The notes under the pieces: model-generated
Told to the model about the DNA's origin: nothing
Databases searched by the model: none
Seen by the model: the letters and a program-made list of their open reading frames with translations, nothing else
IMG/VR virus record: IMGVR_UViG_3300045988_010917
Coordinates: 1 to 39,984 of that record
Strand: one strand, 5' to 3'
DNA: 39,984 bases
Origin: a virus
Made by a program: the position numbers and the translations under genes
Part shown: positions 1-39,984 of the stretch, in pieces
How the letters are laid out: every line of letters starts with the position of its first letter
Position numbering within the stretch: position 1 is the first letter of the stretch

Positions 1-141
1 GAGATCATGGATGAGTTGATGGATAACCTCAAGATTGTCAATGAGCGCGTATACAACAGCATCATGCGGAAACTGGAAAAGTGAAAAAAATCCCCCGTCA
101 TTACGGCGGGGGATTTTTTGGGCATACTTCCCCTTCGCCGA
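1..141. repeat. Terminal direct repeat, copy 1. Identical to 39844-39984, most simply an assembler overlap closing a circular genome. Bases 1-84 duplicate the 3' end of the CDS 39628-39927.
   Basis: Read by eye, the first 141 bases match the last 141 bases exactly (gagatcatggatgag...ccccttcgccga). Confidence 0.9.
84..119. terminator. Bidirectional rho-independent terminator. It closes the plus-strand operon ending at 39927 and the minus-strand integrase operon.
   Basis: AAAAAAATCCCCCG (84-97) pairs with CGGGGGATTTTTT (107-119). An A-run lies on one side and a T-run on the other. It sits between two convergent genes. Confidence 0.75.
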
Positions 142-160
142 CGTGAAGGTAAAATATGCC
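121..160. other. Candidate attP core for the serine integrase (imperfect inverted repeat).
   Basis: GGCATAcTTCcccTTC...GAAGgtaaaaTATGCC. The arms GGCATA/TATGCC and CTTC/GAAG are symmetric about roughly 140/141. The repeat directly abuts the integrase stop codon (160-162). Confidence 0.3.
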
Positions 161-1461
161 TAACGCGGCGTTACGAAAAACGCGCCGTTGTCGTCTGCGT
201 CAATCCGCCTGATGAAGCGCGTCCAAAATTCTTTTTTTTCTTCCCGCGAGTATGTATCATATTCGCCCAGCCCATCTTTCAAAGCGTTAAGATCTGTCTC
301 CGGCTTTTCCTCCACGGTTTCCAGTGCCCTTTTCAAACTCGCGTATTCCGTTTTATAATCGTCAAGATCAATCAGATCGTTTAGGTATAGCGTTTTTAGC
401 TTTCCCATTTTTTTTCGTATCGAGTCCGCGCTTTGCGTGGGCTTTTTTTCTGACTTTTTATAGTATCGATTGTTCCGCTCTGCGATTCCTTCCAGCTCGT
501 GTAGCAGGTAGTTTTCCAGCGCATCCTCGCGAATCCTTTTTGTATGCGGGCACGCGGAGTTGTCAAGCATCCGCGTCCGGCATCGGTAGTATGTATATGT
601 CTTTTTTACGGTTTCCGATTGCATCGTTTTACCGCACTCTTTGCAATGCAATATCCCGGAAAACAGATACACGCGATCCGTGTCAACTCCCGCACAGCGT
701 TGTGACCGATGCTGAATAATATCAGTTACAAGGTCAAAGTCCTGCTTGCTTACCAGCGCGGGACAGGCGTTTTCGATTCCGTAAACCTCGCCGATGTAAA
801 GACGGTTACGGAAATAGTTTACATACTTGCTATAAGCCCGGTCAATGCCCCATGTATCAAGCATATATCGCTTTACGGCAAGGACACTTTTTAGCCGGAT
901 GAACGCGGCAAACATATCTCGAGCCGCATCTACCGTGTCGTTATCAATCTGATATTGCCTGTCCTTGATGGCATACCCTAAAGGCGCTTTTGAGCCTGCC
1001 GGTTGTCCTTTTGCCCGTTTCCCATCGTTGATAAATTTGATTCGTTCGCTCGTGCGGTCTGCTTCGTCCTGCGCAACGGAGAGCATGATATTGACTTTCA
1101 AACGCCCTGATGCAGTTCGCGTTTCATAATCTTCTTCCGTCGCCTGCCAGGTCACGCCGTATCGGTCGAGCTGCGTTTGCACATCGTAATACCCCGCCAC
1201 ACTGCGAAACCATCGGTCAAGCTTGATAAATAAGATCGTGTCTACCTTCCCGGCTTTGCAATCGCTCAGCAGCCGCAGGAGCGCCGGACGTTTTTTATAC
1301 GGCTTTCGCGCGGATATTCCCGCGTCCTCATATATGCCCACCACGGTCATTTTGTGTTCTTGGGCATATCTTGTCAGCGCGTCTCTTTGCTCTTGCAATG
1401 ACAGGCCATGCCGTGCCTGTTCTTCGCTCGACACGCGGATATACAAAGCCACCCTCATCAT
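160..1461 (-). CDS. Large serine recombinase (phage integrase).
   Basis: N-terminal resolvase-type catalytic domain (MMRVALYIRVSSEEQ...SLQEQ...). A recombinase domain with a Cys zinc ribbon follows (HCKECG...YYRCR). The C-terminal part is a coiled coil. The start at ATG 1461 follows GGAGGGG and overlaps the upstream stop (ATGA). Confidence 0.9.
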   Translation of the reverse strand: MMRVALYIRVSSEEQARHGLSLQEQRDALTRYAQEHKMTVVGIYEDAGISARKPYKKRPALLRLLSDCKAGKVDTILFIKLDRWFRSVAGYYDVQTQLDRYGVTWQATEEDYETRTASGRLKVNIMLSVAQDEADRTSERIKFINDGKRAKGQPAGSKAPLGYAIKDRQYQIDNDTVDAARDMFAAFIRLKSVLAVKRYMLDTWGIDRAYSKYVNYFRNRLYIGEVYGIENACPALVSKQDFDLVTDIIQHRSQRCAGVDTDRVYLFSGILHCKECGKTMQSETVKKTYTYYRCRTRMLDNSACPHTKRIREDALENYLLHELEGIAERNNRYYKKSEKKPTQSADSIRKKMGKLKTLYLNDLIDLDDYKTEYASLKRALETVEEKPETDLNALKDGLGEYDTYSREEKKEFWTRFIRRIDADDNGAFFVTPR

Positions 1462-1874
1462 AGACCCCTCCAAAAACCGTAATCTGCGCAATGGAGGTCG
1501 ACATACACGCACCACACAGCAAGCATAACCATGATGACAAACATTATAGCAATCACGCAGTTGCGGATGTGCACGCCGCGCCGCATAATCTCGATCATGT
1601 CTTCCTTTGCGTCAACATGACGCTCCAGCTCGTCATTTCGCGCCTGCAAGGTTTCCTCGTTGCGCGTTAACCGTTCGGAAATCCCGAACACTTCGTCCAG
1701 CGATATTCCCAGCGCCTTGCAGATAGGCGCGACAGTGTAGATGGACGGGGCTTTCGACAGTTTTGAGAAAAAATTCTGCACGGTGGACAGCGGAACGCCG
1801 GAAGTGTCGGAAATTTCCTGGTAGGTCAGTTTCAATTCTTCTTTACGGATTTTGCACACCTCTTGGATGTTCAT
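1458..1874 (-). CDS. XRE-family HTH regulator with a C-terminal transmembrane helix.
   Basis: HTH segment LTYQEISDTSGVPLSTVQNFFS. A coiled-coil linker follows. The hydrophobic segment is VIAIMFVIMVMLAVWCVYV. The gene is translationally coupled to the integrase. Confidence 0.75.
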   Translation of the reverse strand: MNIQEVCKIRKEELKLTYQEISDTSGVPLSTVQNFFSKLSKAPSIYTVAPICKALGISLDEVFGISERLTRNEETLQARNDELERHVDAKEDMIEIMRRGVHIRNCVIAIMFVIMVMLAVWCVYVDLHCADYGFWRGL

Positions 1875-2042
1875 TTATACCACCTTAATTTCTTCAATTT
1901 TCGCACATCGAAGTCGCAAGATGAGGGTTTGGCGAACCTCGTTGAACGCTGTCTTATTGCAAGGTTTTGCCGTTGAAATAGTCAAGCAACGCGGAGTATG
2001 GTCAAATCATGCAGCGGCGACCGCTCGGCGCTGTCTGCGCAT

Positions 2043-2076
2043 AGCCCCCGCCGTTGTTGCGGAGACGGCGGGGGCT
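2043..2076 (-). terminator. GC-rich hairpin downstream of the minus-strand zinc-ribbon gene (possible terminator with a weak U-tract).
   Basis: AGCCCCCGCCG (2043-2053) pairs with CGGCGGGGGCT (2066-2076), an 11-bp stem. It lies 5 nt from the stop of 2081-2329. Confidence 0.4.
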
Positions 2077-2080
2077 GTAA

Positions 2081-2329
2081 TTATTTAATAGGCCAAGAAT
2101 TGCCACAGTTCTGGCAAAGGCAAACCTTTTCATTTTTAACAACGGTCTTTTCGTTCCCCTTGCTCTTTTTCCAGACAAGGTTAGACATTCCGAGGGTGCA
2201 GACCGCAGTTAAGCCGCGCGCGGCGTTATTCAGATGCCCGCCGATTCCGTTTCCGTGTTTTTTCGTAGATGTCGACACTTGCTGAATTTCAATCGTAACA
2301 TTTTCGCTCCCGCAATTTGGACACACCAT
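2081..2329 (-). CDS. Small double zinc-ribbon protein (hypothetical).
   Basis: The internal start MVCPNCGSENV follows GGGAGAG. CPNC occurs at the N-terminus and CQNC at the C-terminus. The longer 145-aa ORF in the track looks like an upstream read-through. Confidence 0.6.
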   Translation of the reverse strand: MVCPNCGSENVTIEIQQVSTSTKKHGNGIGGHLNNAARGLTAVCTLGMSNLVWKKSKGNEKTVVKNEKVCLCQNCGNSWPIK

Positions 2330-2424
2330 AATAAATTCTCTCCCATTTTTTGTATTTTCGACCGCACTTTTGTGCGATAATCGACATATAGCCCCGTTAC
2401 TATCATTATTTGGAGGGACACAAA

Positions 2425-2613
2425 ATGTTGTGTAATGACGCAAAAAATGGTACAATAAGCGAAACGGATATTGAAATAATACGAGAGAAAGTGCTTTATT
2501 CTGCGCTATCGCTTGCACCAGAAGAAAAAACCCAGCTTCTAAGATTTATTGAAGGAGGCTTACGCCATGAAAGAACCAACGAAAGCATGGTACATAGACG
2601 CGAAAATGGTTGA
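2425..2613 (+). CDS. Hypothetical small protein.
   Basis: ATG lies 8 nt after GGAGGG. This is a plus-strand ORF inside the minus-strand lysogeny module. It overlaps the next ORF by 47 nt. Confidence 0.35.
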   Translation: MLCNDAKNGTISETDIEIIREKVLYSALSLAPEEKTQLLRFIEGGLRHERTNESMVHRRENG

Positions 2614-2821
2614 CGCAGTAAACCGGTGCATGGACGCAATCCGCGCGTCCGGCCTTTCTGTTGACAGTGCTGAATATCTTCCGGCCTGTTTAGATCAGGC
2701 GATCAGGGCAAGCAATCAGGTTGCTGCGCAAAGCACCCCGTTTCGAGAGACCCATGTGCAGGTAGAAGAAACAAACGGAGGGTATGATGTCACGCCTTTG
2801 GAGCTATTATTTGTTCAATAG
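2567..2821 (+). CDS. Hypothetical small protein.
   Basis: ATG lies 8 nt after GAAGGAGG. The 3' end overlaps the convergent gene 2790-3233 by 32 nt. Confidence 0.45.
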   Translation: MKEPTKAWYIDAKMVDAVNRCMDAIRASGLSVDSAEYLPACLDQAIRASNQVAAQSTPFRETHVQVEETNGGYDVTPLELLFVQ

Positions 2822-3233
2822 CTGCCGATGCAATCCCCTTTGCAATTGTTTCTATCACCGTTAAAGAAACGGAGCCGAATGACCGCAGTATTTTTAATGT
2901 TTTTTTCCACTGCGTTTTCTCCTCAATCGCCGCGATAAATTCATGCCCCTTTGGTGTGACATAGTAAACAGACGGCAGATTGTTGTGGCGGAAGTTTGTA
3001 ACGGGATCAAAATGGAAATCTGTTGCCAGATACCCACTCTCCGAAAGCTGGATAATATGATAAATCAGTGAACCCGCGTTGTACTTATTCAACGGTGGGA
3101 CAAGCCGCATTGAATCTACATAAAGAACATGATAACTTGCTGCGGTATATCTACCAATTTCTTCCGTCTTGATGTATGTATGCTCCTCGCAGAATAGCAT
3201 CAAATCGCGGACGCAATTAGGGTCAAGTTTCAT
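2790..3233 (-). CDS. DUF2513-like protein (winged-helix-like). Possible immunity or superinfection-exclusion partner of the repressor.
   Basis: MKLDPNCVRDLMLFCEEH...YHIIQLSESGYL resembles the DUF2513 pattern as I recall it. It overlaps the upstream repressor-like gene by 4 nt. Confidence 0.45.
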   Translation of the reverse strand: MKLDPNCVRDLMLFCEEHTYIKTEEIGRYTAASYHVLYVDSMRLVPPLNKYNAGSLIYHIIQLSESGYLATDFHFDPVTNFRHNNLPSVYYVTPKGHEFIAAIEEKTQWKKTLKILRSFGSVSLTVIETIAKGIASAAIEQIIAPKA

Positions 3234-3598
3234 TTCTTTCCTCTCTTGCTTTCCAAAAAATCAATATAGCGGTAAATCTCCGTCAATTCCTCCGCAGATG
3301 CGGAGCGAATAAACTGCGCGATTTTATCATCTACGCCCTCGCCCTCTGTGGCGGGGGTTTTTTTTATGCCTGGTTCGTCCGTTTCGCCACGGAGCCATTC
3401 AACGGATACGCCGTGCAATGCCGCGACTTGGTAGAGATAGTTTTTGTATGATTCCGAATTCCCGGCAATCCAATCAGAAACGATGTGACCATCTTTAAAC
3501 CCAAGAGGCCTTGCGAATTGAGATAACGCGCCATGCTTAAAAGCCCCGTTTTCTTTTTTCGGGATTAAAGTCAGGATTCGTTCCAGCGTTGTGTCCAT
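3230..3598 (-). CDS. CI-like phage repressor (HTH).
   Basis: Divergent from a Cro-like gene across an operator-rich region. ATG 3598 is preceded by AGAGGGTGA (the alternative start is GTG 3604). Sequence: LSQFARPLGFKDGHIVSDW...HGVSVEWL. Confidence 0.6.
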   Translation of the reverse strand: MDTTLERILTLIPKKENGAFKHGALSQFARPLGFKDGHIVSDWIAGNSESYKNYLYQVAALHGVSVEWLRGETDEPGIKKTPATEGEGVDDKIAQFIRSASAEELTEIYRYIDFLESKRGKK

Positions 3599-3620
3599 AT
3601 TCACCCTCTAATTTTTGTGC

Positions 3621-3668
3621 AACCATACAAAATGGTTTATTTTAACCAATTCGGTATTGCAAATGGTT
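3621..3668. promoter_or_regulatory. Candidate operator pair in the lysis/lysogeny switch.
   Basis: AACCAT-acaaa-ATGGTT (3621-3637) and AACCA-N15-TGGTT (3644-3668) share the same half-site. Confidence 0.45.
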
Positions 3669-3685
3669 TGAATGTGAGGTATCAT
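3657..3685 (+). promoter_or_regulatory. Candidate sigma-70-type rightward early promoter.
   Basis: TTGCAA (3657-3662), a 17-nt spacer, then TATCAT (3680-3685). It overlaps the second operator. Confidence 0.35.
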
Positions 3686-3864
3686 GTACATAAGCCCACC
3701 GGAAAAGGGTACACGAAAACCAGCCCCCATAAAAGCGGCTTCTTTGCAATGTCTTTTGGCGATTTCATTGTAATACGCTTTCGGGGAAGTGTCAAGTGTG
3801 ATTTCTCATGTTTATGAGGTTTCGGCGGGCATTGAAGTATCACAATGAAGGGAGGACGTGAATT

Positions 3865-4059
3865 TTGACAATGAGAGAGCTGCGGGAACGCTCCGGACTG
3901 ACCCGCGAACAGGTGGCGAAGAAACTGAATGTTGACCTGTCTTGCGTGACGCATTGGGAGCTGGGCGACTGGCGACCGTCGCGGAAGTACCACAAGAAAC
4001 TGGCGAAAATGTACGGCGTGACCGTGGACGATCTGTTTGAATCCAGCGATGGGCAGTAA
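3865..4059 (+). CDS. Cro-like XRE-family HTH regulator.
   Basis: MRELRERSGLTREQVAKKLNVDLSCVTHWELG is a canonical XRE HTH. It is the first rightward gene opposite the CI-like gene. The start is TTG 3865 or ATG 3871, after GGAGGA. Confidence 0.8.
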   Translation: MTMRELRERSGLTREQVAKKLNVDLSCVTHWELGDWRPSRKYHKKLAKMYGVTVDDLFESSDGQ

Positions 4060-4165
4060 AAAAATGCCCCGCCCAATGTTGCGGCATCGAGCGGGGCGGC
4101 GGAACAAATCTTAGGCTTAGATATGTGTCCTGTGCCTATTTTAGCACAGGGGAAAGGAAAAGGCA

Positions 4166-4324
4166 ATGAGTAAAAAGCCGGAGTACAAAATCATTTGGGT
4201 CACGCCCCCTAACCCTGTAAAGCTGGGGACGATCATGGGCGAGATTTACGCCCGAAACAGAGGGCTTGAATTTGTCGGCCTTGTGCCGAACGGCAAGGAT
4301 AAGGATAGCGGAGGTGCGAAATGA
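4166..4324 (+). CDS. Hypothetical 52-aa protein (below the ORF-track cutoff).
   Basis: Hand translation gives MSKKPEYKIIWVTPPNPVKLGTIMGEIYARNRGLEFVGLVPNGKDKDSGGAK. ATG follows GGAAAGGAAAAGG. The stop overlaps the next start (ATGA). Confidence 0.45.
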   Translation: MSKKPEYKIIWVTPPNPVKLGTIMGEIYARNRGLEFVGLVPNGKDKDSGGAK

Positions 4325-4419
4325 GCGTGATTACATTGACGCTGGTGATCATCGGCGCGGCTACGGTGGCGTGGATGTTCGTGAAGCTGGTGGACAAGCT
4401 GGATAGACCCGGCAAGTGA
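4321..4419 (+). CDS. Hypothetical 32-aa single-pass membrane peptide.
   Basis: MSVITLTLVIIGAATVAWMFVKLVDKLDRPGK. A GGAGGTG RBS is present. It has an ATGA overlap with the upstream ORF. Confidence 0.4.
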   Translation: MSVITLTLVIIGAATVAWMFVKLVDKLDRPGK

Positions 4420-4438
4420 GAATTTGGGAGGAATGAAG

Positions 4439-4729
4439 ATGCAAAGACATTACTACGCCATCGTGGCTGAAAGGTGCGGCGTCCGGGTAATTATGCGGTC
4501 GGAGCGCAATGTGGCTGAGGTGGGCGATCTGGTTAGCGGAAGCAACAAGGCAACCGTATATTCCGGGTACAAGGTCATCACAGAGCCACGCTTTGTTTTG
4601 TGCGGAACCGGTGAGGACGATTTCTTGAACGCCCTGTATTGGGGGGATATTCCCCAGGTTTCCAAGGTCACCCGGGATGTGTGGAAGCTGGAGCCGGAAA
4701 AGGAGGATGCATCCGATGTGGACAACTGA
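4439..4729 (+). CDS. Hypothetical protein.
   Basis: ORF in the early rightward operon. ATG lies downstream of GGGAGGA. Confidence 0.6.
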   Translation: MQRHYYAIVAERCGVRVIMRSERNVAEVGDLVSGSNKATVYSGYKVITEPRFVLCGTGEDDFLNALYWGDIPQVSKVTRDVWKLEPEKEDASDVDN

Positions 4730-4910
4730 TCCGGTATGGGACGCGGAGTGCTACGCCGAAGAGCAGGACAGGCAGACCGACCGGCGCCCCGTGTGCGACT
4801 GCTGCGGGGAGCCGATTCAGGAGGATTGTGCATTGCATTACAAGGGTTTTTGGCTCTGTGGTGAGTGCGTCAGCAACAATGAGGAGTATATCGAGGAGGT
4901 TTGGGAATGA
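4716..4910 (+). CDS. Small Cys-rich (zinc-binding-like) protein.
   Basis: MWTTDPVWDAECY...CDCCGEPI...WLCGEC. ATG follows AAGGAGGA. Confidence 0.6.
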   Translation: MWTTDPVWDAECYAEEQDRQTDRRPVCDCCGEPIQEDCALHYKGFWLCGECVSNNEEYIEEVWE

Positions 4911-5110
4911 GCGATAACGGCGTATCTCGGTACATCAAGACATCCGTGGATATTTACTTTCCGGAGGGGCATATGGCGTGTAACCTCTGCCCTCTGCTGG
5001 AAACATATTCCCGCAACCAGTGCAGGAGAACGGGCGAGTATCTGATGGACACAAGAATCATTGGTGCGCACTGCCCGCTGGAAATCATTGACGAGGAGGA
5101 AGAATTTTGA
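4907..5110 (+). CDS. Hypothetical small Cys-containing protein.
   Basis: ATGA overlap with the upstream stop. GAGGAGG lies 7 nt upstream. Confidence 0.55.
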   Translation: MSDNGVSRYIKTSVDIYFPEGHMACNLCPLLETYSRNQCRRTGEYLMDTRIIGAHCPLEIIDEEEEF

Positions 5111-5697
5111 ATATCTACGAGAAGATCGCTGCGATTATGCAGGATGTCCAGTATCTTGCAAAGGACGATCATGTAGAGTTCGGCAGCACCAAGTATAAAG
5201 CCCTGAGTGAGGAGAAAGTCACATCCATCATGCGGGCGGAGCTGCTGAAACACAAACTGGTTGTATACCCCATCGCACAGACGGCCAACCGCACCGGCAA
5301 CATCACCCATGTGGATGTGGTGTACCGGATGGTCAATGTGGAGGCCCCGGAGGAGTACATAGAGATTGCGTCTTGTGGGGACGGCGCAGACACGCAGGAC
5401 AAGGGCAGCGGCAAGGCCATGACATATGCTTTCAAGTATATGTGGTTGCGGACCTTTGCACTGCCAACCGGTGAGGACCCGGACAAGATTTCTTCTGCCG
5501 AACTGGACGAGAAAGAGCGGAACGCCGCACCTGTGTGTGAGCGGTGCGGATCGGACATTGTGTCTGTAAGGAAGCGCAACGGCGAAATGTGGACGGTAAA
5601 GGATATGGTTAAGTATTCCAAGGGCCGCTACGGAGCGCAGATGTGCGCTGACTGCATGAAGGCAGCAAAGAAGGAGCAGGACAATGCTGCAGGCTGA
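5107..5697 (+). CDS. erf: ERF-family single-strand annealing protein (recombinase).
   Basis: Core KGSGKAMTYAFKYMWLRTFALPTGEDPD is typical of ERF. A C-terminal zinc ribbon is present (CERCG...CADC). The TTG start follows GAGGAGGAAG. Confidence 0.8.
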   Translation: MNIYEKIAAIMQDVQYLAKDDHVEFGSTKYKALSEEKVTSIMRAELLKHKLVVYPIAQTANRTGNITHVDVVYRMVNVEAPEEYIEIASCGDGADTQDKGSGKAMTYAFKYMWLRTFALPTGEDPDKISSAELDEKERNAAPVCERCGSDIVSVRKRNGEMWTVKDMVKYSKGRYGAQMCADCMKAAKKEQDNAAG

Positions 5698-6244
5698 TGT
5701 GACCGCCGCCCGGTGGCAGCAGGACAGCGATGGGGCGTGGCTGTGCCTTCGGGTGCAGTCCCCCCGGGCGGCAATGGCCGTGTGCGACGAGCTGCAGCCG
5801 GACAAGCAGTATGTGGCGCAGATCAAGCGCAAGGGCAGGAGCTTGGATGCCAATGCCTATGCGTGGGTGCTGATGGATAAGCTGGCGGCGCACTATGGGA
5901 TTCCGAGGAATGATGTGTATCGGGATGAAATTAAGATCATCGGTGGCGTGAGCGATGTTCTGTGCATTGTATCAAAGGCGGCGGACAAGTTCTGCCGAAA
6001 ATGGGAATCCAAGGGAACGGGCTGGATGGCCGAGCAAGGGCCGAGCAAAATTCCCGGCTGCGTGAATGTGACTGTATGGTACGGCTCCAGCACCTACGAC
6101 ACAGAGCAGATGTCACGACTGATTGACCAGATTGTTTCCGATTGTAGGGAGGCTAAAATCGAGACTATGACACCGCAGGAGCTGGATGCGCTGAAATCCC
6201 GCTGGGGCGAAGCCCAGCCGCTGGGGGGTGATAAAGGTGACTGA
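5684..6244 (+). CDS. NinB/Orf-like recombination mediator (tentative).
   Basis: KRKGRSLDANAYAWVL...DALKSRWGEA resembles the lambda NinB pattern (RSLDQN...KARWG). It lies between ERF and SSB. Confidence 0.4.
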   Translation: MLQADVTAARWQQDSDGAWLCLRVQSPRAAMAVCDELQPDKQYVAQIKRKGRSLDANAYAWVLMDKLAAHYGIPRNDVYRDEIKIIGGVSDVLCIVSKAADKFCRKWESKGTGWMAEQGPSKIPGCVNVTVWYGSSTYDTEQMSRLIDQIVSDCREAKIETMTPQELDALKSRWGEAQPLGGDKGD

Positions 6245-6525
6245 CGAGAGACGGTGTTTCCTGTGCGGCAGAAATGGCGCAAGTGACCCGCTGGAGCGGC
6301 ACCATTAGCCACATCTTCGGAGGCGCGTACCGCAACAAAAGCGAGAAATACGGCCTTGTGGTGTATCTCTGCGGAGAACGATGCCATAGAAACGGCGGGA
6401 ACGCTGTACACCGCAACGGGAATCAAATGCGTCTGCTGCGCCGATATGGTCAGTTAAAGGCCATGCGGGAGCAGGGGTGGACGGAAGATGACTTCCGGCG
6501 AGAATTCGGAAAAAGCTATTTGTAA
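6237..6525 (+). pseudogene. HNH-endonuclease-like gene interrupted by a +1 frameshift at about 6303-6309.
   Basis: Frame A (GTG 6237-6308) encodes MTDERRCFLCGRNGASDPLERHH then a stop. Frame B (6274-6525) continues SHIFGGAYRNKSEKYGLVVYLCGERCHRNGGNAVH. Joined, the two give a CxxC...HH...N...CxxxCH HNH-type layout. Confidence 0.5.
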
Positions 6526-6536
6526 GGAGGAAAAAG

Positions 6537-6914
6537 ATGGTAAACAGAATGATTTTGCAGGGGCGGCTTTGCTCTGACCCCGAACGCAGAGCCACACAGA
6601 ACGGGACAACGGTGTGCAGCTTCCGCGTGGCGTGGAGCGAAAAGGTAAAGGACAGAGAAACGAAGCTGTTCCTCCCCTGTGTGGCATGGCAGGGAACGGC
6701 AGAGCTGATCTGCACCCACTTTGCCAAAGGCAAGGAGATCATCGTGGAGGGCAGGCTTTCCAGCCGGGACTATGAGGACAAGACCGGCAACAAGCGCACA
6801 GTGGTGGAGCTGACTGCCGACAAGGTGCATTTCTGCGGCAGCAAGGACGCTACGCAGAAGCCTACGCAGACCTTCACGGAGATTTCCGAGGACGACGGCG
6901 ATTTTCCGTTCTAA
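6537..6914 (+). CDS. ssb: Single-stranded DNA-binding protein.
   Basis: OB-fold N-terminus (MVNRMILQGRLCSDPERRATQNGTTVCSFRVAW...). The acidic C-terminal tip is DDGDFPF. Confidence 0.9.
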   Translation: MVNRMILQGRLCSDPERRATQNGTTVCSFRVAWSEKVKDRETKLFLPCVAWQGTAELICTHFAKGKEIIVEGRLSSRDYEDKTGNKRTVVELTADKVHFCGSKDATQKPTQTFTEISEDDGDFPF

Positions 6915-6926
6915 GGCGGTGTCACG

Positions 6927-7568
6927 ATGGCAAGAAACTATGCTGCACTCCCCTATGACTATTTAGAGGAGATGGAAGCACTCAACGATGCAGAGTTCGG
7001 GCGGCTAACGCGGGCATTGCTGGTATACAGCATGACGGGAGAGCAGTTGGCGCTCTGTGGCAATGAGAGATTTTATGCCAAGCGCGTAATGGCGCAGGAG
7101 GATCGGTTTAAGGCGAGCTATGACGACATTTCTACCACCCGGCGCGAGGCGGGCAAGGCCGGAGCCGCCGCAAGATGGCAAAATGGCAAACGCATTTTTG
7201 CTAATGGCAAAAATGGCAAAGCCATAGTTGCTAATGGCAAAAATGGCAATACCGAAACCAATACCGAAACCAAAACCAATACCAATACCCAGCTATCTAA
7301 CGATAGCAAGGGTGATATACGCGCGAAGCGCTTTACCCCGCCCACCTTGGCAGAGGTGCAGTCCTATGTGGCTGAACGCCATTCCCCGGTGGACCCGCAG
7401 GAATTTATTGATTTCTACGAGTCTAAGGGCTGGATGGTCGGCAAGACCCCCATGAAAAACTGGAAAGCGGCTTGTCGAAATGCCGAGAAGTGGGAAAGAT
7501 GGGCAAAGGCTGCCGATCCAAAGGAAAAGACACCGGACAATAGCCTGGCGGAGTTTATGCGATGGTAG
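6927..7568 (+). CDS. Replication-organizer-like protein (hypothetical) with an internal low-complexity repeat linker.
   Basis: The C-terminal RFTPPTLAEVQSYVAERHSPVDPQEFIDFYESKGWMVGKTPMKNWKAACRNAEKW segment is common in phage replication proteins. The central ANGKNGK/TETNTETKTNTNT repeats are encoded by the DNA repeats at 7175-7290. Confidence 0.5.
   Translation: MARNYAALPYDYLEEMEALNDAEFGRLTRALLVYSMTGEQLALCGNERFYAKRVMAQEDRFKASYDDISTTRREAGKAGAAARWQNGKRIFANGKNGKAIVANGKNGNTETNTETKTNTNTQLSNDSKGDIRAKRFTPPTLAEVQSYVAERHSPVDPQEFIDFYESKGWMVGKTPMKNWKAACRNAEKWERWAKAADPKEKTPDNSLAEFMRW
7175..7290. repeat. Iteron-like direct repeats inside the organizer-like gene (candidate origin).
   Basis: The 22-nt unit TTGCTAATGGCAAAAATGGCAA occurs at 7198-7219 and 7228-7249. 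The array carries six ATGGCAA(A/T) copies, each TTTGCtaatgGCAAA being quasi-palindromic. ACCGAAACCAAT-type repeats follow at 7251-7289. Confidence 0.6.
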
Positions 7569-7575
7569 GAGGGCG

Positions 7576-8271
7576 ATGGAAGTGAAGCATTTAGGAGATA
7601 TTTGCAAAATCAACGGCGCAGAAATTGAAATCGTGGATGTTATCACGGGCGGATCGCCGTGCCAAGATTTGAGCATCGCGGGAAAACGCGCAGGATTGGC
7701 GGGAGCAAGGAGCGGCCTGTTTATGGAGCAGGTACGCATCGTAAAAGAAATGAGAGCGGAGGACAAACGGAATGGACGGACAGGTGACATGGTCAGACCT
7801 CGGTTTATGGTCTGGGAAAATGTGCCCGGAGCTTTCAGCAGCAACAAAGGAAAAGACTTCGCGGCAGTCCTCGAAGAGATCATCCGCATCGCAGAGCCGG
7901 AAGCCCCCGATATTGAAGTGCCTGAAAAAGGATGGCCAACTTGGGGGGGCTACCACGATGAAGTGGGAGGACGATGGAGCGTGGCTTGGCGATTGCATGA
8001 CGCGCAACACTGGGGAGTCCCCCAACGCCGCCGTCGCATCTCGGTTGTCGCAGATTTTGGAGGCGACACCGCAGGAGAAATACTCTTTGAGCGCAAAAGC
8101 GTGTCAAGGCATCCTGCGGAGAGCGGAACGGCGCGGGAAAGACTTGCCGACGGTGCTGAAAGCGGTTTTAATCCGGCAGTCGCAAGGAGCCTTACCGCAA
8201 GAGCGGACGGAAGCCCCTGCGCCGACAGAGGCCCCAACATCGTATGCAGTCCGCATCAGGGGGGGCTGTGA
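7576..8271 (+). CDS. DNA (cytosine-5) methyltransferase, first ORF. It carries motifs IV, VI and VIII and has no motif I at its N-terminus.
   Basis: GGSPCQDLS (7648-7674), ENVPG (7816-), QRRRR (8023-8037), then ILFERKSVS...SPCADRGPNIV. The start MEVKHLGDICKING follows AGGAGGG. The stop lies just after a G7 tract (8259-8265). Confidence 0.85.
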   Translation: MEVKHLGDICKINGAEIEIVDVITGGSPCQDLSIAGKRAGLAGARSGLFMEQVRIVKEMRAEDKRNGRTGDMVRPRFMVWENVPGAFSSNKGKDFAAVLEEIIRIAEPEAPDIEVPEKGWPTWGGYHDEVGGRWSVAWRLHDAQHWGVPQRRRRISVVADFGGDTAGEILFERKSVSRHPAESGTARERLADGAESGFNPAVARSLTARADGSPCADRGPNIVCSPHQGGL

Positions 8272-9448
8272 TGGAGGAGGAAAAGGAGCCTTAGTTCAAG
8301 AGGACAAGAGCGGGACGCTCGGCACCGGCAACGACCAGACGATTTTCTGCCTTGTAACACAGCAAGGCGGTGCGGAACTGCGGATGGATGACCGCGCATC
8401 TGCATTGACTGCGGCGGCTGGCATGAGTGGGAACAATCAGCCAGTAGTGGCTATGCCCATCAACGACAAAGCCACCAGATGGCAGGGCGGTGGAGAGAGC
8501 CGCAACCACGATGGAAGCGGAAACGGTCTTGGCATCGGAAAAGAGGGCGACCCGTCTCCTACGCTGACTGCCGGCGACCGACACGGGGTGATGTGTATGA
8601 CACCTTGGGACGCACAGAGCCAGCGCGTATACGATGGTGACGGCGTTTATCCTACGCTCAGTTCCCGTGAAAACAGTGGGCTGAACCGCGAATCTGTGCT
8701 ATGTGCCGGGTTTAAGGCCGGACAGGGCGCACAGGCGGGCGGCATCGGGTACAGTGAGGAAGTATCACCCACGCTGGCGGCGGCGCCCAGCGGGACGAAC
8801 CAAACCCCGGCGGTGGTTGCACTGGATATGTCGCACGCTTGCGATGTCATCCGAGACTGCGGCGAGATCGTTCCGAGTCTGCAAGCAAGGATGGGCACGG
8901 GCGGCAATCAAGTGCCGCTGACGTATCAGCAAACGACAGGTACGCTTTCTCCCGGTGCTCATGCCGGAAGCTACAACGGGCAGGACGCATACAACGATAT
9001 GTTGGTATGCGGGGCCACACCGGATGTGGCACACGCGCTGCGAGCAAAGGCGAACTGCGCTTATCGGGAGGACGCGGAGACATACCCCGTGCAGAACATG
9101 GTGGTGCGCCGCCTGACTCCGATGGAGTGCGAACGGCTGCAAGGTTTCCCGGACGGATGGACTGACATTGGTGAGTGGCGCGACGGCAAGGGAAAAATAC
9201 GCAAGCCAAGCGACAGCCCGCGCTATAAGGCACTGGGCAACTCCATCGCCCTGCCCTTCTGGGATTTCCTGGCAAAGCGTATCAGTGCGCAATATCTTCG
9301 CCCTGTTACGATGGGCAGCCTGTTTGACGGTATCGGCGGATTTCCGCTGGTGTTCGAGCGGCACAACGGCAAGGAAACGGCTCGTTGGGCAAGCGAGATC
9401 GAGGAATTTCCTATCGCCGTGACGAAACTGAGATTTGGGGAGGATTGA
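7772..9448 (+). CDS. DNA (cytosine-5) methyltransferase, second ORF (other frame). It carries the variable/target-recognition region, motifs IX-X, then the permuted motifs I-II at the C-terminus.
   Basis: The MTase-type sequence is clear from about 8243 (YAVRIRGGCDGGGKGALVQ). RRLTPMECERLQGFPDGWT starts at about 9107. YKALGNSIALPF is at 9224-9259. MGSLFDGIGGFPL is at 9311-9349 and SEIEEFP at 9391-9411. The true start of this frame is unknown; the ORF is open from 7772. Confidence 0.8.
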   Translation: MDGQVTWSDLGLWSGKMCPELSAATKEKTSRQSSKRSSASQSRKPPILKCLKKDGQLGGATTMKWEDDGAWLGDCMTRNTGESPNAAVASRLSQILEATPQEKYSLSAKACQGILRRAERRGKDLPTVLKAVLIRQSQGALPQERTEAPAPTEAPTSYAVRIRGGCDGGGKGALVQEDKSGTLGTGNDQTIFCLVTQQGGAELRMDDRASALTAAAGMSGNNQPVVAMPINDKATRWQGGGESRNHDGSGNGLGIGKEGDPSPTLTAGDRHGVMCMTPWDAQSQRVYDGDGVYPTLSSRENSGLNRESVLCAGFKAGQGAQAGGIGYSEEVSPTLAAAPSGTNQTPAVVALDMSHACDVIRDCGEIVPSLQARMGTGGNQVPLTYQQTTGTLSPGAHAGSYNGQDAYNDMLVCGATPDVAHALRAKANCAYREDAETYPVQNMVVRRLTPMECERLQGFPDGWTDIGEWRDGKGKIRKPSDSPRYKALGNSIALPFWDFLAKRISAQYLRPVTMGSLFDGIGGFPLVFERHNGKETARWASEIEEFPIAVTKLRFGED

Positions 9449-9449
9449 C

Positions 9450-9755
9450 ATGACCACATTACGCATGATTCCCGGCATTACATACTCCCGGAAAAACATT
9501 GAAGCATTGACCGGGATGCCGGACAGAGAGAACAGGCGAATGATCCGGGAGCAGCGGCGGCAGGGGGTGCCCATTGTGGCGCTGAAGGACGGCGGATACC
9601 GCCTTGCCGAGACCGACGAGGACAAGAAGGCGCTGCTGGACATGTACCGCAAGCGGGCTCTGGACGAGCTGGCCACATACAGCAGGCTTGCAAAGGCCAT
9701 GCAGGTGCCGGGACAGATGACCGTGGAGGAGCTGCTGGACGGATTGGCGGTGTGA
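9450..9755 (+). CDS. Hypothetical protein (possible winged-helix).
   Basis: ATG follows GGGGAGGA, 1 nt after the MTase stop. It lies between the MTase and the radical-SAM gene. Confidence 0.6.
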   Translation: MTTLRMIPGITYSRKNIEALTGMPDRENRRMIREQRRQGVPIVALKDGGYRLAETDEDKKALLDMYRKRALDELATYSRLAKAMQVPGQMTVEELLDGLAV

Positions 9756-9764
9756 GGTAGTTAT

Positions 9765-10649
9765 ATGAACATTGGACTTATCGATGTTGACGGGCACAAT
9801 TTCCCGAACCTTGCTTTGATGCGGCTGGCCGCATATCACAAATCGCGGGGAGACAGCGTGGAATGGTGGGATGGTTTTACGCACTATGATCGGGTATACA
9901 AAAGCAAGGTATTCACATTTTCCCCGGACGAGGAAACATGCATCAATGCTGACGAGATCATCTCGGGCGGGACGGGATACAAGGATTATGGACACCTGCC
10001 GGAAGAGATCGAACGGACATTCCCGGATTACTCACTGTACCCCGCATGGAAACCGGCGATAGGTTTTTTAACACGCGGGTGCATTCGAAACTGCCCGTGG
10101 TGTATCGTGCCGAAAAAAGAGGGACATATCCGTCCTGCTGCTACATGGGAAGAAGTGAAACGCCCGGATAGCCGCGACATCGTGTTTATGGACAACAATG
10201 TGCTTGCGTCCGACCACGGGTTAGAGCAGATCGAGAGAATGGGACATGAGAATGTCCGTGTAGATTTCAATCAAGGATTGGATGCAAGGCTCATCACAAG
10301 GGAAGTGGCAGAGCTGCTCTACCAACTCAAATGGATACGATTTATCCGCATGAGCTGTGACACATCTGCCATGCTGCCTGTGATTGGACAAGCAGCCAAA
10401 TATCTTACAGAGGCCGGCGTTTCGCCGTGGAGACTGTGGTGCTATGTGCTTGTGCAGGAGGATGTAAGAGAAGCTTGGAGAAGGATATACGAACTGGATT
10501 TGATGGGTATAGAAACATTTGCGCAACCCTATAGAGACTATAACGGAGGAGAACCTACAGCGGAGCAAAAACGGTTTGCAAGGTGGGTAAACAACAAAGC
10601 TGCCTTTAGGAGCTGCTCATTTCCCGATTTTGAGGTGGGACGGAAATGA
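9765..10649 (+). CDS. Radical SAM superfamily protein with a B12-binding-like N-terminal region.
   Basis: CxxxCxxC cluster in FLTRGCIRNCPWCIVPKK. The N-terminus MNIGLIDVDGHNFPNLALMRLAAYHKSRGDSVEW is typical of COG1032-type Fe-S oxidoreductases. Confidence 0.75.
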   Translation: MNIGLIDVDGHNFPNLALMRLAAYHKSRGDSVEWWDGFTHYDRVYKSKVFTFSPDEETCINADEIISGGTGYKDYGHLPEEIERTFPDYSLYPAWKPAIGFLTRGCIRNCPWCIVPKKEGHIRPAATWEEVKRPDSRDIVFMDNNVLASDHGLEQIERMGHENVRVDFNQGLDARLITREVAELLYQLKWIRFIRMSCDTSAMLPVIGQAAKYLTEAGVSPWRLWCYVLVQEDVREAWRRIYELDLMGIETFAQPYRDYNGGEPTAEQKRFARWVNNKAAFRSCSFPDFEVGRK

Positions 10650-10837
10650 CAATCTATATGCGAGTAAGCCGGGACAAGTACGAGCTTCCGGATGCCGTTT
10701 CGGAATCTATCATCGAGCTGGCCAACATTTGCGGCGTCAGCTGGCGGACGATCTACCGGGCCGTGTACAGCGTCAAGCGTACCAAAGGACGGCCCAAGTA
10801 TGTGGCTGTACCGATAGGGGAGGGAGACGATGATTGA
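10646..10837 (+). CDS. Small HTH-like protein (hypothetical).
   Basis: ATGA overlap with the upstream gene. Sequence: ELANICGVSWRTIYRAVYSVKR. Confidence 0.55.
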   Translation: MTIYMRVSRDKYELPDAVSESIIELANICGVSWRTIYRAVYSVKRTKGRPKYVAVPIGEGDDD

Positions 10838-11243
10838 GATCACGGTGCCGCTGGCACCCGTCACAAAGAAAAACTCTATGCGGATCGTGCGCAACAGAAA
10901 AACGGGGAAGCGGCGTATCATGCCGTCCCAGCAGTATATGGACTACGAGGCGGAAGCTGTATGGCACTGCAAAAGGGCCAAAGTGCAGCGTCCCATTGAG
11001 GAGCCTGTGGAGGTCAAATGCCTGTTTTATATGCCTACCAGGCGGCGAGTGGATTTGACAAATCTGCTGGAATCCATCGACGATGTGCTGGTGAAGTCTG
11101 GCGTGCTCAAGGACGACCACAGCGGCATTATCGTTAGCCACGACGGGAGTCGGGTGCTGTACGACAAGGATAACCCACGGACAGTATTGTTTATCCGGGA
11201 GATGGAGGACATGGATGCTACAACCCGAGATGCGCGTATGTAA
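10830..11243 (+). CDS. rusA: RusA-family Holliday junction resolvase.
   Basis: ITVPLAPVTKKNSMRI...DLTNLLESIDDVLVKSGVLKDDHSGII is the RusA pattern (catalytic acidic residues in D-x-x-N/D-x-L). Confidence 0.8.
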   Translation: MIEITVPLAPVTKKNSMRIVRNRKTGKRRIMPSQQYMDYEAEAVWHCKRAKVQRPIEEPVEVKCLFYMPTRRRVDLTNLLESIDDVLVKSGVLKDDHSGIIVSHDGSRVLYDKDNPRTVLFIREMEDMDATTRDARM

Positions 11244-11595
11244 GCGCTGCGGCATGGAAAAGCCAATCACAAACTACTACAAAAAAGGTGAAAACAAGTG
11301 GAGGACAACTTGCAAACAGTGTGAGGCGATCGTCGGAAAGATGCGCCGGATAAGCGAAAAGATGCTCACAAACCAAAACAACGTGGAAAGCAGGGGGACG
11401 CTCTGCTGGAGATGTAAAAAAGCTGTTGGGCGCTGCGCCTGGACGGAGCTGGATAGCTCCAAAAATGTACGCTTTGAGCCGGTGCCGGGATGGGTGGCGG
11501 TAAAATCGTCCGGCATGCCAGGCCGCAAGTCAGAGTCTTACTTGGTGCTAAGCTGCCCGGAGTTTGAGGCGGACGAAAGGAGGCCGTGCGAGTGA
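11215..11595 (+). CDS. Cys-rich zinc-finger protein (hypothetical).
   Basis: CKRCG...CKQC...CWRC...C motifs. It sits in an operon with its neighbours. Confidence 0.6.
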   Translation: MLQPEMRVCKRCGMEKPITNYYKKGENKWRTTCKQCEAIVGKMRRISEKMLTNQNNVESRGTLCWRCKKAVGRCAWTELDSSKNVRFEPVPGWVAVKSSGMPGRKSESYLVLSCPEFEADERRPCE

Positions 11596-12176
11596 ATGAT
11601 TTTGACTACGACTGCATGCAGAAAAAGCGTGTGGCACGAGGGGCATTTGCTCACATCAACAGAAAACGCGGAGGGTGTGCGCTCCCCAGCGACACCCTCA
11701 CCGAAAAGCAGAGGAAGGAGAAAAACGGAGAAGTGAAAAGCTATAATATCACGCGGCCTATGCCGTGGCGGGAATTTAAGGCAATGCCGGAGGATCTGAA
11801 ACGCGAGTTTTTCCGCAACATGCAATCTTTCGGTGGTACGGCCAAATGGCTGGCGGAGGAAATGGACGCTTGTGATGCAACGATACGCCGCGAGGCGGAA
11901 TTAGTAGGTGCGCCATTCCGGCGCGGTGGCCGGAACGAAAAAATGTGGCAGAGCAAAGTTGCAGAGTGGGCTAACGCGGATGCGGTGGCCGCACATACGG
12001 AAGATGCGCAGGTTGAGGGGGGGCACATCATCTCCGATGCGCCAAAATCCGAAAAGCCGAATACCGGCGTAAAGCTGCTACATGCCCGGCTGGAGATGAG
12101 CGGAGACCGGGAAGCCTTGCTGGCGAATCTGCGGGTGCTGATGCCGGATGAAGGGCAGGTGACGGTGGAATGGTGA
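11586..12176 (+). CDS. Hypothetical protein.
   Basis: Long ORF in the same operon. A GTG start lies near GGAGG. Confidence 0.6.
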   Translation: MRVNDFDYDCMQKKRVARGAFAHINRKRGGCALPSDTLTEKQRKEKNGEVKSYNITRPMPWREFKAMPEDLKREFFRNMQSFGGTAKWLAEEMDACDATIRREAELVGAPFRRGGRNEKMWQSKVAEWANADAVAAHTEDAQVEGGHIISDAPKSEKPNTGVKLLHARLEMSGDREALLANLRVLMPDEGQVTVEW

Positions 12177-12619
12177 AAAGAAGCGTGTTAATCGCGGCGC
12201 TGCTTGTAGCAATCTTGGGGGCCTTGGGCATTGCGTCTGCCACAGAGGACATCGGGCAAACGCCGGAGACTGTAGTTGTGCCGCCGAGGGTGGTTCTGCC
12301 CCGCGATGAGCCGCAGGAGGCCCGGGAGACGCGGACGTGCGTGTTTACCGTCACGGCGTACTGCCCCTGTGAAAAATGCTGTGGGGCGTACGCAAATGGC
12401 TACACAGCCACCGGCGAAAAGGCCACCCAGGGCGTGACGATCGCCGCAGACCCGGATGTGCTGCCGATGGGTACGGAAATCGAACTGGACGGCCACACAT
12501 ATACCGTGCAGGACACCGGCGGAGCCATTGCCGGGTATCGGCTGGATTTGTATTTTGACAGCCACGAGGACGCCTTGCGGTGGGGAGTGCGGGAAAAGAT
12601 CGTGAGGTTGGCCGAATGA
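12170..12619 (+). CDS. Secreted or membrane-anchored 3D-domain protein (RlpA-like double-psi beta-barrel; peptidoglycan-acting).
   Basis: N-terminal signal/TM segment VLIAALLVAILGALGIASA. The 3D-domain core is FTVTAYCPCEKCCG...TATGEKATQGVTIAADPDVLPMGTEIELDGHTYTVQDTGGAIAGYRLDLYFDSHEDALRWG. Confidence 0.75.
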   Translation: MVKRSVLIAALLVAILGALGIASATEDIGQTPETVVVPPRVVLPRDEPQEARETRTCVFTVTAYCPCEKCCGAYANGYTATGEKATQGVTIAADPDVLPMGTEIELDGHTYTVQDTGGAIAGYRLDLYFDSHEDALRWGVREKIVRLAE

Positions 12620-12816
12620 AAAGCCCCTGCGTAAAAGATTGCCCGGACAGGCTCCCCTGCGGGGCCTGCCGGAAGAGCTGCGAGGCGTTCCGGGCGTATG
12701 AGGCCAAGCGGCTGGAGGAAAAGCCCTGGGTGGATCAAGCTAACACCGCCGCCCGGGAGCGCTATGTGCGGCAGAGCGCGAGGTTTGCAAAGGCCGGAAA
12801 ACGACACATGAGATAG
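12616..12816 (+). CDS. Small Cys-rich protein (hypothetical).
   Basis: MKSPCVKDCPDRLPCGACRKSCEAF. It has an ATGA overlap with the upstream gene. Confidence 0.55.
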   Translation: MKSPCVKDCPDRLPCGACRKSCEAFRAYEAKRLEEKPWVDQANTAARERYVRQSARFAKAGKRHMR

Positions 12817-12838
12817 CATGAGATAGGAGGTTGACAAT

Positions 12839-13165
12839 ATGGATGCTGTGAAGTTTGTAGAGGAGCGCAGAAGAATGTTTGCTGTGACAGGGGAGAACCC
12901 GAAGTATAGCTTATTCAACATGAACACTTGCGCCGAGGACGTCGTAAAAGAAGTCGAGGAATGGTCTGCCGCACACCCGCGCAAGACACGACAGAGCGTG
13001 TTTCTGGAACAGTACCCGGAGGCACGCATCGGAGATAATGGTGTGTTGCATGTAGATCCCTGCTCGATTTCCGCGTCGCACAGAAATGCAAGCGGTAGCT
13101 GCGCAACTATGAAACGCGAATGCGCGGACTGCCGCCGCGAGTTCTGGATGCAGGAGGTGGAGTGA
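12839..13165 (+). CDS. Hypothetical protein.
   Basis: ORF with AGGAGG upstream, in the same strand operon. Confidence 0.6.
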   Translation: MDAVKFVEERRRMFAVTGENPKYSLFNMNTCAEDVVKEVEEWSAAHPRKTRQSVFLEQYPEARIGDNGVLHVDPCSISASHRNASGSCATMKRECADCRREFWMQEVE

Positions 13166-13166
13166 A

Positions 13167-13358
13167 ATGACAAAACAAGAAGCTGCTACTATGTTAGTGC
13201 AGTTGTATGCAGACTACTCTACCTTGTGCGACAAATATGCGTGGTCTCCCAGTGATGGGATGTCAGAGGCAGTAGCAATTGCTGTGCAGTCGTTGCAGGA
13301 GACCGTATTCCTTACCAGCGAGGAAGCGGAGAAAGCATTGGAGGCGATGAAGAAATGA
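13167..13358 (+). CDS. Hypothetical small protein.
   Basis: Tightly packed ORF. The stop overlaps the next start. Confidence 0.5.
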   Translation: MTKQEAATMLVQLYADYSTLCDKYAWSPSDGMSEAVAIAVQSLQETVFLTSEEAEKALEAMKK

Positions 13359-13927
13359 GTAAGTCTGTCATGCTGAGCATCTGCCCCAAGTGGGTGGAGA
13401 AAATCGCCAACGGCGAAAAGACCATTGAGGTGCGAAAGACCCGTCCGAAACTGGAAACGCCGTTTAAGTGCTATATCTACTGTACGCTGCCAAAATATCC
13501 GCACGAGGACTTTATTGCAACGGATTATCCAAAGCCACAGTTTTATGGCGGAGGCAAGGTCATTGCCGAGTTTACCTGTGACCGGATTTACAAGATTGAC
13601 AAGGATAGTACGGATTTTCTTTTTAAGGCCGGGGGCCTATCCGTTTACAAGCAAGCTGCCGAAGAAAAGTGTGGCCTGTGTGTGGCTATGACAGACGATG
13701 AGTTGCACGGCTATCTTGGACATTACCAGGGCTATGGCTGGCATATCTCCGATTTGGTGATCTACGATGAGCCGAAGGAACTGACAGAATTTCACACTTG
13801 GGAAAAATGCAAATCATGCAGCAAAAGCGGGTACGAAAGCACAGCCTGTATCTATGATGAAAATTGCATGATTCCAGCGGCGATTACTAAAGCACCGCAA
13901 AGCTGGTGCTATGTGGAGGAAATGTGA
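13355..13927 (+). CDS. ASCH-domain (PUA-like) protein.
   Basis: LSICPKWVEKIANGEKTIEVRKTRP is the typical ASCH N-terminus. A C-terminal Cys cluster is present. Confidence 0.65.
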   Translation: MSKSVMLSICPKWVEKIANGEKTIEVRKTRPKLETPFKCYIYCTLPKYPHEDFIATDYPKPQFYGGGKVIAEFTCDRIYKIDKDSTDFLFKAGGLSVYKQAAEEKCGLCVAMTDDELHGYLGHYQGYGWHISDLVIYDEPKELTEFHTWEKCKSCSKSGYESTACIYDENCMIPAAITKAPQSWCYVEEM

Positions 13928-14329
13928 ATGAAAAAAATTACTTTTGACGACTTGCGCCAGCTTTTGCTTTACCGGCGCATTGTGAAGTGGAACAACGACC
14001 GCATTGAACTGGACAACGGCGTAAAAATCCGCATTGAAATGACGGACTACGACTGTTGCGCTTATGCGTCCGGTGTATTTAAGAATGTGGTGCTGGATGC
14101 CGCTATCACCAGCGTTTCGGAAATAGAACGCGAAAAATGGGAGGATAGTGATACCTACGGCTGCCGCGCAAGGGTGACAATCATGCACAACATGAACCCT
14201 ATTTGCGAGGCATACGCAAACGCAGACGCTGGGAACGGCGGTTATTACTACTCCATTGCATCGTTTATCGTGACGATGCCCGGTGTAGACGAGGAGGGCG
14301 CGTGCGAGTTCGCAAATAGCGAATTTTAG
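13928..14329 (+). CDS. Hypothetical protein.
   Basis: ORF immediately following the ASCH gene. Confidence 0.55.
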   Translation: MKKITFDDLRQLLLYRRIVKWNNDRIELDNGVKIRIEMTDYDCCAYASGVFKNVVLDAAITSVSEIEREKWEDSDTYGCRARVTIMHNMNPICEAYANADAGNGGYYYSIASFIVTMPGVDEEGACEFANSEF

Positions 14330-14373
14330 GTTCAGGAGTAGGACGGCGCTACTTTTGACAGGAGGATTTTGTG

Positions 14374-14586
14374 ATGACCGAATTAAAACGCTGCCCTGAG
14401 TGCGGTGGAGTTGCAACCGTTATCCATATGTACGATACCTACGATAGAGCAGACTTTGGGTGGGATGCCGGTTGTGGGAGATATAGGGCTGGTGATGGCC
14501 TCCACACAAAGGAGATGAAAGTATCTGGGCTGCCCAGCAAAGAAAAAGCAATCGAAGCATGGAACAGGAGGGCTGACAATGGCTGA
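14374..14586 (+). CDS. Lar-family restriction alleviation protein.
   Basis: LKRCPECGG near the N-terminus and KAIEAWNRRA at the C-terminus match the Lar family pattern. Confidence 0.65.
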   Translation: MTELKRCPECGGVATVIHMYDTYDRADFGWDAGCGRYRAGDGLHTKEMKVSGLPSKEKAIEAWNRRADNG

Positions 14587-14926
14587 ATACATCGAGCGCA
14601 CGGAGGAACTCATGCTTGCCATGAACGCCGGGGCGAGGGCAATCGAGAACACAAGGCGCTATCACGGTGCTATTTACACCAAGGATGTGTTCTCGGAGAG
14701 CCCACAGGAAATCCCATACTTGCAGGCCGCCAAAGTGTTGCGGGAAGTAAGCGACGCTCCCGCCGCTGATGTGGCCCCGGTGGTACATGGACAATGGATT
14801 GAGGATCATGATTATCTCAAATGCCCAGAGTGTGGCGTGATGGTTAAGTGGGATTTTACATTTTTCGATATTGGAAATTGGAATTACTGCCCCAACTGCG
14901 GGGCGAAGATGCAGGAGGTGGAGTGA
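14579..14926 (+). CDS. Hypothetical protein, paralog A (MAEYIER...AADVAPVVHG family) with a C-terminal zinc ribbon.
   Basis: It shares a 21-nt identical 5' end (ATGGCTGAATACATCGAGCG...) and the AADVAPVV block with 15187-15498. CPECG...CPNCG are present. Confidence 0.6.
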   Translation: MAEYIERTEELMLAMNAGARAIENTRRYHGAIYTKDVFSESPQEIPYLQAAKVLREVSDAPAADVAPVVHGQWIEDHDYLKCPECGVMVKWDFTFFDIGNWNYCPNCGAKMQEVE

Positions 14927-15187
14927 ATGAACGATATCACAAAGCAACCGTATTCCAAGTGGCTGGAAGAATCCCTGAAAGTTATTTCCGAGTTTAAGCC
15001 AGCGTGCCTGTGCATTGCAGCAACTTCCCCGGATGGTGAGACATTTACCGGATACTATAACGCTGATGCAACAGACAAGGCAGTTTTTGCACACCACATC
15101 CAAAGTGATGTGACAATGGACATTATCCGGGCGAACATCGCAACAATAAAAGTGATGCTTGAAGATTGCGATGCGGAGGGTGAATGA
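14927..15187 (+). CDS. Hypothetical protein.
   Basis: ORF between the two paralogs, abutting both. Confidence 0.55.
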   Translation: MNDITKQPYSKWLEESLKVISEFKPACLCIAATSPDGETFTGYYNADATDKAVFAHHIQSDVTMDIIRANIATIKVMLEDCDAEGE

Positions 15188-15498
15188 TGGCTGAATACAT
15201 CGAGCGAGGCGCGTTGATGCAATTCCCCATCCGTCGCGATCATTACGACAGAAAGAACGGCAACAGGCATTTTATAAACGGCATTGAATCGGTGTTGGAA
15301 TATGCGGAGAATTTGCCAGCTGCTGATGTTGCCCCGGTGGTGCGGTGTAAGGAATGCAAGTGGTTTGCGGATAATAACGACGGGGGGTGGTTTGGTTGCT
15401 GGCTCTTTCAGACCATCCGGATTATCCCAGAAGATGCACCTAAACCTGACGATTTTTGCTCCTACGGCGAACGGAAGGACGGTGAAACCGATGCTTGA
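15187..15498 (+). CDS. Hypothetical protein, paralog B (MAEYIER...AADVAPVV family).
   Basis: See 14579-14926. The start is ATG 15184 or 15187. Confidence 0.6.
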   Translation: MAEYIERGALMQFPIRRDHYDRKNGNRHFINGIESVLEYAENLPAADVAPVVRCKECKWFADNNDGGWFGCWLFQTIRIIPEDAPKPDDFCSYGERKDGETDA

Positions 15499-15634
15499 TG
15501 ACTGCAAATGGATGCAGGACGAAATATGCGTCAATGCGGATTGCCCAGCGTGCGCGGACTATTGCCCGGTGGCCAATTATCCCGGCGTGTGCCGGTTCGA
15601 GGATAGAGGTGACTGCGATGCTCAAGAGAGTTAA
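15491..15634 (+). CDS. 47-aa Cys-rich protein with a ferredoxin-like CxxCxxxCP motif (below the ORF-track cutoff as an ATG-started ORF).
   Basis: MLDDCKWMQDEICVNADCPACADYCPVANYPGVCRFEDRGDCDAQES. It overlaps its neighbours by 8 and 17 nt, as is usual in this operon. Confidence 0.45.
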   Translation: MLDDCKWMQDEICVNADCPACADYCPVANYPGVCRFEDRGDCDAQES

Positions 15635-15911
15635 TGGGAAGCCGGTGCCAAATAATCCGGCCAAGGCATACGAGCTGGGCCGCCTGGATGGCACCAAACA
15701 ATGCATGGACAATGTTTCCTGCGTGCTGCTGGACAAGTGCGGATTCCATGTGCGGGAGGAGACGGCGGACGAGCACGACACCCGCAGCCTGGAATACTTA
15801 CAGCAGTGCCTTGTGGAGCTGGTGGAGGCAAAAAACAACGGATATATCAAGATGGCGGACATCGAAAAGGCCCTGCATGGGGAATATAAGATGGTAAACA
15901 GCGCGGAGTAA
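15618..15911 (+). CDS. Hypothetical protein.
   Basis: The internal ATG 15618 follows GAGGTGA. The upstream part of the track ORF (15495-) looks non-coding and overlaps 15491-15634. Confidence 0.55.
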   Translation: MLKRVNGKPVPNNPAKAYELGRLDGTKQCMDNVSCVLLDKCGFHVREETADEHDTRSLEYLQQCLVELVEAKNNGYIKMADIEKALHGEYKMVNSAE

Positions 15912-15921
15912 AGGAGGGGAA

Positions 15922-16386
15922 ATGAGCAAAAAGGCGACACTGCCTTATGATGTGCGGTTGGAGTGCATTGCTTATGTGCGTGGGTATCCGCGCCGGGTGC
16001 GGGCGTATCGCGAGGCCCGGGCGGAGATACTGGACGGGACGCACAGCGCTACGGAGGGCATGCCAACTGGATCGGGCGCTGGTAGGCCCGCCGAGAGCAA
16101 GGCGGAGCAGCTTGCAGCCATAGAGCGATGGCCGGAGACGCAGAAGATGCTTGCGGTGGAATACGCCATAGACCGCTGCGGCAGAGATATCGGCAGCGAT
16201 ACAATCCGGCGGCAGCTAATATATGGCATTATGCGCAACTGCCAAGGTAAGCACAAGTATGCCCGTAATCGGATCGTGATCCCGGGGATCAGCGAGAGGA
16301 CATTCAGTCGGAGGAAGGAGCAATTTTTGATGGATGTGGCAAAATACAGTGGTCTTTACACAAAAGATGGCACAAATTCCACTTAA
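15922..16386 (+). CDS. RinA/ArpU-like late-gene transcriptional activator.
   Basis: It is the last gene before the packaging module. The C-terminal ISERTFSRRKEQFLMDVAKYSGL resembles the RinA HTH tail. Confidence 0.55.
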   Translation: MSKKATLPYDVRLECIAYVRGYPRRVRAYREARAEILDGTHSATEGMPTGSGAGRPAESKAEQLAAIERWPETQKMLAVEYAIDRCGRDIGSDTIRRQLIYGIMRNCQGKHKYARNRIVIPGISERTFSRRKEQFLMDVAKYSGLYTKDGTNST

Positions 16387-16391
16387 TGATG

Positions 16392-16400
16392 TGCTACAAT
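16392..16400 (+). promoter_or_regulatory. Possible extended -10 element (TGcTACAAT) at the 5' edge of the structured non-coding region.
   Basis: TG at 16392-16393 and TACAAT at 16395-16400. No good -35 element was seen. Confidence 0.25.
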
Positions 16401-17165
16401 ATGTACAGTGGATGATAGGACATGGTCATCCACGCGATTTCCCAATCATCACTTTTCCTCCCTTCTATCTATGCGCCGCCGGTATTGGGCGCACCTTCTG
16501 GCACCGAAAGGTCATACCGGCACAAACAGCCTGTAGGGAAACCTATGGGCTGTTGTTATATGCCGTGCGCTCGTTGCACCCCACGATCCGGGGCGGGAGG
16601 TCGCACCTCCCACACGGCACAAACAGGACCCTCCGCACCTCTCAACGATGTGGCCCAGGAGGGACATTTAGGGGCGAATGTTCCAAGGCTGGCGAGGCGG
16701 TCTCCAAAACCGCTTGGGTGGGTTCGATTCCCAACCGTCCCTGCCACATGTATGCTACCGCATTGCGGCACCACGGAAGGGTAAGACCGCTACAAGGGGC
16801 TTGCCTGTGCGCTGTATGAAAGCGGCAGGCCGAATAATTATTTGGCTGGCTCCGGCCTATGGATAAAGAAACGGATGCGACCGACATACCGGCGCAGGGC
16901 TGAAAAGTTCCGTGGGATACCGGCATTACTGCGCTCTGAGCGAGTGCCGAGGCGTTCAATGGATGTGGCGTGGTGGCGGCAATCGTATGATTAGGCCGCT
17001 GTGTAAGCAATTCAAACAGAGCGCAATGCCGGGACCTGTGAAAAGACATTGCCCCTCTGCGGGCAGACTGTGTAACCCATGTTTGAGAGCTTCCAGAAGG
17101 CCGCATGGGAGGGGAAAGACTGTTACTGTAGCCAAGGGGTGGGGGCTGGTGACAAACAAGGAGGA
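16400..17165 (+). ncRNA. Large structured non-coding region. It is a candidate ornate phage ncRNA (ROOL/GOLLD-like class) with an embedded tRNA-like gene.
   Basis: About 780 nt has no credible ORF. The region is dense with GC-rich helices, for example 16408-16433 and 16473-77/16488-92, with loop 16479-85 pairing to 16514-20. Further helices are 16527-16552 with a GAAA loop, 16563-67/16613-17, 16595-16611, 16629-34/16658-63 and 16803-16830. CGGCACAAACAG is repeated at 16516 and 16614. Confidence 0.4.
16670..16746 (+). tRNA. tRNA-Trp(CCA)-like gene with non-canonical junctions.
   Basis: The 7-bp acceptor AGGGGCG/CGTCCCT is followed by discriminator G and an encoded CCA. The anticodon arm is GCGGT-CTCCAAA-ACCGC. 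The T-arm is GTGGG-TTCGATT-CCCAA. It is close to the E. coli tRNA-Trp layout. However, the D-stem is poor and there is one extra nt at both the 7/8-10 and 65/66 junctions. Confidence 0.55.
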
Positions 17166-17169
17166 AAGC

Positions 17170-18366
17170 ATGGAAATCACAAAACGGCGGCTTGCGGATA
17201 TTGTGCCGTATGCCGGCAACGCAAAAAAGCATGATAAACGGCAAATCAACAATGTTGCGGAGAGCATCAAGCAGTACGGCTTTGTACAGCCGATTGTGAT
17301 TGACCGCGACGGCGTGATTGTAATCGGCCACTGCCGCGCTATGGCGGCAAAAAAGCTGGGCATGGAAGAAGTGCCCTGTGTCTGCGTGGACGATCTGACA
17401 CCGGAGCAGGTAAACGCCCTGCGGCTGGTGGATAACAAGAGTAACGAGAGCGAATGGGACTTTGACCTGCTGGCTGATGAACTGCCGGGGCTTGACTTGT
17501 CTGCTTTTGACTTTGATTGGGGTCTGCGTGATGAACTCGACACGTCAGTGGTAGAGGACAACTACGATCCCGTTTTACCGGCAGAGCCGAAGAGCAAACT
17601 GGGCGATGTGTACCAGCTTGGAGACCATCGCCTTATGTGCGGAGACAGCACGTCTTTGACAGATGTACAGAAGCTCGTGGGGGGGGCACAAATGGATTTG
17701 CTGCTCACAGACCCCCCGTACAATGTGGACTATCAGGGCACCGCCGGGAAGATTAAGAACGACAATATGGAGGATGCGGCCTTCAGGCGTTTCCTGACGG
17801 ATGCATTCTCCAATGCGGCGATGGTCATGAAGCCCGGTGCTCCGTTCTACATCTGGCACGCAGACAACAGTGAAGGGTATAACTTTCGCGGTGCGTGCAG
17901 AGATGCGATGCTGCGTGTCAGGCAGTGCCTGATCTGGGTGAAGAACTCCCTTGTGATGGGGAGACAGGATTTCCAGTGGAAACATGAGCCTTGCCTGTAT
18001 GGTGAGAGCGAGATTGAAGAGGAAGCGCACGAACCTTGCCTGTACGGATGGACGGAAGGCAAGAAGCATTATTTCTTCAAGAACCGCAGGCAGACAACCG
18101 TGTTGAATTTTGATAAGCCTGTCAAATCTGCGGAGCATCCGACCATGAAGCCGATTAAGCTGTTTGATTACCAGATGCAGTGCTCCAGTAAGCCGGGGGA
18201 AAATGTTCTCGACCTGTTTGCTGGGTCCGGCACAACGATCATGGCGGCGGAGCAGAATGGCAGACACGCTTTCTGCATGGAGTACGATCCGAAGTATGCG
18301 GATGTCATTATTGATCGATGGGAAAAGTTTACCGGAGAAAAGGCGGTGCTTCTGAATGACGATTGA
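17170..18366 (+). CDS. ParB-like nuclease domain fused to an N6-adenine/N4-cytosine DNA methyltransferase.
   Basis: The ParB-like N-terminus is IVPYAGNAKKHDKRQINNVAESIKQYGFVQPIVID...GHCR. The DPPY motif is LLLTDPPYNVDY. The SAM motif is VLDLFAGSGTT. ATG 17170 follows AAGGAGGAAAG. Confidence 0.9.
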   Translation: MEITKRRLADIVPYAGNAKKHDKRQINNVAESIKQYGFVQPIVIDRDGVIVIGHCRAMAAKKLGMEEVPCVCVDDLTPEQVNALRLVDNKSNESEWDFDLLADELPGLDLSAFDFDWGLRDELDTSVVEDNYDPVLPAEPKSKLGDVYQLGDHRLMCGDSTSLTDVQKLVGGAQMDLLLTDPPYNVDYQGTAGKIKNDNMEDAAFRRFLTDAFSNAAMVMKPGAPFYIWHADNSEGYNFRGACRDAMLRVRQCLIWVKNSLVMGRQDFQWKHEPCLYGESEIEEEAHEPCLYGWTEGKKHYFFKNRRQTTVLNFDKPVKSAEHPTMKPIKLFDYQMQCSSKPGENVLDLFAGSGTTIMAAEQNGRHAFCMEYDPKYADVIIDRWEKFTGEKAVLLNDD

Positions 18367-18529
18367 AGAAGCGCGGGCGATCATTGAAAAAACAGGCAGC
18401 CCGCACCTAAAGCGGGACATGGAGAAGTTTATTAAACGCCAGCAGAGAAAGGAGGGCGCGTATGGCAAGGCCAAGAAAGGAAATAGATCAAAAGCAGTTC
18501 GAGAACCTCTGCGGCCTGCAATGCACGCT
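18356..18529 (+). CDS. Possible 57-aa ORF bridging the MTase and TerS genes (uncertain).
   Basis: The N-terminal half (MTIEEARAIIEKTGSPHLKRDMEKFIKRQQRKEG...) looks protein-like. It overlaps TerS by 68 nt and has a weak RBS. Confidence 0.25.
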
Positions 18530-18830
18530 TGAGGAAATCTGCGGCTGGTTTGATGTGACCGATAAAACATTGGATAGTTGGTGTAAACGCACCTATCATG
18601 CCAGTTTTTCCGAGGTATTTAAGCAAAAGCGCGGAGCTGGGAAAATTTCACTGCGTCGGAGCCAGTGGCAGCTTGCGGCAAAGAACGCAAGCATGGCTAT
18701 TTGGCTGGGGAAACAGTACCTTGGGCAGCGCGATATTGTTGAGCTGGGTTTGCCGACTGACAACACGCAGGATGACGCATTGAGTGTGAGTCTGCGTGAA
18801 ATGGCAGAAGGGTTGGAGAGCGATGATTAG
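18462..18830 (+). CDS. terS: Terminase small subunit.
   Basis: N-terminal HTH (FENLCGLQCTLEEICGWFDVTDKTLDSW). GKISLRRSQWQLAAKNASMAIWLGKQYLGQRD is typical of TerS. It lies immediately upstream of TerL. Confidence 0.8.
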   Translation: MARPRKEIDQKQFENLCGLQCTLEEICGWFDVTDKTLDSWCKRTYHASFSEVFKQKRGAGKISLRRSQWQLAAKNASMAIWLGKQYLGQRDIVELGLPTDNTQDDALSVSLREMAEGLESDD

Positions 18831-20043
18831 CCCGAAGCAGCAGAAGATCCTTGCTTTCCCCTATTCCAAGTATGATGCGCTGATCTGCGACGGTGCTGTG
18901 CGTTCCGGTAAGACCTCCATCATGATGTGGGCGTTCGTCCGCTGGGCGATGGAGAATTTCAGCGGTCAGCGCTTCGGTGTGTGTGGCCGCACGGTGGATA
19001 GCTGCACCAAGAACATCATCGTGCCGTTCACGGCGATGAGCCTTGCAAAGGAACGCTATATTATCCGCTGGCGGCGCGGCGACAAGGTTATGGAAGTGCG
19101 GCGCGGAGCCGTGACGAATTACTTTGAAGTGTTCGGCGGAAAGGACGAGGCCAGCTATACGCTGATCCAAGGTCGCACGCTGGCGGGTGTGCTGCTGGAC
19201 GAAGTGGTGCTGATGCCGCGCTCGTTTGTGGAGCAGGCGCTGACCCGCTGCTCCGTTGACGGTGCAAAGCTGTGGTTTTCTTGCAACCCGGGAAGTCCAC
19301 AGCATTGGTTTTATACAGAGTGGATCAAGCGAAACCGAGAGCGGAACGCGCTGTATCTGCATTTTGAAATGACGGACAACCCCGGGCTGTCGCAGAAAAC
19401 GCTGGAGCGGTATCAGTCGATGTTTACGGGCGTGTTTTATGATCGTTACATCCGTGGACTGTGGGTGCTGGCCGAGGGTCTGATCTATCCCATGTTTGAC
19501 GATAGCTGCATTGTGGACGAGCTGCCGGAAAAGGGAGAATACTATGTTTCCTGCGACTACGGCACGCTTAACCCGTTTTCTGCAGGACTTTGGTGCTGGG
19601 ACGGCAAGGCGGCCACGCGCATCCGTGAGTATTACTATTCCGGGCGCGAGAGCCAGAAGAACAAGACGGACGAGGAATACGCAGACGAAATTAAAAAGCT
19701 CATCGGTGAGGCAGATGTCAAAAGCATTATCGTCGACCCGTCTGCCGCCTCGTTTATCGAGGTTTTGCGGCGGCGCGGTTATATGGTGCGAAAGGCCAAC
19801 AACGACGTAACCAACGGCATTATGACTACGGCGCGGTTTTTGCAGGACGGCGTTCTCAAGGTGCATCGCAGCTGCAAAGACTGCATCCGCGAGTTTGGGC
19901 TATATCGGTGGGACGAAAAATCCGCCGATGACAGGCCAATCAAGGAAAACGACCACGCAATGGACGAAACGCGCTATTTTGCCTACACAATCTTGAAGAA
20001 TAAGGCGTATAAACGCGATTATGTCCCCATTTGGAGCAGATAG
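18823..20043 (+). CDS. terL: Terminase large subunit.
   Basis: Walker A motif CDGAVRSGKTS. A nuclease half lies at the C-terminus (DHAMDETRY). The ATG overlaps the end of TerS. Confidence 0.9.
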   Translation: MISPKQQKILAFPYSKYDALICDGAVRSGKTSIMMWAFVRWAMENFSGQRFGVCGRTVDSCTKNIIVPFTAMSLAKERYIIRWRRGDKVMEVRRGAVTNYFEVFGGKDEASYTLIQGRTLAGVLLDEVVLMPRSFVEQALTRCSVDGAKLWFSCNPGSPQHWFYTEWIKRNRERNALYLHFEMTDNPGLSQKTLERYQSMFTGVFYDRYIRGLWVLAEGLIYPMFDDSCIVDELPEKGEYYVSCDYGTLNPFSAGLWCWDGKAATRIREYYYSGRESQKNKTDEEYADEIKKLIGEADVKSIIVDPSAASFIEVLRRRGYMVRKANNDVTNGIMTTARFLQDGVLKVHRSCKDCIREFGLYRWDEKSADDRPIKENDHAMDETRYFAYTILKNKAYKRDYVPIWSR

Positions 20044-20076
20044 GAGTGAGCGGAGATTAAGACATATAATGACCTT

Positions 20077-21432
20077 GTGGCGGTGGGTGAGGATGAATGG
20101 GCGCGGATGGAGTTTATCCGAAGCGCGATCAACGAGCACCGCGAATCCCACGCATATAAGACGGCGGCGGATGCTGAGGAATATTACAACGGCCTGAATC
20201 CGACCATTAACCGCTATGAAAAGATCATCTACGATATGCAGGGCCGCAGCCACACGGATATGTGGACGGCGAACCACAAGCTGGCCAGCCGGTTTTTTGG
20301 CCTGGCGGTGGATCAGGAGGTTTCGTATCTGCTGGGTAACGGCGTAACCTTTGCGGAGAAGGAAACGCCGAACAAGCTATGCCCGGACTTCGATCAGGAA
20401 GTCATGGATGCAGCGCGTGAGGCGAAAATTGCGGGCGTGTCCTTCGGTTTCTGGGATTTGACGCATTTGCGTGTGTTCTCCCTGCTTGAGTTCGTCCCCC
20501 TCTATGATGAAGAAGACGGCGCGATGAAAGCCGGTATCCGGTTCTGGCAAGTGGCACCGGATAAGCCCTTGAGAGCAACGCTGTATGAGATCGACGGATT
20601 TACCGAGTATTTCCAGCCCAGCGGCGAGGATATGACCGTCATGCAGAAAAAGCGCAGCTATAAGCTGATCGAGCGCAAGGCGGAAGTCGGCGAAACAGAG
20701 ATTTACGACGGCGGGAATTATCCGAGTTTCCCAATCGTGCCGCTGAAGAACAATAAGCGGTGTCTGTCCGAGATCGTCGGCAAGCGCAACACCATTGACG
20801 CGCTCGACCTTGCGTCCTCTAACATGGTAAACAACGTGGACGAGGGCAATTTGATCTACTGGGTGCTGTCCAACTGCAACGGCATGGATGACCTTGACGA
20901 CGCAAAGTTTGTGGAGCGCTTGAAAACCACCCATGTCGCCCACGCCGACGGCGACGATGGCGCGAAGGTGGAGAGCAAGACCATCGAGGCACCGTATGAG
21001 GGCACAAGTAGCACCATTGATATGCTGAAAAAGAAGCTCTATGAAGATTTCCAGTGCTTTGACGCTGCGGCGGTGTCCGCAGGGAACCAGACGGCGACCG
21101 CGATCAAGGCCAGCTATGTGCCGCTGGATCTGAAAACAGACAAGTTTGAATCCGAGGTCACGCGGTTTATTGTTGAGATTCTGCGTCTGGCAGGCATTGA
21201 GGACCAGCCGAGTTATACGCGCAATCAGATCATCAACAAGAGCGAGGAAACGCAGAACATTCTTCTGGGTGCGGCGTATTACGATGACGAATACATCACG
21301 AAGAAGCTGCTGACCATCAACGGCGACATTGACCAGTACGAGGACATGGCAAAGCGGAAGGCTGCAGAAGAGATTGACCGGAGCTTTGCGGAACCGGATG
21401 CGCCGGAGGTGAGCGGCGATGGCGAACAGTGA
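20077..21432 (+). CDS. Portal protein (SPP1 gp6-like).
   Basis: Size, position after TerL and an acidic C-terminus support the call. The start codon is uncertain (GTG 20077 or ATG 20110). Confidence 0.8.
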   Translation: MAVGEDEWARMEFIRSAINEHRESHAYKTAADAEEYYNGLNPTINRYEKIIYDMQGRSHTDMWTANHKLASRFFGLAVDQEVSYLLGNGVTFAEKETPNKLCPDFDQEVMDAAREAKIAGVSFGFWDLTHLRVFSLLEFVPLYDEEDGAMKAGIRFWQVAPDKPLRATLYEIDGFTEYFQPSGEDMTVMQKKRSYKLIERKAEVGETEIYDGGNYPSFPIVPLKNNKRCLSEIVGKRNTIDALDLASSNMVNNVDEGNLIYWVLSNCNGMDDLDDAKFVERLKTTHVAHADGDDGAKVESKTIEAPYEGTSSTIDMLKKKLYEDFQCFDAAAVSAGNQTATAIKASYVPLDLKTDKFESEVTRFIVEILRLAGIEDQPSYTRNQIINKSEETQNILLGAAYYDDEYITKKLLTINGDIDQYEDMAKRKAAEEIDRSFAEPDAPEVSGDGEQ

Positions 21433-22987
21433 CCTCGGCCACAAGCTGACCGACAAGGAGCTTGCAAAGCTGGAGCGTCGTATTGCAAAACTATACCGCG
21501 AGGCTGGGAAAGAGCTGCAAGCTACCATCGACGCATATTTTGAGCAATTCAAAAAGCGCGACGAGGAAATGAAGGCTCTGATCGGCACCGTGCAGAACGG
21601 CAAGGAATGGACGGAGGCTGACTATAAGCAATGGCGGCTGAACCAGATCGGGCGCGGAGAACGCTATCAAGCTATGCGGGACAAGGTGGCGCACCGCATG
21701 ACCGATGCAAACGCTGTGGCGGTGTCCTACACCAACGATGCTACGCCCGGTATCTACTCCCTCAACCGCAACTATTCGGCGTACACCATCGAGCAGGTCG
21801 TGGGCAACGTCGGCTTTGACCTGTGGGACGAGCAGACGGTTAAACGCCTGATCGCGGAGCAACCGGAGTTGATGCCATACTATCCAAAGGGCAGAGCGCT
21901 GAAACGCGGGATTGATCTCGCATACGGCAAGAAGCAAATTACGGCCAGTGTCACCAGCTCCATCTTGCAGGGAAAGAGCATCAAGCACATGGCGGATGAC
22001 CTGCAAAAGCGCATTACCACCATGAGCCGCGATTCCGCCATTCGCACGGCCAGAACCGCCGTGACCGGCGCGCAGAACGCCGGACGCATGGACAGCTACG
22101 CGGCGGCGGAAAAGATGGGTATCAAGCTCAAGCGGGAATGGGTGGCGACGCTGGACGGCCGCACCCGCCACGCCCACGCAATGCTGGATGGCCAGCGGGC
22201 CGAAATAGACAAGCCGTTTAAGATCGATGGATACGAGATAATGTACCCCGGCGACGCTTCTGCGCCCGGTTACCTCGTGTATAACTGCCGCTGCACGCTG
22301 GTGGCTGACGTGGAAGGGGTGGACACCTCTGACGCATTGAGACGCACGCGGGATGGGCTGATCCCGGATATGACCTATGCACAGTGGAAAGACTTTAAAA
22401 CTGCGTCGCATAGTAGTATAATAAAGGCAAACAATAGCTGGAAGGTCATAGCCGACCCGATCACGCGAGCAACAATAGACAGCATACCTAAAATTGTACC
22501 GCAGGGCTTTACCAATGAAATGGCAGACCGATTGCAAGAGGCATATCAAAAAATATTGACCGAGGCAATGGCGCAGGAAGACATTCAGACCGAAGTGGGA
22601 GCGGTATTCAACATGCGGATGGAAAGAACTGCGGAAGTCACGGTCGGTAAGCGCAATCACATTAGTTTGCTGCCCCCGAATGAGCCGTACATATCGATCC
22701 ATAGCCACCCGGATAGCCTAATATTTTCCGCGAAAGACTTGCAGACATTCTCTGCAAATTTGGATATGCAGATGATGTCAGTGGTGGGGCATGATGGAAC
22801 GATTTACATCTTGCAGCGCACGGATGATTATGACGGATTCTTGTTTTTGAAAGATTTTTCGGAAGTGCAGAAGAAATTAAAGCGGCTGGCAGAAGAGAAC
22901 AAGCCGAATGAATATGTATCTGAAATAACAAGCTTTTTAGAGAGGAGCGAAAAATATGGCACACATTTTGACAGATACAGAACGTGA
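21419..22987 (+). CDS. Head morphogenesis protein (SPP1 gp7 / Mu F-like) with an extra C-terminal JAB/MPN-like domain.
   Basis: The MuF core runs to about 22320 (RTARTAVTGAQNAGR...ATLDGRTRHAHAMLDGQ...YNCRCTL). The roughly 220-aa extension contains ISIHSHPDSLIFSAKD (22700-22738), resembling the JAMM HxHx(6-7)Sx2D motif. Confidence 0.75.
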   Translation: MANSDLGHKLTDKELAKLERRIAKLYREAGKELQATIDAYFEQFKKRDEEMKALIGTVQNGKEWTEADYKQWRLNQIGRGERYQAMRDKVAHRMTDANAVAVSYTNDATPGIYSLNRNYSAYTIEQVVGNVGFDLWDEQTVKRLIAEQPELMPYYPKGRALKRGIDLAYGKKQITASVTSSILQGKSIKHMADDLQKRITTMSRDSAIRTARTAVTGAQNAGRMDSYAAAEKMGIKLKREWVATLDGRTRHAHAMLDGQRAEIDKPFKIDGYEIMYPGDASAPGYLVYNCRCTLVADVEGVDTSDALRRTRDGLIPDMTYAQWKDFKTASHSSIIKANNSWKVIADPITRATIDSIPKIVPQGFTNEMADRLQEAYQKILTEAMAQEDIQTEVGAVFNMRMERTAEVTVGKRNHISLLPPNEPYISIHSHPDSLIFSAKDLQTFSANLDMQMMSVVGHDGTIYILQRTDDYDGFLFLKDFSEVQKKLKRLAEENKPNEYVSEITSFLERSEKYGTHFDRYRT

Positions 22988-23132
22988 GGAGCTATTGGAG
23001 TATCTAAAGCATCATGAGCCATATGACGAAAATGATCCCATAGTGCATCAGTTTGACGGCGAGCGTGATGACGACCGCATGATGGCGACCATTGCCAAGA
23101 AAATATTGGAGACACAGGGGAGACAGTCCTAA
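22956..23132 (+). CDS. 58-aa acidic protein overlapping the MuF 3' end (below the ORF-track cutoff).
   Basis: MAHILTDTEREELLEYLKHHEPYDENDPIVHQFDGERDDDRMMATIAKKILETQGRQS. ATG lies 8 nt after AGAGGAG. Confidence 0.45.
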   Translation: MAHILTDTEREELLEYLKHHEPYDENDPIVHQFDGERDDDRMMATIAKKILETQGRQS

Positions 23133-23155
23133 ACGCGTTAAAAAATGGGTGAGCT

Positions 23156-23554
23156 ATGAACATTGAGATCCACGACAACAGCAAAGAGGTATCCGCCGCG
23201 ATCCAGGCGGCGCTGGTGCGGGGGCTGGAAAAGTGTGGGCTTGTGGCAGAGGGGTACGCAAAGAAACTTTGTCCCGTTGATACCGGCAATCTGCGCAACA
23301 GCATCACGCATGTGGTAGATAAGGAAGAGCCGGCGGTGTATATCGGCACAAACAGCGAATACGGCCCGTATGTAGAGCTGGGCACCGGCATTTACGCCGA
23401 GGGCGGCGGCGGACGGCCTACGCCGTGGGTGTATAAGGATGCAAAGGGGAACTGGCATTACACGCGAGGCAACAAAGCGCAGCCGTTTTTAAAACCCGCA
23501 GCGGCAGACCATGCCATCCAATACCGGAAGATATTGGAGGACGAACTGAAATAG
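23156..23554 (+). CDS. HK97 gp10-family structural protein.
   Basis: The CPVDTGNLRNSITH motif is typical of the gp10 family. Confidence 0.6.
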   Translation: MNIEIHDNSKEVSAAIQAALVRGLEKCGLVAEGYAKKLCPVDTGNLRNSITHVVDKEEPAVYIGTNSEYGPYVELGTGIYAEGGGGRPTPWVYKDAKGNWHYTRGNKAQPFLKPAAADHAIQYRKILEDELK

Positions 23555-23557
23555 GAG

Positions 23558-23597
23558 CTAACTGCTTACAAATTGTAGGCAGTTGGCTCTTTTTGTT
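23558..23597 (+). terminator. Rho-independent terminator.
   Basis: CTAACTGCTTACA pairs with TGTAGGCAGTTGG (a 13-bp stem with two G-U pairs). CTCTTTTTGTT follows. Confidence 0.7.
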
Positions 23598-23674
23598 AAT
23601 TACCGCAAGGGACAGCGGTTTTTATAAAACTATCGTTTCCGAAGGAACGGAACCGAAGAAAAGGAGATAGTGTC

Positions 23675-24286
23675 ATGGCACTTACACGAAAACTTTTGAA
23701 GGGTATGGGGCTCACCGATGAGCAGGTTGATACCATTATCGAGGCGCATACCGACACCGTGGACGGCTTGAAAGCTGATGTCAGCAAGTATAAGGCGGAC
23801 GCGGAGAAGCTGCCCAGCGTCCAGAAGCAGTTGGACGATCTCAAGGCGGCAGGTGACAACGGCTATCAGGAGAAGTACGAGAAAGAGCACAAGGCTTTTG
23901 AGGACTTCAAGGCCAATGTCGCGGCAAAGGAAAGCAAGGCGGCAAAGGAAAAGGCCGTCCGGGCTTACTTTGAGAGCAAAAACATCACCGGCGCGAATCT
24001 CGACCTTGCTATGCGCGGCTGCGGCGAGGAAATGGCCGCATTGGAGATGGACGGCGAGAAAATCAAGGACACCAAGAGCCTTGATGCACTCGTAGACGGC
24101 ACCTACAAGGGGCTTGTCTCCACCACGCAGACGCACGGGGCGAATCCCGCCAACCCCCCGGCAAACACCGGCGGCGCAAAATCCCGAGAGGACATCTACA
24201 AGAAGGACGATAAGGGCCGCTATGTGATGTCTACGGCGGAGCGCCAGAAAGCGCTTGCCGATCTGATGGCAAGCGAAAATAACTGA
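23675..24286 (+). CDS. Scaffolding protein.
   Basis: Highly charged coiled-coil sequence (KADVSKYKADAEKLPSVQKQLDDLKAAG...). It lies directly upstream of the capsid gene. Confidence 0.75.
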   Translation: MALTRKLLKGMGLTDEQVDTIIEAHTDTVDGLKADVSKYKADAEKLPSVQKQLDDLKAAGDNGYQEKYEKEHKAFEDFKANVAAKESKAAKEKAVRAYFESKNITGANLDLAMRGCGEEMAALEMDGEKIKDTKSLDALVDGTYKGLVSTTQTHGANPANPPANTGGAKSREDIYKKDDKGRYVMSTAERQKALADLMASENN

Positions 24287-24306
24287 TTTTTTGAAAGGAG
24301 CTATTT

Positions 24307-25209
24307 ATGGCTGCGAAAACTAACGTAACAACTTCTGCACAGTTTACCACTTCCGCCCGTGAGGTGGATTTCGTGTCCCGCTTCGCCGATAACTGGGACG
24401 CACTGCGTAACATCATGGGCATTATGCGTCCCATTCGCAAGGCCCCCGGCACGAAGCTGGTTTCCTACAAGGCCAGCGTGGACGGCGGTCTCAAGGGCGG
24501 CACTGTGGCTGAGGGTGACGAGATCCCCTTCACCAAGATGAAGGTGGATCCTGTTGCCTATGGCGACATCGACATTTCCAAGTATGCCAAGAGCGTGACT
24601 ATCGAGAGCGTGGCGAAGTACGGCGCTGATGTTGCCGTGGAGAAGACCGACGAGGCGTTCCTCGTGGCCCTGCAGAACAAGGTTTTGACTGACTTCTACA
24701 CCTTCCTCGGCACCGGCACGCTCAAGGTAACGGAAAAGACCTGGCAGCGCGCTCTTGCGATGGCAAAGGGCAAGGTGCTGGACAAGTTTGCCGGCCTCGA
24801 CAAGGACGTGACCGAGGTGGTGGGCTTTGCCAACATCATCGACGCTTACGATTACCTGGGTGACAAGGAAATCACCGTTCAGACCATGTTCGGCATCAAC
24901 TATGTGGAGAACTTCATGGGCTACCGCACTCTGTTCCTGCTGCCTGAGAAGTACATTGCCTCCAAAAAGGTGATTGCTCTGCCCGTGGAAAACATCGACC
25001 TGTACTATGTGGACCCGAGCGACAGCGACTTTGCCAAGCTGGGGCTGAATTACACCGTGAAGGGCGAGACCAACCTGATCGGCGTCCATGTCGACGGCGA
25101 TTACAGCCGCGCCACGGGCGATATGTACGCCATCATGGGCATGAAGCTGTGGGCTGAGTATCTGGACGGCGTTGCCGTGGCTACCGTTTCGGTGGCCGGC
25201 GCGGGCTAA
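24307..25209 (+). CDS. Major capsid protein.
   Basis: A 300-aa ORF after the scaffold gene, with strong coding bias and a strong RBS (AAAGGAG). Confidence 0.8.
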   Translation: MAAKTNVTTSAQFTTSAREVDFVSRFADNWDALRNIMGIMRPIRKAPGTKLVSYKASVDGGLKGGTVAEGDEIPFTKMKVDPVAYGDIDISKYAKSVTIESVAKYGADVAVEKTDEAFLVALQNKVLTDFYTFLGTGTLKVTEKTWQRALAMAKGKVLDKFAGLDKDVTEVVGFANIIDAYDYLGDKEITVQTMFGINYVENFMGYRTLFLLPEKYIASKKVIALPVENIDLYYVDPSDSDFAKLGLNYTVKGETNLIGVHVDGDYSRATGDMYAIMGMKLWAEYLDGVAVATVSVAGAG

Positions 25210-25225
25210 ATAGGAGGGCAGCGTA

Positions 25226-25660
25226 ATGCTTGAACAAGTCTTGCGGCATTTGAACAACTGGTTCCTTGTGGAGATTCGCGAGGGCACGTTCACCGTGGAG
25301 AACGGCAGCATTGCGCTGCCCTTTCTCCTGCCCAATCAATATTTCCGTATCTGCGGATCCGTATTTAACGATGGCCTGCACCAGTACCCGGCGACCGACC
25401 TCACGGATGAAACCTTTACCGGGACAGTGTGGGTGTTGGCTGTGCCAAAGGCTGTGCTTGTGCTTGCCGAAGATATCGCCGCATGGGAAGAAAAGAACGG
25501 TGAAGCCGTTTTAAGCCCGTACACGAGCGAAAGCTTCGGTGGATACAGTTACACCAAGGCGAGCGGCGGAAATGCCGACACGAGCGCTGGGACGGGCTGG
25601 CAGGGCGCTTTTAAAGGCCGATTAAATGACTGGCGCAAGCTCAAGGGGGTGGAACCGTGA
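25226..25660 (+). CDS. Head-tail connector/adaptor candidate.
   Basis: Position in the head-to-tail joining block. Confidence 0.45.
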   Translation: MLEQVLRHLNNWFLVEIREGTFTVENGSIALPFLLPNQYFRICGSVFNDGLHQYPATDLTDETFTGTVWVLAVPKAVLVLAEDIAAWEEKNGEAVLSPYTSESFGGYSYTKASGGNADTSAGTGWQGAFKGRLNDWRKLKGVEP

Positions 25661-26016
25661 CTTTACTGGACGATTTTGCCCACAAGTGCATTCTGATGGA
25701 GAAAAAGCGCACGCCTGACGGCGCGGGCGGCTACATCACTGCGTGGGAAGAGGGCGCGGAGTTCCTCAATTACCAGTCTCTTGACACATCGATGGAGGCG
25801 CGAAAAGCGGAAAAGGACGGCGTTACCTCGGTATATTCCGCACTGGTCAATCAGAGCGTGCCCATCGAGTACAACGATTATTTCCGCGATACGGAAACGG
25901 GGATTACCTATCGCGTGACCTCAAATCCCGAGGAAAAGGCCGCACCGAGGTCTGCGGGCGCAATCATTAAGGCGCTGAAATTCTTCACTGCGGAGCGAAA
26001 GGAGCTGCCGAAATGA
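25657..26016 (+). CDS. Head closure / head-tail joining protein candidate.
   Basis: Position, size and overlapping start/stop. Confidence 0.45.
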   Translation: MTLLDDFAHKCILMEKKRTPDGAGGYITAWEEGAEFLNYQSLDTSMEARKAEKDGVTSVYSALVNQSVPIEYNDYFRDTETGITYRVTSNPEEKAAPRSAGAIIKALKFFTAERKELPK

Positions 26017-26381
26017 CAAAGGACAAGGCGCTCCATGCGTGGTTTTCCCAATTCCTCCCGTCGTATCCGACCTCGAATGTGCCGGAGGACGCGACCTTCC
26101 CGTGGCTGACCTATGAGCTTATCACAGGATCATGGGAGAGCGGCGAGACCGCGCTGACGGTCAGCCTCTGGTATTACACCGAGAGCGAAGCGATGCCCAA
26201 TGCAAAGGCACAAGAAATCAGCGACGCAATCGGCATGGGCGGCTGTATGGTCGCCTATGACGGCGGAGCAATGTGGATCAAGCGTGGCTCCCCGTGGTGT
26301 CAGAACATCGCGGACGAAAGCGATAAAAACATCAAGCGAAGGTATCTCAACATCACGGTGGAATACCTATCGCAAAACTGA
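26013..26381 (+). CDS. Tail completion/terminator protein candidate.
   Basis: Position immediately upstream of the major tail gene. Confidence 0.4.
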   Translation: MTKDKALHAWFSQFLPSYPTSNVPEDATFPWLTYELITGSWESGETALTVSLWYYTESEAMPNAKAQEISDAIGMGGCMVAYDGGAMWIKRGSPWCQNIADESDKNIKRRYLNITVEYLSQN

Positions 26382-26396
26382 TGAAAGGAAGAAAAT

Positions 26397-26981
26397 ATGA
26401 AATTCACAAAAATTCCCTCTGATGCATTTCAGAAGCTCCAGATAAACGCCGGTATTCTGACTACCGATTTTACCCCGGCCACCGGCACCATCGGGGAATC
26501 GGGGCAGATTGGCGCGACGACCGGCGGCATTAGCTTTACCGCAACGCCCACCTATAAGGACTATGGAGAGGACATCGACAACTGCCCCAAGAACATGAAG
26601 GAACTGAAACGGGTGGATTCCTGGGAGGCGAAGATTGCGGGTACGTTCATTAACGCAGACACCAAGATTGCAAAGAGCCTTTGCGGTGCTGCCGATGTGG
26701 GTACCAGCGATGGGAAGGTCACGCCTCGGAACGATCTGTCGGACGCTGACTTTGCCGACATCTGGCTGGTGGGCGACTACTCCGACAAGAACGGCGATAA
26801 AAATGGCGGCTTCATCGCCATCCACCTGATGAACGCACTGTCCACCGGCGGCTTCCAGCTGAAGACCAGCGACAAGGCGAAGGGGCAGTTCGCGTTTGAG
26901 TATACGGCCCACTACTCCATGAGCGCACAGGACACTGTGCCATTTGAGATCTACATCAAGGCCGGTACGGCGGAGGAGTAA
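26397..26981 (+). CDS. Major tail protein.
   Basis: A 194-aa ORF preceding the chaperone/tape-measure pair. Confidence 0.7.
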   Translation: MKFTKIPSDAFQKLQINAGILTTDFTPATGTIGESGQIGATTGGISFTATPTYKDYGEDIDNCPKNMKELKRVDSWEAKIAGTFINADTKIAKSLCGAADVGTSDGKVTPRNDLSDADFADIWLVGDYSDKNGDKNGGFIAIHLMNALSTGGFQLKTSDKAKGQFAFEYTAHYSMSAQDTVPFEIYIKAGTAEE

Positions 26982-26985
26982 CACC

Positions 26986-27390
26986 ATGAAACTGTCAAGA
27001 ATTAAAGGGGAGCGAGTGTTTGATGTTATCGCAGACATTATCGATCCTATTGCCAACATAGCCGAGGACAAAGAAGCCGCAGCGTTGTTTCAGCGTCAAA
27101 AGCTCCCGGATGGCGTAAATGCAAAGGACTTTGTATTGGCAAGGGTTAAGAAATCTGCTCCGCTGCTTTTGCGTGGACACAAGAAAGATCTGATCGCAAT
27201 TTTGGCGGCTGTGGAAGGCGTGCCTGCAAAAAAATATGCCGCTGGGCTGACGCTTGCCAAGTTGCTGGTTGATGTTACTGAGCTTATGACAGACGAGGCA
27301 TTTACGGACCTTTTTACATCTGCGCAGACCGAGACGGCAAAAACACCGTCCGGCTCTGTGCAGGAGAATACCGGGGAAGCCAAAGAGTAA
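26986..27390 (+). CDS. Tail assembly chaperone (gpG-like).
   Basis: Position before the tape measure. The -1 frame continues open to 27626. Confidence 0.7.
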   Translation: MKLSRIKGERVFDVIADIIDPIANIAEDKEAAALFQRQKLPDGVNAKDFVLARVKKSAPLLLRGHKKDLIAILAAVEGVPAKKYAAGLTLAKLLVDVTELMTDEAFTDLFTSAQTETAKTPSGSVQENTGEAKE

Positions 27391-27626
27391 AGCCATTCCT
27401 GTCATACTGTGTAGCGCGGTATAAGCAGGATGCAGAAGAAAAAGCATATCGAATTTATTCTGCTGACCTGCTTAAAGCAATATGCGAGCGATGCGGGGGC
27501 GTTTCAATCGATAAGCGATATATTGAAATTATAGATGTGAGCAAAATAGACAATCGCTCATGTGAAGAAATCACCAGCGATATTGTCAATCGTTGCGGGT
27601 TACAAGTTAAAAAAGCCGCCCCATAA
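27333..27626 (+). CDS. Putative -1 frameshift extension of the tail assembly chaperone (gpGT-like).
   Basis: The -1 frame is open across the G-frame stop (27388-27390). It encodes ...KPFLSYCVARYKQDAEEKAYRIYSADLLKAICERCGG...KKAAP. Candidate slip sites are the A5 run at 27339-27343 and GGGGAAG at 27373-27379. Confidence 0.5.
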   Translation, partial: DGKNTVRLCAGEYRGSQRVKPFLSYCVARYKQDAEEKAYRIYSADLLKAICERCGGVSIDKRYIEIIDVSKIDNRSCEEITSDIVNRCGLQVKKAAP

Positions 27627-27663
27627 CGGGGCGGCAAGAAATCCCGTGAAAGAGGGGTGAGGA

Positions 27664-30027
27664 ATGAATCTACTTGATTTATATGTAAAAATTTCTGTAG
27701 ATTCGGGCGATGTAAATAGCCAATTCAAGAAAATCGGCGAAAGCGCGAGCCAAATGGGAAGCAAGGCCACAAAGGAATCGAGCAAAATCGAAGTGTTTGT
27801 AGACAAGCTTGCAACGGTTGGGAAAAAAGCTGCTGAACTTAGTGCCAAGGCAATAGCGGCCGCATCTGCGGCTGCTGGAGTGGTTGGCAAATATGCTATT
27901 GACGTGGGCAGTTCCTTTGATTCTGCCATGTCAAAAGTATCTGCTATTTCCGGCGCAACGGGGCAAAGCTTAGACGAGCTGCGCGAAAAAGCCAAAGAAA
28001 TGGGCGCTAAAACAAAGTTTTCAGCGACAGAATCCGCCGATGCTTTTACTTACATGGCAATGGCTGGCTGGAAAACCGAAGAAATGCTTAACGGCATTGA
28101 GGGTATTATGAACTTGGCTGCAGCATCCGGCGAAGATTTGGCTCAAACTTCAGATATTGTGACTGACGCATTAACGGCATTCGGACTGCAGGCCTCTGAT
28201 TCTGCGCATTTTGCTGATGTGCTCGCCGCTGCGTCAAATAGCGCAAATACGAACGTATCCATGCTGGGCGGCTCCTTCAAATACGTTGCTCCTGTTGCCG
28301 GCGCTTTGGGGTATAGCATTGAGGACGTATCTGTTGCCCTTGGTTTGATGGCCAACAGCGGAATCAAGGCGGAACAAGCTGGCACATCAATGCGCGCAAT
28401 GCTTACCAGGCTGGCCAAACCGACCAAGGAAGTCCAAGAGGCGTTTGCTTCCTTGGGCATGGATGCAGCGGATGCTATCCAAAACGCTGATGGAACCATG
28501 AAGCCATTTAGCGAGACCATGCAGATCCTGCGCGATAAAATGGCCGGATTGAGCGAAGCAGAGAAAGCTAACGTGGCAGCGGCCATTGCCGGTCAGGAAG
28601 CAATGTCCGGCATGCTGGCCATCGTCAATGCGTCCGATTCCGATTTTGAGAAATTAACATCCGCCATCGCCAATGCGGACGGTACTGCGCAAAGCATGGC
28701 AGACACGATGATTAACAACCTGAACGGCGCAATTACTATCCTAAAATCTGCCACAGAAGGATTTGGCATCACTCTTTATGAGACTTTTTCCGGCCCAGCG
28801 CAAAAGGCCATCGAGACGCTTACGGGGTATGTATCTCAACTGACGGATGCATTTAGCACCGGCGGTCTTTCTGGATTGATGGACGAAATGGGCAACGTTG
28901 TGGGCGATGGGCTTAATAAAATCCTTGAGTACTTGCCTAAAATCGTGCAGGTAGGCGCAGATATTGTTATGGCGCTTGTAAATGCAATTATCCAAAATCT
29001 TCCGGCGTTGAATGCTGCCTCTATTGAAATCGTGCTGCAACTTGCAAATGGGCTGATTGACAATCTCCCGGCATTGATTGATGCTCTAATCCAAGTAACC
29101 CTGACAGTTATACAGCAGATAACAGACCCTGAATTTTTAACACAAATTGTCGAGACGGCAATCCTGCTGATTATGACGCTGGCAAACGGGATGATTGACG
29201 CGATCCCGCAGCTTATTGCGGCAGTACCTCTGATTATTGGCAACTTGCTTGCCGCAATCATTGTAGAGTTGCCGAACATTATCCAAATGGGAATCGATCT
29301 CCTGTTTGCGCTGATAGACGGAATTATCCAGTGCATACCGGAATTGGTGGCGGCAATCCCTACGCTGATTATTGCGTTTATCAACGGCATTGTAAACAAC
29401 CTTGACAAAATCATTCTTGCGGCGCCGCAAATCATTGTATCGCTGATTACCGGCATTGTCGGAGCAATCCCGGAACTGATTGCGGCCGTCCCGCGCATTA
29501 TCGCGGCCATTGTTGACACATTCCGAAATTATGATTGGGGCGGCATCGGCAGAAACATTGTCCAAGGCTTGAAAGACGGTATCGCCGGGATGTGGGACAA
29601 CATCAAGAACTGGTTTAACGATAAAGTGGACGCGCTTGTTGGCGGCGTTAAGAAGATTCTGGGTATTGCATCCCCTTCCAAGGTCTTTGCCGGCATCGGC
29701 GGCTTTATGGCTGAAGGCTTGGGCGAAGGGTTTAGCGATGAATTTTCATCGGTGAAAAAGGACATCGAAGGCAACATGAGCTTTGACGCTGGCACCATTA
29801 CGGCAGATGCAAACATCAGCAGAAACTATACAAGTGGCTCTTACGGAGCAGCAAGCACAAGCGGTGGCAGCGATTCTGGCAGAATTGTAATGCTGCTGGA
29901 ACAGTATTTGCCTATGTTGGCAAATATGAAAGTCATCATGGACAGTGGCCAGGTTGTCGGTTTGCTTGCCCCAGGCATGGATGAAGAACTGGCCAAAATC
30001 AATGCGAGGAGGGCAAGGGCCGTATGA
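27664..30027 (+). CDS. Tail tape measure protein.
   Basis: 787 aa. The core is AMSKVSAISGATGQSLDELREKAKEMGAKTKFSATESADAFTYMAMAGW. A long helical repeat region follows. Confidence 0.9.
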   Translation: MNLLDLYVKISVDSGDVNSQFKKIGESASQMGSKATKESSKIEVFVDKLATVGKKAAELSAKAIAAASAAAGVVGKYAIDVGSSFDSAMSKVSAISGATGQSLDELREKAKEMGAKTKFSATESADAFTYMAMAGWKTEEMLNGIEGIMNLAAASGEDLAQTSDIVTDALTAFGLQASDSAHFADVLAAASNSANTNVSMLGGSFKYVAPVAGALGYSIEDVSVALGLMANSGIKAEQAGTSMRAMLTRLAKPTKEVQEAFASLGMDAADAIQNADGTMKPFSETMQILRDKMAGLSEAEKANVAAAIAGQEAMSGMLAIVNASDSDFEKLTSAIANADGTAQSMADTMINNLNGAITILKSATEGFGITLYETFSGPAQKAIETLTGYVSQLTDAFSTGGLSGLMDEMGNVVGDGLNKILEYLPKIVQVGADIVMALVNAIIQNLPALNAASIEIVLQLANGLIDNLPALIDALIQVTLTVIQQITDPEFLTQIVETAILLIMTLANGMIDAIPQLIAAVPLIIGNLLAAIIVELPNIIQMGIDLLFALIDGIIQCIPELVAAIPTLIIAFINGIVNNLDKIILAAPQIIVSLITGIVGAIPELIAAVPRIIAAIVDTFRNYDWGGIGRNIVQGLKDGIAGMWDNIKNWFNDKVDALVGGVKKILGIASPSKVFAGIGGFMAEGLGEGFSDEFSSVKKDIEGNMSFDAGTITADANISRNYTSGSYGAASTSGGSDSGRIVMLLEQYLPMLANMKVIMDSGQVVGLLAPGMDEELAKINARRARAV

Positions 30028-30689
30028 TTGGAAAAGTATTTTTTGACGGGAAAGATACCTACGCAGAATATGGCCTGCTGCTTGCAAGTAAGTCCATTTC
30101 TCTTCCGGAAGTCCGCACGAACATGATCGATGTTCCGGGCCGGGACGGTCTGCTGGATGCGTCTGAAGTGCTGACCGGAGAAGTCTCCTATAAGAACCGC
30201 ACTATTACACTGAAGCTCACCGGCGTGGACACGGTGAGCGGCAAGACATGGCCTGCTACGATTTCCGATTTCTGCAACAAAGTCCACGGCAAGCGCGTTA
30301 AAATAACATTCCCCGAGGACACCGCCCATTTTTACAGTGGGCGGTGCTCCGTTGGGCAGGTGGAGCTTGTCAAAATGATGCAGACTATCCCGGTCACGGT
30401 TGACTGCGACCCGTGGAAATACAAGAACGCAAAAACCACGGTTTCCCGCTCTGACCTTGGCACGGCCTACAAACAGCTATCCCTACCCAACGAGCGCCGG
30501 CCTGTCATCCCCACTATCACGGTGGCCCAGGACACCACCTTGCTTTGGGGCAGCAGCACAATCAACATCAGCGCGGGAGATCATATTCTGCCCGCTATCC
30601 GTCTTGCGGCTGGAAGCAACACCCTGAAAGCAAAAGTCGCAATCGGCACAGGTAGCATCACTGTGACATACCAGGAGGCGAGCCTGTAA
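30024..30689 (+). CDS. Distal tail protein (Dit, siphovirus tail family).
   Basis: Follows the tape measure. EVRTNMIDVPGRDGLLDASEVLTGEVSYKNRTITLKL is typical. Confidence 0.7.
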   Translation: MIGKVFFDGKDTYAEYGLLLASKSISLPEVRTNMIDVPGRDGLLDASEVLTGEVSYKNRTITLKLTGVDTVSGKTWPATISDFCNKVHGKRVKITFPEDTAHFYSGRCSVGQVELVKMMQTIPVTVDCDPWKYKNAKTTVSRSDLGTAYKQLSLPNERRPVIPTITVAQDTTLLWGSSTINISAGDHILPAIRLAAGSNTLKAKVAIGTGSITVTYQEASL

Positions 30690-32857
30690 TGTATCAACTC
30701 AAATACAAAAACTATATCCTGTATGACCCACGCCTTGCGGATGAAAAACTAATCGTCCGTGACCCCTCTGTGAAGCTGGCGGTCAGCAAGGCCGGGGAAA
30801 TGTCCTTTACGGTGGACGCAGAACATCCCTATTTAAGCAATCTGCGCCGCATGAGCGGCCTTGTGGAGCTGCGGGACGGCACTTTCCCTATATATAGGGG
30901 AAGAATAACCAGCGATATAAAAGACTTCTACGGGGCGCACAAAATCGAAACAGAGGGCATTATGGCGGCGCTGAATGACAGCATCATACCCCCGTTCAAC
31001 TTCCCGAGGGACTTTGCGGAGGACGCTTCCTATAAGGCCGCCGCCGCAAGCGGGAATGTGGTTGATTTCTTTTTCCGCTGGATTTTGGCGCAGCATAACA
31101 GCCAAGTGTCCACGGAGCAGCAGATCAAGCCCGGCGTGGTCACCGTGTCCGACCCTAACAATTACATTACCCGCGGCTCTGAGGAGTACGCCACGGCGAT
31201 GACCACTATTTCCGATAAGCTGTTTAAATCTGCCCTGGGCGGGAATCTGCTAATCCGATACGAGAATGACGGCAATTATTTGGACTATTATTCGGAACTG
31301 CCGCTGACAAATACGCAGACGGTGGAATTTGCCGAAAACCTGCTTGACATATCCAGTGAGGTTGACGGCACGTCTATCTACACTGCTATCCTGCCGGAAG
31401 GCAAGGATGGCCTGACTATCGGAAATCTGCCGGACGGTGACTTGACGGATGACCTTGTGAAGTCTGGGAAAATCATCTACAGCAAGTCCGGCGTGGCCAC
31501 ATATGGGCGCATTACCCGGCATATCAAGTGGGACGATGTGACCGTGGCCGCAAATCTGCAAACCAAGGCCAAAGCGGCGCTGGCTGACAACGGCCTGTCT
31601 ATGCCGGAAACCATCACCTGCAAGGCGGTGGATTTGGGCTGGCAAGAGGGCATCCAGCATTTCCGGGTGGGCAGAATGACCGCCTTGGTCAGTACGCCCC
31701 ACGGCTACAGCGCGTCCTATCCGCTGATGGAGCTGGCCCCGGATATTCTTGACCCCGGCAACACACAAATCTCGCTGGGCGCAACACGGCGCACATTTAC
31801 TGGATCACAAATCGATGCCGGCCGCAAAACGGAGGCGAGCATCGACAGCACAAAAAGAGACCTTACGCAACGGATCGAAAACATAGAACTTACCCCCGGG
31901 CCTCCCGGCCCTGCCGGTGCGTCGGTGTTTATCACCTACCACGACGGCACGGCTGCCCCAGCTGCCCCCACAGGGGATGGCACAAAAAATGGCTGGCACA
32001 CAAACTTGACTGATGCTGTGGTATGGCTCTCACAGAAGGTAGCAGCGTCCGCCAGCAGCGGTACATGGGGAACGCCCGTGCGCATTGTAGGAGCGGACGG
32101 CAAGCCTGGAACCAAGGGCGATGACGGTGTTTCCGTAACGCACACGGATGTGGAATATTACCTATCCACCTCTGAGACAGAGCTTTCCGGCGGCACATGG
32201 CAGCCTGCGGCCCCAACCATCACGGACGGCACCTACCTTTGGGGCCGAACGAAGATCACCTATTCCAACGGGCAAACGGCCTACACCGGCGCATACTGCA
32301 TCAGTAAGGCCATGACCGAGAGCGCCGAACCGATTGTCAGCGAGACCCGCACGGCGGTGACAAAGCTGACCCAGGATGTGAACAGATTCGAGGCCAAAGT
32401 TTCCGAGACCTATATTGAAAAATCCGATTTCAATGAGTTTAAGCAACAAACGGAATCCGACCTAACCGCCAACAGTACGGCCATAGAGCAGCGGTATTCC
32501 GAGATCAAGGACGTGGAGCAGAAAGTCCTTGGCGTAGATGGCAAAGTCACGGATGTGCAGAAACAGGTCACGGAGACGGCGGGCTATATCCGTACCGGCA
32601 AGGTGGCAGAGGATGAATCCGGGAATCCAATCTACGGCGTGAAAATCGGGCAGACCGATACGGCGGGCAATTATAACGCCTTTGCCCAGTTCACAGCTGG
32701 GCGCATTTCCTTTTTCGATGAAACCGAGAAGGAGATCAGCCATTTCGCGGGCAAGGATTTCTACATCGACAGCGGTATCATCGTCCAAAACCTGAATCTT
32801 GGTGGCTACGAGCTGCGCCGGAATAAGGGCCTTGGCTTCAAATGGATAGGAGGCTGA
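30689..32857 (+). CDS. Tail-associated protein (Tal / prophage tail endopeptidase-like N-terminus) with short collagen-like stretches.
   Basis: Position after Dit. GPPGPAG and GADGKPGTKGDDG stretches are present in the 31880-32130 region, with a C-terminal coiled coil. Confidence 0.7.
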   Translation: MYQLKYKNYILYDPRLADEKLIVRDPSVKLAVSKAGEMSFTVDAEHPYLSNLRRMSGLVELRDGTFPIYRGRITSDIKDFYGAHKIETEGIMAALNDSIIPPFNFPRDFAEDASYKAAAASGNVVDFFFRWILAQHNSQVSTEQQIKPGVVTVSDPNNYITRGSEEYATAMTTISDKLFKSALGGNLLIRYENDGNYLDYYSELPLTNTQTVEFAENLLDISSEVDGTSIYTAILPEGKDGLTIGNLPDGDLTDDLVKSGKIIYSKSGVATYGRITRHIKWDDVTVAANLQTKAKAALADNGLSMPETITCKAVDLGWQEGIQHFRVGRMTALVSTPHGYSASYPLMELAPDILDPGNTQISLGATRRTFTGSQIDAGRKTEASIDSTKRDLTQRIENIELTPGPPGPAGASVFITYHDGTAAPAAPTGDGTKNGWHTNLTDAVVWLSQKVAASASSGTWGTPVRIVGADGKPGTKGDDGVSVTHTDVEYYLSTSETELSGGTWQPAAPTITDGTYLWGRTKITYSNGQTAYTGAYCISKAMTESAEPIVSETRTAVTKLTQDVNRFEAKVSETYIEKSDFNEFKQQTESDLTANSTAIEQRYSEIKDVEQKVLGVDGKVTDVQKQVTETAGYIRTGKVAEDESGNPIYGVKIGQTDTAGNYNAFAQFTAGRISFFDETEKEISHFAGKDFYIDSGIIVQNLNLGGYELRRNKGLGFKWIGG

Positions 32858-32861
32858 TAGA

Positions 32862-34997
32862 ATGGCAACAAGCGGAACCGTAAAAACAAACACAAAATAT
32901 GGCTCCTATTTTTGGGTCAAGTGGGAGATCAGCGGCAGTCAAGACATAGCCGGTAACAAGACTACCATTTCCTGGTCTTGTGGTCTGCACCCCGAGGAGC
33001 AGTACTACACAAATGCCATAAAAATGAGCGCGGTGGTCATTAACGGTAAAACTGTGTATTCCGGTGGCACATATTCCGACATCACGGATTACAAGGATCG
33101 TACCTTTGCCTCCGGCACACTGGATATTTCCCACAACAATGACGGCAGCAAGACCTTCACCGTTTCCGCCTTTTCCGGTTGGCTTTACGGGAACGGAGAT
33201 TATACCGCTTCGGCGGAGAGCTTTTCCCTGCCTGCCATACCCCGGGCGGCTACCATCACATCCGCACCCAACTTTACAGATGTGGACAACCCGGCCATTG
33301 CCTATGCCAATCCGGCAGGCTCAGCGGTTTCTGCGCTGGATGTGTGCATATCTCTGACCGGGTCGGCATCGGATATTGCTTACCGAGCCGTCAGCATTAG
33401 CGGCGGCAGATACACCTTCCAGCTTACCAATGCGGAGCGAGCCGTGCTGCGCAACAACACGACATTAACGCGAAAAGTCGTGTTCCTGCTGCGTACCAAA
33501 ATCGGCAGCACCTATTACTACGACACCGTAGAAAGGACATTTACCGTCACCAATAATGCGGCCACCCGGCCCAGTGAAGCTATTGCCGTGGCCCCTGTCA
33601 GCGCCCTGTCAGCGCCGTTCAACGCCCTGTATATCCAGGGAAGAACACAGGCCAAAATCACGCACACGGCCAGCGGAAAGTTTGGCGCGACCATAAAGCA
33701 ATATTCCGCATCCGTAGAGGGTAAAGCCTATTCGGGGAAAACAGCCACCAGTAACGCACTGCAAACGCCGGGCGTGCTGACCATCACCGGCAAGGCAACG
33801 GACAGCAGAGGGTTTTCCAATACAGCAGCTAAAAACGTCACGGTGCTGGCGTACAATACGCCCTCTGTGGTACGTAACGGCAGCACGAGAAAATTTGTAT
33901 GCGCACGGGCTACCTCTGACGGGACAATAAGCGAAGATGGTACGGCGCTTTATGTGGAGTGCTCTAAGTCCTTTGCCTCTTTGGCCGGAAACAATAAATG
34001 CACCTTGCGTCTGCGCTATGCGGCAGAAGGCGGCGGTTGGTCAAGTTGGATCACGCTTTTGGCGGAATCTTCCGGGAACAATTACGCAGGCGTGGTGCCC
34101 GGTGTCACCCTATCGGTATCGGTGGTATATACCATCGAGATTCAAGCGGTGGACAAGTTGGGCGAGAGCGGGTCGGCGAAAACAAGAATCCCCACATCCG
34201 AGATGACCTTTCACTTGGGCGAGAACGGTAAATCCGTGGGCATTGGGCGGTACGCCAGCGAGAGCGGAGAGAAGCGGCTGGATGTGGCCTGGAATGCGCA
34301 TTTTGAAAAGGGGCTGCAAGTCGGCGGTGCTTCCGAGCTGGGCAGCCATATGAACCAGAAGGTTACAGGCAACCCCTGGTATGGCCTGAATGACGGCACC
34401 AATCAGTGGCATTTACAGGCGTTCCAGGACAGCAATAAGTTAGCCCTTGGCCTGACCTGGGACAGTTCCTTCAAGATCGACACCAATGGCAACGTGACAC
34501 TGCCCGAGAATCTTACCGGGAAATATATCACCGGCACATGGCTGCAGGCCACGGCGGCCACGGACTTGGGGAAAGCGCCGCCCTATGTATGCGTATTTGA
34601 CGCCAACGGCTGGCTGTATAAACGGAAGCTGTCGGAGCTGTTTTCGGATATGGGCATCCCGGCACAGAAGGATTATGTGGTGGAGCGCGGCACATCCAGC
34701 TCCTGGCACTACGAGAAGTGGAACAGCGGGAAGTTAGAGCTGTGGCGGCAAACGACCTCCAGCAACTTGGGCACGACCGGGCAGATAAACGGCTGGTACT
34801 ACAGGGCGTACACGATGGCATTGCCATCGAATCTGCTCAAGAACATACAGGATGTGCAGTGCAACTGTGTGTGGGGAACCGGCGTGTCCTTTGCATCCGG
34901 CAGCGCTGACTCGGTGAATTTCAAGGCAATCTATTTCAGCAATCAAAATGGCGGGGCCGGTACGTTCTGGCACAGGATCACCGGCACATGGAGATGA
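32862..34997 (+). CDS. Tail fiber / receptor-binding protein candidate.
   Basis: 711 aa. It is the last large structural gene before the lysis cassette and is Ser/Thr/Gly/Asn-rich. Confidence 0.5.
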   Translation: MATSGTVKTNTKYGSYFWVKWEISGSQDIAGNKTTISWSCGLHPEEQYYTNAIKMSAVVINGKTVYSGGTYSDITDYKDRTFASGTLDISHNNDGSKTFTVSAFSGWLYGNGDYTASAESFSLPAIPRAATITSAPNFTDVDNPAIAYANPAGSAVSALDVCISLTGSASDIAYRAVSISGGRYTFQLTNAERAVLRNNTTLTRKVVFLLRTKIGSTYYYDTVERTFTVTNNAATRPSEAIAVAPVSALSAPFNALYIQGRTQAKITHTASGKFGATIKQYSASVEGKAYSGKTATSNALQTPGVLTITGKATDSRGFSNTAAKNVTVLAYNTPSVVRNGSTRKFVCARATSDGTISEDGTALYVECSKSFASLAGNNKCTLRLRYAAEGGGWSSWITLLAESSGNNYAGVVPGVTLSVSVVYTIEIQAVDKLGESGSAKTRIPTSEMTFHLGENGKSVGIGRYASESGEKRLDVAWNAHFEKGLQVGGASELGSHMNQKVTGNPWYGLNDGTNQWHLQAFQDSNKLALGLTWDSSFKIDTNGNVTLPENLTGKYITGTWLQATAATDLGKAPPYVCVFDANGWLYKRKLSELFSDMGIPAQKDYVVERGTSSSWHYEKWNSGKLELWRQTTSSNLGTTGQINGWYYRAYTMALPSNLLKNIQDVQCNCVWGTGVSFASGSADSVNFKAIYFSNQNGGAGTFWHRITGTWR

Positions 34998-35008
34998 GGA
35001 GGTATGCT

Positions 35009-35098
35009 ATGAATCCCTTGTGGCTGTTATTGATTATCCCCGCATCATCGTGCTTGGGGTTTATGTTTGCCGCTTTGCTGGCGGCAGGAAAGGAATGA
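35009..35098 (+). CDS. 29-aa hydrophobic peptide (below the ORF-track cutoff).
   Basis: MNPLWLLLIIPASSCLGFMFAALLAAGKE. ATG lies 6 nt after GAGGAGG. It has an ATGA overlap with the next gene. Confidence 0.4.
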   Translation: MNPLWLLLIIPASSCLGFMFAALLAAGKE

Positions 35099-35352
35099 AC
35101 ATGACGGAAACTATCATTGTGGCCCTGATTACCGGCGGCTTGTCGCTGCTGGGGGTAATCATCACCAGCAACAAGACCACCCGGGATGTGCAGGCCAAGC
35201 TGGATACGCATCAGGCCGTCACCGACACTAAGCTGGAAGAGTTGACCCGGGAAGTCCGGGAGCACAACAATTTCGCCCGGCGCGTCCCGGTGCTGGAGGA
35301 GCAGATCAAGGTTGCCAACCACCGCATCGCGGACCTGGAAAACAATCATTAA
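35095..35352 (+). CDS. XhlA-like membrane protein (lysis-associated).
   Basis: N-terminal TM segment (IIVALITGGLSLLGVIIT) followed by a coiled coil ending HRIADLENNH. It lies upstream of the holin. Confidence 0.55.
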   Translation: MNMTETIIVALITGGLSLLGVIITSNKTTRDVQAKLDTHQAVTDTKLEELTREVREHNNFARRVPVLEEQIKVANHRIADLENNH

Positions 35353-35392
35353 TTTTTGTGGTGCCCGAATCGGGCACAGAAAGGAGCAAACC

Positions 35393-35608
35393 ATGAAAAT
35401 CCCTGACAAGCTGTATGACATTCTCAAGTGGGTGGTCATCATCGTCCTGCCGGCCATCGCCACGCTGTACGCGGCCCTGTCCGCCGTGTGGGCCTGGCCG
35501 TACTCCGACCAGGTCGTGACCACCATCACCGCCGTGGACACGTTCCTGGGCGCTGTGCTGTGCATCTCCACGGCCACTTACAATAAGGAGGGCAAAATCA
35601 ATGGCTAA
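35393..35608 (+). CDS. Holin.
   Basis: 71 aa with two TM segments (ILKWVVIIVLPAIATLYAALSAVW, AVDTFLGAVLCIS). It overlaps the endolysin start. Confidence 0.75.
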   Translation: MKIPDKLYDILKWVVIIVLPAIATLYAALSAVWAWPYSDQVVTTITAVDTFLGAVLCISTATYNKEGKING

Positions 35609-36266
35609 GGTATTTCTGTCCCCCAGCAACCAGTACGATAACCGCTACGCCTACGGCAATACCACGGAGGGTGTGCAGTGCGGCAAGATCGCCGAGGCTT
35701 GCAAAGCGGCCTTGGAGCGCAGCGGCGTGACCGTGAAACTGATGCATGACGAATCCATGCAGGAGAAGTGCCAGGCATCTAACGCCTTCGGCGCAGACCT
35801 CCATGTTCCCATCCACACCAACGCCTTTAACGGCACGGTTAGCGGCACCCGCATGTTCTGCTTTAACAGCAGCGGCGAGGGCATGAAGGCCTGCAAGGCT
35901 ATTTTTAATCGGCTGGCCCCGGTGACCCCCGGCACCAGCGAGAATATCCGGGTGGATGCCTCCCTGTACGAGGTGCGGGTGCCCAGCGCCCCCACGGCCT
36001 ATATCGAGTGCGAGTTCCACGACAACGCCACCACTGCCAAATGGATCGTGGAGCACACGGTTGACATCGGCGAGACCATCGCCCGGGGTATCTGCGACTA
36101 CTTCGGCGTGTCCTTCAAGGAGAAGGAGCAGCCCAAGCCCGCCCAGCCGACCGGCGATAAGCTGTATCGCGTCCAGGTCGGCGCCTTCGCCGTCCGCGAG
36201 AACGCGGAGAAGATGCTCCGGCGGCTGAAGAATGCCGGATTCGACGGATTCATCCGAGAGGGCTAA
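35601..36266 (+). CDS. Endolysin: N-acetylmuramoyl-L-alanine amidase with a C-terminal SPOR domain.
   Basis: Amidase_3-type core (LHVPIHTNAFNG...AYIECEFHDN). The SPOR-like tail is YRVQVGAFAVRENAEKMLRRLKNAGFDGFI. Confidence 0.85.
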   Translation: MAKVFLSPSNQYDNRYAYGNTTEGVQCGKIAEACKAALERSGVTVKLMHDESMQEKCQASNAFGADLHVPIHTNAFNGTVSGTRMFCFNSSGEGMKACKAIFNRLAPVTPGTSENIRVDASLYEVRVPSAPTAYIECEFHDNATTAKWIVEHTVDIGETIARGICDYFGVSFKEKEQPKPAQPTGDKLYRVQVGAFAVRENAEKMLRRLKNAGFDGFIREG

Positions 36267-36366
36267 GGGCATAATTTCACAAACGGGCTTAAAAATCTGG
36301 ACGAAACTGGGGCAACGATGCGCCGACCCCCTGTTTCCGCCAAAGCTCCGCAAGTCCACGGCGGCT

Positions 36367-36615
36367 ATGATCGCCATGAATACAACTTACCGAGCCATCC
36401 GCGCAAAACTGCGCAGTATGGCCCCTCAGCGTGCCATTGATTACATCGCCGCGCTTGATCTTCCGGGCGACGAAGCGTTTTGCATCATCGCGTGCGACGT
36501 CAAGCAACAATCCAGACAGCAGGTTGCAGACAGGCTGTTTTCGTCGGTCGAGTATGTCAAGAGGCGCCGCCGCAACGGTTACCAAAAGATTGCCGACCAT
36601 ATCAAAAACCCATAA
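36367..36615 (+). CDS. Sigma-70 region-4-like / small HTH regulator (start uncertain).
   Basis: LPGDEAFCIIACDVKQQSRQQVADRLFSSVEYVKRRRRNGYQKIA resembles a sigma region 4 HTH. No good RBS was seen. Confidence 0.45.
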   Translation: MIAMNTTYRAIRAKLRSMAPQRAIDYIAALDLPGDEAFCIIACDVKQQSRQQVADRLFSSVEYVKRRRRNGYQKIADHIKNP

Positions 36616-36621
36616 AGTAAA

Positions 36622-36666
36622 GACCCAACAAAGACCTTTTTTAGGCTCTTTGTTGGGTCTTTTTTG
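36622..36666 (+). terminator. Strong rho-independent terminator.
   Basis: GACCCAACAAAGA pairs with TCTTTGTTGGGTC (a 13-bp perfect stem). TTTTTT follows. Confidence 0.85.
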
Positions 36667-36701
36667 CTGTATTTTATAGATATACAAGGGGGTGCGGCGA
36701 A

Positions 36702-36851
36702 ATGAGCGTAATGGAACGGCTGTTGACGTGTGGGTATACGGCGGATATGGCACGTGATATATGCAATCAATACGGAGCTGACACCGCTGGATTGCTTTTC
36801 CTTGTGCGCCTTGTAGAGCTTTTCCACGACGATAGGCGAGAATATGTATAG
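36702..36851 (+). CDS. 49-aa hypothetical protein (below the ORF-track cutoff).
   Basis: MSVMERLLTCGYTADMARDICNQYGADTAGLLFLVRLVELFHDDRREYV. ATG lies 7 nt after AAGGGGGTG. It overlaps the next gene by 8 nt. Confidence 0.45.
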   Translation: MSVMERLLTCGYTADMARDICNQYGADTAGLLFLVRLVELFHDDRREYV

Positions 36852-37221
36852 CTATTACAATGAAAATCCACGAGGTAAAAACGTAGGCGATTGTACCGTC
36901 AGAGCAATATCGAAAGCCACCGGCAAGGACTGGGGCGAAACATATCTTGCACTTGCGATAGAAGGGTATTTGGATGGCGATATGCCGTCTGCAAATGCTT
37001 GCTGGGGCCGGTATCTCCGCAGCATCGGATACCGGCGGTACATCGTGCCGGACACTTGCCCGGATTGCTACACGGTGGGACAGTTTGCGGAAGATCACCC
37101 GGTAGGCACCTATATTCTGGCCCTGTCCGGCCATGTGGTTTGCGTGCAAAATGGGACAATTTGGGACAGCTGGGACAGCAGCAACGAGAACGTATTGTAT
37201 TACTGGGTTAAGGAGGACTGA
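36844..37221 (+). CDS. Small protein with a possible papain-like Cys/His arrangement (hypothetical).
   Basis: NPRGKNVGDCTVRAIS...LSGHVVCVQNGTIWDSWD. The order Cys...His...Asp is compatible with a C39/NlpC-like fold. This is not verified. Confidence 0.4.
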   Translation: MYSYYNENPRGKNVGDCTVRAISKATGKDWGETYLALAIEGYLDGDMPSANACWGRYLRSIGYRRYIVPDTCPDCYTVGQFAEDHPVGTYILALSGHVVCVQNGTIWDSWDSSNENVLYYWVKED

Positions 37222-37223
37222 TT

Positions 37224-37658
37224 ATGGCTTACACACCTTACGGATGGCAGAACCCCTATTATCCACCCCCGATGCAGGATAACCTGATGCAGATGCGGCA
37301 AATGCAGCAACCCCAGATGCAACCTCAATTGCCGCAGGTTCCTCAAAATCCGGTGGCGCAGAGCGGTGTACAGTGGGTCAGCGGGGAACAGGAGGCCCGA
37401 AACTGGATGATTGCGCCCAACGCTGCCGTGGCGTTGTGGGACAGCTCCGCACCGACGGTGTATCTCAAGAAGGCAGATGCCAGCGGCAAACCGTCGCTTA
37501 CGATCTATGACCTTGTAGAGCGCACAGAAACGCCCCGTACAGCGCCAAAGGCAGACACGGTGAAGTTTGTCACCCGGGAAGAATTTGACGCGCTGGCGGC
37601 GGTTGTGGACGGCATGAAGGGCAAAAAGAAGGCGAAGGAGGCGGACGCGGATGACTAA
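37224..37658 (+). CDS. Hypothetical protein with a Gln/Pro-rich N-terminus.
   Basis: PYYPPPMQDNLMQMRQMQQPQMQPQLPQVPQNP is followed by a globular part and a Lys-rich acidic tail. Confidence 0.6.
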   Translation: MAYTPYGWQNPYYPPPMQDNLMQMRQMQQPQMQPQLPQVPQNPVAQSGVQWVSGEQEARNWMIAPNAAVALWDSSAPTVYLKKADASGKPSLTIYDLVERTETPRTAPKADTVKFVTREEFDALAAVVDGMKGKKKAKEADADD

Positions 37659-37863
37659 CCCCTTTTTTAACGCTTTAGGCGGCGGGAACACGCCGGTAGG
37701 TTGGTTCCAGCAAATGGTGCAACAGTTTAATCAGTTCCGGTCCTCGTTTCAGGGGGACCCGAAGGCAGAGGTTGAGAAACTTTTGCAGTCCGGCAGAATG
37801 AGCCAGCAGCAGTTGAACCAGCTGCAAGAAATGGCGAAGCAGTTTCAGGGCTTGCTTAAATAA
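37651..37863 (+). CDS. Hypothetical 70-aa Gln-rich protein.
   Basis: MTNPFFNALGGGNTP...QQFNQFRSSFQGDP...MSQQQLNQLQEMAKQFQGLL. It overlaps the upstream gene by 8 nt. Confidence 0.55.
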   Translation: MTNPFFNALGGGNTPVGWFQQMVQQFNQFRSSFQGDPKAEVEKLLQSGRMSQQQLNQLQEMAKQFQGLLK

Positions 37864-37908
37864 GCAAGTTATAAGCAAAGTGTTTGCTAAATTGGTAGGT
37901 TAATCAAC

Positions 37909-37922
37909 ATCGTGGCCACGAT
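37909..37922. promoter_or_regulatory. Perfect 14-bp palindrome ATCGTGGCCACGAT upstream of gene 37954 (candidate operator).
   Basis: Exact dyad in the 90-nt intergenic region. An AGCAAAgtgTTTGCT dyad at 37875-37889 lies nearby. Confidence 0.35.
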
Positions 37923-37953
37923 TTGATAATAAAAAACTGAAAGGAGTTTTTCT

Positions 37954-38685
37954 ATGTCTCTTTCTTCTGACGGCGCTCCCATGCTGACGATGCCCGTGGC
38001 TCCCACCAACTCCGGCGGCAGCGGCGGTTTTGGATGGGATGGTAATGGCAGTTGGTTCATCATCATCCTGTTCCTGTTCGCCTTCTTCGGCTGGGGCAAT
38101 AACGGCTGGGGCAACAACGGCAATTCCGGCAGCGTGGTAGACGGCTATGTGCTGTCTTCCGATTTTGCCAACATTGAGCGCAAAATGGACCTCATTAACG
38201 GAGGCCTGTGCGACGGTTTCTATGCCGTGAACACCACACTGCTGAACGGCTTTGCCGGTGTCAACCAAAACATGAACAGCGGTTTCCAGACCGCCGAGCT
38301 CTCCCGCGCAAACCAGCAGGCCGCGCTGATGCAGCAGCTTAACGCTATGCAGATGCAGGCCGCCGAGTGCTGCTGCAACACCCAGCGCAGCATCGAGGGC
38401 GTGCGCTACGACATGGCGGCGCAGGCGTGCGACACGCGCAACACCGTGCAGAACGCGACGCGCGACATCGTGGAGAATCAGAACGCCAACAGCCGCGCGA
38501 TTCTCGACTTCCTGACGCAGAGCAAGCTTTCCGACCTGCAGGCCGAGAACCAGGGCTTGAAACTGGCAGCAAGTCAGGCAGCGCAGAACAGTTACCTGGT
38601 CTCGCAGCTGCGCCCCTCTCCCATTCCGGCCTACACGGTGCAGAATCCCTATTGCTGCAACCAGTTCGCCGGTTGCGGCTGCTGA
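37954..38685 (+). CDS. Hypothetical membrane protein: Gly/Asn-rich N-terminus with one TM segment, a Gln/Asn-rich coiled region and Cys clusters.
   Basis: GGSGGFGWDGNGSWFIIILFLFAFFGWGNNGWGNNGNSG. It also contains the internal CCCNTQ cluster, and the C-terminus is YCCNQFAGCGC. Confidence 0.65.
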   Translation: MSLSSDGAPMLTMPVAPTNSGGSGGFGWDGNGSWFIIILFLFAFFGWGNNGWGNNGNSGSVVDGYVLSSDFANIERKMDLINGGLCDGFYAVNTTLLNGFAGVNQNMNSGFQTAELSRANQQAALMQQLNAMQMQAAECCCNTQRSIEGVRYDMAAQACDTRNTVQNATRDIVENQNANSRAILDFLTQSKLSDLQAENQGLKLAASQAAQNSYLVSQLRPSPIPAYTVQNPYCCNQFAGCGC

Positions 38686-38754
38686 CAACTGCATAGCATA
38701 GCTTTTTGCCGACAATGGCAAAATGGTCGGCCCCGTGCCGATACTACGACAAAC

Positions 38755-38787
38755 GCGGCGGGGCAATCGCTCCGCCGCTGTATTTTT
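38755..38787 (+). terminator. Rho-independent terminator.
   Basis: GCGGCGG pairs with CCGCCGC (7 bp). TGTATTTTT follows. Confidence 0.65.
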
Positions 38788-38804
38788 AGAAAGGACTGAA
38801 GTAT

Positions 38805-39227
38805 ATGGCTGAATATGTGAATCCCGGTATCGTGACTGTCCCGGCCGGGCAGAATGTCCCGATGATTGCAACGGCGGCTTGCGGCAAGCCCTGCATCGTC
38901 CACCGCGAGGGCAGCGGTCTTGTTACCCTGCGTGGCCTGACGCAGCAGTGCAAGGCGCGATTTAAGGTCAGCTTTGGCGCGAATATCGCCGTTCCCACCG
39001 GTGGAACGGTAGGCGCAATCACCGCGGCGCTCACAGTCAACGGCGAAGCGCTCACCAGCGCCACGGCGACTGTAACGCCCGCTGCGGTGGAAAACTATTT
39101 TAACGTCTACGTCAGCGCCATTGTGGAAGTGCCGCGTGGTTGCTGCGTTACGGTGGCGGCGAAAAACACCAGCGCGGAGGCGGTCAGCTTTGCAAACAGT
39201 AACCTGACCATCGACCGTGTGAGCTGA
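38805..39227 (+). CDS. Hypothetical beta-rich protein, possibly a BclA-C-terminal/TNF-like jelly roll (tentative).
   Basis: Alternating beta-strand pattern (FKVSFGANIAVPTGGTVGAITAALTVNGEAL...NVYVSAIVEVPRGCCVTVAAKNTS...LTIDRV). Confidence 0.4.
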   Translation: MAEYVNPGIVTVPAGQNVPMIATAACGKPCIVHREGSGLVTLRGLTQQCKARFKVSFGANIAVPTGGTVGAITAALTVNGEALTSATATVTPAAVENYFNVYVSAIVEVPRGCCVTVAAKNTSAEAVSFANSNLTIDRVS

Positions 39228-39243
39228 GAAAGGAGAATAAATT

Positions 39244-39612
39244 ATGGGTATGAAATCTATGTATGATCTGCGCGATATGCTCTGCAAGGAGCTTGAAGAA
39301 ATCACCCGCAAGGGCGAGCTTGGCGCGGGAGACCTCGACATTGCGCATAAGCTGACCGACACCATCAAGAATATCGACAAAATCGAGGCACTTGAAGAGG
39401 GCGGCTATTCCAGCCGCTATCACGACGACGATATGCGCAATTCGTATGGTAGGGGCGCTTCTTACGCGAGACGGCACTACGTCCGCGGGCACTACTCCCG
39501 TGACGGTGCGATGGACAAGATGAAACGTCAGTTGCAGGAGATGCTTGACGATGCGGACGATGACAGCATCCGTAGAGCTATCCAGCGCTGCATGGACACG
39601 ATTGAGGGCTAA
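39244..39612 (+). CDS. Hypothetical protein.
   Basis: ORF after AAAGGAG. It is charged and helical, with a central Arg/Tyr/His-rich stretch. Confidence 0.6.
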   Translation: MGMKSMYDLRDMLCKELEEITRKGELGAGDLDIAHKLTDTIKNIDKIEALEEGGYSSRYHDDDMRNSYGRGASYARRHYVRGHYSRDGAMDKMKRQLQEMLDDADDDSIRRAIQRCMDTIEG

Positions 39613-39627
39613 AGGGGGTGCATCCCC

Positions 39628-39927
39628 GTGTTAGACGAGACCGAGATCAAGCGCTGGATAGCGCGGCTGGAAACCGAGGAATCCAGCTGGTCGAACTACG
39701 AAAAGCTGGCGGTGCTGTATGCGCTCCGCAATCAACACGCGCCCGAACCAATGATGTACTCTGCCGCCCCTGCTCCGGTCGAAGTGTATGGCGATAGCGA
39801 CTTTCTGCGGGCGGTTGCTGACGTGCCGCAGGACAAGGCATGGGAGATCATGGATGAGTTGATGGATAACCTCAAGATTGTCAATGAGCGCGTATACAAC
39901 AGCATCATGCGGAAACTGGAAAAGTGA
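39628..39927 (+). CDS. Hypothetical protein (its 3' end is duplicated at 1-84).
   Basis: GTG start 6 nt after AAGGGGGTG. It ends at the bidirectional terminator. Confidence 0.6.
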   Translation: MLDETEIKRWIARLETEESSWSNYEKLAVLYALRNQHAPEPMMYSAAPAPVEVYGDSDFLRAVADVPQDKAWEIMDELMDNLKIVNERVYNSIMRKLEK

Positions 39928-39984
39928 AAAAAATCCCCCGTCATTACGGCGGGGGATTTTTTGGGCATACTTCCCCTTCGCCGA
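39844..39984. repeat. Terminal direct repeat, copy 2 (identical to 1-141).
   Basis: Exact match read by eye. It includes the second copy of the terminator hairpin (39927-39962). Confidence 0.9.

What the first reader, a model, noticed from the sequence alone, without database searches (positions are those of the whole stretch)
16390..17169. About 780-nt ORF-free, heavily structured region between the late activator and the packaging genes: candidate large ornate phage ncRNA (ROOL/GOLLD-like) with an embedded tRNA
The genome is otherwise packed gene-to-gene, yet this stretch has no credible coding potential. The track ORFs here are Arg/Cys-rich nonsense, including the upstream extension of the ParB-MTase ORF.

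Instead it contains many GC-rich helices:
- 16408-16433 (8 bp);
- a pseudoknot-like arrangement, 16473-77/16488-92, whose loop CCGGTAT (16479-85) pairs with ATACCGG (16514-20);
- 16527-16552, closed by a GAAA tetraloop;
- ACC-GAAA-GGT at 16503-16512;
- 16563-67/16613-17, enclosing GGGAGG-TCGCA-CCTCCC;
- 16629-34/16658-63, abutting the tRNA;
- 16803-16830;
- GCAATG...CATTGC at 17024-17051.

Short motifs also recur: CGGCACAAACAG twice and ATACCGGC three times. A perfect AT palindrome AATAATTATT lies at 16833-16842.

Large ornate RNAs of the GOLLD and ROOL classes are known to reside in prophages of Firmicutes and to be adjacent to, or to contain, tRNA genes. That matches this architecture. If the region fits neither model, it would be a new large phage RNA.
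Basis: partly seen in the sequence, partly recalled or inferred. Interest (0 to 1): 0.7.

Follow-up and report, generated by a model that had tools for sequence, protein, structure and literature searches.

The report
New structured RNA beside phage tRNAs
The gene-free stretch is real non-coding RNA territory, and its conserved heart is a roughly 295-nt pseudoknotted RNA that always follows a tRNA or tRNA-like element in over 100 gut phage contigs, matches no Rfam family (including GOLLD and ROOL), and has no known function.

Summary
Window 16387-17169 is non-coding. It lies between a phage transcriptional-activator gene and a ParB-methylase/terminase block. It is not one fixed 780-nt RNA but a chain of modules that assort independently in related phages:
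- a promoter-like TGCTACAAT;
- leader hairpins;
- an armless tRNA-like cloverleaf;
- an abiF-motif-like hairpin;
- an atypical tRNA-Trp;
- a ~295-nt core (16747-17041);
- a 3' hairpin module.

Only the core is broadly conserved. One 18-mer from it hit at least 119 IMG/VR contigs, and a covariance model finds exactly one copy per locus (83-146 bits; 138 bits in the window).

Covariation supports a hairpin whose loop forms a pseudoknot, with at least seven compensated sequence versions. It also supports a 20-25 bp long-range helix (24 strand variants) and an inner hairpin. A 43-nt three-way junction is invariant. G·U pairs outnumber A·C 416 to 78, which marks the + strand as the RNA strand.

No Rfam 15 family matches at E<=10, so it is not GOLLD or ROOL. 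It shares their niche: phage tRNA arrays.

Bacterial-genome hits are almost all Oscillospiraceae/Eubacteriales MAGs. Function is unknown. I favour a stable phage RNA excised from, or fused to, a tRNA-like handle.

The parts
16392..16400 (+). Extended -10 promoter-like TGCTACAAT, 6 nt after the activator gene's stop codon. This is the inferred start of the late-operon leader transcript.
   Evidence: Read from the sequence. The surrounding ATGATGTGCTACAATAGGTACAG is conserved in 7 related loci; the window differs at one base just after the motif. The two-hexamer scan did not call it because there is no -35. Inferred, not shown.
16408..16552 (+). Leader module U1. It contains hairpin 16408-16433, hairpin 16473-77/16488-92 with a possible pairing of 16478-85 to 16514-21, ACC-GAAA-GGT at 16503-12, and hairpin 16527-16552 with a GAAA loop.
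   Evidence: About 90% identical in 5 loci whose neighbouring activator ORF is only ~71% identical. The GNRA hairpin is replaced by CCCG-GGAA-CGGG in L053 and L083. 16527-52 shows U-A to C-G changes in L083. The first two hairpins show no double changes.
16562..16619 (+). Module U2, an armless tRNA-like cloverleaf. It has an acceptor-like stem GCCGTG/CACGGC followed by A, an arm CCCC[ACGATCC]GGGG, and an arm GGGAGG[TCGCA]CCTCCC.
   Evidence: All three stems are compensated in L001, L074, L094 and L018: GCCGCAT/ATGCGGC, GCCC/GGGC, and GAGAGG/CCTCTC or GGCGGG/CCCGCC. No Rfam hit.
16629..16664 (+). abiF-motif-like hairpin, ending 5 nt before the tRNA.
   Evidence: Rfam RF03085 scores 19.1 bits (gathering score 37, E 2.3), with an identical 11-nt loop. 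There are 14 sequence variants in 21 loci, and the outer stem covaries.
16670..16746 (+). Atypical tRNA-Trp(CCA) with an encoded CCA end and a degenerate D stem.
   Evidence: Called by ARAGORN. It is below the Rfam tRNA gathering score; the best clan hit is tRNA-Sec at 36.8 bits. ARAGORN calls a tRNA-Trp(cca) directly upstream of the element in 10 loci, window included.
16747..17041 (+). Core: the conserved ~295-nt pseudoknotted RNA. This is the family-defining unit.
   Evidence: Conservation profile. At least 119 IMG/VR contigs carry it. The CM for its central 124 positions scores 138.4 bits, E 1e-30, at 16799-16919, with one copy in the window. Structure counts: 90.7% of cells paired versus about 36% with slid partners, and 36 of 61 pairs with double changes.
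16803..16830 (+). Hairpin Pc (GCCTGT.CGC / GCG.GCAGGC) with a 9-nt loop.
   Evidence: 91-93% of cells paired, and 7 of 9 pairs show double changes.
16814..16889 (+). Pseudoknot: Pc loop 16814-16818 (GUAUG) pairs with the loop of the junction hairpin, 16885-16889 (CAUAC).
   Evidence: 97% paired, and 4 of 5 pairs covary on a raw MAFFT alignment. Other versions: GUACG/CGUAC, GUGCA/UGCAC, CGCACA/UGUGCG, CUGCAU/AUGCAG, and CCGAA/UUCGG (L122) and AACUC/GAGUU (L127).
16845..16856 (+). Hairpin B1 (GCUG[GCUC]CGGC) with conserved CUGG..CCGG.
   Evidence: 98% paired. The outer pairs are compensated in divergent members: GUCU/AGAC in L122 and CCUG/CGGG in L134.
16871..16913 (+). Invariant three-way junction: ACGGA [UGCG(A)CCG-ACAUAC-CGGCGCA] GG [GCU-GAAA-AGU] UCCGU.
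   Evidence: All stem positions are unchanged or nearly so across the alignment; only the 6-nt pseudoknot loop varies, and part of this stretch was fixed by the search pattern. The only variant found by a forced-mismatch scan turns a G·U into A-U. The pairing is predicted but cannot be tested by covariation.
16914..17037 (+). Long-range interrupted helix closing the 3' domain: 16914-16 with 17035-37, 16920-26 with 17026-32, and 16930-38 with 17017-25.
   Evidence: It appears in unconstrained MFE folds of most members. Duplex energy of the variable parts is -25.3 kcal/mol for cognate strands versus -11.9 for non-cognate strands, with 24 distinct strand variants. All 7 counted pairs show double changes.
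16975..17000 (+). Inner hairpin I1/I2 (GGCGGC-AAUC[GUAU]GAUU-AG-GCCGCU), flanked by conserved GGnGUGG and GUGUARG.
   Evidence: 86% paired, and 6 of 8 pairs show double changes. Variants include GACGC/GCGUC, AACGCC/GGCGUU and UACGCC/GGCGUA.
17042..17169 (+). 3' module: hairpin 17051-17065, then stem GTTAC 17122-26 / GTGAC 17149-53 enclosing AGCC..GGCT with a G-rich loop, then RBS GGAGG 17160-64 before the ATG at 17170.
   Evidence: 92-98% identical in about 12 loci and partly conserved in more. The stem is GCTAT/GTAGC in L004. No terminator-like T-run follows on the + strand.

Best explanation
The region is the non-coding leader of the phage's late (packaging) operon, built as a degenerate tRNA array.

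Its functional centre is a previously uncatalogued ~295-nt RNA (16747-17041, + strand). This RNA folds into a compact pseudoknotted structure around an invariant three-way junction. It is always encoded immediately 3' of an acceptor-stem-NCCA terminus, either a real tRNA or a tRNA mimic.

Proposed mechanism:
1. Transcription starts at the promoter-like TGCTACAAT just downstream of the activator gene.
2. The tRNA-like units serve as handles for host tRNA-processing enzymes: RNase P at their 5' ends, and 3' maturation at or after the CCA.
3. The large RNA is therefore either cut out or kept as a tRNA-RNA chimera, and accumulates as a stable RNA during late infection.
4. It acts as an RNA in trans, in the manner proposed for GOLLD and ROOL.

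Shown: non-coding status, conservation, strand, helices and pseudoknot, tRNA adjacency, absence from Rfam.
Inferred: promoter, processing route, trans action.
Unknown: biochemical role.
For: - Family breadth: at least 119 IMG/VR contigs, 70 clusters at 95% identity, and one copy per locus at 83-146 bits.
- Structure on an alignment not fitted to it: 90.7% of cells paired versus 80.4% in shuffles and about 36% with slid partners; 36 of 61 pairs with double changes; covariation score 0.307 versus 0.142; 0 of 500 shuffles reach it. The central region gives 97.5% paired.
- Pseudoknot with at least 7 compensated versions.
- Long helix: cognate -25.3 versus non-cognate -11.9 kcal/mol.
- Strand: 416 G·U cells versus 78 A·C cells.
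- Not coding: no Pfam hit, and length variation of 117-160 nt with no mod-3 bias.
- tRNA adjacency. 46 loci have a canonical tRNA of varied identity ending exactly at the element's 5' end. Of 112 loci with enough flank, 75 carry a T-loop-like motif just upstream and 17 carry a 92-nt mimic ending ...ATGCCGnACCA; most of the remaining 20 end in a tRNA-like NCCA terminus by eye.
- Relatives sit inside tRNA arrays, often with a tRNA directly downstream.
- No fixed neighbouring protein, and at least two terminase types.
- Context in the window: activator upstream; ParB-methylase, small and large terminase, and portal downstream.
Against: - There are no expression data, so transcript ends, stability and processing are inferred.
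- The invariant junction carries no covariation, so its pairing is only predicted.
- The 5' hairpins P1 and P2 are only 75-79% paired on the MAFFT alignment, and the junction inside the 3' domain is unresolved.
- An encoded CCA is known (my own knowledge of Bacillus RNase Z) to inhibit RNase Z in some Firmicutes, so how the tRNA/RNA junction is cut, if at all, is unclear.
- In the window no terminator follows the element, so a cis role on the downstream operon is not excluded.
- The family was collected with one exact 18-mer, so its true diversity is undersampled and conservation of the core is partly forced.
Confidence: 0.7

Rival explanations
1. The element is a cis-acting leader of the late operon. 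It would work as an antitermination, attenuation or riboswitch-like element, or as an mRNA-processing element controlling ParB-methylase and terminase expression.
For: In the window it lies in the 5' leader of the packaging operon with no terminator after it. In about 23 loci the same ParB-methylase gene follows, and terminase genes are frequent neighbours. The invariant junction could be a ligand- or protein-binding site.
Against: The downstream features are inconsistent: another tRNA within 260 nt in 26 loci, an HU-like gene, small ORFs, two different terminase types, and an integrase upstream in 27 loci. In the gathering-score scans of 12 divergent loci the element sits in the middle of tRNA arrays. 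The constant partner is the upstream tRNA-like end, not a downstream gene.
Confidence: 0.12
2. The element is a self-processing ribozyme that defines the 3' end of the upstream tRNA. It would be a large functional analogue of the HDV-like theta ribozymes that abut tRNAs in gut phages.
For: The element starts immediately after the CCA in the window, and canonical tRNAs called by ARAGORN end 145-178 nt upstream of the core 18-mer. A 43-nt junction is invariant amid divergent helices, as in catalytic cores. Theta ribozymes set a precedent for RNAs abutting tRNA 3' ends in gut phages (PMC10879173).
Against: No HDV-like, hatchet or other ribozyme model hits at E<=10. A 295-nt RNA is costly for a trailer-removal task that about 60 nt can do. 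Many upstream partners are non-canonical tRNA mimics unlikely to decode, which suggests the tRNA serves the RNA rather than the reverse. Theta ribozymes mostly follow CCA-less tRNAs, whereas here the CCA is encoded.
Confidence: 0.1
3. The element is a highly diverged GOLLD or ROOL RNA.
For: It shares their niche, phage tRNA islands (PMC12286853). Like GOLLD it has a conserved 3' part, a variable 5' part, and a covalently adjacent tRNA.
Against: No hit to either model at gathering score or at E<=10 with relaxed filters on short inputs, for two divergent members and 12 loci. The conserved unit is about 295 nt, against about 580 nt for ROOL and over 800 nt for GOLLD.
Confidence: 0.03
4. The conservation reflects a DNA-level element (cos or pac site, attP, origin or operator cluster) or a decayed coding remnant, not an RNA.
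For: The location next to the terminase genes fits a packaging site. In 27 loci a tyrosine integrase lies about 1.6 kb upstream. The antisense frame has no stop codon across the core in the window.
Against: Helices are kept by compensatory changes while their sequences diverge completely. G·U exceeds A·C by 416 to 78, which has no meaning for duplex DNA. The element occurs with different terminase types. ORFs have no Pfam family, and indels ignore the reading frame.
Confidence: 0.02

Closest known systems
GOLLD RNA (Rfam RF01998)
   Same: Large structured RNA of phages and prophages, encoded near or fused to tRNAs. It has a conserved 3' region and a variable 5' region that can hold tRNAs. Its function is unknown (PMC12286853).
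   Different: No covariance-model match. The conserved unit here is about 295 nt rather than over 800 nt. The hosts seen here are mostly gut Oscillospiraceae/Eubacteriales MAGs. Oligomeric cage formation is untested.
ROOL RNA (Rfam RF03087)
   Same: Pseudoknotted large RNA of Firmicutes phages and prophages, often beside tRNA islands. It has no protein partner and an unknown function (PMC5737381, PMC12286853).
   Different: No covariance-model match. This element is about half the size. It has a long invariant core, whereas ROOL has few highly conserved nucleotides (PMC5737381).
Theta (minimal HDV-like) ribozymes of gut phages
   Same: RNA elements of gut Caudoviricetes placed within a few nucleotides of tRNA 3' ends (PMC10879173).
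   Different: Theta ribozymes are small HDV-like folds, mostly follow CCA-less tRNAs, and occur mostly in Bacteroidota phages. This element is about 295 nt, matches no HDV-like model, and follows an encoded CCA.
abiF motif / RCd22 antitoxin RNA (RF03085). This comparison applies only to the hairpin at 16629-16664.
   Same: The 11-nt loop CUCUCAACGAU is identical and the two-tier stem is the same. The known motif is an RNA that binds and neutralises the AbiF toxin (PMC12373285).
   Different: The score of 19.1 bits is below the gathering score of 37. No Abi_2 gene was found among the window ORFs scanned. Here the hairpin punctuates tRNA-like modules.

Membership tests
GOLLD (RF01998) | Match to the family covariance model at or near its gathering score | tested here: not met
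   No hit in the window at gathering score. None at E<=10 on 16200-17400, on 16735-17060, or on L031 1855-2215. None in 12 related loci.
GOLLD (RF01998) | Size over about 800 nt, with a conserved 3' half and a variable 5' half | tested here: not met
   The conserved unit is about 295 nt. The layout of a variable 5' part plus a tRNA is only analogous.
GOLLD / ROOL | Encoded in phages or prophages, near tRNA genes | tested here: met
   tRNA at 16670-16746. tRNA arrays in related loci. Phage genes on both sides.
GOLLD / ROOL | RNA-only homo-oligomeric nanocage | not testable with these tools
   This needs native gels, SEC or cryo-EM. The AU palindrome that might mediate dimerisation occurs in only 12 of 66 members.
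ROOL (RF03087) | [quoted passage not shown] | tested here: not met
   No hit. About 295 nt, with one demonstrated pseudoknot.
tRNA (RF00005), applied to 16670-16746 | Cloverleaf scoring above the gathering score | tested here: inconclusive
   ARAGORN calls tRNA-Trp(cca). Rfam gives no tRNA hit at gathering score, and the best clan member is tRNA-Sec at 36.8 bits against a gathering score of 47. By eye the D stem is degenerate.
abiF motif (RF03085), applied to 16629-16664 | Covariance-model score of at least 37 bits | tested here: not met
   19.1 bits, E 2.3. Loci holding the hairpin give no abiF hit at gathering score.
abiF motif (RF03085) | Located upstream of an abiF (Abi_2) toxin gene | tested here: inconclusive
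   No Abi_2 domain in the 18 window ORFs scanned. Not every ORF was scanned.
HDV-like / theta ribozymes | Nested double-pseudoknot HDV fold detected by a model or descriptor | tested here: not met
   No HDV-family Rfam hit at E<=10. No P1 partner for the first nucleotides was found by eye.
RNase P RNA / T-box (tRNA-binding RNAs considered because of GGU/UGG motifs) | Match to the family covariance models | tested here: not met
   No hit at E<=10. The order of conserved blocks does not fit RNase P (my own knowledge of the P4 layout).

The most novel reading that the evidence does not exclude
This is a third, structurally unrelated class of large phage tRNA-array RNA, after GOLLD and ROOL. Its invariant 43-nt three-way junction and pseudoknot would form an active site or an assembly interface. 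Under this reading it is either a new ribozyme acting on the covalently attached tRNA-CCA end, or an RNA-only complex that carries a tRNA mimic. The neighbouring abiF-like hairpin would be a phage decoy for a host AbiF toxin.
Probability: 0.2. Interest if true: 0.9.

Novelty: new variant of a known kind. Interest (0 to 1): 0.72.

Why it matters
GOLLD and ROOL show that phages invest in large, elaborately folded RNAs placed in tRNA islands, and nobody yet knows why. A third family in the same niche is unrelated in sequence and fold, half the size, and has an unusually invariant core and a strict fusion to an acceptor-stem-CCA end. This gives an independent handle on that question.

What the three share (tRNA linkage, late expression context) is likely to be the functional clue. 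The small size makes the element tractable for cryo-EM, self-cleavage assays and phage genetics. It also flags that tRNA mimics in gut phages may be processing handles or cargo rather than decoders.

Tried and rejected
- RNAalifold on the raw MAFFT alignment recovered only part of the structure, because the variable helices are misaligned.
- An all-against-all mutual-information scan was swamped by subfamily (phylogenetic) correlations. A diagonal-helix scan was noisy.
- Per-sequence and per-subfamily folds agree on the closing helix and inner hairpin, but not on the internal junction of the 3' domain or on the 5' hairpins.
- The AU palindrome as a family-wide dimerisation site is rejected: 12 of 66 members, with mean longest palindrome 5.2 versus 4.0 in shuffles.
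- A forced-mismatch scan for variants of the invariant GAAA hairpin found only one true variant.
- A search for a constant protein partner found none.
- RNase P, T-box, tmRNA, group I/II intron and HDV/hatchet resemblances were considered. None has model support.
- No held paper contains the core sequence strings. The 2023 phage csRNA catalogue has motifs of at most 151 nt and no searchable supplement here, so fragments of this RNA could be listed there unrecognised.
- Eight of the 14 genome-scan hits were chance matches.

Full report
**What is at the coordinates.**
Window 16387-17169 lies between a 154-aa ORF and a block of packaging genes. The ORF (15922-16386) matches PHROG 248, 'transcriptional activator', at E 8e-5. 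Downstream come a ParB_N + N6/N4 methylase gene (17170-18366), a small terminase, a large terminase and a portal gene.

ORFs that cross the stretch have no Pfam family. ARAGORN finds a single tRNA-Trp(cca) at 16670-16746. That tRNA is atypical: Rfam reports no tRNA at gathering score anywhere in the window, and the best clan match is tRNA-Sec at 36.8 bits.

Single-sequence folding is only modestly better than shuffles, and on both strands (z -2.65 and -2.20). The case therefore has to rest on comparison with related sequences.

**Conservation.**
Two uncultured human-gut phage records share parts of the region. These fall into 70 clusters at 95% identity.

The conservation profile shows that only about 16714-17035 is broadly conserved. 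The 280 nt upstream of the tRNA are not.

A scan of one genome per bacterial species found six true copies. Five are in Oscillospiraceae, Lawsonibacter, Oscillibacter and Eubacteriales MAGs. One is in a bin labelled Staphylococcaceae. The other eight hits were chance.

**Structure of the core (16747-17041, + strand).**
I named helices from comparison by eye and from per-sequence folds, and then counted them on a MAFFT alignment that was not fitted to any structure:
- 90.7% of cells form standard pairs, against 80.4% in column shuffles and about 36% when partners are slid by one to three columns.
- 36 of 61 pairs have changes on both sides.
- The covariation score is 0.307 against 0.142, reached by 0 of 500 shuffles.

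The best-supported elements are these.
- *Hairpin Pc (16803-16830).*
- *A pseudoknot* between the Pc loop (16814-18) and the loop of a junction hairpin (16885-89). It is 97% paired, and four of its five pairs covary. It exists in at least seven sequence versions: GUAUG/CAUAC, GUACG/CGUAC, GUGCA/UGCAC, CGCACA/UGUGCG, CUGCAU/AUGCAG, CCGAA/UUCGG and AACUC/GAGUU.
- *A long interrupted helix* joining 16914-16938 to 17017-17037 and closing the 3' domain. Its sequence differs completely between subfamilies, with 24 distinct strand variants. Cognate strands pair far better than non-cognate ones, at -25.3 versus -11.9 kcal/mol for the variable part.
- *An inner hairpin (16975-17000)*, with 6 of 8 pairs compensated.

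Between these lies a 43-nt three-way junction (16871-16913) with a GAAA tetraloop. All its stem positions are essentially invariant across the alignment; only the 6-nt pseudoknot loop varies. Part of this stretch was fixed by the search pattern. A scan forcing a mismatch found one variant, a G·U changed to A-U. Its pairing is therefore predicted but not tested.

G·U cells outnumber A·C cells 416 to 78, which identifies the + strand as the RNA strand. The 3'-domain length varies from 117 to 160 nt with no preference for multiples of three.

A covariance model of the central 124 positions scores 138.4 bits (E 1e-30) at 16799-16919. It finds one copy per locus, at 83-146 bits for full-length matches, in 99 related loci. 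It scores divergent MAG copies at 65-144 bits and gives nothing for the chance pattern hits.

**Context.**
The element always begins right after an acceptor-stem-NCCA terminus.
- In 46 loci this is a canonical tRNA of varied identity (Gly, Trp, Met, Ser and others) that ends 145-178 nt upstream of the core 18-mer. In the window the element starts on the base after the CCA.
- Of 112 loci with enough flanking sequence, 75 show a T-loop-like motif just upstream.
- 17 carry a 92-nt mimic with a 7-bp acceptor-like stem and ACCA tail that neither ARAGORN nor Rfam recognises.
- Most of the remaining 20 end in a tRNA-like NCCA terminus by eye.

In divergent loci the element sits inside tRNA arrays, often with another tRNA directly downstream. 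No protein family is a constant neighbour. Two terminase types, a ParB-methylase, an XRE regulator, an HU-like protein and a tyrosine integrase each occur in subsets.

**The rest of the flagged region.**
Upstream of the tRNA the window carries modules that assort independently in relatives:
- an extended -10-like TGCTACAAT (16392-16400) whose surrounding sequence is conserved in seven relatives;
- leader hairpins, two of which have compensated variants;
- a 58-nt armless tRNA-like cloverleaf (16562-16619) whose three stems are all compensated in L001, L074, L094 and L018;
- a hairpin (16629-16664) that resembles the abiF motif. It has an identical 11-nt loop but scores only 19.1 bits against a gathering score of 37. 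Its outer stem covaries over 14 variants.

The 3' module (17042-17169) has a compensated stem with a G-rich loop just before the ribosome-binding site. The 17023-17052 hairpin is not, and the region is a chain of modules rather than one 780-nt RNA.

**Comparison with known families.**
No Rfam 15 family matches the core at E<=10, whether in the window or in a divergent homologue, and none matches 12 related loci at gathering score. Membership of GOLLD, ROOL, HDV-like ribozymes, RNase P or T-box is therefore not met.

The niche is that of GOLLD and ROOL, which are phage or prophage RNAs near tRNA islands with unknown function (PMC12286853, PMC5737381). Theta ribozymes show that gut phages also place small catalytic RNAs against tRNA 3' ends (PMC10879173).

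No held paper contains the core sequence. A 2023 catalogue of short phage RNA motifs could contain unrecognised fragments of it.

**Most likely mechanism.**
I favour a stable, trans-acting phage RNA made from the late-operon leader. The tRNA-like units would act as processing handles or remain as a covalent appendage.

The structure, strand, conservation and tRNA linkage are shown. The promoter, the processing route and the trans action are inferred. The biochemical role is unknown.

Rivals are a cis-regulatory leader, a tRNA-3'-end-processing ribozyme, a diverged GOLLD or ROOL, and a DNA-level site. The last two are poorly compatible with the data.

**Verdict.**
This is a genuine and apparently uncatalogued family of structured phage RNA. 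It is a new variant of the 'large RNA in phage tRNA islands' kind. It is worth experimental follow-up.

Noticed in passing
window 16629-16664; also L001, L014, L018, L032, L037, L038 and others: This hairpin resembles the abiF antitoxin-RNA motif: its 11-nt loop is identical to the Rfam consensus, but it scores below threshold. Its outer stem covaries. It always sits a few nucleotides before a tRNA-like module, and no Abi_2 gene was found among the ORFs scanned. It could be a phage decoy against host AbiF.
   Followed up: partly
window 16562-16619: A 58-nt armless tRNA-like cloverleaf with an acceptor-like stem plus A and two arms. All three stems are compensated in related phages. No Rfam or ARAGORN call.
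   Followed up: partly
L004 4253-4342; L097 and 15 other loci: A 92-nt tRNA mimic (GCGGCATAGG...ATGCCGT-A-CCA) with a 7-bp acceptor-like stem but no T-loop consensus. It replaces the tRNA upstream of the core RNA.
   Followed up: partly
window 16387-16623 versus 15922-16386: The non-coding leader is about 90% identical in five loci where the adjacent activator gene is only about 71% identical. This points to selection on the leader or to mosaic exchange.
   Followed up: partly
window 16670-16746: ARAGORN calls this tRNA-Trp(cca), but it falls below Rfam's tRNA gathering score and has a degenerate D stem. It may be a processing handle rather than a decoding tRNA.
   Followed up: partly
window 17122-17153: A stem GTTAC/GTGAC (GCTAT/GTAGC in a relative) with a G-rich loop lies immediately upstream of the ribosome-binding site of the ParB-methylase gene. 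It may be a translational control hairpin.
   Followed up: no
window 7480-8271 and 7772-9448: A C5 cytosine DNA methylase is split across two overlapping ORFs, each matching a different part of the Pfam model. This could be a frameshift, a sequencing error or programmed recoding.
   Followed up: no
window 14579-14926 and 15184-15498: Two paralogous small Cys-rich ORFs share MAEYIER...PAADVAPVV. Relatives of this family recur about 2 kb upstream of the RNA in 30 loci.
   Followed up: no
window 160-1515 (-): A large serine recombinase (Resolvase plus Zn_ribbon_recom domains) lies at the left end, which indicates a temperate phage.
   Followed up: no
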